A stretch of 64,000 nucleotides of DNA, from sequence record MK327933.1; one strand, written 5' to 3'. How positions within the stretch are numbered: the stretch's first letter is position 1; the number at the start of each line of letters is the position of its first letter. A program made the translations under genes and the position numbers. The notes below the pieces were generated by a model. The model did no database searches and was not told the DNA's origin. It worked only from the letters and a program-made list of their open reading frames with translations. Source of the stretch: Escherichia phage vB_EcoM_G2285. Of this stretch, positions 1 to 64,000 are shown piece after piece.

Positions 1-127
1 CTTTAACAACAGGTCCAGAACCGCGGTAAATATCGTTTTGATTAGACTCATCACACTTATGAACACCTACATAAATTTTACCATTAACGACATTAGTAAT
101 TTGGTAAACAGTATAAACAGTTTTCAT
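1..127 (-). CDS. GIY-YIG homing endonuclease, N-terminal part (gene runs off the window start)
   Basis: ATG at 125-127 with GGAGG 6 nt upstream; own translation MKTVYTVYQITNVVNGKIYVGVHKCDESNQNDIYRGSGPVVK shows the GIY-x10-YVG plus RGS pattern of GIY-YIG nucleases; frame stays open to position 1. Confidence 0.6.
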   Translation of the reverse strand, partial: MKTVYTVYQITNVVNGKIYVGVHKCDESNQNDIYRGSGPVVK

Positions 128-149
128 AATATCCTCCATTAGTTGATAA

Positions 150-183
150 GACTATAATACCACATCCTTGTGGTATTGTAAAC
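150..183 (-). promoter_or_regulatory. Early-type sigma70-like promoter with palindromic spacer, upstream of the GIY-YIG ORF
   Basis: Minus strand reads GTTTAC - 18 nt containing perfect hairpin ATACCACA-AGGA-TGTGGTAT (157-176) - TATTAT; the -35 overlaps the stop of the gene 43 fragment. Confidence 0.45.
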
Positions 184-1703
184 TATTTTGAAGCCAAAAT
201 CTCTTTAATTATTTCAGCATTTCGCTGTGCAGCCAACATGTAGCGCTTATGTTCTTTACGCTGCAAGAATACCTTAGTGATTTCTGTTGGAATCACACCA
301 TCACGGTCTTTATAATACATCATGCCGTTAGGAGAGCAACTGTACACATCTGAAGGACGTTCGGCGATTGCGTTAATATACTCATGCAGTGGAGCTACTT
401 TAAACGTTCCTGCTATTGTTTCCGGGCTAATATTCACTTGGCGAATAATACTTGGATACAGAGATGTAAGGTCGAAACTCATTACATATTTGTATCGATT
501 TGGAATAGGTTCCTTAACAAAAGCGCCAGGATAAGGTTGAACCGGGTGAGAACGACCTTGTGGAATCACCTTGTTCTGCTCTTTAAGGCTATTAAAAATA
601 ATAGCATCCCATGTTTTAATTGGGCTAAACACAGATTGAATCTGTATCTTAGCATAATAACCCATGTCCAAGCTCAAGTTGATGAACTGACGCTTAGCAT
701 CAATTTGCAATACACGATACACGTCGATAATGTTATAAGAAATATATCGTTGGTGATTGCTTTCACGAAGCTTAGAAATAGGGCCGTCATATTTCAGTTT
801 ACCAACGTTCAATTCAAATTCTGAAATGTAATCCAGAGAATATGACGGTTGATTGGTAAAAGAGAATTTTTTGTAAAGGTCAATGTAATCAAGAACAGAG
901 ATACCGAACAATGTAATGATTTCACGAGAACCATACATGTTTTCGATAACTTTAACACGAGTTTTACGATGTGGTGACAACCGTTTTGCTGTGGATTCGC
1001 CAAAAATATTCTTGATTCGGTTATACACATATGGAATATCAAATGACTCAACGTTCCATCCAGTCAAAATGACAGGAGTTTTCTGTTGCCAGAAGTTGAG
1101 ATATTCCATCAACAATTCTTTTTCGTTATCGAACGGCATATAAATGATTTTATCGATAATTTCAGATGGAACTTCATCACCGCCTTGTTCTTGAAGCTTA
1201 GCAGCGATTTCAATAGACCATTCTTCTACATTACCATACGGAGAATTCAATAGATCAAATACATAGAACCTGTCGTCAATTGAGTCATAATGGGTGATAG
1301 CATCAATCGGATGTTTTGCTTGTGACGGCTCAGGGAACCCATCCGGAGATGTTACTTCGATGTCGAAGTTAGCCACACGAATTTTTGTATGGTCGTATTT
1401 GATTTCATAGTTATAAGTGTCAGACAAATACGCCAATTTGAAATCGTCCATGCCAAGTGCTTCAAGTCCGATATCTTCCATGCGTTTAATCCATTGGGAG
1501 GCATCACGCATATTAGCGAACAGCTTACGAGTACACGGCTTACCGTAGATATCGAAATATTTCGTAGCCTGACTTTCTGGACAATGAGCAAACAGTGATG
1601 GTTTATATTCTACTTCACGAGTACGTTCACGGCCATTAGAATCGATGTAACGTTCAAAAATTGAATCACCAATCTGTTCAACCGTTAAGTAAAATTCTTT
1701 CAT
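183..1703 (-). CDS. 43: DNA polymerase gp43, N-terminal 506 aa fragment (exonuclease domain through motif A); terminates prematurely
   Basis: ORF begins MKEFYLTVEQIGDSIFERYIDSNGRERTREV, contains exo motifs (FDIEV, ESFDIPYVY, NIIDVYRV) and polymerase motif A (SFDLTSLYPSII); intact T4/RB69 gp43 is about 900 aa, here a stop follows ...AEIIKEILASK. Confidence 0.9.
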   Translation of the reverse strand: MKEFYLTVEQIGDSIFERYIDSNGRERTREVEYKPSLFAHCPESQATKYFDIYGKPCTRKLFANMRDASQWIKRMEDIGLEALGMDDFKLAYLSDTYNYEIKYDHTKIRVANFDIEVTSPDGFPEPSQAKHPIDAITHYDSIDDRFYVFDLLNSPYGNVEEWSIEIAAKLQEQGGDEVPSEIIDKIIYMPFDNEKELLMEYLNFWQQKTPVILTGWNVESFDIPYVYNRIKNIFGESTAKRLSPHRKTRVKVIENMYGSREIITLFGISVLDYIDLYKKFSFTNQPSYSLDYISEFELNVGKLKYDGPISKLRESNHQRYISYNIIDVYRVLQIDAKRQFINLSLDMGYYAKIQIQSVFSPIKTWDAIIFNSLKEQNKVIPQGRSHPVQPYPGAFVKEPIPNRYKYVMSFDLTSLYPSIIRQVNISPETIAGTFKVAPLHEYINAIAERPSDVYSCSPNGMMYYKDRDGVIPTEITKVFLQRKEHKRYMLAAQRNAEIIKEILASK

Positions 1704-1744
1704 TTAATTTCCTTTAGACGAGTTATTGTCTTTTGTTTGTTGAT

Positions 1745-1785
1745 GAACTTATTATACTCCAAATGGGACCGAAGTCCCATTGCTT
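1745..1785 (-). promoter_or_regulatory. Promoter region of gene 43 with UUCG-tetraloop hairpin
   Basis: Minus strand -10 TATAAT (plus 1751-1756); hairpin TGGGAC-TTCG-GTCCCA (1764-1779) directly after the regA stop. Confidence 0.4.
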
Positions 1786-2153
1786 TAATTACCAATTGTA
1801 TATTTTGCTTTCAAAGTCCAGTCATCTTTCTGTTTAAAAGAGATAACACGGAAGTTATTAGTCAGGCCAAACAGATCTTCACGAGCAGAGTCTTCAATAA
1901 CAATCAAGCCCCAGTCTTCAAGCAACTGAGCAATCGAATCACGTCGCTGATAGTCTTCACCATCAATATCAACCTGACGTCCGTCCATACGCAACATTTC
2001 TTTAAAGTGGACGATGTAGTATTTACCTTGCTTTTGGAGGATATGACAGGACTGATAAAGAACTTTATCCTTGTTATTAGCGATGCCCATACGGGTCAAA
2101 GTCTCTTTGACTTTCAGAAAATCTTCAGGGTTCTTCAATTTAATTTCAATCAT
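1785..2153 (-). CDS. regA: Translational repressor RegA
   Basis: ORF 1785-2162; from the internal start MIEIKLKNPEDFLKVKETLTRMGIANNKDK it is 122 aa, the RegA length; position between 43 and 62. Confidence 0.85.
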   Translation of the reverse strand: MIEIKLKNPEDFLKVKETLTRMGIANNKDKVLYQSCHILQKQGKYYIVHFKEMLRMDGRQVDIDGEDYQRRDSIAQLLEDWGLIVIEDSAREDLFGLTNNFRVISFKQKDDWTLKAKYTIGN

Positions 2154-2155
2154 TT

Positions 2156-2719
2156 TTACCATTCCAATGCTAATTTTTTAAATTGTTTTTGTTCTTTCAC
2201 ATTTTTTGTAACTTCTTTGAGAAACTCATCAGTGACCATGGCCTTCAGTTCTTTAAGGACTATTGGCAACTTGTTATTTTTTTCAAGGAGCCGCTTATAC
2301 TCGGTAGCATCATTCATGTTGATTGTGTAATGTTTCATCAACAGTTTGATAACTAGTAACTCTGAAGTGTCTTCGACTAGTTTAGCCCATTTAGAGAATC
2401 GACGACCACGCGGAATTGCTGCCATCATATAGTTGAAGTGCGCTTCATCACTTAATTCAGAACCGACTAAGTTCATCATGTAAACAGCTGGCATACATTC
2501 TGGGAACTGGGATAATGAGTTCTCAACCATAAATTTTGAGTAGTCGACCTGAGCAATTGACATAGATTTCTTTTCATTAATAGCATTAATGATTTTAAAG
2601 AATTCATTCTCAGGTTTTTCTTTAAACATATCAGCACATTTTTGAATCGCATCAGCATCATTAGACTTCCATGCAATTTGGTGCTCGTTAAGTTGGACGT
2701 CATCATCAAATAAGTTCAT
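2156..2719 (-). CDS. 62: Clamp loader small subunit gp62
   Basis: 187 aa ORF immediately downstream of gene 44, abutting stop/start; size and synteny match gp62. Confidence 0.8.
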
Positions 2720-2720
2720 A

Positions 2721-3683
2721 TTATTTCCAAGTCAGTTCGCAGGTCAGTTGAAGAAGCATATACATAACATGTAATTCAATATTACTTGCTAATCCATGAA
2801 ACTTATTATTTTCGCCTGCAATTTCATAAAGCGAAATAATACTTTTACCTGGTGCAACTTTGTCATAACACTCAGAAACTAATTTATCGATGAACCATGA
2901 ATAATCAGCGGCATATTTTGGAGCTAACGCACGAAGCTGTTTGATATCTTTATTTTTCATTGCTTCTATGACATCATCTACCGTGCCACGATCATTGGTT
3001 ACAATCGACAAAATACCTGCATCAAGAACACCTTTAGACGAGTACTGGTCTAATTGACCAATTGTACGTCGAAAGTCCGGGAAGTTCTTTTTAACCAGAG
3101 CTGCAACAACTTTCATATCAGCGATTTCGATATTTTCGTTCTTACAGATTTCAACCATGCGATGAATCATTTTCTTCATCATTGAGATTTTATCTTCTTC
3201 GGTTGGACGTCCGAATTCGATAACTCGACAACGACTACGTAACGGTTCGATAATTCCATCGATGTTGTTGGCAGTAATAATAATAGAACAGTTACTAGAG
3301 AATTCTTCCATGAATGTACGAAGGTGACGTTGTGATTCAGCGAGGCCACTACGGTCAAATTCATCAATAACAATAACTTTAGGCTTGCCTTCCATTGAGA
3401 CTGAACGAGCGAATGCAGTTAATGGGCCACGCACAAAATCAATCTTACAATCAGAACCGTTGACGAACATCATTTCGGCATTGATATCATTACATAATGC
3501 TTTTGCTACGGTTGTTTTACCTGTACCAGGAGAAGGAGAGTGTAAAATAATATGAGGAAGTTTTCCTTTAGATACTAAAGACTTGAATGTTTCATGGTCA
3601 TACGCAGGCAGAATACATTCGTCAATGGAAGAAGGACGATATTTCTGTTCTAGAATGTGTTCTTTGGAATTGATAGTAATCAT
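2721..3683 (-). CDS. 44: Clamp loader ATPase gp44
   Basis: 320 aa; Walker [11 protein letters not shown], Walker [12 protein letters not shown] motif (LRSRC) typical of RFC-like clamp loaders. Confidence 0.9.
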
Positions 3684-3758
3684 GTAATTTTCCTCATTAT
3701 CATTAAACTGGAGGATTTCTCCTCCATAATCGTATCACAATAAACGTAAAGCTTTGAC

Positions 3759-4445
3759 TTAGAAGTCGTGAGTAGAATCGGCTTCCATCGCAATAACATA
3801 ACTTACTTGAGAGCTTTCAAACTTAGCTGCAACTTTATCACCAGCTCCCCACAACATTACTTTATAGTTACCTGGCTGGATTTTCATATTAGCCATATTG
3901 ATTACGAAGTTAAAGTTGTTAGAACCATCATAATCGGTAAGAGTCAAAGAATACTTAGGACGAGTTAGTCCGGAATCTTCAACTTTATTATAGCCATTGA
4001 TAACAATTTTACCATCTTTATTTGTAATAGCAATTGTATCAATCTGAAGACCACGTGAAACTCGAAGCAATTGTTGAAGGTCTTCGGCTTTAATTTCAGT
4101 AATCACAGAAGCCACTGGGAATTGAATTGGCTTATTAGGAAAAACAATGGTGCTCTTGTCAGCGGCAGGCCAATAAACTGTGGAACGTGTATCTGCAATT
4201 TTAATATTACCATCAGTGTGCATTGAAATTTCAGCATCGTCAGACACTAGACTCAAAATGCTTAAGAAGCTATTCAAATCATAAAGTGCTACGTCAAAAT
4301 CAATTTCATCAGAGATATTTGCTTCCGCATAAGTGGTGCCATTAACTGCACGAGTCATAATAAATTTACCTTGACTCAGCAGAATGCCAGAGTTAATAGA
4401 AGCGAAGTTTTTCAGAATATTTACGGTTTCACGGCTAAGTTTCAT
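3759..4445 (-). CDS. 45: Sliding clamp gp45
   Basis: 228 aa, begins MKLSRETVNILKNFASINSGILL; length and position between 44 and rpbA match gp45. Confidence 0.85.
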   Translation of the reverse strand: MKLSRETVNILKNFASINSGILLSQGKFIMTRAVNGTTYAEANISDEIDFDVALYDLNSFLSILSLVSDDAEISMHTDGNIKIADTRSTVYWPAADKSTIVFPNKPIQFPVASVITEIKAEDLQQLLRVSRGLQIDTIAITNKDGKIVINGYNKVEDSGLTRPKYSLTLTDYDGSNNFNFVINMANMKIQPGNYKVMLWGAGDKVAAKFESSQVSYVIAMEADSTHDF

Positions 4446-4804
4446 TTAGGTTTCCTATTAGCATAATAATTTGTCCAAGACCGGATAGCACCTTGGTATG
4501 ATTCATCATTAAAACCATGCTGAATTGCATGTTTTCTAAATGTAATATAACTTGGTTTTCCTAAAGCAATCCACAATTCCTTTAATTTTTGTTCATGAAA
4601 TATCCATGTACCTCTAGCTTTAGATTTTCTGAATTTATCCTTAAATTCTTTGGTTGCATTTCTTTTCGAAGCTGCGATAGAGGCCTTTGCTCTATTTTCA
4701 GGTTTAGACCAATACAATGTTTTAGATATTTTTATTTTATCTTTAACATTAGGAGAATTCATTATATCTTTAAATTTTAAAGCAAAATCTCTATCGCTAA
4801 ACAT
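4442..4804 (-). CDS. Basic 120 aa protein overlapping the 3' end of the upstream GIY-YIG-like ORF; possible DNA-binding module or separate small gene
   Basis: ATG at 4802-4804 lies inside the last 28 nt of ORF 4777-5340 in another frame; lysine/arginine rich; ATGA overlap with gene 45 start. Confidence 0.4.
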   Translation of the reverse strand: MFSDRDFALKFKDIMNSPNVKDKIKISKTLYWSKPENRAKASIAASKRNATKEFKDKFRKSKARGTWIFHEQKLKELWIALGKPSYITFRKHAIQHGFNDESYQGAIRSWTNYYANRKPK

Positions 4805-5340
4805 TTTTTAGAACGAATAGAAACTTTCTCTCTTCGTTCTTTGGTCCAATATGTTTTTTGAAATTCTCTAATTGCGTTTAAATGATTCTCCGACAATTTG
4901 CAATTTTTTCTAACACCGACGTAATCTTCATTTATTTCGTTTTTAGAAAGTTTTACTATTTTGCCTGTTTTTAAATTTTTATACGGTGCGTATCCTTTAG
5001 CTGATATTCTAGACTTCTCGTTAGCATAAGCCTTATTAAAATATTTTTCATTTGAAACGGCTTTAACATTGAGTTGGAATAGTCTTTCTATTCTTCTAGG
5101 GTCTAATGTGGTTTCGCCTAAAATTTTTACAGAATATTCGCCTTGGTCTATTAATCTGTTATATAAAGGAGAATACGAGGAATTAACACTACCGGTATAT
5201 ATTTTACCGGTAGAATCTTCAATAATATCCTTTCCATTAAAATGACACGAAACTTTAGAACCTATATAATAACACGGGTATTCATTTTTAATCTCACGAT
5301 TATAAAAGGTTATAAGATATATTAAATTCATAATTATCAA
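4777..5340 (-). CDS. Seg-like GIY-YIG endonuclease (catalytic domain), inserted between rpbA and 45
   Basis: 187 aa; N-terminus NLIYLITFYNREIKNEYPCYYIGSKVSCHF resembles the GIY...YIG motif; ATGA overlap with the rpbA stop. Confidence 0.5.
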   Translation of the reverse strand: MIIMNLIYLITFYNREIKNEYPCYYIGSKVSCHFNGKDIIEDSTGKIYTGSVNSSYSPLYNRLIDQGEYSVKILGETTLDPRRIERLFQLNVKAVSNEKYFNKAYANEKSRISAKGYAPYKNLKTGKIVKLSKNEINEDYVGVRKNCKLSENHLNAIREFQKTYWTKERREKVSIRSKKCLAIEILL

Positions 5341-5753
5341 GCAGCAACCATTTGCTTTTTAATAGCTTCAGGCAGTGATTCAATATATTCTGGAATTTTA
5401 GAAGCAACAATTTCGCCAGCTGCAATTAGTTGTTCGTCGGCATCAACACAGTAAAAATCTTCAAGGCGTTCAGAACCGTCTTTATCAAGAACGATTTTAG
5501 CACCTGCTTCGATAGAATCTTTATAGTGCTTACGCATCAAATGAATCCACATATCAGACACATCGTTATCAATAAAACCATAAATCATGAAACGAGTTTC
5601 TTGTGGAAGAGATTGAAGCTTTTTAGCACTTGCGTCATCACAATGCAGGACCCATGCTTTACGAACACGATTATGGTTATGTGGGTTAGCGTCAGTACGG
5701 ATAGAAGTAACTTTCAGATCAGCAGCAGTGAAACCTTTAGCAGTAGTAAACAT
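5337..5753 (-). CDS. rpbA: Putative RNA polymerase-binding protein RpbA
   Basis: 138 aa ORF in the position of rpbA in the T4-type 46-45.2-rpbA-45 block; assigned by synteny only. Confidence 0.45.
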   Translation of the reverse strand: MFTTAKGFTAADLKVTSIRTDANPHNHNRVRKAWVLHCDDASAKKLQSLPQETRFMIYGFIDNDVSDMWIHLMRKHYKDSIEAGAKIVLDKDGSERLEDFYCVDADEQLIAAGEIVASKIPEYIESLPEAIKKQMVAA

Positions 5754-5765
5754 ATTATTTCTCTC

Positions 5766-5957
5766 TTATTCGTAGAAGTCGGTAACTGTCCATGCGGAAT
5801 TGCGATTAGACATTATTTTATTATACTCATCTTTAAAAGCAGATTCGAGCATTTGTTCAGTAACAATATGTTCTTCACCTGAAAACGTATTGGTCAAAAC
5901 ATATTTTTTAATTTCAGGGACAACAAGAAGATGTTGACCAGTTGAATACTCCGCCAT
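5766..5957 (-). CDS. Small conserved early protein (45.2-like)
   Basis: 63 aa ORF MAEYSTGQHLLV... preceded by TATAAT; position matches T4 45.2. Confidence 0.5.
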   Translation of the reverse strand: MAEYSTGQHLLVVPEIKKYVLTNTFSGEEHIVTEQMLESAFKDEYNKIMSNRNSAWTVTDFYE

Positions 5958-5981
5958 TATAAATCTCCGAGATTAAAGCAA

Positions 5982-5989
5982 TATAAATA
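5982..5989 (+). promoter_or_regulatory. Late promoter TATAAATA upstream of the HNH endonuclease gene
   Basis: Exact TATAAATA on plus strand 46 nt upstream of the ATG at 6035. Confidence 0.5.
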
Positions 5990-6034
5990 GGTTTATCAAT
6001 TTATCTGTTGCTGTATCAAATAAGGATTTAGTAA

Positions 6035-6751
6035 ATGAATTATAACTCAATATACGAAAAGCTTATCACCAATGCTAAATCAAGAAGTTTAGATGGTTAT
6101 ACAGAACGTCATCACATTATACCACAATGTTTAGGTGGAAGTGATGATGCTTTAAACTTAGTAGACTTAACACCGGAAGAACATTATTTGGCACATCAAC
6201 TGTTGGTAAAAATCCATCCAGATAATGCCTCTTTAATATATGCTGCTCGTATGATGACTATCTCATCTCCTAAAGCAGATAGAAGCAAAAACAAATTATT
6301 TGGATGGCTTCGACGTAAGAATCAAGAAGTTCAAAAGAACAAAGAATTCACTGCTGAAACTCGTAAGAAAATGTCCGAGTCGGCAAAAAATAAACCAAAG
6401 ATTACATGTCCACACTGCGGTTTAACCGGCACTGAAGGAAACATGAGACGTTGGCATTTTGATAACTGTAAACAAGGCCCTACGCCTAAAATAGTAAAAC
6501 TTGATCAAGAAACAAAGGATAAAATAATTAAAACCATGGCCACGAAAATTTGGAAAGAAGATTCTTGCCCGTTTTGTGGCTTAACTACTAAGTTATCGGC
6601 GTTAAAGCCGCATATAAAATTCTGTAAATCAAATCCTAACAGAAAGAAAAAAGAGGACAAGAAAATTAAATGTCCTCATTGCGATAAAATAGGGATCCCT
6701 GCTAATATGCGTCGTTGGCATTTTGATAACTGTAAACATAAGCCTCATTAA
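6035..6751 (+). CDS. HNH homing endonuclease with three C-terminal zinc-ribbon-like repeats
   Basis: 238 aa; HNH core TERHHIIPQCLGGSDDALNLVDLTPEEHYLAHQ; three CPxCG...NMRRWHFDNCK-like units; only plus-strand gene in the early region, between 45.2 and 46. Confidence 0.8.
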   Translation: MNYNSIYEKLITNAKSRSLDGYTERHHIIPQCLGGSDDALNLVDLTPEEHYLAHQLLVKIHPDNASLIYAARMMTISSPKADRSKNKLFGWLRRKNQEVQKNKEFTAETRKKMSESAKNKPKITCPHCGLTGTEGNMRRWHFDNCKQGPTPKIVKLDQETKDKIIKTMATKIWKEDSCPFCGLTTKLSALKPHIKFCKSNPNRKKKEDKKIKCPHCDKIGIPANMRRWHFDNCKHKPH

Positions 6752-8436
6752 GAGGCTTTCATTACAGTAAATCGTCCAACTTTGCTCATTTGCAAATGCT
6801 GTCCATAAGCTTGTGGGTCATGGTCTCTGTGACTAATTATAAACACGTTTGCATCGGTTAGAGAGTTAAGAATTGTTGAAATAGCTTTAATACCTTCAGA
6901 ATCAGTCGCGGAATCCATGACTTCGTCCATAATTAATGTATTGATTCTAACACCAGAGACCTTTTCAGCAATATCTCGCCATGTAAACAACAACGCGATA
7001 TCAATACGTGCTTTTTCACCTTGACTAAATGAAGCATAACTGAACTCTTCACGGCCACGTGATTTTATAGATTCGTTGAATTCTTCGTCAATAGAAAACA
7101 CGTAATCAGCTTCCATGATTTTAAGATAATGGTTAATCTGCTTGTTGAACAGAGGCACATATTTTTTAATGATAGCACCTTTAATACCAGAATCTTTTAA
7201 CATATCTGTAATAATACCACGATGGTATTTTTCAAGAACGATATCTGATTTTGTTTTAATGATTTTATCAAGTTCTTTTTGAAGCAAAGCTATCTCATCG
7301 GCATGGTCGATAAATTCTGCTGAGGCTTGCTCTATTGCAGCTTTAACTTTCTTAGCTTTATCAATAGTGGCAATCATTGCTTGTTTCTTGGTACGAATAT
7401 CAGATGCAAGGTCCTGTTTAGTCTTAACATTAGCTCTATATTCGTCCACTAGGACACTCAGATTATCTCTGTGACATGTAAGTTGCTCGAATGAGTGATT
7501 ACATTCATGAAGCTTATCGGTAATCTTAGAGACAATAGGATCACCCTGGTGCAACTGTGATGCACAAGTAGGACATGTGCCACCGTCATGATACATCTTA
7601 ATAACTTTGTTATATGAGTCGATTTTAGATTTAATCAAGAATGCTTCTTGTCCTATCTTGTTGAATGCCTCAGTAGGGTCTTCGTCAAGAACGATATTAA
7701 GTAGACGCTCGTTAGCTTCTTCAATTTCTGCTTTTAATGAACGAGCTTCTTTGGCTAGGTCGTCATACATATTCTGTAGACGCGCTACATTATCACCAGA
7801 TAATTTCTTTTGACGTTCGATATTCTCGTTATAAATCTTAATTTGTTGGATAACACCATCTTTCTTGGCATCGAGAACTTGTCCCTGGGAATTAAGTTCT
7901 CGAACTTGAGACTTATTGATTTTATCCATTTCAGCGAGTGTGCCGACTTCTAAAAGGTCTTCGACAAGTTTTCTACGAGCAGGGGTGCTAAGAGCCATGA
8001 AAGGGGTATACCCTGCCGTCCCAAGCACAACGATCTGTTTAAAAGACGCGTATGACATTCCGATGCTACGTTCAAATTCTTCTTGGAAGTCACGACTGCT
8101 GGCAGATTCATCAAGACGAACACCGTCAACGGAGATTTCGAAAATATTGGGCTTTTGGCCACGTCTAATGAAGTATTTTTTATCATCGAATTCCATCCAA
8201 AGCTCAACTAAGAGCTCTTTCTTGTTCGTGCTATTAATGATTTGTCCTTTCTTAACATCACGAAATGGTTTACCGAAAAGTCCGAAAGTAATGGCTTCTA
8301 ACATCGTAGATTTACCACCGCCATTTTTACCTGTGATTAAGGTCTTTTGGACTTTATCTAATTGGATATCGATAAAATTTTGCCCAACAGACATTATATT
8401 TTTATAACGAACACGATTTAATTTAAATGTTTTCAT
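6748..8436 (-). CDS. 46: Recombination/repair ATPase gp46 (SbcC/Rad50-like)
   Basis: 562 aa; Walker A GKNGGGKST near N-terminus, long coiled coil, CPTC zinc hook, C-terminal ABC signature and Walker B (LIMDEV). Confidence 0.9.
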   Translation of the reverse strand: MKTFKLNRVRYKNIMSVGQNFIDIQLDKVQKTLITGKNGGGKSTMLEAITFGLFGKPFRDVKKGQIINSTNKKELLVELWMEFDDKKYFIRRGQKPNIFEISVDGVRLDESASSRDFQEEFERSIGMSYASFKQIVVLGTAGYTPFMALSTPARRKLVEDLLEVGTLAEMDKINKSQVRELNSQGQVLDAKKDGVIQQIKIYNENIERQKKLSGDNVARLQNMYDDLAKEARSLKAEIEEANERLLNIVLDEDPTEAFNKIGQEAFLIKSKIDSYNKVIKMYHDGGTCPTCASQLHQGDPIVSKITDKLHECNHSFEQLTCHRDNLSVLVDEYRANVKTKQDLASDIRTKKQAMIATIDKAKKVKAAIEQASAEFIDHADEIALLQKELDKIIKTKSDIVLEKYHRGIITDMLKDSGIKGAIIKKYVPLFNKQINHYLKIMEADYVFSIDEEFNESIKSRGREEFSYASFSQGEKARIDIALLFTWRDIAEKVSGVRINTLIMDEVMDSATDSEGIKAISTILNSLTDANVFIISHRDHDPQAYGQHLQMSKVGRFTVMKAS

Positions 8437-8681
8437 ATGTATTCTCTTCGAATGAAGTCCTCTACATATTTTAACATGTCATCTCTATCAGCAAAATATT
8501 CATCTAGTTCTGCATACATAACAACACCTGGTGCGTACTCACAGGTAACATACATTGTTCCAAAGAAACGAGGAGTTGATTCCTCGTAATTCTCGGTCCA
8601 TTCAACAATACCAATATAACCGTCACCAATACTAAATTCATGACGATGGATTTCATAATCAGTCTTCGTCATTATACGCAT
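8433..8681 (-). CDS. Hypothetical small protein
   Basis: 82 aa ORF tiled between 46 and 47, ATGA overlap with gene 46. Confidence 0.5.
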   Translation of the reverse strand: MRIMTKTDYEIHRHEFSIGDGYIGIVEWTENYEESTPRFFGTMYVTCEYAPGVVMYAELDEYFADRDDMLKYVEDFIRREYI

Positions 8682-8916
8682 CCTCGATACACGCTTCAGC
8701 CATTTTAAGAATAGAACCAGGAGTATCGTTGTCCATTATATTAAAGCTAAATTCAATAGCCCAGTCGGTGCAGACATGAACTGCTTTAACTTCATTGCCT
8801 TCAACGCGTAATGGCTCAATCCAATACTTAATAGTGTTCTCGAATCCATCATCATCTTTAACGTCCATTTCAACTTCAAGCCTGAGTCCAGCATTGTTAA
8901 ATTCATCTAAAGTCAT
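8659..8916 (-). CDS. Hypothetical small acidic protein
   Basis: 85 aa ORF tiled between 46 and 47. Confidence 0.5.
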   Translation of the reverse strand: MTLDEFNNAGLRLEVEMDVKDDDGFENTIKYWIEPLRVEGNEVKAVHVCTDWAIEFSFNIMDNDTPGSILKMAEACIEDAYNDED

Positions 8917-9932
8917 TGTGTTGCCTCAATATAAAGTTCGTTGGAATATTTGACCAGCGCTTCTCTGTCTTCGTCTGAGATATCTGGAATCGCGTCAATA
9001 TATTCTTTAATGATATCTTGAAGTGATTTAATCTCGATTTCCTGGTCGTCATCAGATTCAACACTGTTATCAACTTTAGAAACCATACGAAGAGAGTGAA
9101 CTACTTTTTCAAGTTCAGATTCAAACTTAGTCAACTCTGAATCAATTTCTGATACTATAACACGTACGGCTAGATTAGTATAATCAGAATAATTGATTTT
9201 GCCTTTAAACGGATAAGTGATTCGTCGATGCCATGTTGTTTCGTTAGGAATAAATTCCATACGTTCAACATCAGTGTCAAATACCCAGAATCCGCGCGGG
9301 TCGTTCTCATCACCTGCAGTAAGGGTCCACGGTGTCCCAATATATTTGACGTTAGCAGCTTCAGAGATTGTGTGGAAGTGGCCGGACCAGACTTGTTTAT
9401 AGGTCTTTAAGAAATCAGGTTCAAGCCCATGAGACTTCATTCCTTTATAGAAATAAAAGCCATTCAGTTCCCAGTGCCCAACACAATACGCTGCGGAAGA
9501 AGTCTTGATGTGCTCTAAGATTTCACCTGTATTTTCTTCACACATCCATGGAACGATATCAATCAGACATCCGTCAAAATCTACAGTAGTTGGATGTTCA
9601 TAAATAGTAAAGTTTTCAAATTGAGTTAACAATTCAGAAACAGTGTTAGGTGTTATTGTATTCTTAAACGCCATGTCATGGTTTCCTATCGTGACATGAA
9701 CGTGAATGCCTGCTTTAGAAATCATACCAACGATTTCACGATTGAATTCCATTGTACGATGTGTTATTGCTTTACGGACGTCAAACCAATCGCCGTACTG
9801 AATCCAAGTTTTAATCCCGTGTTTCTTAGAGTATTCAATTGCTTGACGAATACCATCACGTTGAATATCTTGAACCCATGGGTCGTCTTGTTTGACTCCG
9901 ATATGGAAGTCGCCTAAGTGCAAAATTTTCAT
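8913..9932 (-). CDS. 47: Recombination nuclease gp47 (SbcD/Mre11-like)
   Basis: 339 aa; calcineurin-like phosphoesterase motifs (HLGDFH, GDWFD, GNHD, GHWE, GHFH). Confidence 0.9.
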   Translation of the reverse strand: MKILHLGDFHIGVKQDDPWVQDIQRDGIRQAIEYSKKHGIKTWIQYGDWFDVRKAITHRTMEFNREIVGMISKAGIHVHVTIGNHDMAFKNTITPNTVSELLTQFENFTIYEHPTTVDFDGCLIDIVPWMCEENTGEILEHIKTSSAAYCVGHWELNGFYFYKGMKSHGLEPDFLKTYKQVWSGHFHTISEAANVKYIGTPWTLTAGDENDPRGFWVFDTDVERMEFIPNETTWHRRITYPFKGKINYSDYTNLAVRVIVSEIDSELTKFESELEKVVHSLRMVSKVDNSVESDDDQEIEIKSLQDIIKEYIDAIPDISDEDREALVKYSNELYIEATQ

Positions 9933-9978
9933 ATTATTTCCTCATTAGTTAATTCATTCTATCATCCGTTTATAAAGC

Positions 9979-10002
9979 AAAAAAGGAACTCCGAAGAGTT
10001 CC
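9979..10002 (-). terminator. Rho-independent terminator
   Basis: Hairpin GGAACTCTTCGGAGTTCC followed by a T-run on the minus strand (plus-strand A-run at 9979-9984). Confidence 0.5.
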
Positions 10003-10175
10003 TATCCACATAGTACACCGTACAGAGGCTCATTTGAACTTTTAAATCGAATGGGCTTGTATGTAATAGTTCCTTCGGCTTTAGCTTTATCATAAGACTC
10101 TTTAAAACGTCTCATTCTTTCTGCTTTGCCTTTACGGATTTTATCGAAATTTTCAGAAGTCGGGATGTTCGTCAT
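10002..10175 (-). CDS. Hypothetical small basic protein (57 aa, below the ORF-track cutoff)
   Basis: Own translation MTNIPTSENFDKIRKGKAERMRRFKESYDKAKAEGTITYKPIRFKSSNEPLYGVLCG; GAGAGG upstream; followed by terminator. Confidence 0.35.
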   Translation of the reverse strand: MTNIPTSENFDKIRKGKAERMRRFKESYDKAKAEGTITYKPIRFKSSNEPLYGVLCG

Positions 10176-10214
10176 GCATAAGCACCTCTCAGAAAATACC
10201 TAAATCGATTTCTC

Positions 10215-10436
10215 TCATCGTTTCCACCATTTCTTAACTTGAAATGAATCGACCCACACGAGTTGTTTTGGGTCTGCCTTTACAATAGGCGGACAAATTT
10301 CTGTAATAGAACCGTCGTGATATTCCTTTTCAGAAATTTTAACACAAAGAGGACCTCCCAATTTAAGGGTGAACCCGGCGTTCAGCTTCAGACGTTTAAA
10401 CTTTGTTTGAACTAGCGCCATTAATGATGTCCTCAA
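10215..10436 (-). CDS. Hypothetical protein
   Basis: 73 aa ORF in the 47-55 interval. Confidence 0.4.
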   Translation of the reverse strand: MRTSLMALVQTKFKRLKLNAGFTLKLGGPLCVKISEKEYHDGSITEICPPIVKADPKQLVWVDSFQVKKWWKR

Positions 10437-10719
10437 TAGCCTGACGAGTAGTAACCCACTGGATTTTAATTAACTTGTCATTGTATGGTTGTCGTAGAAT
10501 ATCCCGAGATTTCTTAATAGCATATTCGTAAGCTTCGAAGTTGTTTTGAATTGCTGCTTCTTGAGCATGAGCATAAAGACGGTTTAGTTCAAAACGATTC
10601 TTTTTAAGAATCTTTTCGGATTTTTTACGTGCTTCAGCTTCATTTTTCTTTTGGATTTCTTGTAGCATTTTAGCTACTGCATCTTCTGCTTCTTTATTTT
10701 CAATAATCTCGGTAGTCAT
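10396..10719 (-). CDS. Hypothetical protein, lysine/glutamate-rich, coiled-coil-like
   Basis: 107 aa ORF in the 47-55 interval. Confidence 0.5.
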   Translation of the reverse strand: MTTEIIENKEAEDAVAKMLQEIQKKNEAEARKKSEKILKKNRFELNRLYAHAQEAAIQNNFEAYEYAIKKSRDILRQPYNDKLIKIQWVTTRQAIEDIINGASSNKV

Positions 10720-10720
10720 A

Positions 10721-10930
10721 TTATCTCATTAAATTAAAATAAAAACGTCCATCCTCTTCAATACAGAACTCATACTCAACCGGAGTCCCATTTATCGAAA
10801 ATGACACGTCATGTGGGTTCAAAGGGTCGATGTCAAAATTAATTTTAAATTCACGACCCAACAGTTTTACCAAATAAGGGATTGCTTCGTCAAAAGGTTC
10901 TTCTAAGTAGTTAGAGATGTCAATTGTCAT
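10721..10930 (-). CDS. Hypothetical small protein
   Basis: ORF 10721-11014 overlaps gene 55 by 95 nt; internal Met ([11 protein letters not shown]...) at 10930 gives a 69 aa product with a short overlap. Confidence 0.4.
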
Positions 10931-11495
10931 CCTCATATAAAAAATCCAAACTAGGCGAATCGCTAACAACTTCCTTCTTTTCAGCCCCAGGAGCTTTATA
11001 AGCGGATTCTTCATAATGCGTCATTTTATCGTAGATGTCTTGAATAAACGTTTCATCTACCAACGCTACCATATCATCGTCATGACTGTCGTAGACATTA
11101 TGAACGAAGTAACTATATTTCTTTGCAACTTCCTTACGTTCTTTTTTGATACGTTGGACAAAAGCATTAAAACAAGCTCGAGTTATGTATGCATGTGGGT
11201 TATTGTACTTAGTTTCGTCGAAATTATGAAGTCCCTTAATAGAGGCTTCAATCCCATCTGCAATCATCTCCTGCTTCCAAGACTGGGTATATCCTGAAAA
11301 GTTGAAACGTTTGGACAGGCCTTCGGCGATAAGCATAATTGCTAAACCGATGGTATCATTCTGACGAATAATTTTGTTTGGGTCTTTATTATTTAAGAGC
11401 TCCTTTTTCCACTCGATTATGGCGGCGAGAAGCTCTTTATTATTCACATAGTTATTTTTAGGTTTTTGTTCAGTCATAAGTACCTCTTGGCTCAA
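10920..11495 (-). CDS. 55: Late-transcription sigma factor gp55
   Basis: 191 aa (185 aa from the second Met); sequence ...[39 protein letters not shown]...; position after 47 as in T4-type genomes. Confidence 0.85.
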
Positions 11496-11508
11496 TTCAT
11501 AGGTCTAT

Positions 11509-11543
11509 TATATCATAATATTTAGAGACCTATCTTAAAGCAC
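11509..11543 (-). promoter_or_regulatory. Early-type promoter with flanking inverted repeat, upstream of gene 55
   Basis: Minus strand TATAAT (plus 11518-11523) flanked by inverted repeat ATAGGTCT / AGACCTAT. Confidence 0.4.
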
Positions 11544-11632
11544 GAGATACTATCAAAGATACGTGACTTTCATAAAGTTGTCGACTTAAAATTCGCCCGG
11601 CTTTTCTTCAGTTATACTGATTCGAGTTAATT

Positions 11633-11860
11633 TCATTCTAGTTCCTTTGCTGCTTCAAGAGCAGCATCCAACGAATCAAATTGGTCAACGAAATCAATAT
11701 TCAACGCATCGTCAACCGTAGCATATAACCACCATTGTTTGAATTCGTATTCTAGAATAAATCCAGGACCTTCAATCTGAGGAAGACCTAGACTATTTGT
11801 ACCAACTTCGTAACCAGCTAGACGCAGGTCATTAATCAAAGTTTCTGTTAATACGCTCAT
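11633..11860 (-). CDS. Hypothetical small acidic protein
   Basis: 75 aa ORF, ATGA overlap with upstream gene. Confidence 0.5.
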   Translation of the reverse strand: MSVLTETLINDLRLAGYEVGTNSLGLPQIEGPGFILEYEFKQWWLYATVDDALNIDFVDQFDSLDAALEAAKELE

Positions 11861-12189
11861 TTTACCGCCTTAACAATTTTAAGGTCAACGAATTTTTTCT
11901 TACGTTGATTTTTCATACGACGGATAGTCTTTTCAGAGATTTCATGTTTCTGATAAGCTTTAGATTCAACACCAAATGCAGCAACGTCAAATTCAGAAAG
12001 AATATATTGTACTAGAATTTCACGAATAGAATTACGTCCAATTTTCTGGTCGTGTTTTTGCATGATTTCATAAAGACGGAATTCCCACGCATCAAGAACT
12101 TGAGGAGTAACAATATTGCCAGATTCCAGAAGAGCAACAACTTTATCGAAAGCGAAAGAATTAACTACGTTTTTGATTTTAGTAGACAT
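11857..12189 (-). CDS. Hypothetical protein
   Basis: ORF 11857-12228; start placed at the internal Met (MSTKIKNVV...) at 12189 because the -10 element lies at 12227-12232; SD GAGGA upstream. Confidence 0.5.
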   Translation of the reverse strand: MSTKIKNVVNSFAFDKVVALLESGNIVTPQVLDAWEFRLYEIMQKHDQKIGRNSIREILVQYILSEFDVAAFGVESKAYQKHEISEKTIRRMKNQRKKKFVDLKIVKAVK

Positions 12190-12214
12190 ATTATTTTCCT
12201 CGGTTATTTTATTA

Positions 12215-12258
12215 TCCAATGAGAGCATTATACTCTGCTCTCAAGAGTTTGTAAATCG
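12215..12258 (-). promoter_or_regulatory. Early-type promoter cassette with -10 inside a 7-bp inverted repeat (copy 1 of a duplicated ~50 bp element)
   Basis: Minus strand ATTTAC-18 nt-TATAAT; GAGAGCA (12221-12227) and TGCTCTC (12235-12241) flank the -10; same element at 39901-39936. Confidence 0.5.
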
Positions 12259-12471
12259 TTATCCGAACTTTTTAGCGCCTTTCCAGCCTTCGTACATAAC
12301 TGCACAAGTCAGTAGTACAGCGTGCTGGCATTCTTTGTATTTGTAAATCCAGAACCAGCGTAAGAAGTCTTCATCCTCAACGCCGTTGAGTTTCATATTG
12401 GCAAAGAATTCGGCACGTTCTTCACGAAGCTTTTGCGATAACATAGATTCAGGATTCATTTTGTGTTCCAC
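12259..12471 (-). CDS. Hypothetical small protein
   Basis: 70 aa ORF. Confidence 0.45.
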   Translation of the reverse strand: MEHKMNPESMLSQKLREERAEFFANMKLNGVEDEDFLRWFWIYKYKECQHAVLLTCAVMYEGWKGAKKFG

Positions 12472-12590
12472 ACCCCATTTTCATCGATGAACTTAATCCA
12501 GTCATTTACAGACCATTTAGTTGTATCGCCCTTTGGATTAACATTTAAAGTATATAATCCCTGCTTAAAAAGCATTCGTTTGATATTCAT
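12456..12590 (-). CDS. Hypothetical small protein (start uncertain)
   Basis: ORF 12456-12683 overlaps the next ORF by 86 nt; internal Met at 12590 gives a 44 aa product. Confidence 0.25.
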   Translation of the reverse strand: MNIKRMLFKQGLYTLNVNPKGDTTKWSVNDWIKFIDENGVWNTK

Positions 12591-12597
12591 AATTTCC

Positions 12598-12891
12598 TCA
12601 ACTGTAACGATAACATTCGTTAGCTTTACGTTTGGCTTCAGTATGAGAAGTATTATAATCATACTCTTCTTTACTGTAAACATCTTTTTTCAACTTACGA
12701 ACTTCTTTGCGGAGTTGTCGATTCATTTCATTCTTGACTTCAGAATCAACGCCTTTCATACGTTTCCATTTATCTGAGCGGAAAATGTTTTCAACCATGT
12801 CTTTGTGGCTAACACCGTCAGGAGCTTTACGTTTACCAAAATAGTCATAATCACGAACTTTCAAATCTTTACGACGATACGTTTTACCCAT
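12598..12891 (-). CDS. Hypothetical basic protein
   Basis: ORF 12598-12918; start probably the second Met (MGKTYRRKDLKVRDYDYFGKRK...) at 12891. Confidence 0.45.
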   Translation of the reverse strand: MGKTYRRKDLKVRDYDYFGKRKAPDGVSHKDMVENIFRSDKWKRMKGVDSEVKNEMNRQLRKEVRKLKKDVYSKEEYDYNTSHTEAKRKANECYRYS

Positions 12892-12898
12892 AGCTACC

Positions 12899-13147
12899 TC
12901 AGAGGTTGATTGATACAACGCGTTTGATAAAATTCACTTCACTTACTGAAAGGTCTTTAAGACCGATTGATTCTAAACGCTGAATAAAAGTCAACATTGG
13001 GATATAGTCCCAATGTGTTTTAGACGTTTGATAAGTACGGACGCCATTAGCAATTTCAACGTTCAAATCGGAAATGGTAATGAATATCGGACGTTCGTTA
13101 TTTACATTAAGAGATAGAACAACTTTCTTCGAATTCAGACTAATCAT
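12899..13147 (-). CDS. Hypothetical protein
   Basis: ORF 12899-13309; start placed at internal Met (MISLNSKKVV...) at 13147 with SD GAGGA; upstream part overlaps promoter and hairpin. Confidence 0.4.
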   Translation of the reverse strand: MISLNSKKVVLSLNVNNERPIFITISDLNVEIANGVRTYQTSKTHWDYIPMLTFIQRLESIGLKDLSVSEVNFIKRVVSINL

Positions 13148-13279
13148 TTTGTTTTCCTCTGTAGTAGATGATGCTAATCTTAACATATCTATCGAGGATG
13201 TAAACTGTTTTATGAAAATATTTTTGATTTGAGAGGGGCACAAGGAGATAGTGAAGTGAAGATTCCAATGGATTATATT

Positions 13280-13315
13280 AGAAATGAGATAAAGAAGACC
13301 AGGCGGCACCTGGTC
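13280..13315 (-). terminator. Hairpin with downstream U-rich tract after nrdH
   Basis: GACCAGGTGCCGCCTGGTC hairpin (13297-13315) followed on the minus strand by a T-rich run. Confidence 0.35.
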
Positions 13316-13622
13316 AATCTTCTATGATATCAGAGTCATATCCTAATGAAATCAAGGACTTTTTAAACTCTGCAATATTCTTTTGTTTCTTATCATTTAA
13401 AAATATGACAGGATAACGAATATTAAGTGAAGTGAATCCAGCACGTTTAGCAAGAGATACGATTAAAGGACGGTCATATTCAATCTTACCATTATTAGTG
13501 AGGACTTTATAAAATGTATAAGGAGCATTGAGCTCCTTTAAAAGTTTTGTAACAGTATAACATCCTGGACAACGTCCAACTTCTTCAGGGATGCCATAGA
13601 TTTCAATCTTGTTGTGTTCCAC
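13314..13622 (-). CDS. nrdH: Glutaredoxin-like protein NrdH
   Basis: 102 aa; redox CxxC motif (RCPGCYTV); immediately upstream of nrdG and nrdD. Confidence 0.75.
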   Translation of the reverse strand: MEHNKIEIYGIPEEVGRCPGCYTVTKLLKELNAPYTFYKVLTNNGKIEYDRPLIVSLAKRAGFTSLNIRYPVIFLNDKKQKNIAEFKKSLISLGYDSDIIED

Positions 13623-13624
13623 AA

Positions 13625-13837
13625 TTATTCCTTGCCAAGAACAGAATTCAGTTTATTAGTAATTTTGTCCAAACGTTCATTGAATTCGCTGGAGGATAAA
13701 CCCTTTTCCGGAGAAATTAAACTAATCACGAAAAATACAACAGTAAAAGGAATAAGAAAAATAGCTCCAACTGCCATAAACAAAAAGAACGTTACAGTTG
13801 TAAGAAAATCAGCTAAACCTTTACGAAATTTATACAT
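13625..13837 (-). CDS. Small membrane protein
   Basis: 70 aa; hydrophobic segment VTFFLFMAVGAIFLIPFTVVFFVISLI. Confidence 0.5.
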   Translation of the reverse strand: MYKFRKGLADFLTTVTFFLFMAVGAIFLIPFTVVFFVISLISPEKGLSSSEFNERLDKITNKLNSVLGKE

Positions 13838-13947
13838 ATTTACCCTTAATTAACTAAGCATTGATAAGCACTAAACTATATTGCGAATAAAATTCTGGAC
13901 CAAAACGAAAAATCATATCATTTATAGTATCCATAATGTAATTCAAT

Positions 13948-14418
13948 TTAATCATGTTTCCACACCCCATTGGTATTTAACCAAAGTCGCTGATTATCTG
14001 ATCCTCGCCACAGCTTTTTAGTCGGAAGATTTTTCTCATACTTCCCATCAATAATAACATCAACATATTTAAGCATTTCTAGCTGTTTAATATCTTCAAA
14101 CTTATATCCTGTCCACAACCAAATGCTTTTATTGGGATAAAGATTTTTTACTGTTTGAACAATGCAATGAATAACATCTCGGTTATCAGGATAGAGAGGG
14201 TCACCTCCGGTTATAGTCAATCCTTCTATATAATCATTATTCAAACATTCAATTAATTGTTCTAGTGTTTCACCAGTGAATGGAATACCATTTCTAGCAT
14301 TCCATGTTGATTTATTATAACACCCTTCACATTTATGCAAACAACCTGTAACGAAAAGAACGACCCTGCAACCAGGGCCATTCACAAAATCGCAAGGATA
14401 AAATCTATCATAATTCAT
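13948..14418 (-). CDS. nrdG: Anaerobic ribonucleotide reductase activating protein NrdG (radical SAM)
   Basis: 156 aa; cysteine cluster CDFVNGPGCRVVLFVTGCLHKCEGCYN; ATGA overlap with nrdD. Confidence 0.85.
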   Translation of the reverse strand: MNYDRFYPCDFVNGPGCRVVLFVTGCLHKCEGCYNKSTWNARNGIPFTGETLEQLIECLNNDYIEGLTITGGDPLYPDNRDVIHCIVQTVKNLYPNKSIWLWTGYKFEDIKQLEMLKYVDVIIDGKYEKNLPTKKLWRGSDNQRLWLNTNGVWKHD

Positions 14419-15746
14419 TGGTGTTTAACCCTATGCATTATTTCTTTATTTTTACCGAGATTAAATCCGCGTTCGTTCGGATTTCCCAAATAACCGCATG
14501 TTCTTCTTATGGTGTTCATCTTTTTAGGATCAGTTTCTCCGCAAACTGAACAAACAAATCCGTTTTCAGTAGGAGTCATTTCATGGGTACTTCCGCATGT
14601 AAAACATTTATCTACTGGCATATTAACACCAAAATAATCTAAATGTTGTGCAGCATAATCCCATACGGCCTCAAGACCTTTTAAGTTATTTTTCATATCA
14701 GGAAGTTCAACATAAGAAATGTGGCCACCTGTCGCAATGAAATGATATGGTGCTTCACGAGAAATCTTTTCAAACGGAGTAATATTTTCTTCTACTGAAA
14801 CATGGAAACTATTAGTGTACCAGCCTTTATCAGTGACATCCTTTACACTTCCATATTTTTCTGTATCAAGTTTACAGAAGCGATAACAAAGGTTTTCAGC
14901 AGGAGTCGAATATAAACTAAAAGCAAACCCAGTTCTTTCAGTCCACTGTTTAAGATGAGCATTCATTTTAGTTAAAATTTCCTGTCCAATATCACGACCG
15001 ACAAGAATATTCAATTCATGAATACCAATGTATCCTAGGGACACTGAACTTCTACCGTTTTTAAATAACTCAATTATGTCGTCATCAGGTTTAAGACGAA
15101 CCCCGAATGCACCTTCTTGGTAAAGAATAGGAGCAACAGTCGCTTTAACTCCTTTTAAGGAACTAATTCTACACATCAAAGCTTCAAAACACAAATCCAT
15201 TCGTTCATTGAATAATTCAACAAATTTCTGTTCATTGAACTGTGTTCCAATATAAGAATCTAACGCGATGCGAGGAAGATTCAATGTTACAACACCAAGA
15301 TTATTACGTCCATCAAGAATTTCATTACCAGTCGAATCTTTCCATACGCTCAAGAAACTACGGCAGCCCATTGGAGAAACTGGAACTGAAGAACCGGTAA
15401 TAGCTTTATTATTCTTAACCGAAATAATGTCAGGATACATTCTTTTGCTTGCACATTCTAACGCAAGTTGTTTAATATCATAGTTCGGATCATCTTTATA
15501 AAGATTAACACCTTCTTCAACAAACATAACAAGCTTAGGGAAAATAGGAGTTATCCCATCACGACCAAGACCTTTAATCCGATTTTTCAGAATTGCTTTC
15601 TGAATCATTCGTTCAGTCCAGTCAGTTCCAGTACCAAATGTAATTGTTACAAAAGGCGTTTGTCCATTTGAACTGAAAAGTGTATTTACTTCATCATTAT
15701 ATTCAGCATGAGTCGCAAATTCATGCTCGTTTATATGAAACAACAA
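14415..15746 (-). CDS. nrdD: Anaerobic ribonucleotide reductase NrdD, C-terminal part (exon 2; 5' boundary is ORF-based, not the true splice site)
   Basis: 443 aa ORF ending with the glycyl radical motif RRTCGYLG and a C-terminal Cys4 cluster (CFTCGS...CSVCGE). Confidence 0.8.
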   Translation of the reverse strand: MLFHINEHEFATHAEYNDEVNTLFSSNGQTPFVTITFGTGTDWTERMIQKAILKNRIKGLGRDGITPIFPKLVMFVEEGVNLYKDDPNYDIKQLALECASKRMYPDIISVKNNKAITGSSVPVSPMGCRSFLSVWKDSTGNEILDGRNNLGVVTLNLPRIALDSYIGTQFNEQKFVELFNERMDLCFEALMCRISSLKGVKATVAPILYQEGAFGVRLKPDDDIIELFKNGRSSVSLGYIGIHELNILVGRDIGQEILTKMNAHLKQWTERTGFAFSLYSTPAENLCYRFCKLDTEKYGSVKDVTDKGWYTNSFHVSVEENITPFEKISREAPYHFIATGGHISYVELPDMKNNLKGLEAVWDYAAQHLDYFGVNMPVDKCFTCGSTHEMTPTENGFVCSVCGETDPKKMNTIRRTCGYLGNPNERGFNLGKNKEIMHRVKHQ

Positions 15747-16491
15747 AATTTGGATAGTCCATAGATATGCAACGTTCTTTTATAGTGCTAGGATGAAAAT
15801 TTAGCGCTTTAGCTGCTTCTATATAAGACGTATACTTAATACCGTCAACAACCACATATTCAGGAACTTTATGAATAGTAGTCTTAATACTCAAAACAAG
15901 AGGATGAGTTTCGACTTCACTTTCAGTGCAATTTAAATATTCCGCTGCTTTTTTAAAACTTCTAAAAGTTTTATTTTTAAGCTTTATCGATACTTGTTTT
16001 TTACTTTTTCGACTATTGATATTATTTTGCACATGTTCCTTAGATCTTCCGTTTTTAGCATAATATTCAGCTACAGAAGATTTTATATTGTTTTTATGAG
16101 ATTCGGATAACACTTTACCCTTATGAGCATCTCTTAATTTTTGAATATGTTCTTCAGTATCCGGATGCTTATAAAACTTTTTACCGCCTATGGATTTATT
16201 TAAACATTTTTTGCTATAAAAATATTTACGTATGACCTCTTCTTCATGTTTTAATGCATCTTTATAACTATCAAATGTTTTTAAAATTATCCATTTAGTA
16301 GGTGTATCAGTTTTTAAGCGTTCATTTATATACTTAGATGACGTTGTGTAAGTTTTCCAGTTTGTGGGCTTGTTTTTAATTGTTCTAAATTTTTTATAAC
16401 CGATATAAATGTCGCCATTAGAAAACTTAACTAAGTATGTAAATGCGTCTTTATCTTTTATTTTAGTACAACGTCTTTTTATCCATTTCAT
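15721..16491 (-). CDS. Intron-encoded GIY-YIG homing endonuclease (I-TevII-like)
   Basis: 256 aa ORF inside the interruption of nrdD; N-terminal YLVKFSNGDIYIGYKK resembles the GIY-YIG motif; basic C-terminal region. Confidence 0.7.
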   Translation of the reverse strand: MKWIKRRCTKIKDKDAFTYLVKFSNGDIYIGYKKFRTIKNKPTNWKTYTTSSKYINERLKTDTPTKWIILKTFDSYKDALKHEEEVIRKYFYSKKCLNKSIGGKKFYKHPDTEEHIQKLRDAHKGKVLSESHKNNIKSSVAEYYAKNGRSKEHVQNNINSRKSKKQVSIKLKNKTFRSFKKAAEYLNCTESEVETHPLVLSIKTTIHKVPEYVVVDGIKYTSYIEAAKALNFHPSTIKERCISMDYPNFVVSYKRA

Positions 16492-16735
16492 TGTTTCACC
16501 TCGTATTCATAAGATAATCTTATTTATACAAGATGACTGCTGCATGTCGCCATGCAGATTAGACTATATCTTCATCTTTCGATGCCGGCCGTTTCGAATA
16601 GCATTAGCTTCTATTCTACACCGCTACATTCATCACGGTTAGTCGTTAGGCATTTAGTTCAAAAGAACATTTAGCACGGGATTGTCTACTAGAGAGGTTC
16701 CCCGTTTAGACCGGTTTTACATGAGCCTGAATTAA
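15740..16735 (-). mobile_element. Probable group I intron interrupting nrdD (boundaries approximate)
   Basis: About 1 kb separates the two nrdD reading-frame segments and contains the endonuclease ORF plus about 240 nt of structured non-coding sequence (16492-16731); arrangement as in the T4 nrdD intron. Confidence 0.55.
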
Positions 16736-17277
16736 ATTAACTCATACGCCTGGAATGCATCGTATACGTCTTTTTCTGTTTTAGATTGAGCATAATTCAA
16801 CGCATCAGCGATTTGCCATTTTTCTGCATCTTCAATATGTTTAGCATATGTGCGTTTAACATAAGGAGAAAGTACTTTATCTACATTCGCAAATGTAGTT
16901 CCGCCATACTGGTGTGAAGCAACTTGCGCGGTAATTTGTGCCATAATTGCAGTAGCAACACCGATTGATTTAGGAGTTTCAATCTGTGCATTACCTAGCT
17001 TAAATCCGTTTTCAAGCATTCCTTTTAAATCTACTAAACAACAATTAGTAAATGGAAGAGCAGGGGAATAATCAATATCGTGCACGTGAATAATTCCGCT
17101 TTCATGCGCTTTCATAATAAAAGACGGGACTATATTTTTGGCAATGTGTTTAGACACAATACCAGCCATAAGGTCCCGTTGAGTTGGAAAAACACGAGAA
17201 TCTTTATTAGCATTCTCGTTTAAAAGGTCTTTATTAGTTTTATGAATCAATCCTTCAATTTCTTTTTCAATTGTCAT
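16732..17277 (-). CDS. nrdD: Anaerobic ribonucleotide reductase NrdD, N-terminal part (exon 1; 3' boundary is ORF-based)
   Basis: 181 aa ORF MTIEKEIEGLIHKTNKDLL... running into a stop inside the putative intron. Confidence 0.7.
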   Translation of the reverse strand: MTIEKEIEGLIHKTNKDLLNENANKDSRVFPTQRDLMAGIVSKHIAKNIVPSFIMKAHESGIIHVHDIDYSPALPFTNCCLVDLKGMLENGFKLGNAQIETPKSIGVATAIMAQITAQVASHQYGGTTFANVDKVLSPYVKRTYAKHIEDAEKWQIADALNYAQSKTEKDVYDAFQAYELI

Positions 17278-17747
17278 TTTAAACTCTTTCTAAGCTGCTT
17301 CTTAAATGAAGCTATTAACTGTGTTTTGGTGTCAGATTCATTATATTCAAATCCTCTTTGAAGCATCTCAGCCATCATTTCCTCTTTTCCTAAACGAGAA
17401 AATTCCTTTGATTTATCTCCAACAAAATTAGGATGGATATTATTATCAGAATAATCTTGTTTCAAATAAGCAAGAAGAGATTCAAGCCATTCGAGGTAGT
17501 CGACATCACGACCTTTAAGACCAGAACGGTTGAACTTATGCTTCATTTGACCTTCTGCTGCGTTGCACAGATTACAGAGTAATCCACGAACTCTACCGGC
17601 TTTTGGCCCGTTTAATTCATGGTCGTGGTCAAGATGGTTACCTTGAACATCAGGGTCTAATTCACGGTGGCAAATAGGACACTTACCGTTCTGTGCATCA
17701 TAAAATTTTTGTTTTTCTTCTTTATATTTTGCGCCTGATAATAACAT
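17274..17747 (-). CDS. 49: Endonuclease VII (Holliday junction resolvase) gp49
   Basis: 157 aa; zinc/His-Cys box CPICHRELDPDVQGNHLDHDHELNGPKAGRVRGLLCNLCN. Confidence 0.9.
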   Translation of the reverse strand: MLLSGAKYKEEKQKFYDAQNGKCPICHRELDPDVQGNHLDHDHELNGPKAGRVRGLLCNLCNAAEGQMKHKFNRSGLKGRDVDYLEWLESLLAYLKQDYSDNNIHPNFVGDKSKEFSRLGKEEMMAEMLQRGFEYNESDTKTQLIASFKKQLRKSLK

Positions 17748-17777
17748 GATAAACCCTTACCTTAAATAGATAAGGGT

Positions 17778-17785
17778 ATTTATAA
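17778..17785 (-). promoter_or_regulatory. Late promoter TATAAATA upstream of gene 49
   Basis: Plus-strand TATTTATA (reverse complement TATAAATA) about 30 nt upstream of the gene 49 start. Confidence 0.5.
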
Positions 17786-17786
17786 T

Positions 17787-17966
17787 TTAGTAAACGTTAT
17801 AAAAGTCTCGATGAAAACGTTTATATTGGCGAATCATTTTCTTAGTAGGACGTGTTACTGAAATAATTGAAGTAGCCATAGTCGGATTGTTTGGAGCACC
17901 AGTCATAACAAATTTCCAGGTCTTCTCCCCGTTTTTTCTTTCAGTATAAATCGTTTCTGTTCTCAT
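17787..17966 (-). CDS. Hypothetical small protein (59 aa, below ORF-track cutoff)
   Basis: Own translation MRTETIYTERKNGEKTWKFVMTGAPNNPTMATSIISVTRPTKKMIRQYKRFHRDFYNVY. Confidence 0.35.
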   Translation of the reverse strand: MRTETIYTERKNGEKTWKFVMTGAPNNPTMATSIISVTRPTKKMIRQYKRFHRDFYNVY

Positions 17967-17975
17967 AATAAGCCT

Positions 17976-18407
17976 TTAACTTAAACATCTTTCTAAATAT
18001 TCGATGTATTCCGCTGCAGCTTGCATCAGATTACCTTCATAACCGTCATTATTTTCTTGACCAGCTAATTTAGCTAAAGCATAAGAAATACGTTCACCTT
18101 CGAATTCGCCAAGTCCACCATCACAAACTACTTGGTCAATTTCTTCGAGTTCATCTATTGAATGGGATTCCCAGAAGCACCAAAGAGAAGTATCACGGTC
18201 ATAGATGCAAAGTTTCTCACCTGTGTTCAACATCACTTCGATAATGCCATGGTCGCCATACCCATCTTCGGTAGTAGTACCAATTACCTTGATGATTGTA
18301 TCTTTCTTTAATTCAGGAAACTTATCTTGGAGTTCTTCATCTTCTTTAACAATCTTGAACCATTTACCGCGAGTTTCAGAAATATTCATAACCATACTCC
18401 ATATCAA
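17976..18407 (-). CDS. Hypothetical acidic protein
   Basis: 143 aa ORF between gene 49 and nrdC. Confidence 0.5.
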   Translation of the reverse strand: MIWSMVMNISETRGKWFKIVKEDEELQDKFPELKKDTIIKVIGTTTEDGYGDHGIIEVMLNTGEKLCIYDRDTSLWCFWESHSIDELEEIDQVVCDGGLGEFEGERISYALAKLAGQENNDGYEGNLMQAAAEYIEYLERCLS

Positions 18408-18508
18408 TTAATTCATTTATTGAAGGTTCATCATAACATGGTTCTTCGTCGTTGTAAACTGTTTCGACGTCTGGCTCAACAGTCTCCCATCGAGCCGAAT
18501 ACCATGGT

Positions 18509-18844
18509 TTAACCGCGGAACTTATTGAGCTCTTCATAATCAATCCAGGATTCTAGTCTGGATGGCAAAGCAGATTCAATGTTCCACAGAAGATCTTCGA
18601 TGGCTTGTAGGCGATTATATTCTTCAACAGTAATAGTAACCATTGTTTCAGGCTTTTTAACCATCATGTCATTCATCAGAATGTACAGGTCTTCACAAAC
18701 AGCCAGGTCGTCCCATGTCCATATTTCAGCATCTCGAACCAATGAAGTCGGAATCGAATTTAAAACTTCAAGCTTAGTAGGAGCGTCAGGGCCGAGAAGA
18801 GTTGCTACAAATTTATATGCTTTGGCGAAATCAATATCGTTCAT
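18509..18844 (-). CDS. Hypothetical protein
   Basis: 111 aa ORF; ATGA overlap with nrdC stop. Confidence 0.5.
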   Translation of the reverse strand: MNDIDFAKAYKFVATLLGPDAPTKLEVLNSIPTSLVRDAEIWTWDDLAVCEDLYILMNDMMVKKPETMVTITVEEYNRLQAIEDLLWNIESALPSRLESWIDYEELNKFRG

Positions 18845-19104
18845 TTAAAATATTCTCGCAGTTGGTCAAATCCGCCAATGTGACTTCCGTCAGGAGCAAA
18901 CACTTGAGGCATAGTCAATCCGACTTGCGATTCACGTCCAAGCTTAACAAGAAGCTCAGTAATTTTCTCATCATCGAACACACCTTTTTCCGGCATAACA
19001 TTAATGAATTCGAATGGTTGTTTCTTAACAGTCAGCAATCGTTTCGCATTATCACAATAAATGCATTTATGAATAGTAGAGTCATACCCATACACTTTAA
19101 ACAT
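18841..19104 (-). CDS. nrdC: Thioredoxin/glutaredoxin NrdC
   Basis: ORF 18841-19119; from MFKVYGYDSTIHKCIYCDNAKRLL it is 87 aa with the CxxC active site; C-terminus ...GGFDQLREYFK. Confidence 0.85.
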   Translation of the reverse strand: MFKVYGYDSTIHKCIYCDNAKRLLTVKKQPFEFINVMPEKGVFDDEKITELLVKLGRESQVGLTMPQVFAPDGSHIGGFDQLREYFK

Positions 19105-19510
19105 TATTTTTCCTTTCATCGATTAAATATGCAATGCCAAATACAATACATGTAATAAAACCTGTGATACAGATAGAAACCAACAACACTGTACCAAAGA
19201 ACCAAATCAAGTTATCTTTAGTAGTTTGTTTGATATCCATCTCACGAATTTCTATAGCTATCGTATCACCTTTATTCAGAAGCGTATAAAACGATGGCGA
19301 TACACGCCTGTCAAAAACTCGTCCTTGTTCATCTTTATAGACTGCAATAAATTCTAATTTAGAATATTTTCCTGTAGATTGACCTGAGATTAATTCCACT
19401 ACCTCCACAGGAATTACTTTAGTTTCCATGTAAGTATTCTGGCTGCTCCAAATGAATGGAATAATGGCAAAAACTAAAGCTGTGATAAAACAACGAAGGC
19501 TATATCTCAT
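19097..19510 (-). CDS. Membrane protein
   Basis: 137 aa with N- and C-terminal hydrophobic helices. Confidence 0.5.
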   Translation of the reverse strand: MRYSLRCFITALVFAIIPFIWSSQNTYMETKVIPVEVVELISGQSTGKYSKLEFIAVYKDEQGRVFDRRVSPSFYTLLNKGDTIAIEIREMDIKQTTKDNLIWFFGTVLLVSICITGFITCIVFGIAYLIDERKNNV

Positions 19511-19815
19511 TATAATGTTCTCTCAAATTTGTGGAAGCATTTACGGCATTTCAATTTCAGGTTATCAGTGGTCCAGTTAACCAGTTGGACTTGGATAGTT
19601 CCACATTCCGGACATGGATGTTTTGCTGCCGATTTGGCAGCATTTTCACGTCGTTCAACCATTTTCATGATTTCGTTCCATGCCGGAGGAACGAACTCTT
19701 CTTCACCGTGGATTTTATCTTGCTGAACAAATTCAATCTTTGAACTATCGTCAATAAACTTAACCAAGCGGTGATTAGTGCTCATATCAATATCCTCTAA
19801 AAGACGTAGTTTCAT
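19510..19815 (-). CDS. Small zinc-ribbon protein
   Basis: 101 aa with CPECG...CRKC motif. Confidence 0.5.
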   Translation of the reverse strand: MKLRLLEDIDMSTNHRLVKFIDDSSKIEFVQQDKIHGEEEFVPPAWNEIMKMVERRENAAKSAAKHPCPECGTIQVQLVNWTTDNLKLKCRKCFHKFERTL

Positions 19816-20765
19816 TATAAAACCTCAATGGCATTTCGTAAACCATCCGCTTTCGCATTCAGAGCTTTTAACGATTTAGTTTGTTCTGCAATCTGGGCTT
19901 CGACTTCTTTCAGACGAGATTTGAGATATTCGCGTTCTTCTCTTAAGTTATCAACTTTTTCTGCTTTAGGTTCTTTAATAGGCTTAGGTTTATACGTATT
20001 AGGGTTCTTCAGTTTAATTTGAATGCGTGAACTGTATAACATTGAACCATTATCTTCGGTTTCATCATACATTTCTACTACATCCATAGTCTGTAACATC
20101 GTACAAAGTTTATAAGACAGCGAACGAACGGTTTTGTTGTGCTTATTAATTTCTTCGGCTTTCATGATACCGAGATTACGTGAGTAATAATAAGGAACCT
20201 GGATATCAATTGACAATGATGCGTTACCATTACCGGTTGGTTTGAATACTGCAGTAACCCAATCTTTAACATGAACTTTATTTGTACGACCGTCGCCGCC
20301 TGTGAATAATTTACGTGAATGTTTAAAAAGCATGTTCACTTGGTTATTGAATTCACAAGCAAATTTATCAGCAAATTTAGTTTCAGGAATGGTAGATAAC
20401 CAATCAGCCAAATGGGTCTTTTTAACATCGTTAATAATAGTAAATTCAACTAAATCAGTTTTAGATGTCACAGATTTAATAAAGCTCGGCTTCATAAAGT
20501 TTTTAATGTTATCGCGAGCTACAGTAGAAGATAATAAACGAGAACGTTTGAACCATTGAAGCAGCGTCCCTAATGAATGAGAATACGCATTCTGTGTATC
20601 TTTACAGATATGATTTTCTTGACCTGTGTATGTACAAAAATCGCGAAGAATACCACTTACTACATCTCGGTGTGGAATATCAAATCCTAGTGCACCAGCA
20701 GCGCGCTGAGCATGAACGTTAGCGATAAGACCGGCAAAGTATTCAATGTAATGTGAACGTGTCAT
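19815..20765 (-). CDS. Hypothetical protein with C-terminal coiled coil
   Basis: 316 aa ORF; C-terminal 60 aa heptad-like (EEREYLKSRLKEVEAQIAEQTKSLKALNAKADGLRNAIEVL). Confidence 0.55.
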   Translation of the reverse strand: MTRSHYIEYFAGLIANVHAQRAAGALGFDIPHRDVVSGILRDFCTYTGQENHICKDTQNAYSHSLGTLLQWFKRSRLLSSTVARDNIKNFMKPSFIKSVTSKTDLVEFTIINDVKKTHLADWLSTIPETKFADKFACEFNNQVNMLFKHSRKLFTGGDGRTNKVHVKDWVTAVFKPTGNGNASLSIDIQVPYYYSRNLGIMKAEEINKHNKTVRSLSYKLCTMLQTMDVVEMYDETEDNGSMLYSSRIQIKLKNPNTYKPKPIKEPKAEKVDNLREEREYLKSRLKEVEAQIAEQTKSLKALNAKADGLRNAIEVL

Positions 20766-20793
20766 AATATTTTCCTCTCGTTAAGATAGGTTC

Positions 20794-20822
20794 ATTATAC
20801 TCCAACCATCCTTGGTTGTACA
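20794..20822 (-). promoter_or_regulatory. Early-type promoter with palindromic spacer
   Basis: Minus strand TGTACA - spacer with hairpin CAACCA-AGGA-TGGTTG - TATAAT. Confidence 0.4.
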
Positions 20823-21818
20823 TCATTCCTTAAGAAGTTTTACTACCTGAATAAGATTAGCTCGTTCTGTTTTATTTTTACCATTTAAGCCTGCTAATCG
20901 TGAGATTTCATCGTCAGTCTGTTGAATAGTTACATTAAGTTCGTTAATCAAAGCTTCAAAGTATTTGATTTGCTCAGCATGTTTTGATTCAAATTTCTGA
21001 ACCGGAATAACGTCTTGGTTTAGTTCATCAATAAGGTCTTTAAGAGCATCTTCTTGGTTGATATCATATTCAACTTCTTTTATTTCTTCAACGAGCTCGT
21101 CTTTATATCTAACGTCTTTTAGTCCTGGTGCTGGTCCTGAAATCTCTTCTTTAAGAGTACAAACATATCCAATACGGTATCCAATGCCGTCTCGCTTGAT
21201 ATCAACTTCGTCGATAAATCCACAATGTTTAAGACCAGAGCCGATTAGGTTAAAATATCCTTGACGTCGTCCTTCAAACGTTACACGAACTACTAAGACA
21301 GTTTTGCCACCAACCTTTTGAAGCTCACATTTATAAAAGTCCGTTGAACCTGAATAACGTGGGTGAGTTTTAAAGTTCATCTGACGATCTAGGCCCATTT
21401 GTAAACGTGCTGTTACGGCCAGAAAACGTGTTTGGTTCTCGTTAAGATGAGCAACAATCCGTTTCAAAGGCATTTTACACTGTTCACGACCGAACAAATC
21501 AGTACGTCCTAGATTACGCAGGATATTGTTAGAGTTAATCATCGACAGAACGTTAAGTTTATTCAGCGCGCTGAAGATTCCATCAGCCATTGATTTTCCA
21601 TAACCTTTACACGCTTTAATAAGTGCTCGCGGCAGATTAGTATAGATTTCAGACGGCATATGAAAATCAAATTTACTAGTCAGTAATTGATGAACTTGGA
21701 TAGCAATTTGCTCATAATTAAGTGCTCTGCGATCGTTATGGTCTTTAAACCACACTTTAATCTGTGAAGCACATAAACCGTTAATTTCATGTTTTACCGC
21801 ATCAGATGTAATGCTCAT
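20823..21818 (-). CDS. Hypothetical protein with C-terminal coiled coil
   Basis: 331 aa ORF. Confidence 0.55.
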   Translation of the reverse strand: MSITSDAVKHEINGLCASQIKVWFKDHNDRRALNYEQIAIQVHQLLTSKFDFHMPSEIYTNLPRALIKACKGYGKSMADGIFSALNKLNVLSMINSNNILRNLGRTDLFGREQCKMPLKRIVAHLNENQTRFLAVTARLQMGLDRQMNFKTHPRYSGSTDFYKCELQKVGGKTVLVVRVTFEGRRQGYFNLIGSGLKHCGFIDEVDIKRDGIGYRIGYVCTLKEEISGPAPGLKDVRYKDELVEEIKEVEYDINQEDALKDLIDELNQDVIPVQKFESKHAEQIKYFEALINELNVTIQQTDDEISRLAGLNGKNKTERANLIQVVKLLKE

Positions 21819-21880
21819 AACTATTTCCTCAGATTGAATTGGAACTCAAAACCATTATAACCCGTCCTTGGGTAAAGCGT

Positions 21881-22408
21881 TTATGCGTGAACCGTCTTTA
21901 AACGTTCTTCAAATTTCCGAAGAGTACTAATACGTTCTGCTTTCTGTTTTGTATAGTTTGCAATACGTTCTGAAGTGAGAGCGTATCGTTCGTTTACTGT
22001 TTCTTTCATGAAGTCAGGGATTTCACGAGAAGCTTTAATTTCATCAAACTTATCGAGTACTGCCTGGTCTTCAGCGATTAAATTTTCGTACATCTCGATA
22101 TCTTTCTTGATAAACTCGATATCTTCCTGGGTTACTTTGGATAAACGAGATGCTTTATCCTTTTTGTACTGCTCGTTAGTTTCACGAGACCAGAATAATG
22201 TACGTTTTTTGTTAGTGTTTTTGTAGACTTCCACAATTCCAACCGAATCGATGATAACAATCCAATTCCAGCGAGATTTGAAAATCTGACCTCCGTCCAC
22301 GGTAATCTCGTTACCATAAGCAATGTCATTAAAGAACTTACTTTGTGCTTCAGATTTAAATTTACCGTCGTTATAATTTACCAGGTTGAAAATATCTTTA
22401 GCGTTCAT
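21881..22408 (-). CDS. Hypothetical protein
   Basis: 175 aa ORF. Confidence 0.55.
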   Translation of the reverse strand: MNAKDIFNLVNYNDGKFKSEAQSKFFNDIAYGNEITVDGGQIFKSRWNWIVIIDSVGIVEVYKNTNKKRTLFWSRETNEQYKKDKASRLSKVTQEDIEFIKKDIEMYENLIAEDQAVLDKFDEIKASREIPDFMKETVNERYALTSERIANYTKQKAERISTLRKFEERLKTVHA

Positions 22409-22427
22409 GTTTTACCTCCAGTAGTTG

Positions 22428-22464
22428 ATAGGTCTATAATAACATAACCATAGACCTTGTAAAC
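22428..22464 (-). promoter_or_regulatory. Early-type promoter with inverted repeat
   Basis: Minus strand GTTTAC (plus 22459-22464) then ATAGGTCT...ATAGACCT palindrome around the -10. Confidence 0.4.
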
Positions 22465-22466
22465 AA

Positions 22467-22754
22467 CTAAAAGAAACTTTTTTCGGTATTTTTTCCACTG
22501 AACCAAACAGACTTCGGGATTTTTTGTAATTTTTCAGATTTAAGTTTCTCTTCCTGTTCTTTCTTATATACACCCTTGTCGTACTGGAGCATCTCTATGG
22601 CATTCTTTTGCAAACGATCTAAGGTAATTAAGGCTTTAGTTTTTCCTTTCAAGGAAGAGTCCTGGCGAACCTCCTCGCTATATTGCATCGTAGAACTAAC
22701 CATACGATGAGCATAGAGTTCGACTGCGGCTTTAATTTTTTGCATAAAATCCAT
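22467..22754 (-). CDS. Hypothetical protein
   Basis: 95 aa ORF. Confidence 0.45.
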   Translation of the reverse strand: MDFMQKIKAAVELYAHRMVSSTMQYSEEVRQDSSLKGKTKALITLDRLQKNAIEMLQYDKGVYKKEQEEKLKSEKLQKIPKSVWFSGKNTEKSFF

Positions 22755-22892
22755 AACATATCCTCTTTGATTTGTACATCATTATTTTTAAATATTTCTA
22801 TGCCCTCAGTAGGTTCCTGGTGTCCTTATTTGAGGTAAGCCATATGATTATTCATCTTTATGGCTTTTGTTACCTCAGAACTTCCTATAAGC

Positions 22893-23894
22893 TTATTTCA
22901 GTAAAGTTACTTCAGAGATTTCCTCCCAACCATCTTTGTCAGTTGAAATAAAATCTGCTACATAAAGAGCCGTACGTAATGATACATTGCGAAGACGAGA
23001 TACGTTAGCCTTCATCCAGGACAATGCTTTGTACGTTTCTGCATCAGTCAGACCACGTTTCTGCATCATGTCAGTAGATAATATTACATCTTCAACTCGA
23101 ACCATAATCTCTTCATTAGAGTGTACTCCAAGGTCGAGATACACTGAACGAGATACTAAAGCTTGAAGGTGAGGAGCAAGTTTCGAACCACGTTCTAACT
23201 CTTTATCGATATCAACGTTTGTAATGAAAACGATAGTACCTTCAAACTCAAATTCTTTATCGATACCCTTATCATCAAGATAAGATGATGCAGTGCTCCA
23301 GCAAACTTTGCGTTTATCACCGGTATCTAATGCTGCTTTAAGAAGGTTCAAGATGTCCATATCTGAGAATACGTCAACGTCGTCGATTAAGAGAACGCTG
23401 TCTGCATCACGGTTGAGCCAAAGTTGTTCGTAAAGGCCAATACCAGAGATTTTACCATTAATGCTTTTGTATTTGATGAAACCATTATCATTAGCATTAT
23501 TAAGTGCTTTATCCAGAGAATACGTCTTACCAATACCGGCTGCACCTGAAATAATGAGTGAACGAATTTTGCCATCGATAATGCCATTCGTCATCATGTT
23601 CATTACTTTAAAGCGTTTGTTGATACGAGTTTTCATATCTTCAGTGCTTTCAACAACTGCAACTGGTGATGTCTCAACTCCTTCCATTACGATGTCTGAT
23701 TTGAAGACCCATACTCCACGTTCAGAACCATCAATCATAACGAAAATTTTACCATCACCTAAGTGGGAACATTCAGGATTAAGCTTTGCCGGGAACCAGG
23801 TCTTTGTGGCAACATAAGAACCAGAGATTTCGTTATTACGATAGATACCTTTTTTGATTTGAACATTGAACATTTTATTCTCCAATTTACTCAT
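22893..23894 (-). CDS. P-loop ATPase (AAA-like) with N-terminal extension
   Basis: 333 aa; Walker A ISGAAGIGKTY, Walker B VLLIDDVD. Confidence 0.65.
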   Translation of the reverse strand: MSKLENKMFNVQIKKGIYRNNEISGSYVATKTWFPAKLNPECSHLGDGKIFVMIDGSERGVWVFKSDIVMEGVETSPVAVVESTEDMKTRINKRFKVMNMMTNGIIDGKIRSLIISGAAGIGKTYSLDKALNNANDNGFIKYKSINGKISGIGLYEQLWLNRDADSVLLIDDVDVFSDMDILNLLKAALDTGDKRKVCWSTASSYLDDKGIDKEFEFEGTIVFITNVDIDKELERGSKLAPHLQALVSRSVYLDLGVHSNEEIMVRVEDVILSTDMMQKRGLTDAETYKALSWMKANVSRLRNVSLRTALYVADFISTDKDGWEEISEVTLLK

Positions 23895-23992
23895 TTCGTT
23901 TCGATAGGTCTATAGTATCATATCCTAAAAGCATGTACACTACTTTTTTAAAAATATTTTAACCCCCTAAAGGGACCCGAAGGTCCCCACAT

Positions 23993-24259
23993 TTACTTAT
24001 CGCACTTAGCAACATAATTAGGCATATCACAGAATACGGAGCGAGTAACTACTCGGCCCTTTGACCATGCTTCAGTTGCTTGTCCGGCCGTGCTATTAAT
24101 ATAGCTTGATCTAATGTTCTCAATACCCTGAGAATGTGATGCATTTACCGAACCGTTAGAAGGCCCAGAAGACTGGTTACCACCAGCTCCTGCGCCCGTG
24201 GTAGCACCAACAGAGAATGCCATCATTACTGCGAATAAACCAATTACTAATTTTTTCAT
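23993..24259 (-). CDS. Small secreted glycine/serine-rich protein
   Basis: 88 aa; signal-peptide-like N-terminus MKKLVIGLFAVMMAFSVGA. Confidence 0.5.
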   Translation of the reverse strand: MKKLVIGLFAVMMAFSVGATTGAGAGGNQSSGPSNGSVNASHSQGIENIRSSYINSTAGQATEAWSKGRVVTRSVFCDMPNYVAKCDK

Positions 24260-24286
24260 ATTTACCTCAAGTTAATGGTTATTTAT

Positions 24287-25276
24287 CTATTTATAGTAAG
24301 AATTATGATTTTCGAGATAGACTTGCTCAAGGAAGTCGTCCCAGAAACTCATATCTACTTTTTGTTGCATACCGTTCTTAGCGGCTTGTTCTGACGCATG
24401 TTCAACTTGGTCAACGATATCTTCTAGGAATTCTTGTACAGTTTTAAATGTATGTTTACCAAGCTTAACATCGAGAATAAATGGAGCATCCTGAAGTGGG
24501 TAAACCAGGTCGCCGGTTTTGTAAATTTCCAATAGTTGAAGTCCACCACGACATGCATGACTCAATGCTTTCCAGTCAATACCTTCGTTGGCTTCGGCCT
24601 TACGAGCACGTTCACCATAGTTCTCTTCCAGTTTAACCAGGATGGCATTGAACTCTTTATTGGTTAACGTGTCTTGGAATTTACGGTCTAACAGATTATA
24701 GAATGTTTGCTTACCTGTTTTCTCGTTTTCGGTTTCAACCCACGAAGCAAATTCACCTACAGGCAGAACATTCTTCATATGTGATAAACGAATTACTGCA
24801 CCATTATCAAAGTATTGTCCCCATTCATTAGAACGTTTAAGGGCTTGACGAAGAACAGCCAGTCGAGAACCCTTGACACCGTATTTAGAAGCTTGCTTAC
24901 GGACATACCCTAAATAAGATTTCATGTTAGTGGTATAGAAACGAGACCTGTTATCTTGAATATACTTCCATACATCAGGCAAATCAGATTTAACTACTAG
25001 ACTTGGTGGAGTGTGAAGCATATCTAATGCGACGGTTTCACCATCCGCAGCTAGTTTAAAGAAATATTTGAGACTATACAACTCATGGTCTACGTCGTCT
25101 TTTGTGTTCTTAGAAGATGTGTTATTCGTGTTCTTGCTCATGTGTTCTTTAACGTTACCGGTCAAGATATCACGAGCATGAGGGACATAAATTTCTTTAA
25201 AATCGACATCAGATTCAGGAGTAGACGTTCCATAAAGGTGGCTACCAAAGTAGCTTTTCATAATTGTTTTCATCAT
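24287..25276 (-). CDS. Pol-beta-superfamily nucleotidyltransferase-fold protein
   Basis: 329 aa; N-terminal GSHLYGTSTPESDVDF matches the GS-x(9-13)-DxD nucleotidyltransferase signature; further acidic residues DDVDHE about 40 aa downstream. Confidence 0.5.
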   Translation of the reverse strand: MMKTIMKSYFGSHLYGTSTPESDVDFKEIYVPHARDILTGNVKEHMSKNTNNTSSKNTKDDVDHELYSLKYFFKLAADGETVALDMLHTPPSLVVKSDLPDVWKYIQDNRSRFYTTNMKSYLGYVRKQASKYGVKGSRLAVLRQALKRSNEWGQYFDNGAVIRLSHMKNVLPVGEFASWVETENEKTGKQTFYNLLDRKFQDTLTNKEFNAILVKLEENYGERARKAEANEGIDWKALSHACRGGLQLLEIYKTGDLVYPLQDAPFILDVKLGKHTFKTVQEFLEDIVDQVEHASEQAAKNGMQQKVDMSFWDDFLEQVYLENHNSYYK

Positions 25277-25746
25277 TTAGCCTTATATTCAAGAGTAAGA
25301 CAGACTTTTTCTTTACGAGCTTTAAGGTATTCACCTATTAATGATTTCTTACGTTCAATAGGCTCAAGTCCATTTTTAATTCGTTCTTGGTTTTGCGCAA
25401 TGAGCTCAATTTCTTTATAATATTTTCTGTCGTTATATTTGTCTAACAACCAAGACGGACCAATTACTAACCCGGTAGCAATAAAAGCCATGACTGCTAC
25501 AATTAAAATGCCTACACCAATTGAGGCTGGAACTAATGTCCATAGACTGCTAAAAACAAAGAATTTAGTTAAAATTTCCTGGCCAACGATTGTGACTGCT
25601 GCTAAAATCGCAAATCCAATAATTGAAACAGCCAATACCGGGATTAACGTTTTCCAAAAATAAGCACACAACGTTTTCGGACGATTCCATGTACTATTGA
25701 ACGCGGCATAAATTTTAAAGTGCCAAGAGTTTTCATTGATAATCAT
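25273..25746 (-). CDS. Membrane protein (about 3 TM helices) translationally coupled to the nucleotidyltransferase-fold gene
   Basis: 157 aa; hydrophobic stretches LIPVLAVSIIGFAILAAVTIV and VGILIVAVMAFIATGLVI; ATGA overlap with 24287-25276. Confidence 0.5.
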   Translation of the reverse strand: MIINENSWHFKIYAAFNSTWNRPKTLCAYFWKTLIPVLAVSIIGFAILAAVTIVGQEILTKFFVFSSLWTLVPASIGVGILIVAVMAFIATGLVIGPSWLLDKYNDRKYYKEIELIAQNQERIKNGLEPIERKKSLIGEYLKARKEKVCLTLEYKAK

Positions 25747-25755
25747 AATAATTCC

Positions 25756-26298
25756 TTATTTCAAAGTTGGGATAATAGAATCGAGATAAGCTTTAAGAGC
25801 AACTGCCTCATCTTTGTCTAATGTAATGATATGTTGACGAAGGTCATCAATTTGGCGAATAACTACGACATCACCATCTTCATAAGAAGGATTAACGCCT
25901 AGGACTGTTGTATAGTCAGGGCGGTCCTGATTTGTAATAAAAGCATTACGGCATTTAGCCCATTGAAGTTTGGCCTTTTTGGCTGTTTCAGATTCCATTA
26001 ATTCTTTCACCTTAGTGACGAATGTTTTCCAATTATTAATAGAAAAACATTCATCTTCGGTTTCGATATTAACCCCACTATAAAGTCCGTGATAAAAACG
26101 AACTTGAAGGTCTTCATCAATGTTAATTACAGATGCATGACCGGGTGGATTGAGTTTCAAAATCTTGTCTAGTTCCATAGGAAGAATAGTAGCAGCATCA
26201 TCTTCTTGTGTCAGAACATACACATAACCACGTTTTTCGATACATAAATCACCGAACAACTCGGTTGTTTCAATTACAGTTTTCATATTATTCACCAA
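25756..26298 (-). CDS. Hypothetical protein
   Basis: 180 aa ORF. Confidence 0.55.
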   Translation of the reverse strand: MVNNMKTVIETTELFGDLCIEKRGYVYVLTQEDDAATILPMELDKILKLNPPGHASVINIDEDLQVRFYHGLYSGVNIETEDECFSINNWKTFVTKVKELMESETAKKAKLQWAKCRNAFITNQDRPDYTTVLGVNPSYEDGDVVVIRQIDDLRQHIITLDKDEAVALKAYLDSIIPTLK

Positions 26299-26467
26299 TT
26301 AAAGTTTCAACAAAATTCACCAAAGCATTCTGGCACGCATCAACCTGATTTTCATAAAAGTCTCCGGTATCATTTACCGCATGGTAAGCTACATCATTCA
26401 AATCTGAATCGGCTTCACGTAAGTCACGGATAAGGTCCATCAATTTTTCAGCTTGTTCACGGGTCAT
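26288..26467 (-). CDS. Hypothetical small acidic protein (59 aa, below ORF-track cutoff)
   Basis: Own translation MTREQAEKLMDLIRDLREADSDLNDVAYHAVNDTGDFYENQVDACQNALVNFVETLIGE. Confidence 0.35.
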   Translation of the reverse strand: MTREQAEKLMDLIRDLREADSDLNDVAYHAVNDTGDFYENQVDACQNALVNFVETLIGE

Positions 26468-26586
26468 TTTACCATACTCGCTTCAATAAGATTCATTACA
26501 CCATTTACCATGTTATAGGTAAACATCGGATAATTGTATTGTACTACAACATAAGCGATAAGCAAAAGTTTCATTTTGTTCTCCAT

Positions 26587-26623
26587 TTGTTTTGGTAGGA
26601 CTACTATAACATAATCCTACCAA
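26587..26623 (-). promoter_or_regulatory. Promoter/stem-loop cassette (PeSL-like), copy of the ATAGGACTACTATAACATAGTCCTAT family
   Basis: Minus strand GTTTAC (plus 26618-26623) followed by palindrome GGTAGGACTACTATAACATAATCCTACC. Confidence 0.5.
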
Positions 26624-26631
26624 GTTGTAAA

Positions 26632-26865
26632 CTACCGATTGTGTTTTAAATGTTGATAAAGTTCTTCAACTTGTTTAGGGTCCAAAACAATTAAGTCATT
26701 TTCTTGACGAAGATAAATCCATCCCTTATCCCCAGGGCCATTTTTACAAAACATCACCACCATATCATCATCTTCAGCGCTTTCAGGTAAAAGTTCAAGT
26801 ACACCGTCTTCAGATTTTCCAGTATAATCGTAAAGCATAATATCCTCACATAATCTCGTTAACAT
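26632..26865 (-). CDS. Hypothetical small protein
   Basis: 77 aa ORF. Confidence 0.45.
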   Translation of the reverse strand: MLTRLCEDIMLYDYTGKSEDGVLELLPESAEDDDMVVMFCKNGPGDKGWIYLRQENDLIVLDPKQVEELYQHLKHNR

Positions 26866-27025
26866 ACATTTGCAATTCGGTGTGGGCTTCGGCCATCTTT
26901 TTCATAGCTCTGTTAATGTCGATGTCTCCATCTTCGCAACCATGAGCATTTTCCCAATCAGATACCGCATTAGCGTACTCTTCAATCAAAAACATCAACT
27001 TAGAAATTTTTTCTTTACGTGACAT
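26846..27025 (-). CDS. Hypothetical small protein
   Basis: ORF 26846-27064; start placed at internal Met (MSRKEKISKLMF...) at 27025 with SD GAGGAG, because the promoter -10 lies at 27053-27061. Confidence 0.4.
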   Translation of the reverse strand: MSRKEKISKLMFLIEEYANAVSDWENAHGCEDGDIDINRAMKKMAEAHTELQMYVNEIM

Positions 27026-27030
27026 AACGT

Positions 27031-27081
27031 TCTCCTCTAGTAAGTAAGGTTTACTATAACACAACCTGAGGAGAAGTAAAC
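27031..27081 (-). promoter_or_regulatory. Early-type promoter with inverted repeat that can sequester the downstream Shine-Dalgarno
   Basis: Minus strand GTTTAC (plus 27076-27081), -10 TGTTATAGT; arms TTCTCCTC (27031-27038) and GAGGAGAA (27068-27075). Confidence 0.45.
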
Positions 27082-27091
27082 TGCTAAATGC

Positions 27092-27119
27092 AAAAAAGCC
27101 CCAACCGTAAGGAAGGGGC
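27092..27119 (-). terminator. Rho-independent terminator after rI
   Basis: Hairpin GCCCCTTCCTTACGGTTGGGGC followed by TTTTTT on the minus strand. Confidence 0.55.
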
Positions 27120-27126
27120 TAGTAAA

Positions 27127-27429
27127 TTAGATAGATGTAGGCTCTAATTTTATTTTCATGAACTCGGCAAATTGTCTGGCAGTTTTTATGCCTTGTTCAT
27201 GACATTCAAATGCATCATCACAGGGGCTATTTTTGTAATGCTTTGCCATATACTTATAGAATTTTTCAGAATTCTCGACATTTTGAATTTCAAACAAAGT
27301 ATATACGTTTTTAATCCCTGATTCCATAAAGTTATCAAAATATGGGTCGATATATGCAGTACCAACGATAGGAGTTGTTGCTGCAAAAAACCCCAGCATC
27401 GCCATGACAGCTATCGCTCTTAAGGCCAT
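27127..27429 (-). CDS. rI: Lysis inhibition regulator RI (periplasmic, signal-anchor)
   Basis: 100 aa; MALRAIAVMAMLGFFAATTP signal-anchor then ...DPYFDNFMESGIKNVYTLFE...; immediately upstream of tk as in T4-type genomes. Confidence 0.7.
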   Translation of the reverse strand: MALRAIAVMAMLGFFAATTPIVGTAYIDPYFDNFMESGIKNVYTLFEIQNVENSEKFYKYMAKHYKNSPCDDAFECHEQGIKTARQFAEFMKIKLEPTSI

Positions 27430-27441
27430 ATAGGCCTCCTG

Positions 27442-27675
27442 TTAATTTTGGCCAGTATTTATTTTTCGCCTTTGGACGGCCTTAACATCTGTGAGGTATT
27501 TTTCCAGCTTGCGCTTGCGTGTATAATCAGCTTTAGAACCAGTTTGACGGATATCCTCGTTTAAATGAGAAATAGAATGTCCTAATTCTCTTCGGATTTC
27601 ATCTAATTGGGTTACAGTAAGATTACGAAGTTGTCTTTCGTTTAATTGCTGCATATATACCTCTTGGTTAGACAT
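27442..27675 (-). CDS. Hypothetical small basic protein
   Basis: 77 aa ORF between tk and rI. Confidence 0.45.
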
Positions 27676-27681
27676 TAGTAT

Positions 27682-28263
27682 TTATAACAACCCTGTCAAA
27701 TCATTCCAATGCTTCCGGCATAATGACACATATCTATCAGTATCACCAATTTCAATTTGACTGCCATCTGTAATTGGAAGTCCGTCTTCCGTGACTCTAG
27801 CTACCATTGTGGCCTTTTTACCGCAATGACAGACACCTTTAAGTTCAACAAGCTTATCGGCAATAGCCATTAATGCTTGAGAACCTTCAAATAGATTACC
27901 TTTAAAATCTGTTCGTAGTCCATATGCCATTACCGGCACATTGTATACGTCAACAATACGACTAAGTTGATACACCTTTTCAGTAGTTAAGAACTGAGCT
28001 TCGTCAACAAATACGCAGTGAATATCCTTTTGTGCTGCAGCCCATTTATAAAATTCAAAGATATCCATGTCTTTTGTAATTATATTGGCGTCCTGACGAA
28101 TACCAATACGAGAGACTATTTCACCTTTTGAATCGCGAGTATCAATAGCCGGTTTAAGAACTAATACACCCATGCCACGTTCTTTATAGTTATGTGCGGC
28201 AGTAAGTAATGAAGCAGACTTACCAGCGTTCATAGCGGCATAGGTAAAAATTAAACTAGCCAT
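27682..28263 (-). CDS. tk: Thymidine kinase
   Basis: 193 aa; P-loop AAMNAGKSASLL, C-terminal zinc-binding CHCGKKA...CRKHW. Confidence 0.9.
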   Translation of the reverse strand: MASLIFTYAAMNAGKSASLLTAAHNYKERGMGVLVLKPAIDTRDSKGEIVSRIGIRQDANIITKDMDIFEFYKWAAAQKDIHCVFVDEAQFLTTEKVYQLSRIVDVYNVPVMAYGLRTDFKGNLFEGSQALMAIADKLVELKGVCHCGKKATMVARVTEDGLPITDGSQIEIGDTDRYVSLCRKHWNDLTGLL

Positions 28264-28272
28264 AAGAGTCCC

Positions 28273-28455
28273 TTATAGTGAATTCACGTAGTCAATGAGT
28301 TCTTGTTCTTTCCTGTCAAATGATTCCAACAATGCTTGATATTCTTCGACCGTCAAAGGAGCATATTCATCATACGCATTGGTGGCTGCTTGTTCATCTA
28401 ATAGGTCATGGATAAGTTCGAACAGTTTAGCTTTCTCTTCTTTAGTTAATTTCAT
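28273..28455 (-). CDS. Hypothetical small acidic protein
   Basis: 60 aa ORF. Confidence 0.45.
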   Translation of the reverse strand: MKLTKEEKAKLFELIHDLLDEQAATNAYDEYAPLTVEEYQALLESFDRKEQELIDYVNSL

Positions 28456-28946
28456 TTAGGTTCCCAATCAACAATCACAATTTCTAGTTTAGTGGAATAC
28501 GTATCTAAAATCTCTTCGATGACATCCCAGTTTCCACCACCAATACCTGCACCAATTCTTGGCATATAAATTACAGGCTTTGTTATCTTATTCTTTCCGA
28601 ATTCATTTAATTCTATTATACAATTCATTAAAGCATAGTACTCAAAATTAGGTCCCGGCTCAAACTGCGTATAAAGATTAAAGCAATAAGCTTTATGGGT
28701 CTTAAAATATTTTTCATAAACCGAATAAGTCCCGAGTTTAGACTCGTCTCCGAATTCGGTTTGAAGTTTATCGGCTTCTAAAATTTTTGGATAAGCCTTT
28801 GCTAATTGACCTGCCACACCGGCGCCCATTGTATGAAAACAATTACACCCATGAGCTATATTATTACCTTTAGAAAACAGGGCGACAATATCGCCCTTGA
28901 TATAGTTTTTAATCACTTGCTGCAAGTCCTCTAGTATAAGAGTCAA
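28452..28946 (-). CDS. Putative macrodomain-like (ADP-ribose binding/processing) protein
   Basis: 164 aa; NNIAHGCNCFHTMGAGVAGQLAKAYP and PRIGAGIGGGNWDV resemble the two glycine-rich macrodomain motifs; recalled pattern only. Confidence 0.4.
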   Translation of the reverse strand: MTLILEDLQQVIKNYIKGDIVALFSKGNNIAHGCNCFHTMGAGVAGQLAKAYPKILEADKLQTEFGDESKLGTYSVYEKYFKTHKAYCFNLYTQFEPGPNFEYYALMNCIIELNEFGKNKITKPVIYMPRIGAGIGGGNWDVIEEILDTYSTKLEIVIVDWEPK

Positions 28947-29256
28947 CTAGACGGTCCACCATAGAATTGCATGCTGCCTTATCTTTAGGTTCCGCCACCG
29001 AGCATTCTAATATTTGCCATTTTTTATAGTATCTTTTAATTAAGGTAGACGCCTTGAACCTACTAGACGCCCCATCTTTTTCTCCGTCTTTATACGCATA
29101 TAACAATTTTTGTGAAAAATCTACTTTACACTCTTGACTTTTACCGCAATAATCAGACGCTGTTCTGTTTGTATACTCCGTTACATCGGTATATGTAGTA
29201 TTAGCAAGAGCATTAAATGAAACCAAGCCAACTATTAAAGCCAACATTTTGGTCAT
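28909..29256 (-). CDS. Secreted/periplasmic small protein
   Basis: 115 aa; N-terminal signal peptide MTKMLALIVGLVSFNALA; four cysteines. Confidence 0.5.
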   Translation of the reverse strand: MTKMLALIVGLVSFNALANTTYTDVTEYTNRTASDYCGKSQECKVDFSQKLLYAYKDGEKDGASSRFKASTLIKRYYKKWQILECSVAEPKDKAACNSMVDRLVDSYTRGLAASD

Positions 29257-29795
29257 TCTTTTATTTCCAGTAGTTTATTTGATTTAAGGTAATTAGCCTT
29301 TTCTAGGACTTCAGAAGCATATTTACTTCCAGCACTTGTCTTCCATCCCGCATTATATGAGGATATAGCTTTTCTTATATCCCCGTTATGTATATTTAAC
29401 CAATAAGAAAATTCGATATAAGCCCATCTGGCTGAATTAGACCGCTTAGATAGCATTTTCTTAATTTGGGCATCAGTCATATTATAACCAAGCTGGTTAA
29501 TTCTTGCCCTCATTGTTGGTAGATAATTTTGGAACATTCCATACGCATGGTGACCTTTCTTATCTTTAAGATTAATACCGGCAGATGATTCCTGCCATAG
29601 TATTGCGGCCATTATGTATCCAAGTCCTTTCTTATGCATATTTTCATGCGTTTTAAATTTTCCATCCTTAGAAAACTGTTCCCCAAACTGATAAGCATAA
29701 TTCAAGTTATCGAGTTGGACATTACTAAAAGTATGCTCGGAGCTATGTGCTGATAACGAAAGAGCAAATAGACCAGCGAGTAGTGCTTTTCTCAT
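29253..29795 (-). CDS. Secreted lytic transglycosylase-like protein (SLT domain)
   Basis: 180 aa; signal peptide MRKALLAGLFALSLSAHS; catalytic-type motif LWQESSAG and AYGMFQ. Confidence 0.6.
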   Translation of the reverse strand: MRKALLAGLFALSLSAHSSEHTFSNVQLDNLNYAYQFGEQFSKDGKFKTHENMHKKGLGYIMAAILWQESSAGINLKDKKGHHAYGMFQNYLPTMRARINQLGYNMTDAQIKKMLSKRSNSARWAYIEFSYWLNIHNGDIRKAISSYNAGWKTSAGSKYASEVLEKANYLKSNKLLEIKE

Positions 29796-29803
29796 GTTTA
29801 CCT

Positions 29804-30262
29804 CTAGATTTTAATCACTGCTTTAGAAGCTTTTCCTGGTAGTCGTTTACTGTTAATAATAGCCATTCTACATTGAAGAGTCTTCATTTTGAATGCTGGA
29901 TTTTCGCGACAAACTGTAAGTCCTAACCAAAGATTTCCATCAGTTATTTCTAAACGGCCCGGGCGATATTCGACACCTTCGACAAAATCTTCATCAACAT
30001 CTGGACGTGCCGGCATTGATAAAAATTCTGCAACTTCTTTAACATGATTTTTTACTTTATGAAATAATTCAAAAACGTAATTCTCATCTATTTCTCTCTG
30101 GATGGCACGATCTAAGAGATGTTGAGAATACTTGATATGAAAGCCTGGTAGTCCAAGAGACTTTGCAGCATCTTTTATACCGGCATTTATTTTGCGGAAC
30201 TCCGTTTCAAAGATTCGACGGAGTTTATTACGGCGGATAAAAACGTCTGAATTGATAGTCAT
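29804..30262 (-). CDS. regB: Putative site-specific endoribonuclease RegB
   Basis: 152 aa ORF (RegB is about 153 aa) located between tk and denV; assigned by size and synteny, not by a motif. Confidence 0.45.
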   Translation of the reverse strand: MTINSDVFIRRNKLRRIFETEFRKINAGIKDAAKSLGLPGFHIKYSQHLLDRAIQREIDENYVFELFHKVKNHVKEVAEFLSMPARPDVDEDFVEGVEYRPGRLEITDGNLWLGLTVCRENPAFKMKTLQCRMAIINSKRLPGKASKAVIKI

Positions 30263-30270
30263 TTTGATTT

Positions 30271-30319
30271 CTCCTCTAGTTGACAGGTCTATAGTAACAC
30301 AACTAGAGGAGAAGTAAAC
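30271..30319 (-). promoter_or_regulatory. Early-type promoter with 11-bp inverted repeat able to sequester the regB Shine-Dalgarno
   Basis: Minus strand GTTTAC (plus 30314-30319); arms CTCCTCTAGTT (30271-30281) and AACTAGAGGAG (30301-30311); left arm contains the SD of the ATG at 30262. Confidence 0.5.
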
Positions 30320-30323
30320 TACT

Positions 30324-30581
30324 TTATTGATAAAATGGAGTTAAAGCCCAAGATTCTTTAGATACCATATTGGCGAAATGCCTCATCTCTTCGATTTGGC
30401 GACGACGCTGGTCAGCATAGTCTTCTTCGCCTTCTTCCTTACAATCTTCAAGGTCTTCTTCAAGATACTTTAAGTATTCACTACAAATTTTGTTGACCTT
30501 TTCTTGAAAGTCCAATAACCCAGTAATAGTAGAAGCCATTAGTATTTTTCCTCGGGTCGAAATACCGCACGACATGCCCAC
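30324..30581 (-). CDS. Hypothetical small acidic protein
   Basis: 85 aa ORF (71 aa from second Met MASTITGLLDF). Confidence 0.45.
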   Translation of the reverse strand: MGMSCGISTRGKILMASTITGLLDFQEKVNKICSEYLKYLEEDLEDCKEEGEEDYADQRRRQIEEMRHFANMVSKESWALTPFYQ

Positions 30582-30805
30582 ATGCTGGCTTCTTTTAGAT
30601 GTTGCTTAGCATACTTAAGAGCCTGCACTGCATCCATATCTTCTTTGGTTTGTTGCTCTGTTTCATTTTCTTTCAAGATATATGCTTCTTCAATCAGAGC
30701 ATCAAACAACAATCCAAGACGGACTTCAGCATCTTTAATAGCGTTCACTTTACCGATTTTATCATCGGTATGCGGCTTGTAGCCTTTGATGTCTTCAATC
30801 GACAT
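30539..30805 (-). CDS. Hypothetical small protein
   Basis: ORF 30539-30973 overlaps the upstream ORF by about 180 nt; internal Met (MSIEDIKGYKPHTDDK...) at 30805 gives 88 aa. Confidence 0.4.
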   Translation of the reverse strand: MSIEDIKGYKPHTDDKIGKVNAIKDAEVRLGLLFDALIEEAYILKENETEQQTKEDMDAVQALKYAKQHLKEASMWACRAVFRPEEKY

Positions 30806-31019
30806 AAGGAATTTCCTCATCTGTGGCAAGGTCATATTCGACCAATTGGATAGGCTCATTAATACCATATCCACGTACAGTGATATCAGTTGTCGGATAG
30901 TTTCCAGTAATATCACCCGTTCTAAATGCTTCAATGAATGATTGCTCGCCTGAGCAACTAAACCAGGCGGCAAAACATTTTAAAACATCTTCAGACCCTT
31001 CTATAATCAATTTAGCCAT
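30795..31019 (-). CDS. Hypothetical small acidic protein
   Basis: 74 aa ORF. Confidence 0.45.
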   Translation of the reverse strand: MAKLIIEGSEDVLKCFAAWFSCSGEQSFIEAFRTGDITGNYPTTDITVRGYGINEPIQLVEYDLATDEEIPYVD

Positions 31020-31381
31020 TATAGACTTTCAGTAAAGGTACGAGCGATAACGTCGCGCTGCTGTTCCGGAGTCAGAGAGTTAAAGCGAACTGCATAACCA
31101 GATACACGGATGGTCAGCTGCGGATATTTTTCCGGATGCTTAACTGCATCTTCCAGAGTTTCACGACGCAGAACGTTAACGTTCAGATGTTGACCACCTT
31201 CAATTTTAACTTTAGGTTGATGTTCAATTTCAATTTCACGGGCATTCAAACCGTAGAAAATTTCCGGGTCTACAATAGCGTCTTCTTTAAAAGTCTTAGA
31301 GACAATAATCCGGGCTTGAGTACCGTCTTCAAAATAAATAGTGCCTTTATGTGCACCTTCAAGAATTTGATATGCTTTCAT
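31019..31381 (-). CDS. Autonomous glycyl radical cofactor (GrcA/YfiD-like)
   Basis: 120 aa; C-terminal [60 protein letters not shown] contains the RVSGY glycyl radical motif and closely matches my recollection of E. coli GrcA. Confidence 0.75.
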
Positions 31382-31387
31382 ATAACC

Positions 31388-31696
31388 TCAATTAGAAAAT
31401 AAATTTATCCAAGTTTTTTCTTTAATCAAAAATGGGTCGGAATTAAACGCCATTAAACTTTGAGTGATTAATCCCTTAAATGGCCCATCAATAAATTCCA
31501 TTTTGAAATGCGGAATACTAGTCATCAACCGTGCATTAGGAGCAGTACAAAGAACCTGCTGCCCTGCGAACGGACCTTTAGTCAAACGATATCGTTTAGG
31601 TTTAAAATGGTAAATCTCATAATTTTCTACAAGAGCCCTTTTATTGCATACTGGGCTGTTATAACAATACTCAAAAACTTCAATAGTGGTCATCAT
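31388..31696 (-). CDS. Hypothetical protein with KOW-like GPFxG motifs
   Basis: ORF 31388-31744, start probably MMTTIEV at 31696; two GPF(A/K)G motifs (TKGPFAGQQV, DGPFKGLI). Confidence 0.4.
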   Translation of the reverse strand: MMTTIEVFEYCYNSPVCNKRALVENYEIYHFKPKRYRLTKGPFAGQQVLCTAPNARLMTSIPHFKMEFIDGPFKGLITQSLMAFNSDPFLIKEKTWINLFSN

Positions 31697-32280
31697 TGCA
31701 TTCCAATCACAAAAAATTGAGGACGAGCAATACCGCCGATGCAATATTTGCTTTTGCAGCAGTGCTGTACTGATTTAATATGGACATTGTAAATCTTATC
31801 CATATCAGGAGCTTTAATAGGCTCGTCAATTATATACAGAATACGAGAAAGCGTTAATCCACGGAATTTAGAACCTTCATTGCCAATAAAACTACGAACA
31901 GAATCAGTAAATAAACGGAATCGAATATCATCGCTAGAATAACGAGAAAATTCTTTTTTAATGTTGCCAACAGAAATTTTAGCATAAGCTGAAGTATTAG
32001 AAAGAACAATAACTGTTCCACCATCATACAGCCAATTAACAGCAAAATTAGTTACTGCGGTCGATTTACCTGATTGTCTGCCACCGTCTAAACGAAGTGT
32101 ACAGTACTGCTTGAGTACGTCTTCAAATGGTGGGACATAACCGTTCTTACAAATTTCTTCTACTCTAGCATCAGAATGGTGTGTAAAAGCATTCATCAGG
32201 GATAGATAAGGTCCAGTTAAAAATGTTCTCATTTTGTTCTCTCTAAATTTGGGCCATTCCGTGGCGCATGAATTGTCCAT
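31693..32280 (-). CDS. P-loop NTPase-like protein
   Basis: 195 aa; Walker A-like GGRQSGKST. Confidence 0.5.
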   Translation of the reverse strand: MDNSCATEWPKFRENKMRTFLTGPYLSLMNAFTHHSDARVEEICKNGYVPPFEDVLKQYCTLRLDGGRQSGKSTAVTNFAVNWLYDGGTVIVLSNTSAYAKISVGNIKKEFSRYSSDDIRFRLFTDSVRSFIGNEGSKFRGLTLSRILYIIDEPIKAPDMDKIYNVHIKSVQHCCKSKYCIGGIARPQFFVIGMQ

Positions 32281-32409
32281 TTCTGTATTTACCCATTACC
32301 GCACTTGGGCTCGACCTTATTACAGGTTGGCGGGAATCCCTCACAGAATCATGAGGTCCAGCTTGTTCCCATGTTATTTGAATGTAAATAGGCCTAAGTA
32401 TAGGCCTTA

Positions 32410-32988
32410 TTAATTACCACGGGCTGCATTAGCAACGGCGTAAGCGTACTGAACATTAGCGTCCTTAAACGTACCTTTAGAGGTATCTATTTCTGCCTTA
32501 AAGCCGCCTTTAGCCATAACATCTGCAAATTCTTTACGGAAAGCCATTGCATCAAGACCTTTCCATGTTGATTTATGCTTGGCAAATTCAAGACCGGCGT
32601 AGTTGACAGCCTTAGCTAATTTATTATCAATAACCCATTTACCTGCTTTAGGCACAAACTTCGGGCCTTTTTGTTTAGAGAACAGTTTTAAATTCCAGCG
32701 ACGAAGGTCACTGTCGGCTTTAACAAAAGCTGCATCTAAGTTACTAGCAACAACATCTTCAATATGAGCAAATTTAAGTCCGTCAACTTCAATATTTAGA
32801 TCGTTACGCCAGCGAAGTCCTTCCCAAGCGAAGGCTTTAAAATCAGAAGCCTTTGTAGCTAAGTACCGTTCAATAGGAGCAGTTTTAGGGTCAAAGCCGT
32901 TTCCGCCACGATAAGTCCACTCGTCCTTATTAATGCCTTGAGCTTTTCCTGCAAAGGCCTCGGCGATAAATTCTTTATATGTTTTCAT
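32410..32988 (-). CDS. ipIII: Internal protein III (capsid-packaged, injected)
   Basis: 192 aa; N-terminal capsid-targeting sequence MKTYKEFIAEA; basic, alanine/lysine-rich. Confidence 0.75.
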   Translation of the reverse strand: MKTYKEFIAEAFAGKAQGINKDEWTYRGGNGFDPKTAPIERYLATKASDFKAFAWEGLRWRNDLNIEVDGLKFAHIEDVVASNLDAAFVKADSDLRRWNLKLFSKQKGPKFVPKAGKWVIDNKLAKAVNYAGLEFAKHKSTWKGLDAMAFRKEFADVMAKGGFKAEIDTSKGTFKDANVQYAYAVANAARGN

Positions 32989-33052
32989 TTTTTGTTTCCT
33001 TGTTTGTTTTGATAGAGTAATTATACCATATTAATACTTAAGCGTAAACAAT

Positions 33053-33313
33053 TTAAGCTTTACCGCCAGAAATAATTCCGAAGTTGTTAAAATCGTATCC
33101 AATATCGTCAACATCTACTTTAGGACTTGCTACAACATAAGCAATTTCACTACGTTTTGCATAGGTGTTGATTTCTTTACCATCGCCACCTAAGAAAGAA
33201 TACCCATTACGCTTTAATGAGCCAAAGTCTTCCGCATCACCAATGAAAGCTTTAACTTTAAATTTGGGGTCTTTGACATCTGCTTCAATGATAAATTCTT
33301 GATACATTTTCAT
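33053..33313 (-). CDS. ipII: Internal protein II-like
   Basis: 86 aa; N-terminal MKMYQEFIIEA capsid-targeting sequence. Confidence 0.65.
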   Translation of the reverse strand: MKMYQEFIIEADVKDPKFKVKAFIGDAEDFGSLKRNGYSFLGGDGKEINTYAKRSEIAYVVASPKVDVDDIGYDFNNFGIISGGKA

Positions 33314-33321
33314 TTTTTTCC

Positions 33322-33735
33322 TTAGTAAATTGATTTACCATAGTATTTGTACCAAGTCGGACGTTGAGCAATTTTTTCATCTAAGCGTGCTTGACTTATC
33401 GCAATGGACGCTTCGGACGGGACGTAATTATTACGAAATTCTACAGGAATGTCGGAAATATCCTGGACAGTCGTGTCCTTGATTTTGAAACCACGTTTCA
33501 AGCATTCAGCGATTAGCTCGATTTGACGTAAACGTAAAAATTCGAGTTTGTCGTAAAAGAATGTTACGTGACCTGTGCCTAAGATAAATGTTGGAGGGAT
33601 TTTAAAATCCTTTACACGTTTACCGTTTTGAACATGTTTACGGACTGAACCAAATACGCGTGGTAATTCACGATACTCAGCCATAAGATGTTGGTCGGTC
33701 AGTTCAGAAACAAGTGTTAAATTGATACGGGTCAT
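33322..33735 (-). CDS. denV: Endonuclease V (pyrimidine dimer DNA glycosylase) DenV
   Basis: ORF 33322-33747; from [29 protein letters not shown] it is 138 aa (DenV length); GGAGG 6 nt upstream. Confidence 0.9.
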
Positions 33736-33738
33736 AAT

Positions 33739-33792
33739 TTCCTCCAAGTAGTTGATGAATGTATAGTATCAAAGTCCTTGGAGGAAGTAAAC
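33739..33792 (-). promoter_or_regulatory. Early-type promoter with 10-bp inverted repeat overlapping the denV Shine-Dalgarno
   Basis: Minus strand GTTTAC (plus 33787-33792); arms TTCCTCCAAG (33739-33748) and CTTGGAGGAA (33777-33786). Confidence 0.45.
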
Positions 33793-33793
33793 A

Positions 33794-34075
33794 CTATTTT
33801 TCTGAAGCGCCTGAAATATATTTTTCAAGACGTTGTTTCATTAGCGAGCCGTTCTTAGCGATTTCTTCCGGTTTATCGCACATACGCAACAAGGCTTCAA
33901 GCTTAGCGATATTGCTGGTACGTTCAAATTTGCGAGTATCTATCTTACTAGCAAGTTCAGAAATACGTGCTAATAGACTTTCGGCTTCAACCAAAGCTGC
34001 ACCTAGCTTAGTTGCAAATGTGTCAGTAGCTTCGTTAAGAATAGATTCTGATAAAAATTCACTATATGTTTTCAT
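33794..34075 (-). CDS. Internal-protein-like small protein with capsid-targeting N-terminus
   Basis: ORF 33794-34090; from internal Met [16 protein letters not shown] it is 93 aa; same MKTYxEF leader as ipII/ipIII. Confidence 0.55.
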
Positions 34076-34560
34076 ATATACGCTTTCCAAGTTCCTGTTT
34101 TAAATGTTGAGATTACGCGTTTCGCGCGATTAGGTGTCTGACGATACCATTTAGATTGGGCTAGATTTACTGCCGCTTCATCCCAACGTTTCTGTTGAAG
34201 AATACGAAGAGAATTAGTAAAACCGGCGACGCCTGCTACACCCATTTGGAAGACCATATTGACCAATGCACATCGACGAACTGCATCTAAAGAATCGTAT
34301 ACCGGTTTAAGTTTAGCATTACCCAAGATTCCGCGAACGGCTTTATCAACGTCTTCATTAAATAGCTTTTCAGCCTCATCAAGGGTAATTGTACCGTTGC
34401 ATTTACGTCCGATCATTCTGTCAAGTTCAGCTTTAGCTACGGCTAAAGACGGGTTCTTTGTTACTAAATGGCCTATGCCAATCGTCCAAAAGCCTTCAGT
34501 GTCTTTGTATAAAGTCGGTCTAAGACCTTCGTCATTACGAAGCATTTCAAATATATTCAT
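34072..34560 (-). CDS. e: Lysozyme e (endolysin, T4 lysozyme family)
   Basis: ORF 34072-34572; from [32 protein letters not shown] with catalytic Glu/Asp/Thr context; C-terminus ...[15 protein letters not shown]. Confidence 0.9.
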
Positions 34561-34594
34561 AATACCTCCCACGTTTATAGGAGGTATTTATTAC

Positions 34595-35053
34595 TTATAG
34601 GAGGGTAGTGAGCACCTTATATAATGATTTGCCCATTACATATTCCCATTGAGAAGGTTTAATTAAAGCGAATGCATCAAATTCAGGAATCTGTCGTCCG
34701 TCTGGGAATGTATGATAGGAATTACAAACACTGTTTCTGAATTGCTCGTGCTCTACAGGGATGGTATATAAGAACAGATGAATATTCTTATTGTCTGAGT
34801 AATGATGTTCACCTAGGTCTTTCAGGAAGGCAGGGTCATACTGTGTAAACCCAGTTTCTTCTTCGCATTCACGAATAGCGGCTTCAATAGGAGATTCGCC
34901 AGGTTCGACACGGCCTTTAGGAATATCCCACCGATGAGCTAATGCACCTTTAGGACGAGAACCAGTTACACGGCCCATGAATAATTCTTTATCTTCGGTA
35001 AGGAAAATAATACCGGCTGATAGTTCTTTCACTTTATTTTTCTTACTCATCAT
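34595..35053 (-). CDS. nudE: Nudix hydrolase NudE
   Basis: 152 aa; Nudix box GRVEPGESPIEAAIRECEEETGF. Confidence 0.85.
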   Translation of the reverse strand: MMSKKNKVKELSAGIIFLTEDKELFMGRVTGSRPKGALAHRWDIPKGRVEPGESPIEAAIRECEEETGFTQYDPAFLKDLGEHHYSDNKNIHLFLYTIPVEHEQFRNSVCNSYHTFPDGRQIPEFDAFALIKPSQWEYVMGKSLYKVLTTLL

Positions 35054-35294
35054 CTCGGTTCCATGATTTGGCCATTAATTCGGACATAAATTCTTCAATG
35101 CGCGTTTCTTTAGATGGACTTTCACTATCAGATATTTGGACCATATAATCAGAAATAGGTCGGAACATATCCAAGTCGCTTTCTAAATCTTCTTTGATTT
35201 TCTCTTCTGACGTTCCTGTATCATAGGAATACAGATAAGAATCACATGATTCTGATTTAATGTAAATTGCTATACTCATCTCAAATTCCTGCAT
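35043..35294 (-). CDS. Hypothetical small acidic protein
   Basis: 83 aa ORF. Confidence 0.45.
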   Translation of the reverse strand: MQEFEMSIAIYIKSESCDSYLYSYDTGTSEEKIKEDLESDLDMFRPISDYMVQISDSESPSKETRIEEFMSELMAKSWNRDDE

Positions 35295-35512
35295 TCGGTA
35301 ATAAAACGTTCAACTTCATTATTTTTGGCCTTTATCTTGTCTTTACGTTCCTGTAAACTACTTTTAACAAGATTAATAATGATGCCTACAGTACCTCCAC
35401 CAATTATACCGCCAATTATACTTACGATAGTAGATGCTAATAAGATAGCAATAATATCTAGTACGGCAAAGGCACTTACTTTAGTACTAAAAAAACCATA
35501 CCGATGGTACAA
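35276..35512 (-). CDS. Small membrane protein with C-terminal ERFITECR motif
   Basis: 78 aa; TM segment ILLASTIVSIIGGIIGGGTVGIIINL; C-terminus ...NNEVERFITECRNLR. Confidence 0.5.
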   Translation of the reverse strand: MYHRYGFFSTKVSAFAVLDIIAILLASTIVSIIGGIIGGGTVGIIINLVKSSLQERKDKIKAKNNEVERFITECRNLR

Positions 35513-35675
35513 ATATAATCCATCCTGTTATCCATTGGCACTTATTGAAAAACTTTTCAAGCTCAGCTTGAGTTGTTCGTATTACTTCATCGATAGGTTG
35601 ATATCCATTAATGTATCTGTTCACGATAATACCTGCTGGCTGGTCGATTTTAAATTCTTGGCAAATATGTTTCAC
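35487..35675 (-). CDS. Hypothetical small protein
   Basis: 62 aa ORF overlapping the previous one by 26 nt. Confidence 0.3.
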   Translation of the reverse strand: MKHICQEFKIDQPAGIIVNRYINGYQPIDEVIRTTQAELEKFFNKCQWITGWIIFVPSVWFF

Positions 35676-35746
35676 TAAGTATGATGGACATCCTGTCCAA
35701 TCTACTGAATAGTATGAAATACCTTCGTTGCCATCAACTATTCATA

Positions 35747-36052
35747 TTATTTTCCTCGACATTCTTTAATGAAATTTTCTAGATTGGTAGATTCAATAGC
35801 TTTTTTACGAGCTTCTGCGTGTTCTTCTTCGGTCAATTTACGTTTATAATTGACCCAGACATTATGGTCGAAACTAGTCGTGGCATATAATAACAAAGCT
35901 CCGACGAATAATAAAAACGGTGATAAGAATACAAAACCAGGAACACCATCCATATCGTAAGCCTTTTGTAATACTGCAACAGAAAGGGCTGCGTAAAAAA
36001 GTGATGCAAATATTGTTAAAAGACCAATTCGGTTGGTTTCGCCTAATTTCAT
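35747..36052 (-). CDS. Small membrane protein with C-terminal ENFIKECR motif
   Basis: 101 aa; two hydrophobic helices; C-terminus ...STNLENFIKECRGK. Confidence 0.55.
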   Translation of the reverse strand: MKLGETNRIGLLTIFASLFYAALSVAVLQKAYDMDGVPGFVFLSPFLLFVGALLLYATTSFDHNVWVNYKRKLTEEEHAEARKKAIESTNLENFIKECRGK

Positions 36053-36071
36053 AATATTCTCCTCATGTTTA

Positions 36072-36110
36072 ATAGGACTACTATAACATAGTCCTATAAT
36101 TGTGTAAACA
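36072..36110 (-). promoter_or_regulatory. Promoter/stem-loop cassette (PeSL-like)
   Basis: Palindrome ATAGGACTACTATAACATAGTCCTAT (36072-36097) plus minus-strand GTTTAC (36105-36110). Confidence 0.5.
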
Positions 36111-36121
36111 GTTTTGTGAAG

Positions 36122-37078
36122 TTATTTGAAAGGTTTTACCATATGGAAATTTTGTTTGAAACGTTTGACGTAATCATCATGTCCTAAACTTTGGTACATA
36201 CTTACTACTTTGCGGTAGTTTTCCCAGGCATACTCACGAAACCAGCCAGAGGTGATGCTTGTACAGACTTTTTCTAATGCCATCATGAAACTGGCTTCAG
36301 GGTTAATTTTAAAGTCATTAGGAATTTGAGAACGTTCTAATGCTAGTACACATGATTCTTCGTATACACCGGCCAATTTGACCATTTCCGGTAATGATTC
36401 GAACTTCTCGCGTGAGGTCATGACTTCAGAACCGTCTTTCATATAAAATGTATACGCTGGACGGTCTGTTAGTGCAATGGCTTCGTGAATAGTATCATGG
36501 TCATATGTATAGATGTCATCTTTAAAGAACGCACTTTTAGAAGTGTCAAGAACCGGGTGAGCATAGTTCAAGGTTTCTTTCTGGCGTTTCAGCATAATTT
36601 CAGTAAGTTCATCGTTCAGTGTAACACCTTTACCACGAAGATACTGAATATGGTTCATAGTCTTTAAAAAGAATGGATTATTTTTCTTGAAACGATGAGA
36701 CATCTTAATTGCAAGGCACATCTCAGGAGTTGCCCAGTAAAACCCGTTCAAACGGTCTTTAGTCAAATTTTTCTTGGCGTATTTTAAAAGGTCATAAGAA
36801 GACGTGAAATCTTCAGGAGTGAGTTCACCGACTAATTCACGGACATTAGTAATTGCCGGAACAATATATGCTTCAAAATGAGTTTCGCGTCCGTTATGGA
36901 AGCATTTGAAAACTTGGACATCAGGGTTATCTTGGTGAACATATACACCCATCATTTGATTTTTGAATGCATTCCAAGAACATTGGTCCGCAATAAAGTC
37001 CCAATCGCTATTTTTGATAGCGCTAGAATCAATAAGACCGTGATAGTGAAGTGCACGAGAACCAATAACTAACATCAT
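36122..37078 (-). CDS. Hypothetical 318 aa protein with a weak nucleotidyltransferase-like N-terminal motif
   Basis: N-terminus VIGSRALHYHGLIDSSAIKNSDWDF loosely resembles GS...DxD; function unknown. Confidence 0.45.
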   Translation of the reverse strand: MMLVIGSRALHYHGLIDSSAIKNSDWDFIADQCSWNAFKNQMMGVYVHQDNPDVQVFKCFHNGRETHFEAYIVPAITNVRELVGELTPEDFTSSYDLLKYAKKNLTKDRLNGFYWATPEMCLAIKMSHRFKKNNPFFLKTMNHIQYLRGKGVTLNDELTEIMLKRQKETLNYAHPVLDTSKSAFFKDDIYTYDHDTIHEAIALTDRPAYTFYMKDGSEVMTSREKFESLPEMVKLAGVYEESCVLALERSQIPNDFKINPEASFMMALEKVCTSITSGWFREYAWENYRKVVSMYQSLGHDDYVKRFKQNFHMVKPFK

Positions 37079-37106
37079 AATATTTTCCTCGGATTAATTC
37101 ATTAAC

Positions 37107-37358
37107 TTAAATTTCACGACATGCGATATTATATTCATCCCAGAGGTCATCATATGAAGCCTCTACCAAAGGAACGATTGTACCGTTTATGTCTTCATTA
37201 TAAGGGCAAATTGTACAGTGCGCATCTTCGAATCGGATGCCTTTGTGTTCAGATTTTTTATAACGCATATCGAATATCTTTGCAAACTTTTCACGAGTAA
37301 TGGTTTTACTAACCAATTTGGTTCCGATACTTTCGTAATAAATCATTGTGGACTCCAT
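37107..37358 (-). CDS. Hypothetical small protein
   Basis: 83 aa ORF with CxxC pair (CTICPYN). Confidence 0.45.
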   Translation of the reverse strand: MESTMIYYESIGTKLVSKTITREKFAKIFDMRYKKSEHKGIRFEDAHCTICPYNEDINGTIVPLVEASYDDLWDEYNIACREI

Positions 37359-37366
37359 TTAATTTG

Positions 37367-37404
37367 ATAGGACTACTATAACATAGCCCTATCTTGTTGT
37401 AAAC
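37367..37404 (-). promoter_or_regulatory. Promoter/stem-loop cassette (PeSL-like)
   Basis: Palindrome ATAGGACTACTATAACATAGCCCTAT (37367-37392) plus minus-strand GTTTAC (37399-37404). Confidence 0.5.
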
Positions 37405-37408
37405 TGTT

Positions 37409-37606
37409 TTAGCAAGAATAACTAGATGATACCCAGCCTTGAACAGTGATACTATTGTGGGATAATGAGATCGCGTCCTGGAGATTCAGACCTGCGTTAT
37501 CTTCAATCCATAATGTAACTTCTTCGCGTTCTTCTGTTGCAATTTGGAACAGGTTTTCCAGAGCAGCTACTGCCGTACGTACAGCACAATCTAATTCACG
37601 AGACAT
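37409..37606 (-). CDS. Small protein ending in GWVSSSYSC
   Basis: 65 aa ORF; shares the C-terminal WVSSS-x-x-C tail with the adjacent ORF. Confidence 0.45.
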   Translation of the reverse strand: MSRELDCAVRTAVAALENLFQIATEEREEVTLWIEDNAGLNLQDAISLSHNSITVQGWVSSSYSC

Positions 37607-37615
37607 ATTGTTTCC

Positions 37616-37921
37616 TTAGCACAACGCAGAAGACGAAACCCAAGCACCTTCAGTAATAACGTAACCATTACCTTCACGCTTAACATCGCCACCATTATTT
37701 TCAATTTCATCTTTCATCCACTGGTATACGATTTCACCCTTAGGATAATAAGTACGACCGCTACCATAATCACCTACAGAAAATGATACGGCATATTGGT
37801 CTGCGATCTTTGTTGCTTCTTCTTCGATACGTTCAGCTTGATTCAGAAGTTTATAAATTGCATCTGAAGCGGATTTGGCATCATTAAACTCTGGTACTTT
37901 AATTTCAATAATCTTACTCAT
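37616..37921 (-). CDS. Small protein ending in AWVSSSALC
   Basis: 101 aa ORF; shares the C-terminal WVSSS-x-x-C tail with the adjacent ORF. Confidence 0.5.
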   Translation of the reverse strand: MSKIIEIKVPEFNDAKSASDAIYKLLNQAERIEEEATKIADQYAVSFSVGDYGSGRTYYPKGEIVYQWMKDEIENNGGDVKREGNGYVITEGAWVSSSALC

Positions 37922-38277
37922 TTTCTACATTCCTTAATAAAGTTTTCGATTGTTTCATTTTCACGTCTAGCTAAGAGTTCATTATAACTAATCATTTGAG
38001 AAGCGTAAACCTTTTTATTTTTCTTGTTATGGTTTATAAAATCGTAGTAAAAATAGACTACAGTACAAAATGATGCGATGGATGCAAAGGCTTGGGTATA
38101 CCGTAAGTCCTGCCATTGGTCTGTGAATCCACCAGTGTTCCCTATAAATCCTAACACAACGCCATCAATAAGAAATCCAACTAATCCAAAGGCAAATCCC
38201 ATGCCAATACTCATAATAAAAATTAGAATGTTCTCACCAAGAGAAGGCCATATGGTTAAGAGTTGAGGCTTTTGCAT
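37918..38277 (-). CDS. Small membrane protein with C-terminal ENFIKECR motif
   Basis: 119 aa; hydrophobic N-terminal half; C-terminus ...RENETIENFIKECRK. Confidence 0.55.
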   Translation of the reverse strand: MQKPQLLTIWPSLGENILIFIMSIGMGFAFGLVGFLIDGVVLGFIGNTGGFTDQWQDLRYTQAFASIASFCTVVYFYYDFINHNKKNKKVYASQMISYNELLARRENETIENFIKECRK

Positions 38278-38651
38278 CTTATTTCCTTAACGAATTCCAT
38301 AGCTTCTTCATATTCATACTTTTTAACAGCCTCGTCATATTGAGCTCTTGCTTTTGCACATTGAATTTTCCATTCGCGTACTCGAGCTCTATAATGACGT
38401 CCTTGGTACCAATATCCCACCCAGTTAATAGGCATTAATAAAAATGGCACAATAAACGACCCGGCTATAATAAGTAAAAACACTGCATCAGACGATATAA
38501 CTTCACTAGAATCTAAAACAGCTCCTATAATCATAAAGATTAAAAATGCTAAAGCTAAAATAGGGCCAAATAGTACTTCATTTGGGATTAATTTACGCTT
38601 GTATTCATACGCCCAGGGCTTAATTGGCATGTACAGGGTTGGCTTTGACAT
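38256..38651 (-). CDS. Small membrane protein with degenerate C-terminal EFVKEIRC motif
   Basis: ORF 38256-38681, start probably MSKPTLY at 38651; two TM helices; C-terminus ...EEAMEFVKEIRCKSLNS. Confidence 0.5.
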   Translation of the reverse strand: MSKPTLYMPIKPWAYEYKRKLIPNEVLFGPILALAFLIFMIIGAVLDSSEVISSDAVFLLIIAGSFIVPFLLMPINWVGYWYQGRHYRARVREWKIQCAKARAQYDEAVKKYEYEEAMEFVKEIRCKSLNS

Positions 38652-39243
38652 ATTCTCTACATTCCATAATAAATTGCTCAAGGATTAAATTGTTAGTGAA
38701 ATTAGGACTAACAACCATGGTTTCATAAAGCGCATCAATAGCACTTAAAGCATCAACTCTTTTAAGCAAAGGCTTGCCTTCATACATAGTTTCAGAATCG
38801 ATGATTAACGTAAAGTAATATTTTTTATTATCGACTAGAACTTCTGTATCGATATAAAACATATTAGACCTCAGAAGCTTATCTCTAAAACCATAATAAT
38901 CTTCAGAGCGTTCGCTGATATATTCCCATTCAGTGTTTAAACAACAAACAGACCATGTAGGAGCAACGAAATCAGTGAATCTAATATCATGGTCTGCAAC
39001 TAGTTTAGCAATAGCTCCGATATCATGAATCATAATACCTGGGGCTAATAAAGATTTTCTGCTATGGCCGGCCGTTTTCTCGGTGGTCTCATAAGAAGAC
39101 GACCAGTACCATTTACGTCCAGTTGCAACATATCGTAATGAATCAACTAAAGACGTAGGTGGATTTACCTTATCTCGGAACTCTTCGAACATTGAGTCAA
39201 TATCATTATTTTGGTTTCGCATGTTAACTCCTTTATTATCCAA
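38620..39243 (-). CDS. Hypothetical protein with C-terminal EQFIMECRE motif
   Basis: 207 aa ORF; C-terminal ...LILEQFIMECREYVKANPVHAN. Confidence 0.5.
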   Translation of the reverse strand: MDNKGVNMRNQNNDIDSMFEEFRDKVNPPTSLVDSLRYVATGRKWYWSSSYETTEKTAGHSRKSLLAPGIMIHDIGAIAKLVADHDIRFTDFVAPTWSVCCLNTEWEYISERSEDYYGFRDKLLRSNMFYIDTEVLVDNKKYYFTLIIDSETMYEGKPLLKRVDALSAIDALYETMVVSPNFTNNLILEQFIMECREYVKANPVHAN

Positions 39244-39271
39244 AAGGAGGACCGGAGTCCTCCGTATTATT

Positions 39272-39865
39272 TTATTTCAAAGAGTTAATATATTCTTGTA
39301 CATCAGCAGAAGTGGTTTCGACACCAGCTGGAGTGCCATTGAACGTTTCAACACGAGTCAGAGTGTCTTCGATATCAACCTTAGTCAGTGCAGCGATTTC
39401 AATTACATCATCGGCCGTAGAGATACCAAGGGCATTGGCTGCTCGAGTTTCACGAATGTATTCGAGTTTGATTGCTAGATTCTGACGAGCATCATCAAGT
39501 TCAACCACCTTACGAGCAATTTCAATTCGCATAGCGGCATACCCGTCAGCTTTTGTATTAAGTTGTTCGGCAGTTCGACGATACAGAAGACCAAGCTTAG
39601 CATGCATGGTAACATCTTGTCCTTCAGCCAAGAGCTTACGAATTTCACGTTCCTTAGAAGCGGCTTGCTTGTTCTTTTCATTAACAAGTTCGCGAATACG
39701 TTTTTCTTCATTAATAGATTTAACAGAAGCCGTTTTTAGTTCTTTGATTTGGGTAATCAACTTATCTGCAGCTGCGTTATACTGTTCTTCGACAGTCAGA
39801 TTTTTAGCCATAGCAGTACCCAGTTTAGTGCGGATGAATTCGACAAGTTTCTTCAGTGTGTTCAT
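39272..39865 (-). CDS. Coiled-coil protein, possibly PspA/IM30-like
   Basis: ORF 39272-39880, likely start MNTLKKL at 39865; about 200 aa of predicted continuous alpha-helical coiled coil; resemblance to PspA is by composition and length only. Confidence 0.4.
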
Positions 39866-39900
39866 ATTATTACCTTTCAATTGGTGGTTTATTATCCAAC

Positions 39901-39936
39901 GAGAGCATTATACTCTGCTCTCAAGAGATTGTAAAT
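39901..39936 (-). promoter_or_regulatory. Early-type promoter cassette, copy 2 of the duplicated ~50 bp element
   Basis: TTATTATCCAACGAGAGCATTATACTCTGCTCTCAAGAGATTGTAAAT; differs at two positions from the copy at 12.2 kb. Confidence 0.5.
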
Positions 39937-40163
39937 TATTTTTTAATCAAATTGACATAAAACTCGGCGTCTTCCGGGTGCATGCCTTCGCAGTATTCTT
40001 CAACCATGAACTTCTTAACAGCTTCATAAGGACCGCTCAGATTAAGCTCAGTTGTCCAGAACTTGGAATCTTGGACCGAATCGATACGAACTTCAGGGTG
40101 ACGGTTGCGAATAACTTCTTCTGTGTATTCATAATCAACGACATCAATACTAACTTTAGCCAT
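39936..40163 (-). CDS. Hypothetical small acidic protein
   Basis: 75 aa ORF. Confidence 0.5.
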   Translation of the reverse strand: MAKVSIDVVDYEYTEEVIRNRHPEVRIDSVQDSKFWTTELNLSGPYEAVKKFMVEEYCEGMHPEDAEFYVNLIKK

Positions 40164-40193
40164 TTTATTTTCCTCTCATTTGATTTGATAAGT

Positions 40194-40224
40194 CTATAGT
40201 ATCACCATCCTTGGTGCTTGTACA
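40194..40224 (-). promoter_or_regulatory. Early-type promoter with palindromic spacer
   Basis: Minus strand TGTACA - spacer with hairpin CACCA-AGGA-TGGTG - TACTATAG. Confidence 0.4.
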
Positions 40225-40247
40225 TCGTTATTTTTAATTTTTCCAAC

Positions 40248-40535
40248 TTAACAACTTGTAGTGTCCTTCATACGTGGTTTATCCCAAGAAATACTAATAT
40301 ATGATTCACTGTCAATAGAAGTCGCCGGGTTTTTCTCTACCGTAAGACCTTCACTTTCCAGCCATTCAATAGTATTTGCGCATAAATCGGAAGAACACCT
40401 CATCGGGAACCGGCAAGATTTTTCACCTTTAGCTGCAGTGTTATACATCTTTTCTAAAATACGCTTTTGAACGTTTTTAAAAATAGTTTCAGCAGATTCT
40501 TCAGATTTTTTATTCAGTTCAGTGTAAAGACCCAT
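40248..40535 (-). CDS. Hypothetical cysteine-containing small protein
   Basis: 95 aa ORF. Confidence 0.5.
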   Translation of the reverse strand: MGLYTELNKKSEESAETIFKNVQKRILEKMYNTAAKGEKSCRFPMRCSSDLCANTIEWLESEGLTVEKNPATSIDSESYISISWDKPRMKDTTSC

Positions 40536-40625
40536 AATATTCTCCTCATGTTTTGATAGGTCTATAGTAACACATCTAGGGAAGAAGTAAACATCTTTAT
40601 GAAATATTTTTATGCCCTAGATACC

Positions 40626-40651
40626 AAAAAACCCCAACCATAAGGAAGGGG
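40626..40651 (-). terminator. Rho-independent terminator downstream of the tRNA cluster
   Basis: Hairpin CCCCTTCCTTATGGTTGGGG followed by TTTTTT on the minus strand; near-identical to the terminator at 27092-27119. Confidence 0.55.
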
Positions 40652-40704
40652 CTAAGCCTTGCGGCAACCTTGTCGGGGTTCCACCTGCTAAGGCAAGTGT
40701 TTGT

Positions 40705-40796
40705 ACGAAACGCCGGGATTTGAACCCGGTTATTAAGTAGTTGACGCTACTCAATATTTTTAAAAGGCCATATCTCGACCGTATCCGAACGTTCCG
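40705..40796 (-). ncRNA. tRNA-like structured RNA (canonical T-arm and acceptor-type pairing; body not canonical)
   Basis: T-arm CCGGG-TTCAAAT-CCCGG; putative acceptor pairing CGGAACG / CGTTTCG; no standard D or anticodon arm found by eye; could be a small stable RNA or a type II tRNA. Confidence 0.3.
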
Positions 40797-41052
40797 TCAA
40801 AAACGCTACTCGGCTTACGGCAAAGATATTTCCTCGAATCGATAATTCTGTGCGCCGTTTCTGCTGTGATGTAAGGGGATATTAACGAATCATAAAGATT
40901 TATTAAGACCAGTCCTTACTCAGGGAACATCAGTCCGACGACTTACCGGTAGCGACCCGGCTTCTTATTTTGGCATATCATCAATTTGATCCTATAAAAT
41001 ATAGGAGTATTTATTATTTGGATAGAGCACTTAATTTACTTCGTTTAAATTA

Positions 41053-41124
41053 CTGGCGCACTTGGACTCGAACCAAGATAAAGGAGTTAACAGCTCCCCG
41101 TAATAACCTTTATACGATGCACCA
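41053..41124 (-). tRNA. tRNA-Asn (anticodon GUU), CCA not encoded
   Basis: Hand-folded cloverleaf: acceptor TGGTGCA/TGCGCCA (one G-U), D-loop AAAGGTTA, anticodon stem GGGAG/CTCCT with loop CTGTTAA, T-arm CTTGG-TTCGAGT-CCAAG. Confidence 0.6.
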
Positions 41125-41130
41125 TTTGTT

Positions 41131-41205
41131 TGGTGACCCTGGCTGGTTTCGATCCAGCTACCTATCAGTTATGAGCTGACAGCTCTCCCATTGAGCTACA
41201 GGGCC
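41131..41205 (-). tRNA. tRNA with CAU anticodon (Met, or Ile if C34 is modified), CCA encoded
   Basis: Hand-folded cloverleaf: acceptor GGCCCTG/CAGGGTC, D-stem GCTC/GAGC, anticodon stem GTCAG/CTGAT with loop CTCATAA, T-arm GCTGG-ATCGAAA-CCAGC, 3' ACCA. Confidence 0.6.
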
Positions 41206-41326
41206 TAAATAACTTTCTATTATGAAAGGCACTTTAGAGCACCTTTGGTAATAGAGGGTACTTATTAATAATAACACATAATTCTTAAAGCAAATTAATC
41301 ATTTTTACTGTCAGTAAAACAATTTC

Positions 41327-41611
41327 TCACCATATTGTGTATGTGTTCTGAATGCAATCAAGTCCTAAAGGATTCTTGAAGATGTCGTATTCAACTGGGC
41401 CTGATTCAGTTTCAATAAAGAAATCAAAATTAACCGTGTTGAATTTACGGTCTTCCCAAATCAATTTAACTTGTGAAGATGAACGGTCGACATAAACCTT
41501 TTCAACTTCAAAATTAGTCAGAATACCGTAGTCATCGACTAGTGCTTTAGCTGCACGTTGATCGCTTTCATATCCATTCTCAATGGACGATACTTTAGCA
41601 TAAAGAATCAT
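41327..41611 (-). CDS. Hypothetical protein
   Basis: 94 aa ORF. Confidence 0.5.
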   Translation of the reverse strand: MILYAKVSSIENGYESDQRAAKALVDDYGILTNFEVEKVYVDRSSSQVKLIWEDRKFNTVNFDFFIETESGPVEYDIFKNPLGLDCIQNTYTIW

Positions 41612-41985
41612 GAATGTTCCACCATTTCAAAGGTATGAGCATCAACAATATGATACCAGTCAAAATTTTCTTCTGCGTTTTTATAAATTTCGCGAAGAGC
41701 CTCAACAGTTTTTCCTGTAGCAACAAGGTCGTCAATACCACCAAGAGGATAACAGTCACCAGCAAACAGAAGGAAATTAATAGTTTCTGTAGGTTCTGGA
41801 TGCAGAACACCGTTATCGTCTACCACTTCAAAGAAAGTGTAAGAAGGAGTACAAGTTTTAATCCAAGCCCATGCTTGAGCTACTGAATCAAATGGTCTGC
41901 GTATCAAACGACAATCAGGGTCTTTAGAAGGATTTGCTTCAAAATCAGCATATACGTGGTATTTCATTTTACTCACCTTTTGCAA
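41608..41985 (-). CDS. Hypothetical protein
   Basis: 125 aa ORF (start may be the internal MKYHVYADFE). Confidence 0.5.
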   Translation of the reverse strand: MQKVSKMKYHVYADFEANPSKDPDCRLIRRPFDSVAQAWAWIKTCTPSYTFFEVVDDNGVLHPEPTETINFLLFAGDCYPLGGIDDLVATGKTVEALREIYKNAEENFDWYHIVDAHTFEMVEHS

Positions 41986-42175
41986 TTTTATCCATAACGA
42001 TAGCGATTAAGCTGATTAGAAATGCTACTACCAATGAGATAGAGTTTTCAGTTGTTGTCAGTAGTCCACAAATGAATCCTACAAACATCGAAAAACTAAA
42101 AGCCATTGAAGCAATTACTACAGCAACATTACGAATCAGTTCAGCGCGTTTCATTTTATTTCTCCATTTACTCAT
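41969..42175 (-). CDS. Small membrane protein
   Basis: 68 aa; two hydrophobic helices. Confidence 0.5.
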   Translation of the reverse strand: MSKWRNKMKRAELIRNVAVVIASMAFSFSMFVGFICGLLTTTENSISLVVAFLISLIAIVMDKIAKGE

Positions 42176-42183
42176 TTGTTTTG

Positions 42184-42221
42184 ATAGGACTACTATAACA
42201 TAGTCCTATAGGCTTGTATAC
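42184..42221 (-). promoter_or_regulatory. Promoter/stem-loop cassette (PeSL-like)
   Basis: Palindrome ATAGGACTACTATAACATAGTCCTAT (42184-42209) and -35-like GTATAC (42216-42221). Confidence 0.5.
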
Positions 42222-42223
42222 CT

Positions 42224-42487
42224 TTATTTCAAATATATTGCGTATTTTTTATAGCCACCAGGCTCGTGTCGAAGACCTTTATCATTCGCAAAACGTTGAA
42301 TGTTATTGAACTGATTTTCATCAAGTTCGGATGTGTCAAATATGAAAAAGTTTCGTTTGTTACCAAGCGTGATATGCGGAGTTAAGTCAATGTTATACAA
42401 ATTAAGAATATCAGCAATAACCTGTTTGGCCGCTTTGTTAATTTTCACACCAGACGATTCTGAGATGAATTCGTTGAAAGTTTTCAT
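42224..42487 (-). CDS. Internal-protein-like small protein with capsid-targeting N-terminus
   Basis: ORF 42224-42499; from MKTFNEFISESSG it is 87 aa; located in the ipI-equivalent locus next to 57B. Confidence 0.55.
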   Translation of the reverse strand: MKTFNEFISESSGVKINKAAKQVIADILNLYNIDLTPHITLGNKRNFFIFDTSELDENQFNNIQRFANDKGLRHEPGGYKKYAIYLK

Positions 42488-42511
42488 TTTAGGTTCCATT
42501 TGGTTGTTTTG

Positions 42512-42549
42512 ATAGGACTACTATAACATAGTCCTATCATGTTGTAAAC
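42512..42549 (-). promoter_or_regulatory. Promoter/stem-loop cassette (PeSL-like)
   Basis: Palindrome ATAGGACTACTATAACATAGTCCTAT (42512-42537) plus minus-strand GTTTAC (42544-42549). Confidence 0.5.
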
Positions 42550-42857
42550 TATTTTATTCCGCGTGATGCAATTGTGTTCTGTCGTTTAACACCAGTTTGT
42601 TTAAAGTCATGATTGTCGATTTGATCGGTACGAGCAACTCCGAATGATGATTTGATTTTAGCTTTAGATCCTTTAGTTATAGAAATAAACATCTCGGAAG
42701 CCCCTTTCTTAAAGTCCGAAGCGATTACTTCAACACCGTTCTTAGCAAGTGACTTCAGAATTGCATCCGCAAACTCATCGTCAAGACCTACCTGAGTATA
42801 AATAATAAATGTCTTTGGTGCAGCAGCTTCATTGATAAATTCTTTAAATGTTTTCAT
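42549..42857 (-). CDS. Internal-protein-like small protein with capsid-targeting N-terminus
   Basis: 102 aa; N-terminal MKTFKEFINEAAA; basic. Confidence 0.55.
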   Translation of the reverse strand: MKTFKEFINEAAAPKTFIIYTQVGLDDEFADAILKSLAKNGVEVIASDFKKGASEMFISITKGSKAKIKSSFGVARTDQIDNHDFKQTGVKRQNTIASRGIK

Positions 42858-42886
42858 TTTATTTCCTTTAATTTTGTTTTGTTTTG

Positions 42887-42924
42887 ATAGGACTACTATA
42901 ACATAGCCCTATAACATTGTAAAC
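42887..42924 (-). promoter_or_regulatory. Promoter/stem-loop cassette (PeSL-like)
   Basis: Palindrome ATAGGACTACTATAACATAGCCCTAT (42887-42912) plus minus-strand GTTTAC (42919-42924). Confidence 0.5.
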
Positions 42925-42937
42925 TGTTTTGTGAAAA

Positions 42938-43623
<686 letters not shown>

Positions 43624-43627
43624 TTTA

Positions 43628-44362
43628 TTACCTTAAGATTGTTTCAATTTTAGAATAAAGCTCTTCTAAAGAGCCGTCGTTTGTAATAACTAAATCGCCT
43701 TCTTCAATAGGCAACCCAGCTTCTGTAATATGTTTATCAGTGGATTCCGTACCAGAGCGAACCACATGAATAACTGTAGCACCCATCGCTCTAGCGGTTT
43801 CCATTTCATGGACTTGGCGTGTATCTGTTACAACATAGTAATCGAAATCACTTCCAATATAATCCATATAGTTTAATGCAAAAAGCTTAACCCAATACAT
43901 ACGGTCAAATAAATTAACGACAACATCCGTACCGAGGGCTTGCATAAGACGGCGGATTGACCATGTGTCGTTGATATTATTTATAACTTCACGCAGGGCT
44001 TCATATGGTTTAATATCTAGATACGAATATCCACCTTCTAACGATGATAATACTTTAACATTATTAATCGGTAAATATTGACTTTGCAAATAAATTAGCG
44101 CTTCTTCCAATAATTCAATAACATCCAACTTATTGAGATTTAATGGTGTTTCACGGTCGTATCCAATGCCTTCAAAGTATTCGTATTTCAACTCTGTGAA
44201 TACATCAGGATTTTCAGCATGCCTACGTCCCCAGGCTATTGCTAGAGCGTCTTTAATTGGATATGCTAATTGGTATTTTACGGATTTAAAGTTTGAATTG
44301 ATGTAATCAGCAGTAGTGTCTTTACCACTACGTTTGATGCCACTTAAAAAGATTAGCTCCAT
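43628..44362 (-). CDS. 1: Deoxynucleoside monophosphate kinase gp1
   Basis: 244 aa; P-loop FLSGIKRSGKDTTAD; ...VRRLMQALGTD...DRMYWVKLFA... Confidence 0.9.
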   Translation of the reverse strand: MELIFLSGIKRSGKDTTADYINSNFKSVKYQLAYPIKDALAIAWGRRHAENPDVFTELKYEYFEGIGYDRETPLNLNKLDVIELLEEALIYLQSQYLPINNVKVLSSLEGGYSYLDIKPYEALREVINNINDTWSIRRLMQALGTDVVVNLFDRMYWVKLFALNYMDYIGSDFDYYVVTDTRQVHEMETARAMGATVIHVVRSGTESTDKHITEAGLPIEEGDLVITNDGSLEELYSKIETILR

Positions 44363-44415
44363 AGGTTTTCCTCGTATAATTTATGAGTGATTATAACATA
44401 CGGAGCTAGAAGCGA

Positions 44416-45006
44416 TTAACGCAAGGAAGGGTGTCTAGAAATGGATTTAGATTCGACCGCTTGACGTGGTTGTTGAGATACAATGACTTCACCATCCTTT
44501 TCTATCGTCATGTACGCATAGTGAATAGTTGCTACGCACGTAACGGCAGGGTCAGAATCTTCAGTGTAACTAAATTCAATTTCACTCAAATCAGAAATCC
44601 ATGGTTTATAGAAATTCGCCGTCAAAACTACTTCAGTCTTATTGTTGTTTAAAATGTGCAAAGTAACAAACTCAGGACCATCGGAGTGGGCCGTATTATG
44701 TCCGGTTATATAGTTATTAGTGCTGAGCATCCATTTATACATGTTCATCCAGGACGTCATGTCTTCATCAACTATAAATCGTACAACAAAAGGGTCATAT
44801 TCAAATGTGGTGCCTGCACGCATTGCACGTCCTAACCCCATTGTGCCTGTCACAGTTTCAACAACAGGAATTCTCACACCTGGCAATGGAGCCGTTTGGG
44901 CATTGAGCACAAAACCTGAAGTTCGTGTACTATCCGGGATATCCACAACAAAGTTTGTTATATTTGTTTGGTTAAAAATCTGTCTCGCTGGACGAGTCAT
45001 AAGCAC
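44416..45006 (-). CDS. 3: Tail completion / sheath stabilizer gp3
   Basis: 196 aa ORF (true start may be an internal Met); position between genes 1 and 2. Confidence 0.7.
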   Translation of the reverse strand: MLMTRPARQIFNQTNITNFVVDIPDSTRTSGFVLNAQTAPLPGVRIPVVETVTGTMGLGRAMRAGTTFEYDPFVVRFIVDEDMTSWMNMYKWMLSTNNYITGHNTAHSDGPEFVTLHILNNNKTEVVLTANFYKPWISDLSEIEFSYTEDSDPAVTCVATIHYAYMTIEKDGEVIVSQQPRQAVESKSISRHPSLR

Positions 45007-45102
45007 CTCAAAAACGCTTTAATAAAAATGCAGTATAATGGTTTTAGGTCTCTTCCATTAATCCGGTTCAACAGAATATCAGAAGAACGGAAGAGAATAG
45101 AA

Positions 45103-45924
45103 TTAAGATTTCCAAACAGTATTCGCAGAGAAACGTTTTCCTTTTGACATAAACTGCTGAGTAGGTAACATGATTATGTTAGCCCAGTCTTTAGGAGCTA
45201 TTTCTGTTATTGTTCCTCTAATGTGGCCTGGCAGGTATGCTTTAATCATTTTGTCAGCACCTTGAAATCCTTTCACCTTGCTCCAGTCTATCTTCAACTT
45301 TGTGTTATTAGTAATAGTAGTTGTGCTAGCATATTGCTTCAGCAATTCTTCAAGAAACTGTTGACGTGCTTTAGGTGGGATATAGTGCAAGTTTAACCCA
45401 TACATCAAATTATGTTTACCTAATCCTAAATAAATAATCAAAGGATATCGGTCCCAGTATGGCAGAGTATCTTTATGTTTAGCATCATACACGTAAGTAT
45501 AAATTTTGCCTGGCGTAGGCTTGACTACTTTATGACCTTTTACACTTTTCTTAATTGTTTCAATAAACCACTTAGATGATTTGTTGTTTACTGCTGCGCC
45601 TTCATTTCTAATCTTTTCTCGTATTGAACTGCGAAACGAGTTTATCATCAGAAGTTGACGTTCTTGCTTATTGAGTTTATTTTTAGGTTTAGATTCAAGC
45701 GTTTCAATTTTCTGTGCAGTCTTAATAGATGATGCATATCTAGACATTGCAGATGTAAACGACGAGTATTTTATTCCTTTTGATTCTGCAAATGCTTTTG
45801 CAGTGATTCCTTTCTCTTTAGCTTTCTTGTATTCTAATCCTATCTCAATCCATTTTCTTTCATTCATAGACTGAGCAATCTTAGGGGCTTGTACGCCTTC
45901 AGATATAATTTGGAATATGCTCAT
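45103..45924 (-). CDS. 2: DNA end-protector protein gp2
   Basis: 273 aa ORF; size and position match gp2. Confidence 0.75.
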
Positions 45925-45926
45925 AA

Positions 45927-46376
45927 TTACCCCTTGTATCCGAGTTTCCTAAGTCCATCTTCGGTTAGAACTCGAAATTTTATATTTCTCTTTTCAGCAA
46001 CAGCTGAGGCAGCTTTCCATTTGTCACAGTTCACAGACCACGTGTAGATTTCATTCATATAACGTTTCTTAGCCGCAGTTGTAAGATTCACCGGTTTAAT
46101 AGGTGGCTGAGTTTCTTTCTTTGGTTTTATTTCTACAAAGAACTCTTGACCTGATGCATCTTTCATCCATATGTCCATATAGTATCGACGTTTCTTACCT
46201 TCAGCATTACAAAAATATGGAATTACTGCTGTTTCACTACCCCATGCAATAATTTCTGGATTTTTATCCAACCATTCGAAAAAGAATTTTTCCCAGTTTG
46301 AACGATACGTTATTTTGGTATGGTCTCCACGGTATTTTTTTAAATTTTTTGGGACCCATTTACCAGAGTAGGCCAT
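45927..46376 (-). CDS. 4: Head completion protein gp4
   Basis: ORF 45927-46520; from [19 protein letters not shown] it is 150 aa; GGAG upstream and a minus-strand TATAAATA at 46403-46410. Confidence 0.8.
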
Positions 46377-46387
46377 GTTGTCCTCCT

Positions 46388-46395
46388 TATAAATA
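46388..46395 (+). promoter_or_regulatory. Late promoter TATAAATA for gene 53 and downstream baseplate genes
   Basis: Exact TATAAATA on plus strand 43 nt upstream of the gene 53 ATG. Confidence 0.55.
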
Positions 46396-46402
46396 GTATT
46401 AT

Positions 46403-46410
46403 TATTTATA
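46403..46410 (-). promoter_or_regulatory. Late promoter TATAAATA for gene 4 (divergent from the gene 53 promoter)
   Basis: Plus-strand TATTTATA about 27 nt upstream of the gene 4 ATG at 46376. Confidence 0.5.
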
Positions 46411-46437
46411 CCAATTTCATATTGGAAGGAGACTATC

Positions 46438-47013
46438 TTGTTATTTACATTCTTCGACCCAATAGGATATAGTGCTAAAACAGTTAATAAGAACGCACCT
46501 ACTATTCCTATGACAGACATATTTCGTAACTATAAAGAATACTTTAAGCGTGTTGCTGCCAATTATAGATTACGTTCTTATTATATTAAAGGCTCTCCGC
46601 GTCCTGAAGAACTAGCGAATATCATTTATGGCAACCCTCAATTATACTGGGTCCTTTTGATGTGTAATGACAACTATGATCCGTATTATGGTTGGATTAC
46701 ATCTCAGGAAGCAGCGTATCAAGCTTCTATTCAGAAATATGCTAATGCTGGCGGAGACCAAGTTCTTTATCATATTAATGAAAATCGTGAGAAATTTTAC
46801 AATTTAGTTTCATATCCGGACGAGCCTTTAGTGTGGTACGATAAAGGTGATGAAGCTCGTAAGTATCCGCAATATAAAGGACCTTTAGCTGCAGTAGATA
46901 CTTATGAAGCGGCAGTATTAGATAATGAAAAACTTCGTAAAATAAAAATTGTTGCAAAAGAAGATATAAACTCGTTTATCACAGATTTGATTCGTGAGAT
47001 GGAGATTGCATAA
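46438..47013 (+). CDS. 53: Baseplate wedge protein gp53
   Basis: 191 aa; MLFTFFDPIGYSAKTVNKNAPTIPMTDIFRNYKEYFKR... Confidence 0.9.
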   Translation: MLFTFFDPIGYSAKTVNKNAPTIPMTDIFRNYKEYFKRVAANYRLRSYYIKGSPRPEELANIIYGNPQLYWVLLMCNDNYDPYYGWITSQEAAYQASIQKYANAGGDQVLYHINENREKFYNLVSYPDEPLVWYDKGDEARKYPQYKGPLAAVDTYEAAVLDNEKLRKIKIVAKEDINSFITDLIREMEIA

Positions 47014-48746
47014 TGGAAATGATTAGCAGTAGCCTTAATTGGTTCGTTGGTGTTGTCGAGGACAGAATGGACCCATTAAAACAAGGGCGAGTTCGAGTTC
47101 GAGTCGTTGGTCTTCATCCGGCACAGAGAGCACAAGGTGATGTACAAGGTATTCCTACAGAAAAACTTCCATGGATGACTGTTATTCAACCTATTACGTC
47201 TGCGTCAATGTCAGGTATTGGTGGTTCTGTTACAGGTCCTGTTGAAGGAACTCGAGTATATGGTCATTTCTTAGACAAATGGAAAACAAACGGGATTGTA
47301 CTTGGTACATACGGTGGAATCGTACGTGAAAAGCCTAATAGACTTGAAGGTTTTTCAGACCCGACGGGCCAGTATCCACGACGTTTAGGTAATGATACGA
47401 ACGTATTAAACCAAGGTGGTGAAGCTGGTTATTATTCAAACTCTAACGTAATTCAAGATAACAACTTGGATTATGGTATAAACCCAGATGATACAGATTT
47501 AGCAAATATTCCAGAAGATGATGACCCTAATTTTACAATAACAGAAATGTTACGTCGTGACGAAGGTCTTCGTGATAAAGTGTATTGGGACCATCTCGGG
47601 TATCCTACAGTAGGTATTGGACACCTTATCGTAATGGAAAAGACCCGAGATATGTCTCGAATTAATAAATTGTTATCTGATCAAGTAGGGCGTGAAGTAA
47701 CAGGAAATCCCGGGACTATTACATTAGAAGAAGCAACAGCGTTATTTGAGAAAGACCTTGCTAAGATACAGAAAGACATTCGTTCTAATTCTAAAGTAGG
47801 TCCTGTTTATGCTAAAATGAACAGATCTCGTCAAATGGCATTAGAAAACATGTGCTTCCAAATGGGTGTTGGTGGTGTAGCAAAATTCAATACTATGCTT
47901 AAAGCAATGGCCGAAGGCGATTGGAAAACTGCATACAAATCTGGACGTGATTCATTATGGTTCCAACAGACTAAAGGACGCGCTTCACGTGTAACAACAA
48001 TTATTTTAACCGGTAACATGGAATCATACGGTGTTCCTGTTAAAACACCACCTTCACCAGGAGTTGGTGCTGATTTAGTTACTAGAAATACCGATCCAGA
48101 AGACCCGGCTGGTCCTCCTGTTCCATTAGATTCACGCATCCTTTTTAAAGAACCGGAATCAAGTTATCGTGGTGAGTACCCATATGTTCATGCTATGGAA
48201 ACAGAAAGTGGTCATATCCAAGAATTTGACGATACTCCAGGTAATGAACGTTATCGCTTAGTTCATCCAACAGGGTCATATGAGGAAGTTTCTCCGTCTG
48301 GGCGTCGTACTCGTAAAACTGTAGAAGACCTTTTTGACATCACTAATGGCGATGGGAACTTTTTGATTTCTGGCGATAAGCTTGTTAACGTTGGTGCTAA
48401 TGAAATATACTATAACATGGCAGACCGCCTCCATCAAATAGACGGCAATGACACAATCTTTATTCGTGGTAACCAAACTAAAACTGTTGAAGGCGATGGA
48501 ACTCTTTACGTTAAGGGTAATATCAAAATAGTTGTTGATGGAAATGCAGATATTCTTGTTAAAGGCGATGCTAAAACTCAGGTCGAAGGGAATCATGATT
48601 ACACCGTCAACGGAAACGTTAAATGGACTGTTAACGGTAATGTTGATATGACTGTTGCCGGGGATTGGGCAGAAACAATGTCTACAATGAGCTCAGTAGC
48701 TTCAGGACAATACACTGTTGACGGATCTCGTATTGATATTGGGTAA
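47013..48746 (+). CDS. 5: Baseplate hub and tail lysozyme gp5 (cell-puncturing device)
   Basis: 577 aa; N-terminal OB domain, central T4-lysozyme-like domain (MLRRDEGLRDKVYWDHLGYPTVGIGHL), C-terminal beta-helix repeats (VKGNIKIVVDGNADILVKGDAKT...). Confidence 0.95.
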   Translation: MEMISSSLNWFVGVVEDRMDPLKQGRVRVRVVGLHPAQRAQGDVQGIPTEKLPWMTVIQPITSASMSGIGGSVTGPVEGTRVYGHFLDKWKTNGIVLGTYGGIVREKPNRLEGFSDPTGQYPRRLGNDTNVLNQGGEAGYYSNSNVIQDNNLDYGINPDDTDLANIPEDDDPNFTITEMLRRDEGLRDKVYWDHLGYPTVGIGHLIVMEKTRDMSRINKLLSDQVGREVTGNPGTITLEEATALFEKDLAKIQKDIRSNSKVGPVYAKMNRSRQMALENMCFQMGVGGVAKFNTMLKAMAEGDWKTAYKSGRDSLWFQQTKGRASRVTTIILTGNMESYGVPVKTPPSPGVGADLVTRNTDPEDPAGPPVPLDSRILFKEPESSYRGEYPYVHAMETESGHIQEFDDTPGNERYRLVHPTGSYEEVSPSGRRTRKTVEDLFDITNGDGNFLISGDKLVNVGANEIYYNMADRLHQIDGNDTIFIRGNQTKTVEGDGTLYVKGNIKIVVDGNADILVKGDAKTQVEGNHDYTVNGNVKWTVNGNVDMTVAGDWAETMSTMSSVASGQYTVDGSRIDIG

Positions 48747-48749
48747 TAT

Positions 48750-49265
48750 ATGGCACAAATACTTCCTTTAAATACCGACTTAGGAGAAGACATGGAAGGG
48801 GCGTCTATTGAGGTCCTTTTTACTCCACAGTTAGAAACAACCGAAACTTTAGTGTCAATAAATATAACAGATTATGAACCGACACAAGGCATTACGGTAG
48901 ATGGTAATCGTTTATATGGAACATATGAAAGTGTGTTTAGCTTTTCTTCGGACGCATTGAAATACCGATTAAATGATGATTTTGAAACCGCATCTTCATG
49001 GGATGATTTACCAAAAGATGAGTCCACACAGTTATATTTGTGGAGAGCTCCTCAGAATCTTCGTAAAGTGTTTAGTTATACGGTTGAAATGATTTATAAC
49101 CACCAAGAAGAAAGTTCATCAGGCGGTTCTAGAAGTGACTCTGGTACAGAACCTCCACCGGCTCCAGTACAAAAAACTCTTACTAAGGTTTATACAAAAA
49201 CTATAGTAGGAAATTGGAGCAAATGGGCTCATCAATTACGAAACTATGTTTATGTGAGGCCGTGA
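48750..49265 (+). CDS. 5.1: Conserved baseplate-region protein gp5.1
   Basis: 171 aa ORF between 5 and 5.4. Confidence 0.6.
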
Positions 49266-49267
49266 AA

Positions 49268-49561
49268 ATGTCTGGCTTAAGTTACGACAAGTGCGTTACA
49301 GCAGGTCATGAAGCATGGCCTCCTACTGTAATAAATGCTTCCCAATCTAAAGTGTTCACCGGCGGTATTCCTGTTCTTGTGGCAGGAGACCAAATAACAC
49401 CTCATACAGAAATTAAAAAACCATACGAGACTCATGGAGGTGTTACTGAACCTCGTACATCTAAAGTATACGTCACCGGTAAAAAGGCCGTTCAAATGGC
49501 TGACCCAATTTCATGCGGGGATACTGTTTCTCAGGCCTCGTCAAAAGTCTTTATAAAATAG
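49268..49561 (+). CDS. 5.4: PAAR-repeat spike tip protein gp5.4
   Basis: ORF 49214-49561; from [33 protein letters not shown] it is 97 aa. Confidence 0.8.
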
Positions 49562-49569
49562 GAATTAAA

Positions 49570-51543
49570 ATGGCAAACACTCCTGTAAATTATCAATTAA
49601 CCAGAACAGCGAATGCTATTCCCGAGATTTTTATCGGGGGCACATTTGCCGAAATCAAACAAAACATTATCGAATGGCTTAATGGGCAGAATGAATTTCT
49701 TGATTATGATTTTGAAGGTTCACGCTTAAACGTATTGTGTGACCTTTTAGCATATAACACTCTTTACATCCAACAGTTCAGTAATAGTGCAGTGTATGAA
49801 AGTTTTATGCGCACTGCAAACTTGCGTAGCTCTGTTGTACAAGCGGCTCAAGATAACGGATATCTGCCTTCATCTAAATCAGCAGCACAAACAGAAATTA
49901 TGCTCACATGTACGGATGCATTAAATAGAAACTATATCACCATTCCACGTGGCACTCGTTTCTTAGCATACGCTAAAGATACTTCTGTTAACCCGTATAA
50001 CTTTGTTTCTACTGAAGATGTCATTGTAGTTAAAGACAAAAATAACCAATATTTTCCACGTCTTCGATTAGCTCAAGGACGTATTGTTCGTACTGAATTA
50101 ACATTTGATAGATTAAAACCTATCATTATTCGTGATAAGAATATTGACCGTAATTTGGTTAAGTTGTATGTTGACGGAGCAGAATGGATTAACTGGACTC
50201 GTAAGTCGATGGTTCACGCTGGTTCTACGTCAACAATCTATTATATGCGTGAAACAGTTGACGGGAACACCGAATTTTATTTTGGTGAAGGCGAAATCTC
50301 TATTAACACGTCAGAAGGTGCGTTAACGTCTAACTATATTGGTGGCCTTAAACCTGTTCAGGGTTCTAAAATCGTAATTGAGTATATTTCTACTAACGGC
50401 GCAGATGCTAACGGTGCTGTAGGATTTTCTTATGCTGATACATTAGCTAATATCACGGTAATCGATATTAACGAGAACCCTAGCAATAACCCAGACTTTG
50501 TCGGGGCCGACGGTGGTGGTGACCCTGAAGATATTGAACGTATTCGAGAATTAGGCACAATTAAACGCGAAACTCAACAACGTTGTGTAACCGCTTCCGA
50601 CTATGACACATTCGTCTCTGAACGGTTTGGTTCTATTATTCAAGCGGTTCAAACATTCACAGATTCATCTAAACCCGGGTACGCATATATTGCTGCTAAG
50701 CCTAAATCTGGATTGTATTTGACTTCTGTTCAACGTGATGATATCAAAAACTATTTGAATGATTATAACTTAGGGACTATTACACCTGTTGTTATTTCGC
50801 CTGATTATTTGTTTATCAAAATGAATATCAAAGTTACATACGCGTTGAATAAACTCCAAGAATCAGAACAATATCTTGAAGGGCAGATTATTAATAAAAT
50901 CGACCGTTATTATATTGAAGATGTAGAAATTTTTAACTCATCGTTTGCAAAATCTAAAATGCTAACTTATGTCGATGATGCAGATATTTCTATTATTGGT
51001 TCTTCAGCTACTATTCAAATGGTTCGCGAAGTACAAAACTTCTATAAAACGCCTGAGGCCGGTATTAAATACAATAATCAGATTAAAGATAGATCGATGG
51101 AATCTAATATATTCTCGTTTGATTCGCACAGACCTAATCCAGAAAATGCAAACGAAACTATTAAATATGGTGTTCGCATAGTATCTTCTGACCGTAATGA
51201 CCGTGGCATAGGTCAAGTTATTATTGGTCCATTTGCAGATGGCGATGTTGTTGAAAACGAAAATATACAACCTTATACAGGTAATGATTTTAATAAACTT
51301 ACTGTTACTGACGGACGAAACAAATACTATTCAATTGGTGAAGTGAATTATCCTGCCGATTCGATTTATTGGAACATTGCTAAAATTGACCTCACTTCAG
51401 ACCGTTTTGAAGTTCAAACAATTGAACTTTATTCCGACCCTGCAGATGATATTATTTTTACAAAGGATGGTTCTTTAATCGTATTCGAAAATGACTTACG
51501 TCCTCAGTACTTAACTATAGATTTGGAGCCTATTTCACAATGA
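49570..51543 (+). CDS. 6: Baseplate wedge protein gp6
   Basis: ORF 49513-51543; start placed at MANTPVNYQLTRTANAIPEIF (49570) with GGAAT upstream. Confidence 0.9.
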   Translation: MANTPVNYQLTRTANAIPEIFIGGTFAEIKQNIIEWLNGQNEFLDYDFEGSRLNVLCDLLAYNTLYIQQFSNSAVYESFMRTANLRSSVVQAAQDNGYLPSSKSAAQTEIMLTCTDALNRNYITIPRGTRFLAYAKDTSVNPYNFVSTEDVIVVKDKNNQYFPRLRLAQGRIVRTELTFDRLKPIIIRDKNIDRNLVKLYVDGAEWINWTRKSMVHAGSTSTIYYMRETVDGNTEFYFGEGEISINTSEGALTSNYIGGLKPVQGSKIVIEYISTNGADANGAVGFSYADTLANITVIDINENPSNNPDFVGADGGGDPEDIERIRELGTIKRETQQRCVTASDYDTFVSERFGSIIQAVQTFTDSSKPGYAYIAAKPKSGLYLTSVQRDDIKNYLNDYNLGTITPVVISPDYLFIKMNIKVTYALNKLQESEQYLEGQIINKIDRYYIEDVEIFNSSFAKSKMLTYVDDADISIIGSSATIQMVREVQNFYKTPEAGIKYNNQIKDRSMESNIFSFDSHRPNPENANETIKYGVRIVSSDRNDRGIGQVIIGPFADGDVVENENIQPYTGNDFNKLTVTDGRNKYYSIGEVNYPADSIYWNIAKIDLTSDRFEVQTIELYSDPADDIIFTKDGSLIVFENDLRPQYLTIDLEPISQ

Positions 51544-54500
51544 CAGTAAAAGCGCCAGCAGTCACAAGTCTCAGAATATCCAAGTTGTCCGCTAACCAAG
51601 TTCAAATACGCTGGGATGACGTTGGTGCTAATTTCTACTATTTCGTAGAAATCGCTGAGACTAAAACGGCCGACGGGGAAATAATTCCCCCTGCCGGCTA
51701 CAGATGGGTAAATTTAGGATATACTCCTAATAGCAACTGGTTCGAAAGTAGCTTAGACCCATTAACTTCTTATATTATTCGTGTATCAACTGCAGCCGAA
51801 GGCTTCGAGAGATCTGATTGGGTATATACCGAAATATTTGAATCATTTCAGACTAACGCGTATACATTTCAACATATGATTGAAATGCAATTGGCTAACA
51901 CTTTTATTAGAGAAAAATTTACAAATAACAACATGGCTTATGTCGATTTTAATAACGACACTATAATGGCAGCTCTAATGAATGAATCGTTCCAATTTAG
52001 CCCAGCTTATGCGGATATTTCATCTATTAAAAATTTCATTATTGGCGAAAATGAGTATCATGAAATTCAAGGTTCGATTCAACAGGTGTGTCATGATATA
52101 AACCGTGTTTATTTGATGGAATCCGAAGGAATTCTTTATTTGTTTGAACGATATCAGCCTGTGGTTAAAGTCTCTAATGATAAGGGACAAACCTGGAAAT
52201 CGGTTAAATTGTTTAATGACCGTGTAGGGTACCCTGTATCAAGAACAGTGTATTACCAGACAGGTTATACCACGTATGTTCTTGGGTATGATAAATTATT
52301 TTACGGCCGTAAATCAACTGACGTTCGTTGGTCTGCTGATGATGTGAGATTTAGTTCTCAAGATATAACATTTGCTAAAATTGGTGACCAGTTAAATTTA
52401 GGATTTGATGTAGAAATATTTGGTAACTACGCATCATTACCTGCTAACGTATCACGTATTGCAGAAGCTATCGTTTGCAACGACGATTATGTATACGTTG
52501 CTGCTCGAGATAAAGTTCGTTTTATTAAAACTAGTAATGCCCCTATTGATTCAGACCCGTTATCTCCGACATATTCCGAACGTTTGTTTGAACAAGAAAC
52601 ATTTAACATCACAGGTAACCCTAAGGCAGTTTGCTATAAAATGGATTCTGTTGGCGGTAAAATATTTGCACTGATTATCGGTGAAGTTGTTAATCTTAAT
52701 GACGACCCGAGGACCACTCCTATTGTTGATTCTGCTGATAAGGGCGTTTACGTTCTAGACCATGATGCTGGCACATTTAAACGTGTGTTTGGTAATACTG
52801 AAGAAGAACGCCGTCGTATTGAACCTGGGTACACCAGTATGTCTACTGATGGTGTTGAGTTATCTATTTCATCTAGTAATTTTAAATTTCTAGAATCGGA
52901 TATTGTTGATGACCCAAAAACACAAATCAAGTACGGTTTAATCGGTGCTGTTAAATATGAGTATCCTCGCGAATGGTTGGCTGATAAACATTATCATATG
53001 ATGGCATTTATTTCAACTGAAGACTCTCAATGGGAATCGTTCACTCCTCAACCGATGGAATACTATGCTGAGCCATTCTTTAGTTATTCTAGAAAGTCCG
53101 GTACTCGATGTTGGATTAATAACTCAGACAAGGCTGTTGTAATTTATTCTGATTTACTTTACACTAAGGTTATTGAGAATCATCCACTTAGTTCTTCAGA
53201 CCGTGAAGTTCATGAATATTGGAAGGACGGTGACTGTACAATAGTGATGCCTAACGTAGATTTCACCGGATTTAAAAAATATGCATCCGGCATGATTTTC
53301 TATAAATCATCAGGTGAGATTATTTCTTATTATGATTTTAGTTATCGTGTTAGAGATAATGTTTCTATAATTTGGAAGCCTACTAATATATTCTTAACAG
53401 CATCGTTACAAAACCAAGAAAAAGATACCACATGGACTCCTGTAGAAGAGAACGGTATTGCAGACCCAGATTTACGACCATTGCTCACTACAATGATGCC
53501 GGAGTCTTATCTTTTAGATAATACAAACTTCGAAGCATTCTGCGAGGCTTATATTCAGTATCTTTCTGATGGTTATGGGACCCATTATAACAACCTTTTA
53601 AATCTTATTAAAAATCAATATCCGCGCGAAGAACATGCGTGGGAATATTTATGGTCTGAGATTTATAAACGAAACATTTACTTAAACGCCGAAAAACGCG
53701 ATTTAGTGTCTCGTTTCTTTGAATCAAGAAGTTATGACTTCTATTCAACTAAAGGAACTGAAGCGTCATATAAATTCTTGTTTAAAGTGCTTTATAACGA
53801 AGATGTTGAAATTGAAATTGAATCTAGTTCCGGGACCGAATATGATATCATCATTGAATCTGATTCGTTGACAGAAGATTTGGTCGGGCAAACCATATAC
53901 ACCGCTACAGGACGTTGTAATGTGACGTATATCGAGAGAAGTTACTCTAAAGGTAAATTACAATGGACTGTAACAATTCACAACCTCTTAGGTCGTTTAA
54001 TCCAAGGACAGGAAGTTAAAGCTGAAAGACTTCCTGGTTTTGAAGGTGAAATTGTTCGTGGTATTAAAGGTAAAGAGCTTTCTCAGAACAACATCGATTA
54101 CATAAATCGTGGTAGAGCATACTACGTAATGAAGATTAAATCTAAACTTCCATCATCTCGTTGGAAATCAGACGTATTACGTTTTGTTCATCCGGTTGGA
54201 TTTGGATTTATCGCAATTACCCTTCTCACAATGTTTATTAACACCGGATTAACACTTAAACATGTTGAAACCATTATTAATAAATACAAAAACTATAAGT
54301 GGGATTCTGGATTACCGACTAAATATGCAGACCGAGTGGCTAAATTAGACCCACAAGGAAATGTTGAGTTTGACCCTATTACAGGTAAAGCGATATATGA
54401 AATAGGCCCTATGGCTGGTCAAGATTATCCATTACCTGAAGATTATAACGCTGAAAACAATAACTCCATATTTCAAGGTCAACTTCCATCGGAACGACGT

Positions 54501-54638
54501 AAACTGATGAGCCCATTATTTGATGCGTCCGGAACAACATTCTCTAGATTTAGAGATTTGGTTGAACAACGGTTAATCGATAATGTAGGAAATCCAAGAG
54601 ACCCCGTGAATCCACCACAGGTTAAATTAGATGAATGA
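51540..54638 (+). CDS. 7: Baseplate wedge protein gp7
   Basis: 1032 aa ORF (matches gp7 length), ATGA overlap with gene 6. Confidence 0.9.
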   Translation: MTVKAPAVTSLRISKLSANQVQIRWDDVGANFYYFVEIAETKTADGEIIPPAGYRWVNLGYTPNSNWFESSLDPLTSYIIRVSTAAEGFERSDWVYTEIFESFQTNAYTFQHMIEMQLANTFIREKFTNNNMAYVDFNNDTIMAALMNESFQFSPAYADISSIKNFIIGENEYHEIQGSIQQVCHDINRVYLMESEGILYLFERYQPVVKVSNDKGQTWKSVKLFNDRVGYPVSRTVYYQTGYTTYVLGYDKLFYGRKSTDVRWSADDVRFSSQDITFAKIGDQLNLGFDVEIFGNYASLPANVSRIAEAIVCNDDYVYVAARDKVRFIKTSNAPIDSDPLSPTYSERLFEQETFNITGNPKAVCYKMDSVGGKIFALIIGEVVNLNDDPRTTPIVDSADKGVYVLDHDAGTFKRVFGNTEEERRRIEPGYTSMSTDGVELSISSSNFKFLESDIVDDPKTQIKYGLIGAVKYEYPREWLADKHYHMMAFISTEDSQWESFTPQPMEYYAEPFFSYSRKSGTRCWINNSDKAVVIYSDLLYTKVIENHPLSSSDREVHEYWKDGDCTIVMPNVDFTGFKKYASGMIFYKSSGEIISYYDFSYRVRDNVSIIWKPTNIFLTASLQNQEKDTTWTPVEENGIADPDLRPLLTTMMPESYLLDNTNFEAFCEAYIQYLSDGYGTHYNNLLNLIKNQYPREEHAWEYLWSEIYKRNIYLNAEKRDLVSRFFESRSYDFYSTKGTEASYKFLFKVLYNEDVEIEIESSSGTEYDIIIESDSLTEDLVGQTIYTATGRCNVTYIERSYSKGKLQWTVTIHNLLGRLIQGQEVKAERLPGFEGEIVRGIKGKELSQNNIDYINRGRAYYVMKIKSKLPSSRWKSDVLRFVHPVGFGFIAITLLTMFINTGLTLKHVETIINKYKNYKWDSGLPTKYADRVAKLDPQGNVEFDPITGKAIYEIGPMAGQDYPLPEDYNAENNNSIFQGQLPSERRKLMSPLFDASGTTFSRFRDLVEQRLIDNVGNPRDPVNPPQVKLDE

Positions 54639-55635
54639 TTCAAGTGTTATCTATCGTGCAATAGTTACATCAAAATTTAGAACAGAGAAAATGCTGAATT
54701 TTTATAATTCAGTTGGGGATGGAGATGATAAGAACTCCATTTATATTACGTTTGGACGTTCAGAGCCTTGGGCGTCAAATGAAAATGAGGTGGGCTTCGC
54801 CCCACCTTATCCTACAGATTCTGTTCTTGGTGTTACTGATATGTGGACCCACATGATGGGTACCGTTAAAGTTTTACCTTCAATGTTAGATTCTGTTATT
54901 CCTAGACGTGATTGGGGAGATGTGCGATATCCAGACCCTTACACGTTTAGAATTAACGATATAGTCGCATGTAATACTGCTCCGTACAACGCGACAGAAG
55001 TTGGAGCCGGTTGGTTAATTTACCGTTGTTTAGACGTCCCTGACGTAGGGCTCTGTTCAATAGAATCTTTAGATAATAAAGATGAATGTCTTAAATTAGG
55101 TGGTAAATGGACTCCGTCTGTTCGTTCTATGTCTCCTCCTGAAGGCAGAGGCGATGCTAATGGGGTTATCGAAACCGGTGATGGATATATTTGGGAATAC
55201 CTTTATGAGATTCCTGCCGATGTGTCAATTAACCGTTGCACTAACGAATATCTTGTAGTTCCATGGCCGGAAGAAATTAAAGAAGACCCTACGCGTTGGG
55301 GATACGAAAATAACTTAACTTGGCAACAAGACGACTATGGCTTGATTTACCGTGTTAAAGCCAATACGATGCGGTTTAAAGCATATTTTGATTCGGTTTA
55401 TTTCCCTGAGGCAGCTTTGCCTGGTAACAAGGGTTTTAGACAGATATCAATTATCGCAAACCCGTTAGAAGCTAAGAAAAATCCAAATGACCCTAATGTT
55501 AAAGCAGAAAAGGATTATTACGACCCTAGAGACCTGCAGCGTCATTCCGGTGAAATGATTTATATGGAAAACCGACCACCTGTTATTATGGCAATGGACC
55601 AAACAGAAGAAATTAACATTTTGTTTATGTTTTAA
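54631..55635 (+). CDS. 8: Baseplate wedge protein gp8
   Basis: 334 aa ORF (matches gp8 length). Confidence 0.9.
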   Translation: MNDSSVIYRAIVTSKFRTEKMLNFYNSVGDGDDKNSIYITFGRSEPWASNENEVGFAPPYPTDSVLGVTDMWTHMMGTVKVLPSMLDSVIPRRDWGDVRYPDPYTFRINDIVACNTAPYNATEVGAGWLIYRCLDVPDVGLCSIESLDNKDECLKLGGKWTPSVRSMSPPEGRGDANGVIETGDGYIWEYLYEIPADVSINRCTNEYLVVPWPEEIKEDPTRWGYENNLTWQQDDYGLIYRVKANTMRFKAYFDSVYFPEAALPGNKGFRQISIIANPLEAKKNPNDPNVKAEKDYYDPRDLQRHSGEMIYMENRPPVIMAMDQTEEINILFMF

Positions 55636-55638
55636 TTA

Positions 55639-55662
55639 GGGAGCCTTCGGGCTCCCATTTTT
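55639..55662 (+). terminator. Rho-independent terminator after gene 8
   Basis: Hairpin GGGAGCCTTCGGGCTCCC followed by ATTTTTG. Confidence 0.6.
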
Positions 55663-55667
55663 GTATC

Positions 55668-55675
55668 TATAAATA
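55668..55675 (+). promoter_or_regulatory. Late promoter TATAAATA for gene 9
   Basis: Exact TATAAATA 33 nt upstream of the gene 9 ATG. Confidence 0.55.
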
Positions 55676-55707
55676 GAATATAATATCGGACAACAAAAGG
55701 CAGAATT

Positions 55708-56580
55708 ATGGCATTTTTTAAGCAAACTCCTAAACAATTAATCGATACCGGCGAAATTGGTAATGCCTCAACAGGTGATATCTTATTCGACGGTGGTAAT
55801 AAAATAAATGACGATATCAACGCTATTTACAATGCATTTGGCGATCAACGTAAAATGGCCGTAGCAGATGGAACCGGACCTACAGGTCAAACTATTCATG
55901 CCACAGGTTATTATCAAAAAGGAAAGGCGGTTGATTATCAAACTCCTATTAAACCAGGCACCATGCATGATATTGATGCTTCTGATGGTGGCGTGATTGT
56001 TATTATCGACCGTCCTGAATTAGGTGACTCTGTAGAATTCATAAACTCTAATGGGTCTATTTCTGTTAACAATCCTTTAAGTATCCAAGTAACAGATGGT
56101 TCGATTAAAGGTGTTCTTAATAATCTTGTTATTTCCACCCCTTATACCCATGTTGTTCTTCGTTGTATTGAACTTAATGGGCCAACTTCAGTATGGAATT
56201 ATTCTACTGATAGCATGTTTGGGCAGAAAGAATCTCCTGTCGATGGGACTTGGAGTCTTACAGGAAACACAGTTTCTATTCCTCTGTTTTATCGCACAGA
56301 TTATAACATGGCTAAATTGCTTGTTACATGCCAATCCGCCGACGGTAGAAAAATAAAAACATGCGAAATAAATATTCTAATAGATACAATTAACTCAGAA
56401 GTTCTTTCTACCGAATTTGCAGTAATGCGAGTTGGTAATGTAGATGAAACCGACGAGATTGCTAATATTAGCTTTAGTATTATTAACAACTTTGTTACTA
56501 TGACGATTACATCTGATATTATTGGATTACGTTCAGCAGTTAAAATTATCTCAACTCAGAAAATTGGGGTCGCTCAATAA
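55708..56580 (+). CDS. 9: Baseplate wedge / long tail fiber socket protein gp9
   Basis: 290 aa; ...KQLIDTGEIGNASTGDILFDGGNKIN...VAQ. Confidence 0.9.
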   Translation: MAFFKQTPKQLIDTGEIGNASTGDILFDGGNKINDDINAIYNAFGDQRKMAVADGTGPTGQTIHATGYYQKGKAVDYQTPIKPGTMHDIDASDGGVIVIIDRPELGDSVEFINSNGSISVNNPLSIQVTDGSIKGVLNNLVISTPYTHVVLRCIELNGPTSVWNYSTDSMFGQKESPVDGTWSLTGNTVSIPLFYRTDYNMAKLLVTCQSADGRKIKTCEINILIDTINSEVLSTEFAVMRVGNVDETDEIANISFSIINNFVTMTITSDIIGLRSAVKIISTQKIGVAQ

Positions 56581-58385
56581 TGAAACAAAATATTAAAATT
56601 GGTAACGTCGTTGATGACGGACAAGGCGATTACCTTCGTCGAGGTGGTGAAAAAATAAATGAGAACTTTGACGAAATCTATTATGAATTAGGTGATGGTG
56701 AAGTTCCTTATGCCGCTGGCGCATGGAAGACTTATGATGCGGCTGACGGTCTTAATCTTAAGGCTGCTTGGGGTAAATCTTATGCAATTAATACTACTTC
56801 TGGACGAGTTTCGGTAAATCTTCCTAAAGGGACAATTGCAGACTATAATAAAGTTATTCGTGCTCGTGACGTATTTGCAACTTGGAACATTAACCCTGTT
56901 ACTTTAATTCCGGCAAATGGGGACACGATTAAAGGTTCTTCATCTCCGGTAGAAATTAACGTTCAGTTCTCTGATTTAGAATTAGTTTATTGTGCTCCTG
57001 GACGTTGGGAATACATCAAGAACAAACAAATTGATAAAATAGTTAGCTCTGACATTAGTAATGTTGCTCGTAGAGAATATCTGGTTGAAACCCAAGGTCA
57101 GACCGATTTCATGGATGTTTTTAACGGGACCTCTTATAACGTTAACAACATTCGCGTAAAACATCGTGGCAACGAATTGTATTATGGTGATGTATTCAGT
57201 GATAATAGTGATTTTGGTTCTCCAGGCGCTAATCCTGGTGAACTGGTTGCACTTGATGGATTTAATATTAGATTACGCCAACCATGTAATGTTGGGGACA
57301 CTGTACAAATTGAGACATTCCTAGATGGTGTTTCTCAGTGGCGTAGTTCATATACTCGTCGCCAAGTTCGCATTTTAGATAGTAAATTGACTGCTAAAAA
57401 GTCTATTGACGGAAGTATTTACGTCACTGATTTGAGTACATTCAGGTCTATTCCATTTACAGCATTTGGTATTAATCCTACAGAACCACCTAACCCGAAT
57501 TCATTAGAAGTTCGCTTCAATGGTATTCTCCAAGAATTAGCGGGTACTGTTGGAACTCCTATTTTCCGTTGTGAAGGTGTGGATGCTGATTCTGAAGAGT
57601 CATGCGCTAATCTCGGTGGGACATGGACTCAATCATATACAGATTATGCGATTGAATATACTGATAATATCCCTAGCGCAATTCTGTTTGACCGTCAATT
57701 TGAAGACCAAGACATTATTACCATCACATGGTTTAATAACGATTTAGGAACTCTTCTTGAAATGGAAGAAATTCTTGATGTCGCTGATGAGAAATATGTT
57801 TCTCAAGGGTCTAACATTGAAATTACTGGTGACGTTGCATTAACCGATTTCGATAAAATTGGATGGCCTAATGTAGAACCTGTTCCTAAGTATGAACGTG
57901 AATTCTCGACTATCTCAGCAATATTTGACACAATTTATCCTGTCGGGACTATTTACGAAAATGCGGTTAACCCTAATAATCCGGCCACTTATTTAGGTTT
58001 TGGTTCGTGGAAAATTTGGGGACAAGGCAAAGTATTAGCAGGTTGGAATGACGACGCGTCGGATCCTAATTTTGCATTAAATAATAATGACCTCGACGTC
58101 AATAATAACCCTACTCATACCGCAGGTGGTACCGTTGGTGTAACATCCATCACATTAGAAAATGCTGATTTACCAGCTACACAAACCGATGAAAAGGTTC
58201 TTATTTCTGATGATAATGGTACAGTAATTATAGGCGGTTGCCAATACGACCCGGATGAAGAAGGTCCTATTTACACTAAATATCGTGAAGACTATGCAAA
58301 GACTAACGGATCTCATGTTCCAGCACGTTCTATAACTAATATTCAGCCATCTATAACTGTATACCGTTGGGTAAGGATTGCATAA
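56580..58385 (+). CDS. 10: Baseplate wedge protein gp10
   Basis: 601 aa ORF, ATGA overlap with gene 9. Confidence 0.9.
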
Positions 58386-59044
58386 TGACTGTACTTAATA
58401 CAAAGGCGGGAGTTATTTCCCGCCATGCTGATTTTTTGAATTACAGAAAAAATCCAGCTCAAATTGATGTTTTAAACAACCAAGCTGTAGGTTCCGTGAC
58501 TATTTCTCAGTTAGCTCGCGGTTTTTATGATGCTAACGTAGAATCTGCAATAAATGATGTCCATAATATGGCACGAGCCGATATTGGTACTGTTGTCACA
58601 AACACTTCAGGCATATCGCCTGAAGGTACAGCACAAGTTGATTATTGGACTTTTTCCGGTGATGTTCTCGACGATACTTTGGACACTGGAACGCCAGTCG
58701 TTATTAACGTATTTGGACTTGCTGTTAAAGCAACAATCGGTATGACTGATAACGAATTAACGGCACAAGTTCGTATAGCTTTACAAGAAGCCATTGCTAA
58801 TCAAATCGCTATTTCTTCTTATAAAGACCATCCGTCTGAAGGTAATAAACTTCAGGTGACATATTTAGATAACCAACGTCATGTGTTGCCAACATATGCT
58901 TCGTTTGGTGTAACAATTTCGCAAGAAATTTTGTCTGAAGCAAAATCCGGATACGGAACATGGAATTTATTGGGTGCCCAAACGGTTACTCTTGATAACC
59001 ATGATACTCCTACCGTTTTCTACCACTTTGTGAGAGCCTCATGA
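58385..59044 (+). CDS. 11: Baseplate wedge protein gp11 (short tail fiber attachment)
   Basis: ORF 58367-59044; ATG at 58385 ([14 protein letters not shown]...) gives 219 aa with ATAATGA overlap. Confidence 0.85.
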
Positions 59045-60624
59045 GTAATAACAATACATACCAACACGTTTCAAACGAATCCATTTACGTTGAATTCGAC
59101 CCTACGGGGTCGAATTTTCCAGATACAGTCACTAATGTCCAAGCCGCATTAGCTGCTATTTCTCCTTCAGGTGTTAATGGTGTACCGGAAGCAACAACTA
59201 CTACACCAGGAATTATTCAAATAGCTACTCCACAAGAAGTTATTGATGGATTAGATAATAATAAAGCTGTTACTCCGGCAACACTGAATGCTCGTCTACA
59301 ATATCCTAATGCAACCGAAACTCAATATGGCTTAACTCGATATGCTACTGAAGATGAAGCGGTAACCGGAGCTATTGACGATGCATCAATTACTCCGCTT
59401 AAATTGAATCAAAAAATAGACAATGTATTTCAGACAAAAGTGTCAACAGAAGCAACAAATGGTGTAATTAAAATTTCAACTTCTGCCGCGGCATTAGCTG
59501 GTTCTGACGATACAACGGCAATGACTCCGTTAAAAACGCAACAATTAGCAATTAAACTTATTTCGCAAATTGCTCCAAATAATAGTGACGCCACCGAATC
59601 TATTACAGGTGTTGTTCGTTTGGCTACAGTTGCTCAAGCACAACAAGGCACCCTGCGTGAAGGCTATGCAATTTCACCTTATACCTTTATGAATTCGGTA
59701 GCATCAGAAACTAATAAAGGTGTCGTTAAACTAGGGACACAGACTGAAGTAAATAGTAACAACTCTTCAGTTGTAGTGACCGGCGCAACATTAAATGGAC
59801 GTGGGGCTACAACTTCTTTACGTGGAGTTGTTCGTTTAACTACACAAGCAGGTAGCCAATCAGGCGGTGATGGTTCTTCTGCCCTTGCTTGGAATGCTGA
59901 TGTTATCCACCAACGAGGCGGACAAACTATTAATGGCACGCTTCGCATTAATAATACGTTGACGGTTGGTTCTGGTGGAGCTAATATAACCGGTAATGTC
60001 AATATGACTGGTGGTTATATTCAAGGCAATCGTATTGTGACTCAAAATGAATTAGACCGAATTCTTCCAGTTGGCGCTATTACAATGTGGGCTGCAGATA
60101 GTTTACCGAGTTCTGACTGGCGTTTCTGTCACGGTGGGACTGTTTCTGCTTCAGAATGTCCGGTATATGCTTCCAGAATTGGGACCCGATATGGTGGTAG
60201 TTCTTCTAACCCGGGCTTGCCTGATATGCGTGGATTATTTGTTCGCGGCGCAGGTCGTGGTAACCATTTAACTAACCCTAATGTTAATGGTAATGACCAA
60301 TTCGGTAAGCCTCGTCTGGCGGTAGGTTGTACCGGTGGATATGTCGGTGAAGTGCAAAAACAACAGATGTCATATCATAAGCATGCTGGCGGTTTTGGTG
60401 AACATGACGATTCCGGTGCATTTGGTAATACTCGTCGTTCAAACTTTGTTGGTACTCGTAAAGGACTTGACTGGGATAACCGTTCATATTTTACTAACGA
60501 AGGATATGAAATTGATCCAGCGTCTCAGCGTAACTCTAAATATACCATGAATCGTCCAGAATTAATTGGAAATGAAACTCGTCCATGGAATATTTCTTTA
60601 AACTATATCATTAAGGTAAAATAA
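59041..60624 (+). CDS. 12: Short tail fiber protein gp12
   Basis: 527 aa ORF (matches gp12 length); repetitive N-terminal shaft ([13 protein letters not shown]..., [26 protein letters not shown]). Confidence 0.9.
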
Positions 60625-62072
60625 TGGCTGATATAACTCTGGTAGATTTACCATATGTTGACGGCCCGCCAGACGCGGGTCAGAGTCGTATTGAATGGAT
60701 TAAAAACGATGAAGAAATAACAGGTGCTGACACAAAATATGGTTCTGAAGGTGTAATGAACCGTCCTATTGTTGAAGTTCAACGTAACGTAGAAGCGTTA
60801 GATGTTAATATTAAAACTATAGCATCTTCTTTGAATACGGCCAATGAAGATATCAAAGTTATTCAAGGTATTTTAGATGTTTCTGGGGATGTTGATGCTC
60901 TTGCACAGATAGGCCAGAACACCCAAGATATTGATGTCATTAAAGTCACAGTTCAAACCCATGCTAGTGAATTGAATGATTTGAATGAACATATTGATGC
61001 GAATACTGATGATATTGGTGTTTATAATCAGGAAACAGATTCAGTTTATAGAACGGTTCGTAATGACCTGCTTTGGATTAAAAATGAATTAGGACAATAT
61101 ACTGGTCAAGATATTAATGGGGTTCCTACTCCAGGAAATGATAGCACTGGTATGAAACGCCGTATTATGACTAATAGCTCCGTAATTGTTGACCACGGTG
61201 TTCGATTAACTGATTTAGAAACTAAATTTGCTGATTCTGACGTCGGCTCTTTAACTATTGAAGTCGAACACTTGCGCGAAGAAATGGGGCCTCGTACTTC
61301 TTTCACTACTCCAGTGTTTAGTCGTCTTTCCGGTATTGATTTAACTTTGTCGCGTCAAAATGCTGACTTGGATGGCATTAAACAGTCTATTGGGTATCCT
61401 AATACGACTTCTATTATTACTACAACTAATGCGAATAGTTCAGCAATAAACGACATTAATCTTGAGCTCAATCAATCGGGTGGTATTAAACCTCGTTTGA
61501 CTACAGTAGAAACTGCCATTGGCGCTGATGATTTGCCTACTACAATCCAAGGACGTATTAAACTCAATACTGATGCTATCGGAGCATTGAACACTGTTGT
61601 CGGCTCTGATTCTTCGTCAGGATTGCGTTTTAATGTGTCATGGTTAAATAACGTAGTCGGTGTTGACGCTTCAGGTGGGAAACCGGAACCAGAAGGCTCT
61701 TTGCTTTATCGTACTAGAGCGCTTGAAGGATCTATCGGTGAGATGAGTAATGACATTCAGAACATTCAAACTGATGTTGGGACTAATACCACAGGGGTTA
61801 AGGGTTCTGTAAACACATTAAATACTCTTATAAACGGCACCAACCCAAATGGTTCGACTGTTGAAGAACGTGGTATATTGCCTACAGTTAAAAGTCATGA
61901 TACGACAATTAATGGTTTAACTTCTAGAATTGCTACTCTTGAAACTGATTTGGCCGCTGCAGAAGCTGAAATCCAAACTCTTAAGGACGCTGGATATATT
62001 GAAGATGCTCCTTCAGACGGTAAATTCTATGTTCGCAAAGATGGTGCATGGGTTGAACTTCCTACAGCTTAA
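60624..62072 (+). CDS. wac: Fibritin (whisker antigen control) Wac
   Basis: 482 aa coiled-coil protein; C-terminal foldon-like GYIEDAPSDGKFYVRKDGAWVELPTA. Confidence 0.9.
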   Translation: MADITLVDLPYVDGPPDAGQSRIEWIKNDEEITGADTKYGSEGVMNRPIVEVQRNVEALDVNIKTIASSLNTANEDIKVIQGILDVSGDVDALAQIGQNTQDIDVIKVTVQTHASELNDLNEHIDANTDDIGVYNQETDSVYRTVRNDLLWIKNELGQYTGQDINGVPTPGNDSTGMKRRIMTNSSVIVDHGVRLTDLETKFADSDVGSLTIEVEHLREEMGPRTSFTTPVFSRLSGIDLTLSRQNADLDGIKQSIGYPNTTSIITTTNANSSAINDINLELNQSGGIKPRLTTVETAIGADDLPTTIQGRIKLNTDAIGALNTVVGSDSSSGLRFNVSWLNNVVGVDASGGKPEPEGSLLYRTRALEGSIGEMSNDIQNIQTDVGTNTTGVKGSVNTLNTLINGTNPNGSTVEERGILPTVKSHDTTINGLTSRIATLETDLAAAEAEIQTLKDAGYIEDAPSDGKFYVRKDGAWVELPTA

Positions 62073-62078
62073 TGAAAA

Positions 62079-62092
62079 GGGCCTTCGGGCCC
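62079..62092 (+). other. GC hairpin after wac (no U-tract)
   Basis: GGGCCTTCGGGCCC palindrome immediately after the wac stop. Confidence 0.4.
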
Positions 62093-62104
62093 TAAAGGAT
62101 TTAT

Positions 62105-63031
62105 ATGTCAGGTTATAATGCACAAAACCCTAAAGAATTAAAGGATGTAATATTACGTCGTTTAGGCGCTCCTATTGTAAATGTTGAATTAACTACAGAC
62201 CAAATTTATGATTGTATTTCACGAGCGTTAGAACTTTATGGCGAATACCATTTTGACGGGTTGAATAAAGGTTTCCATGTATTTTTTGTTGATGACGAAG
62301 AAAAATACCGTCACGGCGTATTTGATATGAGTGGTTCTAACGTATTTGCTGTAACAAGAATTATAAGAACAAACGTTGGCTCTATTACTTCAATGGATGG
62401 TAATGCAACGTATCCATGGTTCACTGATTTCCTTTTAGGAATGGCCGGTGTTTCAGGTGGTATGGGTAGTAATTGTGGTAAATTCTATGGCCCGAACGCT
62501 TTTGGCGCTGATCTCGGGTATTATTCTCAATTAGTATCTTATATGGGTATGCTTCAAGATATGATTGCTCCTCTTCCAGATTTTTGGTTTAACTCTGCAA
62601 ACGAGCAATTAAAAGTAATGGGTAACTTTAGACAGAAAGATGTCATTATCGTTGAATCGTACGTTCGCTCTTATATCGAGACCCATAAGATGGTAGGAAA
62701 TACAGTAGGGTACGGTCAGGTTGGTCCTCGTGATTCATGGTCTATTTCTGAACGTTATGATAATCCAGACCATAATTTGGTCGGACGTCGAGTTGGTGAA
62801 GATCCTGCAACTAAACAAGGTGCATATAACAACCGCTGGGTTAAAGATTATGCAACTGCATTAGCTAAAGAGCTTAATGGACAAATTCTTGCTAAACATC
62901 AAGGTATGATGTTACCGGGTGGCGTCACTGTTGATGGTGTTCGATTAATTGAAGAAGCTCGTTTAGAGAAAGAAGCTTTACGAGAAGAGTTATATTTACT
63001 GGACCCTCCTGCAGGTATTTTGGTAGGTTAA
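62105..63031 (+). CDS. 13: Neck protein gp13
   Basis: 308 aa ORF in the gp13 position. Confidence 0.85.
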
Positions 63032-63032
63032 T

Positions 63033-63797
63033 ATGGCAACTTATGATAAAAATCTTTTCGCCAAACTAGAAAATCGTGGTGGGTATTCTCAGACAAATGA
63101 GACTGAGATTTTAAACAAATACGTGAACTTCAACAAATACGAAAATAGTCAAACCCTAGCTGATGTGTTAGTGGCAGAAAGCATACAGATGCGCGGTATT
63201 GAATGTTTTTATGTTCCACGTGAATATGTTGCCGTGGACCTTATCTTTGGTGAGGACCTTAAAAATAAATTTACTAAAGCATGGAAATTTGCTGCATATC
63301 TGAACTCTTTTGAAGGTTATGAAGGAGCGAAATCGTTCTTCAGCAACTTCGGAATGCAAGTTCAAGACGAAGTTACATTATCTATTAACCCGGGTCTTTT
63401 CAAACACCAGGTCAACAATCAGGAGCCCAAGGAAGGTGATTTAATATACTTCCCAATGGACAATAGTTTGTTTGAGATTAACTGGGTTGAACCATATGAC
63501 CCATTCTATCAAGTAGGTAAAAATGCGATTCGTAAAATTACTGCAGGCAAGTTTATTTACTCTGGCGAAGAAATCAATCCGGTGCTTCAGAAAAATGAAG
63601 GTATCAATATACCTGAATTTAGTGACTTGGAACTTAACCCTGTTAGAAATCTTGACGGTATCCATGACATTAATATCGATGAATATTCTGAAGTTGAGCA
63701 AATCAATTCAGAGGCAAGTGAATATGTTGAGCCGTATGTAGTAGTTAACAACCGTGGTAGACAAAATTCACCATTTGACGATGGGTTTATGAATTAA
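63033..63797 (+). CDS. 14: Neck protein gp14
   Basis: 254 aa ORF in the gp14 position. Confidence 0.85.
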
Positions 63798-63846
63798 TAA
63801 ATAGATAAGATAAAGCAAACACCGGTCGAAAGGCCGGTTAGGAGAA

Positions 63847-64000
63847 ATGATGTTTGGTTATTTTTACAACTCGTCGTTCAGGCGATATATCACAATGATG
63901 GGCGATTTGTTTTCAAATATCCAAGTTAACCGTCAATTGTCTACAGGCAATAAATTAATTAGAGTTCCTATTACGTATGCATCTAAAGAGCACTTTATGA
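63847..64000 (+). CDS. 15: Tail sheath stabilizer / tail completion protein gp15, N-terminal part (runs off window end)
   Basis: ATG at 63847 with GGAG upstream; MMFGYFYNSSFRRYITMMGDLFSNIQVNRQLSTGNKLIRVPITYASKEHF. Confidence 0.75.
   Translation, partial: MMFGYFYNSSFRRYITMMGDLFSNIQVNRQLSTGNKLIRVPITYASKEHFM

Follow-up and report, generated by a model that had tools for sequence, protein, structure and literature searches.

A short peptide shared by the C-terminal regions of membrane and soluble proteins encoded by e.2 to e.5 of T4-type phages, and its possible role as a docking helix

Introduction

Within 4 kb of the genome of Escherichia phage vB_EcoM_G2285 (sequence record MK327933.1), five open reading frames carry, at or near their C-termini, variants of a single short peptide typified by ENFIKECR. 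The locus raises two related questions: whether the peptide itself is under selection, and what it might do on proteins that otherwise have little in common. An initial annotation, made from the sequence alone, described the ORFs as a family of small membrane proteins with a conserved cytoplasmic tail. Here we consider both questions for the 64,000-nucleotide stretch of DNA containing the locus (the window) and for related phages.

Results

Identity and organization of the motif genes

The window derives from an RB69-like Mosigvirus, a T4-type phage, and has 96% DNA identity to RB69. The five motif ORFs correspond to T4 e.2 (split and disrupted here), RB69ORF133c, e.3, e.4 and e.5. In a synteny comparison, their order is that of RB69 and T4, with the cluster located between e.6 and nudE/e, and the window proteins have 35-53% protein identity to their T4 counterparts. 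Matches to PHROG family HMMs are full-length for 133c (phrog_9798, E=8e-67), e.3 (phrog_2330, E=1e-49), e.4 (phrog_2604, E=1e-61) and e.5 (phrog_2607, E=5e-95), and are in two fragments for e.2 (phrog_2203, E=3e-13 and 6e-20). These PHROGs keep the proteins as five separate families of unassigned function, and newer Pfam entries (PF26896, PF26873 and PF26876) are present as precomputed labels for the T4-type families e.2-e.5/RB69ORF133c. No informative match for the five proteins was found in Pfam, NCBIfam or PHROGs, and these searches thus lend no support to the candidate roles in superinfection exclusion, lysis timing or defence raised in the initial annotation. Word-indexed homology searches returned close relatives or fragments only. 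A literature search by T4 gene name found no functional study of the e.x genes; the literature searched by T4 gene name and by phage PspA, ESCRT-III or Vipp1, not by motif, held no description of the shared tail. No annotation that we examined mentions the shared tail, the soluble proteins that also bear it or its linkage to e.6.

All five genes lie on the minus strand. e.5 (38620..39222) encodes a soluble protein of 200 aa, in which no 19-residue window reaches the transmembrane (TM) hydropathy threshold. Its start is likely the ATG at 39222, as annotated in RB69 and T4, rather than the TTG at 39243. The motif, EQFIMECR (38656-38679), lies in the sequence LILEQFIMECREYVKANPVHAN, and the stop comes only after 11 more residues, although the motif had been described as ending every ORF. 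In an AF2 model the motif falls within a helix at residues 173-194, at low confidence (pLDDT 54), and a fold search with this model among viral models returned uncharacterised T4-type proteins only. Sequence searches of the PDB with e.5 and e.6 were negative. Across three lineages the invariant columns of e.5 include F184, C188, R189 and K193. The last 11 e.5 codons overlap the start of e.4 (38256..38651), which encodes 131 aa with TM segments at 27-45 and 57-75 by hydropathy and ends in EEAMEFVKEIRCKSLNS. This is the weaker copy of the motif, (E)FVKEIR(C) at 38277-38294, with Ile for Cys and a Cys two residues further on.

The last seven e.4 codons in turn overlap the start of e.3 (37918..38277; annotated in RB69), a 119-aa membrane protein with the tail ENETIENFIKECRK (ENFIKECR, 37924-37947). 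The e.3 stop overlaps the next start (ATGA), and in the alignment of e.3 orthologues no column other than M1 and the motif Phe is invariant. The RB69ORF133c homologue (35747..36052) has 101 aa, two TM segments by hydropathy (9-27 and 37-55) and the tail STNLENFIKECRGK (ENFIKECR, 35756-35779); it also has weak matches to the e.2 and e.3 PHROGs. Upstream of it, on the same strand, is an early-promoter-like site by consensus match (TTTACA-17-TATAGT with TG, 36080..36108), located within an intergenic repeat that has a second copy at 37363-37410. A remnant of the ORF132c start (ATG AAT AGT TGA) comes after 133c.

The ORF at 35276..35512, previously taken as a gene of its own with a TTG start, is actually the 3′ half of the disrupted e.2. 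It encodes a hydrophobic segment and the tail NNEVERFITECRNLR (ERFITECR, 35288-35311), and matches positions 93-166 of the 166 in phrog_2203 (the E=6e-20 fragment). The middle part of e.2 (35487..35675, minus strand), a soluble N-terminal domain without the native start, matches positions 33-97. Alignment to RB69 e.2 shows that an additional T in a T-run splits the frame by +1, and that a 711-bp deletion relative to RB69 removes RB69ORF132c together with e.2 codons 1-13. The 78-aa fragment encoded by the 3′ half is also present, with an ATG start, in other isolates (P0051), and this half has a dN/dS of 0.04 against RB69.

Occurrence and conservation of the motif

The five motif copies reported for the window are all present, and their number is far above chance. 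In six-frame translation of the 64-kb window, E.F[IV].ECR is observed four times, whereas 200 order-2 Markov simulations give 0.005 on average, and F[IV].ECR four times, compared with 0.065 expected from such simulations. No in-gene match occurs in the rest of the window, nor in 61 kb of VR7 sequence away from the cluster. WVEECK before a stop at 46444-46461, considered as a possible sixth copy, is off-frame inside another gene and was rejected.

Orthologues and extra paralogues were sampled from 11 T4-type phage lineages. Across these, a core [LIF]-[DE]-x-F-[IV]-K-x-C-R-[KR] is conserved while the remainder of each protein has diverged, the motif being the best-conserved stretch in otherwise divergent orthologue alignments. 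The T4 tails, for example, are FVIDCRKIK in e.3 and FVKESRCKSQS in e.4, each followed by the stop, and FVKECREYVKA, with further residues, in e.5. The motif is also found in VR7, Dhakavirus, Enterobacter MY742, Erwinia IT22, Yersinia fHe-Yen9-01, Aeromonas Aes012 and Citrobacter Margaery, as well as in Klebsiella JD18 (5 copies) and Pectobacterium PM2 (7 or more), and copies per genome range from 3 to 8. Among 27 aligned instances, Phe is present in 25, Ile or Val in all 27, Cys in 19 (the remainder having I, V, M, A or S) and Arg in 25; 0-13 residues follow the motif, and in Margaery it lies 30 residues before the stop.

The DNA encoding the motif had been said to differ between copies, and it does. 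Within the window the variation is modest (TTT/TTC, AAA/AAG, TGT/TGC, AGG/CGA/AGA), and stronger evidence comes from the orthologues: over copies and orthologues together, five codons are used for Arg (AGA, AGG, CGA, CGT, CGC) and two for Cys (TGT, TGC). The motif-bearing genes have dN/dS values of 0.04-0.19. In a published proteome the T4 orthologues are assigned temporal classes at the protein level, in which e.4 and e.5 are early, e.2 and e.6 middle and e.3 late (PMC9697503, supplement). From the codon variation, the dN/dS values and the T4 proteome classes we conclude that selection acts on the protein and that, on the sequence comparisons made here, the tail is maintained by purifying selection, as the initial annotation had proposed.

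The profile search suggested there was also carried out. A profile built from the tails of all five proteins was run against 1.84 billion representatives; with 39 positions it is too short for matches in other genera, and it retrieved only Mosigvirus members of the motif family and two repetitive spurious proteins. No unrelated proteins were matched, and the motif is therefore not a common low-complexity ending. Between families, homology confined to the tail is detected by hhalign at P=85-96%: the 133c and e.3 profiles align at P=96% over 70 columns, and the e.3 and e.4 tails at P=85%. Judged by sequence, the membrane members are tandem paralogues that have kept both ends (an N-terminal M-x-K-P... 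and the C-terminal tail) as their membrane cores diverged.

Topology and helical character

Simple hydropathy supports TM segments in four of the five proteins: two each in 133c and e.4, at least one in e.3, and an overlapping hydrophobic stretch in e.2. Because basic tails follow the last TM segment, a cytoplasmic C-terminus is predicted by hydropathy and the positive-inside rule, in agreement with the earlier proposal. The description as a family of small membrane proteins holds for e.2, 133c, e.3 and e.4, but it does not extend to the soluble carriers of 55-301 aa, which comprise e.5 and its positional equivalents in other lineages. Soluble domains that look unrelated also bear this tail, which thus behaves like a module that can be carried from one protein to another.

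The hydrophobic positions of the motif (-3, 0, +1 and +4) fit one face of a helix, with hydrophobic moments of 0.2-0.8 among motif instances. The motif is best explained as the core of a predicted C-terminal amphipathic helix of 20-30 residues, whose carriers form a group of early accessory proteins in T4-type phages.

The neighbouring gene e.6

Directly upstream of e.5 on the same strand is e.6 (39272..39865), which encodes a 197-aa protein with a predicted long helical hairpin; it is considered here as context and is not a member of the motif family. Between the two genes a consensus scan finds a terminator-like GC-rich hairpin followed by a T-run (39246..39263, minus strand). In 10 of the 10 sampled lineages having e.6, the gene that directly follows it is an e.5-type motif gene, and in Aeromonas and Pseudotevenvirus phages the pair persists among the nrd genes, not beside e. 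In VR7, e.2, e.3 and a truncated e.4 keep the motif, and neither e.6 nor e.5 is present in 120 of its 169 kb. The motif is therefore not strictly dependent on e.6, unless the deletion is recent.

e.6 is a candidate PspA/IM30 (Vipp1)-like protein on account of a subthreshold signal, which comes from a fold search and a single match in Pfam. The Pfam match is that of Margaery e.6 to PF04012 (20.4 bits and E=4e-4, where the gathering score is 33.9), which is colinear over residues 2-144. The window e.6 has no PF04012 match in Pfam, an hhalign comparison of e.6 with an approximate E. coli PspA sequence was negative, and no report of a phage PspA was found in the literature searched. Neither Pfam, at E<=1, nor NCBIfam gives a PspB or PspC match for e.3, e.4 or e.2.

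Discussion

The most economical reading of the shared tail remains that of a shared partner. We propose that the tail is a cytoplasmic helix, portable between proteins, that docks on one such partner, possibly e.6, by analogy with PspC and PspA; from the present computational analysis we give this a probability of about 0.45, somewhat below even odds. Docking would take place on the cytoplasmic side of the inner membrane, where the helix would bring the predicted membrane-hairpin proteins e.2, RB69ORF133c, e.3 and e.4, and the soluble e.5, to one common partner. More tentatively, this partner may be e.6, in which case the tailed proteins would act like PspC and, during infection, recruit or regulate a polymer that stabilises the membrane. 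As to docking on e.6 in particular, where early genes are packed this densely their adjacency is weak evidence that the products interact, and the missing PspB/PspC signal in e.3 and e.4 and the VR7 motif genes without e.6 also count against it.

A second scenario, which we consider unlikely, is that the tail is a membrane-surface amphipathic helix with no protein partner, as in MinD and FtsA, which tethers soluble e.5-type proteins to the inner membrane and, in the integral members, lies flat against it. The phage tail resembles the C-terminal helices of those proteins in being a predicted short amphipathic helix at or near the terminus with an aromatic residue and flanking Lys or Arg, and it occurs on soluble proteins encoded beside membrane proteins. 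In addition, the e.6 N-terminus shares a phi-x-x-F-I-[K/R] register with the motif, and it is at the N-terminal position that PspA and Vipp1 carry their membrane-binding helix. However, the hydrophobic face of the motif is narrow, with four residues; acidic residues lie within and before it; and the net charge of the last 20 residues ranges from -2 to +4, being +1 or less in about half of the copies. Unlike MinD and FtsA, most phage carriers are already integral membrane proteins, and the near-invariant Phe and Cys-Arg pair exceed what lipid binding usually demands.

It is equally conceivable, and in our view as improbable, that the tails bind one another through a C-terminal helix bundle, forming a hetero-oligomeric membrane complex that includes the soluble e.5. 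The heptad-like spacing of hydrophobic residues would fit such a bundle, the several copies per genome are co-transcribed and translationally coupled, and their number varies freely among phages as expected for interchangeable subunits. Aes012 and Margaery, however, have one motif gene in the region read, and a partner outside the paralogues, or homo-oligomerisation, would be needed there.

Little credence is likewise given to a host target, whether the tail recruits or inhibits an inner-membrane protease such as FtsH or is a degron that sets the lifetime of early proteins. Peptides at the C-terminus classically serve as recognition tags, the proteins are produced early, and the motif is kept in VR7 despite the lack of e.6 and e.5, all of which would be in keeping with this explanation. 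Yet the tail has no likeness to a known degron or host-binding motif that could be tested, the families have no informative matches, and the tight linkage to e.6 would be left unexplained.

Far less probable still is an explanation at the nucleotide level, in which the peptide is a by-product of the translation-initiation region of the next coupled gene (Shine-Dalgarno (SD) sequence, spacer and overlap) that was duplicated together with the genes. In five of five cases the next start codon is 17-28 nt after the Phe codon, and an SD-like AAGGA, GAGGA or AGGA coincides with the Lys-Glu codons in e.3 and e.4, and with the Arg codon and the one after it in e.2 and 133c. When e.5 of T4 is compared with that of this phage, conservation is highest over the 24 nt (100% identical) of the ECREYVKA codons, which overlap the e.4 start, and MY742 e.2 has Gly (GGA) in place of the Glu, with AAAGGA kept. 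Against this, the 17-28 nt from Phe to ATG are no fixed register, the SD register relative to the motif differs between copies, and Phe, Ile/Val, Cys and Arg lie outside the SD. Synonymous codons also vary, with both CGN and AGR codons used for Arg and both TGT and TGC for Cys. The e.3 motif is TTT GTG ATT GAT TGC AGG in T4 and TTT ATT AAG GAA TGT AGA in the window, the same peptide pattern with little common DNA. Identical residues use the same codon in 27 of 34 cases in the tails, only slightly above the gene-wide 126 of 203, and in Margaery 30 residues separate the motif from the stop. The preference for Lys-Glu is due in part to the SD of the next gene, which lies in those codons, but Phe, Ile, Cys and Arg are not explained by it.

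Finally, we find it barely credible that the motif serves in capsid targeting or as a site for the prohead protease, gp21 (E-F-I-x-E resembles the N-terminal leader MKTYQEFIAE of T4 internal proteins, and a window ORF at 33053-33313 starts MKMYQEFIIE) or a DNA homology linker for cassette shuffling (the region is mosaic, with deletions and insertions adjoining motif copies), because other genera have G, N, Q, S, D or Y where (L/I)-x-E needs Glu and Glu is at +3 in only 12 of 27 instances, the motif is C-terminal and not N-terminal, copies within one genome differ at 5 of 24 nt, and the endpoints of the ORF132c deletion are outside the motif copies.

For the docking helix, there are precedents for a short peptide carried by unrelated proteins, namely the clamp-binding tails of T4 replication and transcription proteins and the MIM motifs of ESCRT-III subunits. 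As in those systems, a short terminal peptide is kept on differing bodies, which suggests one common binding site; the phage tail differs from them in sequence, and the likeness is one drawn from general knowledge. The PspA-PspB-PspC system of enterobacteria is a closer comparison, in that a candidate PspA-like protein, e.6, is encoded beside small inner-membrane proteins whose conserved part is a predicted cytoplasmic C-terminal segment. In the enterobacterial system, PspA is bound by PspC's cytoplasmic C-terminal domain (PMC5596341). In contrast, phage e.2, e.3 and e.4 are unrelated in sequence to PspB and PspC, e.6 is below the Pfam threshold, and the phage set has soluble tail carriers and no PspF-type regulator.

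A broader version of the docking proposal, which we regard as doubtful, is that T4-type phages encode their own Psp/ESCRT-III-like membrane-maintenance module, with e.6 as a viral PspA/Vipp1 homologue and the F-I-K-x-C-R tail as its docking peptide. Variable adaptors in the membrane (e.2, e.3, e.4 and 133c) and in the cytosol-soluble class (e.5) would then recruit or regulate e.6. The role of such a module, if it exists, could be to keep the membrane and the proton-motive force intact during infection or lysis inhibition.

The genes e.2 to e.6 are conserved T4 genes that have had no assigned function after decades of work. A single peptide, present in as many as eight proteins of one genome, unites hypothetical proteins that had seemed unrelated in a module that can be tested as a whole. 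Should the connection with a viral PspA-like protein be borne out, lytic phages would come with membrane-repair machinery of their own, which would bear on the energised state of infected cells until lysis, and on lysis inhibition.

The motif-bearing genes and their conservation

By its sequence, vB_EcoM_G2285 is an RB69-like Mosigvirus of the T4 type, and the region 35000-39500 shows 96-97% identity to RB69 and many relatives in sequence comparison. Annotations of RB69 and T4, together with PHROG matches, identify the five minus-strand ORFs carrying the tail as the 3′ half of e.2 (ORF A, 35276-35512), RB69ORF133c (ORF B, 35747-36052), e.3 (ORF C, 37918-38277), e.4 (ORF D, 38256-38651) and e.5 (ORF E, 38620-39222, with 39222 the most likely start). 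The cluster is flanked by e.6 on one side and by nudE and the lysozyme gene e on the other. These genes are already known, being annotated as hypothetical and assigned to separate families in databases. Also in the region is RB69ORF134c (36122-37078, minus strand; 318 aa), which is conserved in all T4-type regions read and matches Pfam DUF7277 (E = 1e-27) and DUF7275 (E = 7e-79).

All five motif positions in the initial annotation are correct; however, the motif does not end every ORF, since in e.5 it is present 11 residues before the stop codon, and ORF A cannot stand as an independent gene. Six-frame translation of the window yields four matches to the pattern E.F[IV].ECR, compared with 0.005 expected from 200 order-2 Markov simulations, while e.4 has a variant copy, the looser FVKEIRC. 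Relaxing the pattern added nothing but spurious off-frame matches, both in the rest of the window and across 61 kb of a second T4-type genome. When a profile of the five tails was compared with 1.84 billion representative proteins, it returned family members, two repetitive artefacts and nothing else.

The proposal that conservation is selected at the protein level is upheld by synonymous codon variation, low dN/dS and orthologue alignments. Codons differ between copies (Arg AGA/AGG/CGA/CGT/CGC; Cys TGT/TGC; Phe TTT/TTC), dN/dS is 0.04-0.19 for all five genes between the window phage and RB69, and the motif is the best-conserved stretch within every orthologue family. Across five phages, the e.3 alignment is invariant at Met1 and the motif Phe alone; for e.2, F, I, C and R are among the fully conserved columns, as are F, C, R and K for e.5-type proteins. 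Identity of T4 e.3, e.4 and e.5 to their window counterparts is only 35%, 53% and 47%, yet they retain the motif as FVIDCR, FVKESRC and FVKECR, respectively. A published T4 time-course classifies e.4 and e.5 as early-RNA/early-protein, e.2 and e.6 as early-RNA/middle-protein, and e.3 as early-RNA/late-protein (PMC9697503 supplementary files 4 and 6), so that these orthologues have protein-level classes. Neither of two objections to the initial annotation, that the motif is a common low-complexity ending or that the ORFs are untranslated, was borne out.

Breadth of the family and structure of the tail

Reading of the e.6-to-e region was extended to ten further lineages: T4; VR7 (Gaprivervirus); C6 and vB_EcoM_005 (Dhakavirus); Enterobacter MY742; Klebsiella JD18 (Jiaodavirus); Pectobacterium PM2 (Mosugukvirus); Erwinia IT22 (Roskildevirus); Yersinia fHe-Yen9-01 (Tegunavirus); Aeromonas Aes012 (Tulanevirus); and Citrobacter Margaery (Pseudotevenvirus). 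Each genome encodes from one to about eight proteins with the motif close to the C-terminus. The consensus of 27 aligned instances is [L/I/F]-[D/E]-x-F-[I/V]-K-x-C-R-[K/R]-K, in which hydrophobic positions -3, 0, +1 and +4 form a single helix face (hydrophobic moment 0.4-0.8). Since only I, V, M, A and S take the place of Cys in these instances, it probably behaves as a small hydrophobic residue and not a reactive thiol.

Two kinds of protein carry the motif, namely proteins of 90-130 aa with two hydrophobic segments and a basic tail predicted to be cytoplasmic, and soluble proteins of 55-301 aa. The original description as a family of small membrane proteins therefore fits many carriers but not the soluble ones. 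Many membrane carriers also begin with an M-x-K-P-S-K-P-like N-terminus. The e.3/e.4-type paralogues share an N-terminal motif M-S/Q-K-P-x-L (38634-38651 and 38260-38277 in the window; 5139-6185 in L011, a locus of another T4-type phage), whose version in T4, PM2 and JD18 is Y-L-P-S-K-P; owing to gene overlap, its codons are also a C-terminal extension of the preceding gene. Profile-profile homology is confined to the tail for e.3 versus e.4 (P = 85%) and e.3 versus e.2 (P = 95%), whereas e.3 and 133c match over 70 columns (P = 96%) that comprise the tail together with the second membrane segment. On this evidence the tail is a portable module carried by different bodies.

Decay and rearrangement

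Relative to RB69, the window phage lacks 711 bp comprising ORF132c and the first 13 codons of e.2, and its e.2 is split by a +1 frameshift, an extra T in a T-run (35276-35745). The 78-aa ORF A fragment is also present in other isolates (database protein P0051). In T4 (3485-3961 of the T4 locus, L002), the annotated e.2 ORF terminates at in-frame stops, and the same frame beyond them still encodes NLNNFITECRKLK followed by a stop, overlapping the nudE start; this readable tail includes FITECRKLK-stop. Decay of e.2 took two different routes in the window phage and T4.

Other differences were observed nearby. RB69ORF137c (~261 bp) is missing at 37601-37621, where the flanking BLAST pieces overlap by 21 bp, which fits a deletion between short direct repeats, and RB69ORF138c and 139c are a single 101-aa ORF. 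Compared with RB69, e.4 (38256-38651, minus strand) has a dS of 0.43 and 15 non-synonymous changes, far above its neighbours e.3 and e.5 (dS 0.03-0.07), suggesting a recombinational patch. In a 60-aa protein of Escherichia phage OLB35 (P0040), segments of e.3 are joined in frame to the e.4 tail (ENETIE|AVKKYEYEEAMEFVKEIRCKSLN), which reflects either a natural deletion fusing the paralogous genes or an assembly artefact. Finally, a ~48-bp intergenic repeat (36060-36120 and 37363-37410; copies 86-88% identical), also found in RB69, precedes ORF B and the ORF135c homologue and holds a sequence match to an early promoter, TTTACA-17-TATAGT with TG upstream. It resembles the mobile promoter cassettes reported for T4-type phages.

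The FIKxCR genes are interleaved with those of another family whose C-terminus is likewise conserved: its proteins are small and soluble and finish in G-W-V-S-S-S-x-x-C-stop, Cys being the last or next-to-last residue in every copy read except two. The window copies (37409-37606 and 37616-37921, minus strand) end in QGWVSSSYSC-stop and GAWVSSSALC-stop. As many as five copies stand in tandem in other T4-type phages (loci L003 5300-6559; L006 3966-5589; L011 4106-5149; L017 4553-5576), and the T4 e region has none. The family matches PHROGs 4882 and 899 and no Pfam family.

Possible function of the tail

The motif is a C-terminal amphipathic helix that is conserved, selected and portable; the co-expressed early proteins that carry it are mostly anchored in the membrane, with a tail that is predicted to lie in the cytoplasm. 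We infer that the tail would be a docking helix for a single common partner.

More tentatively, that partner might be e.6 (39272-39865, minus strand), a conserved hypothetical protein in 1109 phage records. The gene right after e.6 is the e.5-position soluble motif carrier in 10/10 sampled lineages having e.6; in Aeromonas and Pseudotevenvirus phages the pair lies among nrd genes, away from the lysozyme gene. e.6 is predicted to form a long helical hairpin that among PDB folds best matches Vipp1/IM30 and PspA, and one divergent orthologue gives a subthreshold match to Pfam PspA_IM30. It is probably, although not certainly, a PspA/IM30-like protein; the literature that could be searched yielded no such report, an absence that is not proof. 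The candidate pairing draws on analogy with the Psp system, in which the cytoplasmic domain at the C-terminus of PspC binds PspA (PMC5596341), the phage tails and the putative PspA-like e.6 being likened to these two. Against e.6 as the partner, VR7 retains the motif on e.2, e.3 and a truncated e.4, and e.6 and e.5 were not found in the 120 kb of VR7 examined. Their absence looks like a single replacement event, which may be recent.

Instead of being a docking helix, the tail may be a lipid-binding amphipathic helix, the tails may bundle with one another, or the tail may address a host target or be a degron. A further scenario is that the motif merely reflects the ribosome-binding site of the next gene. 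The Phe codon is 17-28 nt from the next start codon in all cases, and a Shine-Dalgarno (SD)-like sequence lies within or right behind the motif in every case (for e.3 and e.4 it is AAGGA and falls in the K-E codons; for e.2 and 133c it is AGGA or GAGGA and falls in the Arg codon and the one after it). T4 and the window phage show 100% identity over the 24 nt of the e.5 ECREYVKA codons, a stretch that overlaps the start of e.4. Nucleotide-level constraint is real, and probably accounts for part of the K-E preference. It is not the main cause, because the register varies by copy, the invariant F, I/V, C and R fall beyond the SD, and synonymous sites are not fixed; a pure ribosome-binding-site artefact is rejected. 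A capsid-targeting or gp21 site was likewise rejected as the identity of the motif.

The shared tail, its soluble carriers, its breadth across Straboviridae and its link to a PspA/Vipp1-like neighbour are apparently undescribed in searchable literature and databases. The motif is possibly a short shared docking motif in a Psp-like module, and e.6 may be a phage-encoded PspA/ESCRT-III-like protein. Through the shared tail, several long-standing T4 unknowns become directly testable.

Follow-up and report, generated by a model that had tools for sequence, protein, structure and literature searches.

In the 64,000-nucleotide stretch of Escherichia phage vB_EcoM_G2285 analysed here (MK327933.1; hereafter the window), a 318-aa minus-strand gene at 36122..37078 and two small genes just upstream of it represent two phage gene families that form a tightly coupled module. 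The first family is, by its conserved signature and modelled fold, a genuine nucleotidyltransferase (NTase)-fold enzyme, and the second consists of small acidic proteins that end in a conserved tag with a terminal Cys. The link between the two is new, and together the enzyme and the tagged proteins point to an undescribed phage protein-modification module.

Organisation of the locus

The source phage is T4-like, of the genus Mosigvirus, with Escherichia phage vB_EcoM_G2469 as the best match (99.7% protein identity). The enzyme gene is an ATG-to-stop ORF, at the position that the initial annotation had given without a strand, and its product begins MMLVIGSRALHYHGLIDSSAIKNSDWDF. As had been claimed, no ORF between the T4-type lysozyme gene (34072..34572, minus strand) and the two tRNA genes (41053..41205, minus strand) is larger. 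tRNA genes also lie near the enzyme gene in Gordonia phage Aphelion.

Directly upstream, and co-transcribed with the enzyme gene, is an 83-aa ORF with three Cys residues (37107..37358, minus strand; PHROG 3723); the 28 nt gap between the two genes contains a GAGGA ribosome-binding site. This ORF, present at 17/32 enterobacterial T-even-type loci and absent from all other lineages, is lineage-specific and lies outside the module core. The gene had been credited with its own promoter cassette. An early-promoter-like cassette (37367..37403, minus strand) is indeed present, with TTTACA-17-TATAGT and an upstream TG at 37403..37375; the gene directly behind it, however, is the 83-aa ORF, with the enzyme gene following. 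A second, near-identical cassette (36072..36108, minus strand; site 36108..36080) sits directly 3' of the enzyme gene and serves the ORF at 35747..36052. The 20-mer CTATGTTATAGTAGTCCTAT of the cassette occurs six times in the window, against an expectation of zero.

What had been overlooked by treating the gene as a stand-alone accessory ORF is a pair of small upstream ORFs with a common C-terminal motif. The first (37616..37921, minus strand) encodes a 101-aa protein of pI 4.6 (PHROG 899) with an internal GDYGSGRTYYP block, and ends AWVSSSALC (tag codons 37619-37642, minus strand); its start codon overlaps the stop codon of an upstream e.3-like ORF. The second (37409..37606, minus strand) encodes a 65-aa protein of pI 4.2 (PHROG 4882) and ends GWVSSSYSC (tag codons 37412-37435, minus strand). 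The tag motif is found exactly twice in the six frames of the 64-kb window, both times upstream of the enzyme, and never in 50 shuffled versions.

A family of small acidic proteins with a C-terminal Cys tag

The tagged proteins are one divergent family. They have in common an N-terminal amphipathic helix ending in [AI]AD[EK]HxLxFxL, a YGMGG[TY]Y or GDYGSGRTYYP block followed by an acidic linker, and the terminus G-[GA]-W-x-x-S-S-x-x-C. The G-[GA] pair is frequent in front of the Trp (44/74 at position -9), and the universal core of the tag is S(-4)-S(-3)-x-x-C(0), with the Cys at the very end. The strict form, W-x-S-S-[ST]-x-x-C-stop, was found in 144 of 16,372 ORFs, of which 140 end exactly at the Cys. 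Loci that seemed to have no motif carry variants of it: GEWRPSSQNC, ITWYNSSESC, GGWVASSQTC and DSWSSSNC. One subtype accounts for at least 789 clusters in the protein collection, all without a name, and each of the 120 members listed of that subtype ends exactly at the tag Cys.

Folded and 52-172 aa long, the partners are strongly acidic (median pI 4.4), with 89% below pI 5 compared with 30% of background ORFs. They fall in the unannotated PHROGs 899, 4882 and 23943; a Pfam search assigned them to no family, HEPN included, and a fold search of the PDB returned no neighbour. In an AF2 model of a tagged protein the W-V-S of the tag forms part of the last beta-strand of the folded domain, so the tag Ser is possibly less accessible than it would be in a free tail.

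The enzyme and the tagged proteins are linked in both directions

We collected all ORFs within 5 kb of the enzyme gene at 91 loci; grouped at 62% identity of the enzyme, these loci represent 27 lineages. Clustering of these neighbours gave one dominant family, the small same-strand proteins just upstream, present at 70/91 loci and often in two or more copies. Within 3 kb upstream and on the strand of the enzyme gene, 213 of 1,437 ORFs carried a relaxed form of the tag, W-x(1-3)-S-[STAQ]-x(0-2)-C-stop, compared with 15 of 14,935 elsewhere (odds ratio 173). By this measure, tagged genes stand upstream of the enzyme at 82/91 loci and in 23/27 lineages, with 1-5 copies per locus. Two further lineages have a tag ORF abutting the enzyme gene and one has a longer variant, which brings the count effectively to 26/27. 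The loci are phylogenetically non-independent, which bears on the linkage statistics, but 26/27 lineage groups still agree.

The reverse search, in viral contigs and with only the internal motifs of the partner family, yielded 52 loci. In 48/52 the enzyme gene follows on the same strand, at a median distance of 705 nt. Three of the four exceptions are contigs that end within 3.5 kb, and a single locus has room for the enzyme gene and lacks it. No other conserved neighbour was found in more than 6/27 lineages, and those that recur (NadV-like, helicase, RNR) are ordinary phage genes. Linkage to tRNA genes was considered as a family feature and rejected: outside the enterobacterial T-even synteny, a tRNA gene lies within 10 kb at only 4 of about 50 loci.

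T2 and T6 have the same lysozyme-to-tRNA synteny without the block. Neither the enzyme nor a tagged ORF was found in six frames of the complete T6 genome, and neither enzyme nor tag in the T2 region syntenic with the window. Relative to these T-even type phages the whole block of the window, from the two tagged genes through the 83-aa ORF to the enzyme gene, is thus an insertion.

The enzyme belongs to a phage-confined family

It had been stated that no family could be assigned to the 318-aa protein; this is outdated. The protein matches Pfam DUF7277 over residues 2-101 (E 1.4e-27) and DUF7275 over residues 120-305 (E 7e-79), both above the gathering cut-off, as well as PHROG 2141 over residues 1-318 (E 6e-150). 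All three are families of unknown function. A search of a collection of 5.8 billion proteins returned 2,211 matches, nearly all with both domains, and an exhaustive profile search gave 1,601 clusters at 50% identity; the best 150 of these are all about 300 aa long, with no fusions. Phage genome records with the enzyme number 733 and cover many host genera, with phages of E. coli, Klebsiella, Acinetobacter, Aeromonas, Pseudomonas, Vibrio and actinobacteria among them, as well as jumbo phages. Among 185,579 species representatives of cellular genomes there were only five matches, all on MAG contigs, so a bacterial origin or role is unsupported and the family is essentially confined to phages.

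Other searches with the enzyme gave little. NCBIfam returned a sub-threshold HisJ match only, and PADLOC and anti-defence families returned no match. A PDB sequence search, with both the single sequence and a profile, returned PsaB only, which we rejected as a chance match. Full-text literature searches for the DUFs, the PHROGs, the RB69 ORF names and the tag motif returned no paper that names any of them.

The N-terminal domain has a Pol-beta nucleotidyltransferase fold

The weak NTase-like character noted earlier at the N-terminus proved to be well founded. Residues 2-101 (DUF7277; 36776..37075, minus strand) have the alpha/beta core fold of Pol-beta-type NTases together with an invariant catalytic signature. 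In an alignment of 47 diverse members G6, S7, D25, D27 and E69 are invariant. The hG[GS] element is VIGS, with G6-S7 (37058-37063, minus strand), and the following [DE]h[DE]h element is SDWDF, with D25-x-D27 (36998-37006, minus strand); the third catalytic carboxylate is E69 (36872-36874, minus strand), within a predicted strand at 64-73. Structural comparison of the AF2 model (pLDDT 93.4) placed MenT1 first (10.1, 145 residues aligned), followed by ANT(2'') (8.6), TglT/MenT3 (8.5), TM1012 (7.7), MenT4 (7.7), JHP933-like (7.5) and LnuA (7.2), and Foldseek agrees weakly with this list. These matches place the N-terminal half in the structural branch that holds AbiEii/MenT and small-molecule NTases.

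Within this branch the enzyme differs from the MenT/AbiEii proteins in several respects. The DUF1814 model (PF08843) matched none of the 47 members at E<=5, nor the window protein at E<=1. MenT1 carries a motif III Lys, K137, and a DUF1814-specific motif IV Asp, D152 (PMC10435456). K125 of the enzyme, invariant and located in a helix of the second lobe, could correspond to MenT motif III; among the 47 members no invariant Asp follows within about 25 residues, and K139 and T140 are conserved instead. The enzyme has a canonical D-x-D where MenT has [ST]-x-D, it has an extra, highly conserved region of ~170 residues without structural relative, and, in contrast to MenT/AbiEii, it is not basic (family median pI 6.0). 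MenT/AbiEii proteins are bacterial, with a single MenA/AbiEi antitoxin gene upstream, whereas the enzyme is found only in phages, with 1-5 partners that have a strict C-terminal motif. The ANT(2'')/LnuA/JHP933-type enzymes, for their part, are 160-225 aa long, act on antibiotics without dedicated protein partners and have no sequence similarity to the enzyme.

A likeness had also been drawn between the N-terminus and the 'GS...SDxDF' pattern of the protein encoded at 24287..25276 (minus strand). That protein, which starts ...FGSHLYGTSTPESDVDF, belongs by its Pfam and PHROG matches to the RlaP family of NTases (PF10127). At the level of the motif the likeness is real, since both are Pol-beta-superfamily NTases of T4-like phages with an hG[GS]...DxD signature. 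It does not extend to pairwise similarity: the best BLASTP E value is 5.7, so what the two proteins have in common is the superfamily signature only. The PF10127 model does not match the enzyme, and both Pfam and PHROG place the two in separate families. Whereas RlaP has ties to RNA ligases and RNA repair (PMC7824862), the enzyme is linked to tagged small proteins.

The C-terminal domain is an orphan and partly tracks the tagged partners

The C-terminal half of the enzyme (~170 residues) is an orphan domain, with no structural or sequence relative. The all-helical DUF7275 domain (residues 120-305; 36164..36721, minus strand) exceeds the N-terminal domain in conservation among the 47 members, with blocks such as GVYEExCVLALER and KVCTSITSGxFR. 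Its universal core comprises K125, H128, K139, H194-D195-H198, E240-E241 and E248-R249. A second set of positions, the block 270-281 (KVCTSITSGWFR) together with R129, T140, R165, Y172, H174 and Y212, is found only in enzymes that have tagged partners. A zinc or disulfide site formed by C243 and C272 was considered and dropped, as C243 varies among tag-associated enzymes.

The counterpart is a group of short enzymes of about 250 aa in Gordonia, Streptomyces, Rhodococcus and KVP40-like Vibrio phages, which have no tagged ORFs within 4 kb. They keep GS, DxD and the universal core (K125, H128, K139, H194-D195-H198, E240-E241, E248-R249), and lack R129, T140, R165, Y172, H174, Y212, C272, T276/S277 and R281. 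One surface block of the enzyme thus co-varies with the presence of tagged partners. Since the tag-less enzymes appear to keep the whole catalytic core, the ancestral acceptor was probably something other than the tagged proteins. Their neighbours include an RNA ligase and tRNA genes, a hint of RNA as acceptor.

A proposed mechanism: nucleotidylylation of the tag

Several divergent paralogues with one strict terminal motif, beside one conserved enzyme, led us to read the partners as substrates. As far as we know, all enzymes of this structural branch whose activity has been characterised place NMP on a hydroxyl group, which makes the conserved Ser pair the natural acceptor. On the strength of this chemistry, and of a gene arrangement like that of a modification system, we propose tentatively, and at somewhat less than an even chance, that the enzyme attaches a nucleotidyl group to a Ser hydroxyl within the tag of the small proteins. 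We infer that the tagged proteins would be the substrates and Ser the acceptor, and the same holds for the effect of the modification given below.

In this scheme the module would have two parts, be specific to phages and owe its catalysis to the enzyme. The Pol-beta-fold domain, presumed active, would bind NTP-Mg2+ through G6-S7, D25, D27 and E69, while the helical C-terminal domain would dock the C-termini of the small acidic proteins whose genes lie just upstream (in the window, those of 37616-37921 and 37409-37606). The NMP group would then be moved onto a Ser hydroxyl of the W-x-x-S-S-x-x-Cys-COOH motif, for which the Trp and the free Cys terminus may be the recognition elements. The modification might turn several fast-evolving early proteins, probably host-directed effectors, into an active or protected form.

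Pol-beta NTases that nucleotidylylate partner proteins are known: GlnE, GlnD and MntA-HepT. Each of these Pol-beta-fold enzymes has a specific partner that it AMPylates or UMPylates on a hydroxyl side chain, the partner gene being adjacent in the case of MntA-HepT, and they are the functional model that we propose for the enzyme. They differ from it in the acceptor, which is Tyr rather than the proposed Ser, and in the partner, which is a HEPN RNase or PII/GS and not a small acidic protein family. The module is thereby distinct from the type VII system MntA-HepT, where a HEPN partner is modified on Tyr, as the tagged proteins have no HEPN domain. A further precedent is PsmN, an NTase homologue whose target is the (phospho)Ser at the C-terminus of a lasso peptide (PMC9266682). 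Nucleotidylylation of Ser does not by itself explain why the Cys is terminal.

Alternative readings

In the main rival reading, which we take seriously while thinking it rather doubtful, the tagged proteins would instead be regulatory or specificity subunits. The acceptor would then be a host protein or an RNA 3' end, in the latter case of tRNA, by analogy with MenT. They could act as antitoxin-like plugs, with the W-SS-C end in the active site, or as adaptors that steer the NTase to host targets. As the tag is within a folded domain, it could form a docking surface with the YGMGG block, and strongly acidic bodies (pI 4.4) would fit nucleic-acid mimicry. The tag-less enzymes, with their retained catalytic core and adjoining RNA ligase or tRNA genes, agree with such a role, and so do the MenT-MenA pairs, the closest structural relatives with small partners upstream, which use those partners as inhibitors (PMC10435456). 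On the other hand, between one and five divergent paralogues per locus would be unusual for an inhibitor, and the non-basic enzyme (pI 6.0) is atypical of a tRNA binder. The family has no overall linkage to tRNA genes (the 4/~50 loci above) and no DUF1814 match in its 47 members, and the strict need for a terminal Cys is left unexplained here as well.

The terminal Cys would be accounted for by a different chemistry, which we consider unlikely. Here Ser would be activated by NMP and eliminated to dehydroalanine, and the Cys thiol would then close a C-terminal thioether ring, or the dehydroalanine would stay as an electrophilic warhead. Such a pathway would amount to a protein-level counterpart of lanthipeptide synthesis, minimal in its parts and borne by phages, with NMP as the leaving group. 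In lanthionine and AviCys rings, as in nisin and epidermin, the Ser-to-Cys spacing is i+3/i+4. The tag, S(-4)-S(-3)-x-x-C(0) with the Cys always terminal, has the same spacing, and these two features keep this reading open. The G-[GA] often found before the Trp fits it too, the invariant His/Lys/Arg/Glu set of the orphan C-terminal domain could provide a site for elimination or cyclisation, and multiple precursors upstream of one enzyme are the gene logic of RiPP systems.

The resemblance to RiPP systems, in several precursor-like genes upstream of one modifying enzyme and in the Ser...Cys spacing typical of thioether rings, has limits. We detected no sequence or fold similarity to LanB, LanC, LanM, LanKC or HopA1-type lyases, and, as C243 is not conserved among the tag-associated enzymes, there is no LanC-like Cys-Cys-His zinc site. 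A literature search found no precedent for a Ser dehydration in which AMP or another NMP is the leaving group. Nor are the partners leader-core peptides, since they are folded; what is conserved in them is the extreme C-terminus, and the module has no protease or exporter gene and is found in virulent phages. A RiPP system with an NTase does exist in pseudomycoidin (PsmK/PsmN), where the NTase homologue PsmN is required for modifying the C-terminal phospho-Ser (PMC9266682).

It is quite improbable that the enzyme modifies a small molecule (antibiotic-like, a nucleotide or a signal; compare ANT(2'') and LnuA) or makes a nucleotide product, the tagged proteins being co-located through shared regulation or an indirect link such as binding of the product. 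The two-way linkage (about 98% in one direction and 26/27 lineages in the other) is tighter than an indirect link would give, a block of the enzyme co-varies with the presence of the partner, and no PADLOC or anti-defence family matches. We give very little credence to the C-terminal domain being a degenerate HD-type phosphohydrolase, and the protein a miniature CCA-adding or tRNA-end-healing enzyme directed against tRNA-3'-end toxins. The enzyme has no H...HD...D metal site in an HD fold. By the tests run, the enzyme belongs to DUF7277/DUF7275, and not to DUF1814, RlaP, the HD hydrolases or the lanthipeptide synthetases.

Implications for phage biology

The enzyme stands for a large family, essentially confined to phages, in which a recognisable nucleotidyltransferase is joined to a very conserved domain without structural or sequence relatives. 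One enzyme with several tagged proteins is the pattern that marks a dedicated modification system, and no such system is on record for these genes. If the thioether chemistry were true, hundreds of virulent phages, T4 relatives included, would practise a lanthipeptide-like protein chemistry with an NMP leaving group. A set of fast-evolving early effectors would then carry a C-terminal ring, a reactive dehydroalanine or a nucleotide handle. A function for the module would cover several 'hypothetical' early genes per phage genome, and might reveal new protein chemistry, a new route of host takeover or a means of counter-defence.

Genetic organisation around the module

Within the window, the genes for the 318-aa NTase-fold enzyme and for the small acidic tagged proteins encoded upstream of it, which end in W-x-x-S-S-x-x-Cys, are separated by an 83-aa ORF (37107-37358, minus strand; PHROG 3723). 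Its product contains three Cys, including those in the sequence HCTICP, and the ORF was found only in enterobacterial T-even-type loci (17 of 32), being present in none of the other lineages. The window has six copies of an early-promoter-like cassette, GTTTACA ... CTATGTTATAGTAGTCCTAT (at 26595, 36072, 37367, 42184, 42512 and 42887, all on the minus strand), where none would be expected by chance; five of the copies are exact over 20 nt. Two of these copies bracket the unit formed by the 83-aa ORF and the enzyme, an arrangement that might help recombination to add or remove this unit as a module.

The module is flanked by five small minus-strand ORFs (35276-35512, 35747-36052, 37918-38277, 38256-38681 and 38620-39243, all within 35276-39243), mostly of membrane-protein type and paralogues of the T4 e.3/e.4/e.5-like kind. 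A second C-terminal motif, F[IV]xE[CI]R with 0-14 residues after it, is common to all five, whereas shuffled sequences would be expected to yield 0.13 ORFs with this ending. The same ending is also seen in related loci, such as L032.

Variation between close relatives

The number of tagged genes varies even among near-identical phages, since Escherichia phage vB_EcoM_G2469, the nearest relative, carries a third (L001:5191-5463; 90 aa, ending ...EDGGWVASSHTC) between the counterparts of the window's two, at a site equivalent to 37606-37616. Genes for tRNA-Asn(GTT) and tRNA-Met(CAT) lie at 41053-41205 in the window; the sequence record of near-identical G2469 has tRNA-Met(CAT) and tRNA-Arg(TCT) annotated at the matching position (L001:562-813). 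At least two W..SS motifs are present in 28 of the 206 unique tagged proteins, and in one subclass (L005:3371-3631, L043:9730-9957, L037:9709-9954 and L077:9432-9677) an additional internal copy, fused to a YGEG block as W-x-S-S-S-C-Y-G-E-G, precedes the terminal tag.

Exceptions to the pairing and possible links to RNA

A single locus, L111 on a 305-kb contig (IMGVR_UViG_3300033498_000048), has a tagged-family gene and 6 kb of downstream sequence with no enzyme gene. In one homologue, P0054, encoded on a 3-kb metagenomic contig, DUF7275 is joined to a PF06693 N-terminus in place of the NTase domain; this begins with a signal-peptide or lipoprotein-like stretch, and P0054 may be a chimeric assembly.

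The protein at 24287-25276 (minus strand), to which the initial annotation had loosely likened the start of the enzyme, belongs among the Pol-beta nucleotidyltransferases to the RlaP family (PF10127, E 6e-13; PHROG 388, 'nucleotidyltransferase'), which has been linked to RNA ligases and RNA-end repair (PMC7824862). Tagged partners are absent from the subfamily of short enzymes (~250 aa), found in Gordonia phage Aphelion (L004), Streptomyces phage TunaTartare (L096), Rhodococcus phage NiceHouse (L097) and Vibrio phage VH1_2019 (L098). Because the actinophage short enzymes either directly follow an RNA ligase gene or have tRNA genes within about 1-2 kb, these neighbours hint that the ancestral role was RNA-related.

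Follow-up and report, generated by a model that had tools for sequence, protein, structure and literature searches.

A C-terminal W-x-S-S-S-x-x-C tail unites a family of small acidic phage proteins encoded beside a predicted nucleotidyltransferase

Enzymes of the ANT and Lnu types transfer nucleotides to the hydroxyl groups of antibiotics. Other nucleotidyltransferases come with a small protein encoded alongside. MenT enzymes act on tRNA, adding nucleotides to its 3'-OH, and are controlled by the small MenA proteins encoded next to them (PMC11375011, PMC10435456), while MntA nucleotidyltransferases add AMP to a tyrosine hydroxyl of the adjacent HepT protein (PMC7641770). Ho et al. described MNT-like nucleotidyltransferases of phages whose products, competitor cyclic dinucleotides, act against TIR-STING; these enzymes carry an SDxD motif (SDWD in phage BCP1) within the signature GS-x-AY[GAN]T-x4-SDxD, followed about 60 residues after SDxD by NP-x-h2-[DE], and lie in early or anti-defence neighbourhoods with NAD-salvage and methyltransferase genes (bioRxiv 10.1101/2022.06.09.495361). 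The phage module reported here has its nearest known kinds in the paired systems, namely MenAT, AbiE and HepT-MntA, and is set apart from them by the architecture of its enzyme, by multi-copy arrays of the small genes, by the C-terminal motif of their products and by its home in lytic phages.

The DNA analysed, hereafter the window, is a 64,000-nucleotide stretch of Escherichia phage vB_EcoM_G2285 (MK327933.1), an RB69-like T4-type phage of the genus Mosigvirus (97% identity to RB69 over 3.3 kb). A sequence-only reading of the window had pointed to two adjacent small ORFs whose products end in a common WVSSS-x-x-C tail, and had proposed that this tail is a modification, targeting or degradation signal or else the mark of a recently diverged pair. 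Both ORFs lie where that reading placed them, on the minus strand (Table 1), and the common tail is real: the 65-aa product ends in TVQGWVSSSYSC (GWVSSSYSC) and the 101-aa product in TEGAWVSSSALC (AWVSSSALC). From its N-terminus, the 101-aa protein runs through a helix, a GDYGSGRTYYPKG block and an acidic linker to the tail; it matches PHROG 899, to which no function is assigned, with an E-value of 1.6e-22, and the A4 HMM of the main-family body (N-terminal helix and F-x-F...YG-x-G-x-TYYPKG block) with an E-value of 1e-27. With ends at 37409 and 37616, the two tail genes precede a gene for a 318-aa protein that starts at 37078, all three on the minus strand. The 83-aa ORF that lies between them has a single homolog among five other loci, at an unrelated position, and is probably lineage-specific and not a core part of the module.

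Table 1. Positions of the tail-protein genes, their tail codons and neighbouring features in the window
Feature	Position	Strand	Basis or remark
318-aa predicted nucleotidyltransferase gene (DUF7277 + DUF7275; RB69ORF134c)	36122..37078	minus	conserved partner of the tail genes
83-aa ORF between the tail genes and the nucleotidyltransferase gene	37107..37358	minus	PHROG 3723, no function given
Sigma-70-like promoter match TTTACA-17-TATAGT, between the 65-aa gene and the 83-aa ORF	37375..37403	minus	consensus match only
65-aa acidic protein gene (RB69ORF136c)	37409..37606	minus	ORF; 'short' tail-bearing protein, PHROG 4882
Tail codons W58-C65 (WVSSSYSC) of the 65-aa protein	37412..37435	minus	stop codon 37409-37411
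101-aa acidic protein gene	37616..37921	minus	ORF, translation; 'long' tail-family member, PHROG 899
Tail codons W94-C101 (WVSSSALC) of the 101-aa protein	37619..37642	minus	stop codon 37616-37618; codon view
Sigma-70-like promoter match TTTACG-17-TATAAT, inside e.3, upstream of the 101-aa gene	37981..38009	minus	consensus match only

The 318-aa protein is predicted to be a Pol-beta-type nucleotidyltransferase resembling MenT and ANT(2''). It combines a G-[GS]...D-x-[DE] motif with a Pol-beta nucleotidyltransferase fold, G6-S7, D25-x-D27 and E69 being invariant in the family alignment, and a Foldseek search with its AlphaFold2 model (pLDDT 90.2) returned MenT1 as the best match, followed by Cid1, CCA-adding enzymes and TUTases. 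The helical C-terminal domain, DUF7275, carries an invariant set of Lys, His, Asp, Arg and Cys residues and gave no structural match; in sequence, the C-terminal part of the enzyme yielded a weak match to NCBIfam HisJ-type phosphatases (E 0.003, 17 bits with a cut-off of 90). DUF7277/DUF7275 proteins, which like the tail proteins carry no assigned function, occur in at least 733 sequenced phage genomes and form more than 2,200 clusters at 90% identity in the protein database. No paper on either domain, or on the proteins under their RB69 ORF names, emerged from a literature search with those names, and a search on phage MenT-like enzymes found no description of a module of tail genes and enzyme.

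Set against MenAT and AbiE (MenT1-MenA1, MenT3/TglT-TakA and AbiEii-AbiEi), the window enzyme has no sequence match to DUF1814 or to the PADLOC models: 34 members of its family searched against Pfam at E <= 1 matched nothing besides DUF7275 and DUF7277, and the enzyme had no PADLOC match at E <= 10. It also possesses the additional helical domain of about 190 aa (DUF7275) with the invariant His/Asp/Arg/Cys set, as many as six small genes accompany one enzyme in the phage arrays where MenAT and AbiE have a single partner, what defines these small proteins is a C-terminal W-x-S-S-S-x-x-C motif that is unknown in MenA and AbiEi proteins, and the module resides in lytic phages as opposed to bacterial chromosomes. 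HepT-MntA resembles the module in that a Pol-beta-type enzyme nucleotidylates a hydroxyl side chain of its neighbour (PMC7641770), which is the mechanism that we propose below for the Ser-Ser pair of the tail. However, MntA is a minimal enzyme with the motif GS-x10-DxD, whereas the window enzyme has 318 aa and 17 residues between G6-S7 and D25, and the acceptor in HepT is an internal tyrosine as opposed to a C-terminal Ser/Cys tail. A HEPN partner (R-x4-6-H) was not found either, the 101-aa protein being devoid of histidine and without a Pfam HEPN match. ANT(2'') and LnuA differ in acting on small-molecule antibiotics and in having neither DUF7275 nor associated small proteins.

The enzymes of Ho et al. 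share with the window enzyme the sequence S24-D25-W26-D27, and some homologs of the latter lie in similar neighbourhoods. We nevertheless rule out membership of that anti-STING family, as its defining motifs are absent: the catalytic stretch of the window enzyme reads GSRALHYHGLIDSSAIKNSDWD, with no AY[GAN]T and with 16 residues between GS and SDWD, and its only NP falls in NNPFFLK (residues 132-138), about 107 residues beyond D27 and with K in the final position. Nor are tail-bearing small proteins reported in that work.

The two tails do not owe their likeness to chance. Within the window, the pattern W.[SA]S...C$ is matched by two of the 1678 stop-to-stop segments of at least 20 aa, namely these two ORFs. 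Given the amino-acid composition of the window, the chance of the tail at a given C-terminus is 2.9e-7, which corresponds to about 0.0002 expected tails among the 726 ORFs of at least 35 aa and to about 1e-10 for two adjacent ones. The tail codons, TGG GTA TCA TCT AGT TAT TCT TGC in the 65-aa gene and TGG GTT TCG TCT TCT GCG TTG TGC in the 101-aa gene, differ at synonymous sites and even in the serine codon family (AGT versus TCT), so the match is kept at the level of protein, by selection on the peptide and not by a repeated stretch of DNA. Conservation as the imprint of an overlapping translation signal was also considered and is ruled out by the codon view, in which the tail codons overlap no downstream ribosome-binding site or start codon. 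In neighbouring genes, the FIKECR-type ends do encompass the next gene's Shine-Dalgarno sequence and ATG.

Outside the tail, the two proteins differ as the sequence-only reading had said, and their bodies have no detectable homology once the tails are removed. BLASTP aligned only their last 39 residues (33% identity, E 0.003), and hhalign of the two family profiles aligned only the last 14-20 columns; after removal of the last ten residues the hhalign result fell to P = 0.035. An iterative HMM search with tail-less bodies united 168 of 196 proteins in one superfamily, but the 15 bodies from the 65-aa type all stayed outside, and even with its tail kept the 65-aa protein gave only weak two-segment matches to the main-family HMM (E 0.07). 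Two observations had spoken for a common ancestry of the bodies: initial HMM matches that were collinear over helix and tail, and two 'bridge' sequences that match both HMMs. In both cases the support vanished without the tails, and we have rejected common ancestry on these grounds. Each type has orthologs of its own. Those of the 65-aa type come from phages of Enterobacter and Klebsiella and have identities of about 60%; 36 homologs were found, and the 15 that were aligned all have W58, S60-62 and C65. Conservation in this type is highest in the helix, where residues 1-21 are nearly invariant. Orthologs of the 101-aa type reach as far as Aeromonas phages. The proposal of a recently diverged pair thus falls, given separate orthologs across genera, different tail codons and bodies that are not detectably homologous.

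Both ORFs belong to a widespread phage family whose small and very acidic proteins are defined by the C-terminal motif (G)-x-W-x-S-S-S-x-x-C, in which the cysteine is the last residue; the family comprises PHROG 899 and its relatives, plus PHROG 4882 for the 65-aa type. The search of related phages that was to decide whether the tail occurs elsewhere returned hundreds of further occurrences. Searching 1.84 billion representative proteins with a profile produced 59 matches, nearly all of 75-120 aa. W(-8), S(-5), S(-4) and C(-1) are present in every one of the 51 full-length profile matches that end in Cys, S(-6) in 44 of these members and G(-10) in 41, and yet the mean column identity in a 49-sequence alignment of the family is only 27%. 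The usual order of parts is a long N-terminal helix ending in EAE-x-IAD-E, the F-x-F...YG-x-G-x-TYYPKG block, an acidic variable linker and the tail, and the median pI is 4.4. Further copies of the motif often lie inside the linkers: WESSD, WVSSGC and repeated DFDSSGC are among those seen, as in the sequences DFDSSGC-DFDSSGC...HWLSSSESC and DWVSSGC-EWESSD...GWVSSSANC. With internal copies and with the same tail on bodies that lack detectable homology, the motif behaves as a short functional element more than as an element of the fold.

The spacing within the motif varies. Among 175 unique tail proteins, 29 have W-x-[PS]-S-S-C and seven have W-Y-S-S-S-x-x-x-C; with the main form included, 0, 2 or 3 residues separate the serine pair from the cysteine, which is always terminal. 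This cysteine is the sole one in 65 of the 175, which excludes a conserved intramolecular disulfide. Copy number varies as well. RB69 encodes a third member, ORF137c (...GGWVASSHTC), between the two genes and has its 101-aa gene split by a frameshift, and Yersinia phage fHe-Yen9-01 has four members in tandem. Neither small protein had a meaningful match in Pfam, NCBIfam or PADLOC, the family profile run against PDB sequences picked up designed helical proteins only, as chance matches, and Foldseek with the 101-aa model found nothing in the PDB below an E-value of 0.8. Signal peptides and hydrophobic segments are absent from the sequences of the small proteins.

The tail genes are tied to the enzyme gene in both directions. 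Five distant phages have the same order of tail genes followed by a homolog of the 318-aa protein (phmmer E-values of 1e-79 to 1e-143). For a forward test, 80 viral contigs with such a homolog were gathered via the enzyme family; tail ORFs were found in 74, and one more was recognised by eye, bringing the count to 75 of 80 with one to six copies each. All 176 tail ORFs lie on the strand of the enzyme gene, almost all just upstream of it (median end 884 nt upstream), while none of the 4708 ORFs on the opposite strand has a tail. In the reverse test, which set out from seven distant tail proteins, a DUF7277/DUF7275 gene was present within about 1 kb downstream in six of the six informative contigs, that is, those long enough to tell. 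The arrangement recurs in Otagovirus, Phapecoctavirus, the Acinetobacter Twarogvirinae, Aeromonas phages and contigs of 355-371 kb, and the linkage spans unrelated lineages (Straboviridae, Stephanstirmvirinae and Otagovirus) with differing flanking genes. T4 has neither the enzyme nor tail ORFs, and in its genome e.2 directly adjoins e.3 at the place that the module occupies in RB69-type phages. We are highly confident that the tail-protein array and the nucleotidyltransferase gene constitute a real family and a single functional module; synteny by itself cannot tell whether the small proteins are substrates, regulators or co-effectors.

There are exceptions to the linkage. Four contigs of one clade (L047, L048, L050 and L075) and a fifth, L028, have an apparently intact enzyme and no tail ORF within 3.5 kb, which shows that the enzyme can exist without adjacent tail genes. 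A roseophage homolog with 26% identity to the enzyme and the actinophage homologs, whose BLAST match is confined to the C-terminal domain, have no tail genes nearby. Five enzyme residues, R165, H174, C272, S277 and R281, are invariant in all 79 homologs outside the tail-less group and are all changed in two tail-less actinophage homologs; this pattern would fit a tail-binding site, but it is a weak lead, being confounded by phylogeny and drawn from two sequences.

Our preferred, still tentative, reading is that what the enzyme recognises is the tail, be it as substrate or as docking peptide. Each small protein would be coupled to the nucleotidyltransferase by its tail: docking at the enzyme may rely on the Trp and on the terminal Cys with its carboxylate, hydroxyl acceptors for transfer of a nucleotide monophosphate may come from the invariant Ser-Ser pair, and the variable bodies of the paralogs could give them differing downstream roles, such as binding of different host targets early in infection. 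Nucleotidylation of serine in particular is a narrower proposal that we regard as somewhat unlikely. Of the options put forward in the sequence-only reading, a modification signal is the one favoured, only indirectly, by the invariance of the tail, by its two-way tie to a nucleotidyltransferase gene and by the fact that the fold relatives of the enzyme transfer nucleotides to hydroxyl groups. Support for the degradation or export option did not appear.

Regulation of the MenA kind offers an alternative that we consider unlikely but worth setting out. The small proteins would be 'antitoxins' that bind the enzyme through their conserved N-terminal helix and inactivate or retune it, with the tail serving as a fold element or secondary contact. 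MenT1 is the best structural match of the enzyme and, in MenAT1, that toxin is reported to be controlled by its small neighbour through an N-terminal alpha-helix (PMC11375011); the tail proteins are likewise encoded upstream of their enzyme and have a long, conserved first helix with an EAE-IAD motif, and it is in its helix that the 65-aa type is most conserved. On the other hand, it is the tail and not the helix that is common to all subfamilies, and indeed the tail is the only feature that all the small proteins have in common. Up to six divergent paralogs accompany one enzyme gene, as against one antitoxin per toxin, sequence similarity to MenA proteins or PADLOC models is lacking, and a toxin-antitoxin pair has no obvious use for a lytic phage.

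An alternative that we judge equally unlikely is that the tail is purely structural, a last beta-strand with a capping turn, and that the small proteins act independently of an enzyme that is merely their neighbour in an early gene cluster. The AlphaFold2 model of the 101-aa protein (pLDDT 93.5, and above 90 up to residue 100) speaks for this reading: residues 93-96 form an ordered strand and residues 97-100 the terminal turn, so the tail lies inside the fold, its conservation could have a structural cause, and a tail that is buried would serve poorly as a substrate. The marked acidity of the small proteins can be counted in the same direction, since many phage inhibitor proteins are likewise acidic and these could be independent decoys or inhibitors of host proteins, as can the enzyme homologs that have no tail genes nearby. 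Folding alone, however, hardly explains an invariant last cysteine for which there is no conserved disulfide partner, or a tail that sits on bodies without detectable homology and recurs as internal repeats, and mere proximity does not account for linkage across unrelated lineages with different flanks, seen again in the reverse test.

Two further readings are much less likely than either MenA-like regulation or a structural tail. The first, which we hold to be very improbable, treats the tail as the core of a RiPP-like peptide in which serine is converted to dehydroalanine and the terminal cysteine adds to it, giving a thioether of the lanthionine or AviCys type, with the enzyme supplying the activation. 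A terminal S-x-x-C is the arrangement from which C-terminal thioether rings are made in lanthipeptides. Both window proteins have it (S62-Y-S-C65 and S98-A-L-C101), several precursor-like genes lie beside one enzyme gene, and the distance from the serine pair to the cysteine varies while the cysteine stays terminal. Against this, the eight ORFs from 35747 to 39243, when scanned with Pfam and PHROG, showed no dehydratase, cyclase or LanD decarboxylase, with LanB, LanM, LanKC, LanD and YcaO-type domains all absent; in the gene lists of the other loci no lanthipeptide-type dehydratase or LanD decarboxylase adjoins the module; and we know of no nucleotidyltransferase that acts as a dehydratase. 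The conserved part is moreover the 'core' and the variable part the 'leader', the reverse of typical RiPP families, and the phage proteins are predicted to be folded domains. A new phage system of post-translational modification, in which the MenT-like enzyme itself nucleotidylates a tail serine on an entire array of small acidic effectors, is a long shot; in its boldest form the nucleotide would then leave to give dehydroalanine and the terminal cysteine would close the thioether ring, which would represent a nucleotidyltransferase-driven, lanthionine-like maturation of folded phage proteins.

The second, that the tail is a degradation, localisation or export tag read by a host machine, is no more credible: short C-terminal motifs are often degrons, but we know of no bacterial degron or export signal with this sequence, the small proteins have no signal peptide or hydrophobic segment, and the tight two-way linkage to the nucleotidyltransferase would be left unexplained. 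The idea of a chance likeness, or of one left behind by recent tandem duplication or gene conversion, for which the adjacency of the genes and the similarity of their tails might speak, is refuted by the rarity of tails expected per window, the differing codons, the orthologs that are separate across genera and the abundance of further occurrences.

Recognition of the tail by the enzyme, our preferred reading, brings three uncharacterised families under one concrete hypothesis. On a practical level, the complete absence of the tail from opposite-strand ORFs makes the motif a very specific handle for annotation. If the tail is indeed a site of nucleotidylation or docking, many large lytic phages would possess a new protein-modification module that operates early in infection, and a role for it in host takeover or counter-defence would be likely.

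The array of tail genes, which encode small proteins ending in W-x-S-S-S-x-x-C, differs between the window and the RB69 reference genome (AY303349, 5617-6205). A frameshift in RB69 breaks the counterpart of the 101-aa gene into two ORFs, ORF139c and ORF138c, and the 65-aa and 101-aa genes are separated there by an additional member of the tail family, ORF137c (ending in GGWVASSHTC), whereas in the window the 101-aa gene (37616-37921) is intact and ORF137c is missing. Tail-gene array content is therefore variable even between close relatives. In the window, an 83-aa ORF separates the tail genes from the nucleotidyltransferase gene. It contains a C-x-x-C motif (HCTICPY) and another cysteine close to its end, and its product may be a small zinc-binding protein. 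This ORF was not found within the module, that is, the tail-gene array together with the nucleotidyltransferase gene, of the other lineages compared.

A second C-terminal motif, E-x-F-[IV]-x-E-C-[RK], is common to five neighbouring genes of the window, most of which are predicted to encode small membrane proteins. It falls within the last 25 residues in each case and was found outside these C-terminal positions in none of 369 ORFs. The motif codons of e.3, e.4 and the gene at 35276-35512 hold the start signals (Shine-Dalgarno sequence and ATG) of the next gene downstream, which overlaps, so the motif is, at least in part, a by-product of translational coupling; paralogy also accounts for part of it.

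Features of the module and of the neighbouring genes in the window
Feature	Position	Strand	Description
motif gene	35276-35512	-	E-x-F-[IV]-x-E-C-[RK] near C-terminus
motif gene	35747-36052	-	E-x-F-[IV]-x-E-C-[RK] near C-terminus
DUF7275 invariant set	residues 125-281 of 318-aa protein, gene 36122-37078	-	alignment
83-aa ORF	37107-37358	-	between tail genes and nucleotidyltransferase gene
e.3	37918-38277	-	E-x-F-[IV]-x-E-C-[RK] near C-terminus
e.4	38256-38681	-	E-x-F-[IV]-x-E-C-[RK] near C-terminus
e.5	38620-39243	-	E-x-F-[IV]-x-E-C-[RK] near C-terminus

In the DUF7275 domain of the predicted nucleotidyltransferase, the family alignment revealed a set of invariant residues (K125, H128, R165, H174, D193-H194-D195, H198, E248-R249, C272 and R281) that resembles a second catalytic or metal-binding site. 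The structure search returned no match for this domain, and the only other hit, to HisJ-type phosphatases, was sub-threshold. The homologs on four viral contigs (L047, L048, L050 and L075) form one clade in which the otherwise invariant D193 is replaced by Q or E, and no tail ORF was found within 3.5 kb of these homologs.

Depositor names in GenBank for this stretch of genes are inconsistent between matched records, with “sulfurtransferase” and “host specificity protein” given to genes somewhere in the region. The record of Klebsiella phage vB_KpnM-VAC36 names the enzyme itself “prohead assembly scaffold protein”, and that of Acinetobacter phage AM101 names it “putative nucleotidyltransferase”. 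Of all these names, the one from AM101 alone is consistent with the predicted MenT/ANT-like Pol-beta fold. In other phages the neighbourhood of the module often contains RNA-repair, tRNA and NAD-salvage genes (flanks of loci L098, L100, L089, L088, L004, L090, L091 and L006), including RNA ligase 1 or 2, a polynucleotide-kinase-like ATPase, the peptidyl-tRNA hydrolase Pth2 and tRNA gene clusters, as well as NAMPT with Nudix, and Sir2. Such flanking genes would fit either RNA or tRNA as the substrate of the enzyme, or a counter-defence island.

Follow-up and report, generated by a model that had tools for sequence, protein, structure and literature searches.

The block at positions 40600-41250 of the window (the whole 64,000-nt stretch of DNA analysed) is the minus-strand tRNA/small-RNA operon of a T4-like (RB69-type) Mosigvirus, a kind of locus that is already known, in which two tRNA genes are followed by rnaD and rnaC. 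What the analysis establishes is the homology, the order of the genes and the secondary structures backed by covariation; leaving function apart, we place high confidence in the claims of identity and structure taken together. Knowledge of the T4 species 1 (rnaC) and species 2 (rnaD) RNAs goes back to the 1970s, and the corresponding T4 locus is annotated with eight tRNAs, rnaC and rnaD. The cluster is therefore reduced relative to T4, as a first-pass annotation of this DNA had described it, with two tRNAs here against eight there and rnaC and rnaD in both. That annotation had also pointed to a tRNA-like third element and to about 250 nt of unassigned sequence that might hold a structured RNA; the RNA content of both is upheld, but the link to the two stable RNAs of T4 had not been drawn. 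Alignment with T4 identifies the third element as the 3′ two-thirds of rnaC and places rnaD in the unassigned stretch.

Read along the minus strand, the operon runs from a middle-type promoter through tRNA(CAU), tRNA-Asn(GUU), a scar, rnaD, a 6-nt spacer and rnaC to a terminator (Table 1). The mature ends given for rnaC and rnaD are transferred from the T4 annotation.

Table 1. Features of the tRNA/small-RNA operon, in order of transcription (positions in the window).
Feature	Position	Strand	Basis
Candidate T4 middle-type promoter of the tRNA operon	41268-41294	-	Read from the sequence
MotA-box-like TTTGCTTTA	41286-41294	-	
-10-like TATTAT, 12-nt spacer to the MotA-box-like element	41268-41273	-	
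CAU-anticodon tRNA, encoded CCA	41131-41205	-	ARAGORN; Rfam RF00005, 59.4 bits
tRNA-Asn (GUU), no encoded CCA	41053-41124	-	ARAGORN; Rfam RF00005, 53.6 bits
Scar, ~88 nt	40965-41052	-	
Orphaned upstream leader of lost homing-endonuclease gene, 61 nt	40992-41052	-	Comparison with Mizar
Late-promoter-like AATAAATA within the leader	41008-41015	-	7 of 8 positions match TATAAATA
Deletion junction (GGA before the join, TCAAATTG after it), AATTG microhomology	40982-40992	-	Pairwise BLAST; comparison with L068
3′ remnant of RB69ORF150c-like gene, 27 nt	40965-40991	-	Alignment with ATK47, PhAPEC2 and Mizar
rnaD, T4 species 2 RNA homologue, 120 nt	40849-40968	-	T4 alignment; coordinate mapping
rnaD 5′ hairpin, loop GUCGCUA	40945-40961	-	Fold
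rnaD closing stem	40936-40942 with 40850-40857	-	Fold
rnaC, T4 species 1 RNA homologue, 139 nt	40704-40842	-	T4 alignment; annotated rnaC in relatives
rnaC acceptor-like stem, 7 bp (nt 2-8 with nt 131-137)	40835-40841 with 40706-40712	-	Covariation
rnaC 10-bp hairpin, loop CGUCAA almost invariant	40731-40756	-	Fold; alignment
rnaC T arm, CCGGG-UUCAAAU-CCCGG	40713-40729	-	Sequence
Terminator-like structure closing the operon (AACCCCGAC ... GGUUGGGGUUUUUU)	40626-40680	-	Sequence; fold

Across the whole 64-kb window, ARAGORN returned exactly two tRNAs, with anticodons gtt and cat, and the Rfam tRNA model (RF00005) matched the same two above its gathering score of 29 bits, so that both fit the cloverleaf profile with its 7-nt anticodon loop. 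The two programs gave the same coordinates and anticodon for the tRNA-Asn and concurred on the CAU tRNA with its encoded CCA, recovering both genes and anticodons as first proposed from hand folding. The covariance-model search was divided in its outcome, with RF00005 matching both tRNAs but not the third element. The tRNA-Asn is 98% identical to that of Mizar-type Mosigviruses, and matches Salmonella phages STP4-a and SEA1 with 100% identity over 79 nt.

The CAU tRNA is probably of the tRNA-Ile2 type (lysidine-modified and reading AUA), orthologous to T4 tRNA-Ile rather than a tRNA-Met, an assignment drawn from similarity and from published determinants in the acceptor stem rather than from an isotype-specific model. 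Over its 5′ 18 nt it is identical to T4 tRNA-Ile, with which it agrees in the acceptor stem and D arm. The anticodon stem and T arm are unlike (75-80% identity overall), and the T4 gene lacks the encoded CCA present here. The CAU anticodon, the GGCCCUG acceptor strand and the pairs C4:G69 and C5:G68 are common to this tRNA, T4 tRNA-Ile and E. coli tRNA-Ile2 (ileX type). Both pairs, present here in the acceptor stem GGCCCUG/CAGGGUC, are reportedly among the determinants recognised by TilS. In E. coli, BLAST matched the CAU tRNA only to genes annotated as tRNA-Ile with a CAT anticodon, although weakly (E = 4e-3, 75% identity).

An ordinary elongator tRNA-Met is on balance an unlikely identity for this gene, even though ARAGORN labels it Met and the CAU tRNA of relatives is mostly annotated as tRNA-Met in GenBank. 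The ARAGORN label carries little weight because the program cannot separate Ile2 from Met, returning ‘Met cat’ for T4 tRNA-Ile as well, and Met for an E. coli gene annotated as tRNA-Ile in RefSeq. The agreement with T4 tRNA-Ile in the acceptor stem and D arm also speaks against Met, as do C4:G69 and C5:G68 in place of the U4:A69 and A5:U68 of E. coli tRNA-Met. Bacterial initiator tRNA-fMet is marked by a mismatch at 1:72 and by a run of three G-C pairs in its anticodon stem; here G1 pairs with C72 and the anticodon stem (GUCAG/CUGAU) reads G-U, U-A, C-G, A-U and G-C, with no G-C triplet, and an initiator was rejected. As a tRNA-Ile2, it would receive its lysidine from host TilS and would supplement decoding of AUA, a codon rare in E. 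coli and frequent in the phage (12.4 per 1000 codons in the ORFs of the window).

The elements of the candidate promoter were assigned from the T4 middle-promoter consensus, and the segment containing them (41265-41304) is 90% identical to that just upstream of the first T4 tRNA; a generic scan for sigma-70 promoters passed over the candidate. Beyond rnaC, the inner part of the terminator-like structure is annotated in PhAPEC2 as an ARNold terminator, whereas a generic terminator scan missed the structure here because its loop is long.

The homology of rnaC to its T4 counterpart (T4s001) extends over the full length, with 136 of 139 nt identical (97.8%). The two genes share length, predicted fold and position as the last gene of the operon, here following the tRNAs and rnaD and preceding the terminator, and each of the three substitutions that separate them lies in or beside a helix and keeps the pairing. 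Among relatives, rnaC is annotated in ATK47, and both rnaC and rnaD in RB3 and RB68. Some 800 GenBank records have a match to rnaD-rnaC. The earlier reading of 40705-40796 as an RNA that resembles a tRNA without being one stands, but mapping from the T4 annotation puts its true 5′ boundary at 40842, giving 139 nt rather than 92. Identity to T4 is 91% for the rnaD-rnaC-terminator block and 73-80% for flanking coding DNA, making rnaC the most conserved segment of the locus, with nearly invariant loop nucleotides. In Karamvirus, Moonvirus and Gelderlandvirus, rnaC resides between tRNA-Trp and tRNA-Gly, like one more tRNA gene, and it is absent from JS10- and VR20-type phages. Pattern scans for distant homologues of rnaC and rnaD in IMG/VR and metagenomes recovered only Tevenvirinae-type copies plus chance matches, which were filtered with a covariance model (R1), and the same kind of scan of bacterial genomes gave no match for either RNA.

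rnaC is predicted to fold into a four-way junction, its own 5′ end pairing with the 3′ end. The resulting acceptor-like stem lies immediately next to a canonical 5-bp T arm whose loop is UUCRAAU, a ~65-nt arm replaces the D arm, the 10-bp hairpin occupies the position of a class-II variable arm, and there is no anticodon arm in the fold supported by covariation. The minimum free energy is -52 kcal/mol (z = -5.0). Model R1 scored rnaC of the window at 169 bits, while true tRNAs gave weak matches (13-26 bits). RNAalifold found compensatory changes at 22 of 45 pairs, and a model-based alignment of 22 distinct sequences found them at 30 of 47. In this alignment 93.6% of cells are paired, a figure that drops to 38-44% on sliding the partners; none of 500 shuffles equalled the observed pairing and covariation values. 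Within the acceptor-like stem, where 74% of cells are paired, pair 3 changes from A-U to G-C in 10-12 sequences and two U.U mismatches are present in 20 of the 22, both being replaced in Tegunavirus, by U-A and C-G. With the T4-derived ends, a single U is unpaired at the 5′ end, and the stem is followed at the 3′ end by just UA rather than NCCA.

These compensatory changes, a signature of RNA-level selection, leave next to no room for the stretch encoding small proteins instead. Mechanical ORFs do occur (for example a 45-aa TTG ORF at 40617-40754 on the minus strand), and ‘hypothetical protein’ features overlie the homologous DNA in many GenBank records, but the ORFs are short, begin with TTG or GTG and run across the RNA boundaries, and the corresponding transcripts of T4 have been characterised as stable RNAs.

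The acceptor-type pairing and T arm of the first-pass annotation hold in part: the T arm is canonical and the pairing exists in the letters, but covariation favours 40835-40841 as the 5′ partner. Built on the original pairing, the third element would be a degenerate class-II-type tRNA of ~92-94 nt (40705-40797), or, in a weaker variant, such a fold would alternate with the 139-nt one. Here the acceptor would be ACGGAAC/GUUUCGU, the 10-bp hairpin the variable arm and the CUUUUAA junction the anticodon loop. The 7-bp pairing (40791-40797 with 40705-40711) is paired in 90.3% of cells across 22 sequences, ARAGORN reports a tRNA over exactly these 3′ 94-95 nt for two relatives (G4500, as tRNA-Lys(ttt), and PG7, as tRNA-Met(cat), both calls being carried by GenBank), and the junction heptamers of several lineages fit Y-U-NNN-R-N. 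However, this pairing displays zero compensatory change, its paired fraction and covariation score fall under the shuffle means, a U-to-C change in the 3′ strand goes with G-to-A in the partner to leave A.C in 9 of the 22 sequences, and Tegunavirus has three mismatches. ACGGAAC covaries instead with local hairpin partners inside the 139-nt fold, and is not supported as the acceptor 5′ strand. RF00005 gave no match to the third element at E<=10 in the window or E<=5 in G4500 and PG7, ARAGORN is silent on it in both the window and T4, and the T4 annotation gives species 1 RNA as 139 nt. An anticodon stem is lacking, and an invariant AGG/CCU helix takes up the heptamer's CU, so the likeness of the heptamer to an anticodon loop is probably coincidence. 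We consider the degenerate tRNA very unlikely.

The resemblance of the four-way-junction RNA to a class II tRNA is limited to the 7-bp terminal stem beside the T stem and its loop, and to the hairpin one nucleotide 5′ of the T arm, placed like a long variable arm; an unpaired invariant GG could, by analogy, act as the equivalent of G18-G19. In contrast with a canonical tRNA, rnaC lacks an anticodon arm, a D arm of normal size and any RF00005 match, and has the two U.U mismatches and the UA tail. An acceptor/T-arm minihelix on a non-tRNA body also recalls the tRNA-like domains of non-decoding RNAs such as tmRNA and the bacterial Y-RNA-like YrlA and, by functional analogy, would be compatible with processing by tRNA enzymes, although rnaC has no match to their models and lacks a G3:U70 pair, a tag reading frame and a Ro-binding stem. 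A tmRNA was rejected, with no ARAGORN tmRNA or Rfam match and with pair 3 being A-U or G-C.

rnaD is 85.8% identical to T4 rnaD (T4s002) and 98% to that of ATK47 and other Mosigviruses. Its invariant 5′ module (CCGGGUCGCUACCGG-AAGUCGUCGGACUGA) and 3′ module (CACAGCWGAAACGGCGCAC) are both present unchanged and, like its place directly upstream of rnaC, are common to T4, whereas the sequence of the apical hairpin is unlike T4. Across lineages the internal loops are invariant and the apical hairpin varies among three types. Fifteen aligned sequences have 97.7% of cells paired, compared with 28-48% once the partners are slid, and five pairs covary; covariation cannot test most of the helices because they are invariant. 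The minimum free energy has z = -2.4. Inspection by eye for a K-turn, a 5′ hairpin resembling a T arm or the topology of a permuted tRNA gave no fit, and intermolecular pairing between rnaD and rnaC reaches 6 bp at most, the two genes also occurring independently of each other. BLAST with the window rnaD found none beside rnaC in Karamvirus-type loci. We infer that rnaD is an independent structured RNA.

Alignment, coordinate mapping and folds place four things in the formerly unassigned 40797-41052: rnaD, the 5′ third of rnaC, a 27-nt ORF150c-like tail and a 61-nt leader. A tRNA with a large intron (ACGAAGU at ~41036-41042 with GUUUCGU) was dropped, as T4 homology puts rnaD and rnaC between these segments. 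Curated Rfam models, for group I introns or others, gave only chance-level matches to unrelated families in this stretch (E 0.75-9.9), and at gathering and permissive thresholds, across the window and five related loci, Rfam returned nothing for rnaC or rnaD beyond chance. The chance matches were ceN54, isrK and anti-hemB, with YrlA falling on true tRNAs.

The reduction of the cluster, as far as the nearest relatives are concerned, is a deletion of ~1.07 kb by pairwise BLAST: Mizar has, and the window lacks, a homing-endonuclease gene, tRNA-Arg(UCU) and the greater part of ORF150c. In Mizar, the leader sequence extends almost to the start codon of the NUMOD3/DUF559 endonuclease gene, a few bases short of it; the late-promoter-like element in the leader was identified against TATAAATA, the late-promoter consensus. 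The ORF150c remnant keeps its stop codon TAA (40965-40967) and overlaps the start of rnaD by 4 nt, so that rnaD, which directly follows tRNA-Arg in T4, here follows the ORF150c tail. No junction-spanning record was found among 50,697 phage records.

In T4, RNAC and RNAD are expressed as RNAs of the late class, as seen by Northern blot (PMC9697503). They are without known function according to the literature (PMC9697503, PMC3014915, PMC12685909), and our literature search for a function returned only statements to that effect. We tentatively propose that rnaC, unable to decode, may act in trans as a tRNA mimic occupying a tRNA-recognising host or phage factor. Its acceptor/T-arm minihelix would let RNase P and tRNA 3′-end enzymes cut rnaC from the polycistronic transcript, and would keep it stable.

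It is unlikely that rnaC and rnaD are cis-acting processing or stability modules (nuclease entry, 3′ protection) or slowly decaying relics of tRNA genes. Both lie in a tRNA operon directly upstream of its terminator, each has been cleanly lost in some lineages (rnaC in JS10-/VR20-type phages, rnaD beside Karamvirus-type rnaC), and some 50 years have passed without a function being found, all in keeping with such a role. The relic form is nevertheless disfavoured because a relic would not be so conserved, rnaC being 97.8% identical against 73-80% for neighbouring genes, with loops nearly invariant. Karamvirus and Gelderlandvirus hold rnaC inside the tRNA array, not at its 3′ end, it is kept here though the tRNA set is down to two, and in T4 it accumulates as a discrete RNA (PMC9697503).

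We see only a small chance that rnaC is a tRNA-derived decoy, soaking up either an enzyme that modifies or processes tRNAs or a host defence directed at tRNAs (PrrC, RloC or PARIS-type anticodon nucleases). In such a decoy, what was once a class-II tRNA body would no longer decode, locked as a four-way junction by its conserved 46-nt 5′ extension, with the acceptor/T-arm face and the exposed junction strand staying displayed. In E. coli phages this strand is CUUUUAA, identical to the anticodon loop of host tRNA-Lys. A decoy would thereby explain the near-total conservation, the dispensability on laboratory strains and the lineage-specific junction sequences.

The biology of the window contains nothing unexpected, but retention of rnaC with a two-tRNA set, together with the highest conservation of the locus, makes the question of the role of the species 1 and 2 RNAs a sharper one. 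A convergent SNP in rnaD, which arose as a T4-like phage adapted to a semi-permissive host, hints that rnaC and rnaD matter in a host-dependent way (PMC12685909).

For annotation, the proper labels for the block are tRNA-Ile2-like(CAU), tRNA-Asn, rnaD and rnaC. Many deposited T4-like genomes carry ‘hypothetical protein’ coding sequences over rnaC and rnaD, and spurious 94-95-nt ‘tRNA-Lys’ or ‘tRNA-Met’ genes have also been deposited over rnaC. Rfam has no family for either RNA, and the covariation-supported model of rnaC could seed one.

The first-pass annotation had read this locus as a reduced tRNA cluster holding two tRNAs and a tRNA-like RNA; the observation is correct and the interpretation essentially right. 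ARAGORN found exactly two tRNA genes in the whole 64-kb window, both on the minus strand, and together with the Rfam tRNA model (gathering score 29 bits) it returned the same coordinates and anticodons; the CCA reported for the CAU tRNA is present in the sequence. Beyond these two tRNAs, no Rfam family matched 40500-41350 above chance. By BLAST, 40600-41250 matched about 1,300 T4-like phages among 50,697 phage records, with Mosigviruses (RB69-like) as the top matches at 95-97% identity, and none of the 50,697 records covers 80% of the region in one place.

Features of the tRNA and small-RNA locus
Feature	Coordinates	Strand	Length (nt)	Basis and comparison
rnaC	40704-40842	-	139	Alignment with T4 and ATK47, T4 coordinates transferred; 97.8% identical to T4
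rnaD	40849-40968	-	120	T4 coordinates transferred; identity 85.8% (T4), 98% (ATK47)
ORF150c tail	40965-40991	-	27	Part of the stretch first left unassigned
Extra segment	40992-41052	-	61	No counterpart in ATK47 or PhAPEC2
tRNA-Asn(gtt)	41053-41124	-		ARAGORN; Rfam tRNA model, 53.6 bits
cat-anticodon tRNA, CCA encoded	41131-41205	-		ARAGORN; Rfam tRNA model, 59.4 bits

The tRNA-like element (40705-40796) is the 3' two-thirds of rnaC, the homologue of T4 species 1 RNA, because the transferred T4 coordinates put rnaC at 40704-40842(-). The stretch left unassigned, 40797-41052, contains the first 46 nt of rnaC, a spacer of 6 nt, rnaD, the ORF150c tail and the 61-nt segment; the suggestion that it might hold another structured RNA was borne out by rnaD, the homologue of T4 species 2 RNA. 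In T4, eight tRNAs and segB are followed by rnaD (119 nt) and rnaC (139 nt). The ATK47 locus runs tRNA-Met(CAU), tRNA-Arg(UCU), an ORF150c-like gene and an ncRNA annotated as 'rnaC; small stable RNA; species 1 RNA', and that of PhAPEC2 comprises tRNA-Met, tRNA-Asn, tRNA-Arg, ORF150c and a terminator. For each element of the locus there is a closely matching counterpart that has been known for a long time and is already annotated in relatives. The short segment 40538-40610, which lies upstream of the adjacent gene (40248-40535, minus strand), is ~72-75% similar to ATK47 (retrieved locus L001, 34-107) and T4 (L003, 4018-4090), where the counterpart lies downstream of the internal-head-protein gene; it probably represents a module shared by these phages that carries an early promoter and leader (GTTTAC...TACTAT).

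The minimum free energy fold of rnaC is -52 kcal/mol (z = -5.0 against shuffles). We built a covariance model from homologues in Tequatro-, Mosig-, Gapriver-, Karam-, Moon-, Teguna- and Gelderlandvirus and Klebsiella phages, with 22 distinct sequences in the alignment. Across these the structure is 93.6% paired, compared with 38-44% when helix partners are shifted, and 30 of 47 pairs show compensatory changes; none of 500 shuffles reached the observed values. Nucleotides 2-8 pair with 131-137 as a 7-bp acceptor-like stem, in which pair 3 alternates between A-U and G-C and the two U.U mismatches are replaced by U-A and C-G pairs in Tegunavirus. An arm of ~65 nt opens with an invariant AGG/CCU helix, and in its Gelderlandvirus and Klebsiella-phage versions nearly all of the sequence is replaced with pairing retained. 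An invariant unpaired GG sits just before the CCU strand, and the junction strand is A/U-rich, 8-10 nt long and variable between lineages. A 10-bp hairpin with a nearly invariant CGUCAA loop is followed, 1 nt later, by a canonical T arm (5 bp, loop UUCRAAU) abutting the acceptor 3' strand. In this architecture rnaC combines the acceptor/T-arm half of a tRNA with a body that lacks an anticodon arm; the covariance model also matches genuine tRNAs weakly (13-26 bits).

The canonical T arm originally proposed for the third element stands, but the acceptor pairing proposed with it is not supported. That helix, ACGGAAC (40791-40797)/GUUUCGU, can form, with 90% of cells paired, but shows no compensatory change across the 22 sequences, is A.C in nine of them and breaks in Tegunavirus. 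It also falls below the shuffle mean, and in the 139-nt fold the nucleotides involved covary with partners close by. ARAGORN calls this 94-95-nt 3' segment of rnaC tRNA-Lys(ttt) in G4500 (L010, 667-760) and tRNA-Met(cat) in PG7 (L006, 651-745), as does GenBank; the Rfam tRNA model rejects the segment, G4500 and PG7 included. Public records mislabel this 94-95-nt part as tRNA-Lys(ttt), tRNA-Met or tRNA-OTHER, and many place 'hypothetical protein' CDSs over rnaC and rnaD. Speculatively, its tRNA resemblance may reflect class-II tRNA ancestry. After an invariant GGCC, the junction strand (40757-40767) resembles an anticodon loop whose triplet differs by lineage: CUUUUAA in T4 and Mosigvirus, CUUUGAA in Moon- and Gelderlandvirus, CUUCUAA in Tegunavirus, UUCAUAA in PG7 and CUUACAA in locus L025. 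Since the first two bases of the heptamer are paired in the invariant helix, this look is probably a coincidence or a relic.

For rnaD we collected 19 distinct sequences, of which 15 were folded together. The predicted consensus, 97.7% paired against 28-48% with shifted partners, has two invariant elements, a 5' hairpin (CCGG-GUCGCUA-CCGG) and a 7-bp closing stem, together with conserved internal loops, a covarying inner stem and an apical hairpin in three versions unrelated in sequence. One pair clearly covaries, being U-A in seven sequences and A-U in six, and the MFE z-score is -2.4. Support for this structure is moderate, because most helices never vary.

Matches to 41130-40982 at 97-98% come from ten Mosigvirus records, among them Mizar, WFK and F2. 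The order in Mizar is tRNA-Asn, the sequence of the 61-nt segment, a NUMOD3/DUF559 homing-endonuclease gene, tRNA-Arg, ORF150c, rnaD and rnaC. In the window, the endonuclease leader (...TATTTTATAGGA) is joined straight to the final codons of the ORF150c gene (TCAAATTGATGATATGCCAAAATAA) at an AATTG microhomology, and ~1.07 kb is absent relative to Mizar; no record among the 50,697 spans this junction. The leader keeps a late-promoter-like AATAAATA (41008-41015), called by comparison with the late-promoter consensus. The reduction of the locus is twofold: Mosigviruses have two or three tRNAs against eight in T4, and this genome has in addition lost tRNA-Arg(UCU). The window ORFs use AGA at a frequency of 8.6 per 1000 codons although this tRNA is deleted; nearly all relatives carry it, and the window has no further tRNA. 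The window also lacks an ORF151c-like gene upstream of the tRNAs. Mizar (L068, 1119-1604) and PhAPEC2 (L002, 900-1424) have this ~0.5-kb RB69ORF151c-like gene between the Trna.2 homologue (41327-41611, minus strand, in the window) and the tRNA promoter; in the window, compared at 41327-41367, only its last ~43 nt are left.

Judged by sequence, the CAU tRNA is likely a tRNA-Ile2-type decoder of AUA. ARAGORN labels any CAU tRNA 'Met', including T4 tRNA-Ile and an E. coli gene that is tRNA-Ile in RefSeq. The first 18 nt of the window tRNA are the same as in T4 tRNA-Ile, as is the acceptor stem, and in E. coli BLAST matched tRNA-Ile(CAT) genes only. The pairs C4:G69 and C5:G68, which are TilS determinants, are present; at these positions E. 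coli tRNA-Met has U4:A69 and A5:U68. With G1-C72 paired and no G-C triplet in the anticodon stem, the tRNA is not an initiator. Of the Ile codons in the window, 16% are AUA (12.4 per 1000 codons). Over 79 nt the tRNA-Asn allele (41053-41130) shows 100% identity to its counterpart in the Salmonella Gelderlandviruses STP4-a and SEA1, and BLAST gave no alignment to the tRNA-Asn of PhAPEC2. In Mizar-type phages (L068, 1807-2618) the allele adjoins a homing-endonuclease gene, which suggests that it travelled together with this mobile gene.

In T4, host RNase P, RNase E and 3' exonucleases release the tRNAs, along with species 1 and species 2 RNA, from the polycistronic transcripts that contain them. 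The rnaC minihelix could serve as a processing handle and a source of stability; less strongly, since rnaC has no anticodon arm, it might mimic a tRNA toward some tRNA-binding factor. The accessible literature describes RNAC and RNAD as late-expressed RNAs of no known function (PMC3014915, PMC9697503, PMC12685909). What the analysis demonstrates for the window is its gene content, deletion history and RNA secondary structures; curated models exist for neither RNA.

The rnaD-rnaC block is present in about 800 phage records, but either gene can also occur without the other. JS10- and VR20-type phages (L012, L011) and loci L063-L067 lack rnaC as a precise cassette, the rnaD end (...GCGCACMGAA) running directly into CACTTGCC..., the usual rnaC-downstream sequence. 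In Karam-, Moon-, Teguna- and Gelderlandvirus, rnaC lies inside the tRNA array, typically between tRNA-Trp and tRNA-Gly, and BLAST with the window rnaD found none beside it. Pattern scans of 185,579 genomes of bacteria and archaea returned zero copies of rnaC or rnaD, and in metagenomes the only copies were of T4 type. Identity to T4 is 73-80% in flanking coding DNA, 91% across the rnaD-rnaC-terminator block and 97.8% for rnaC alone.
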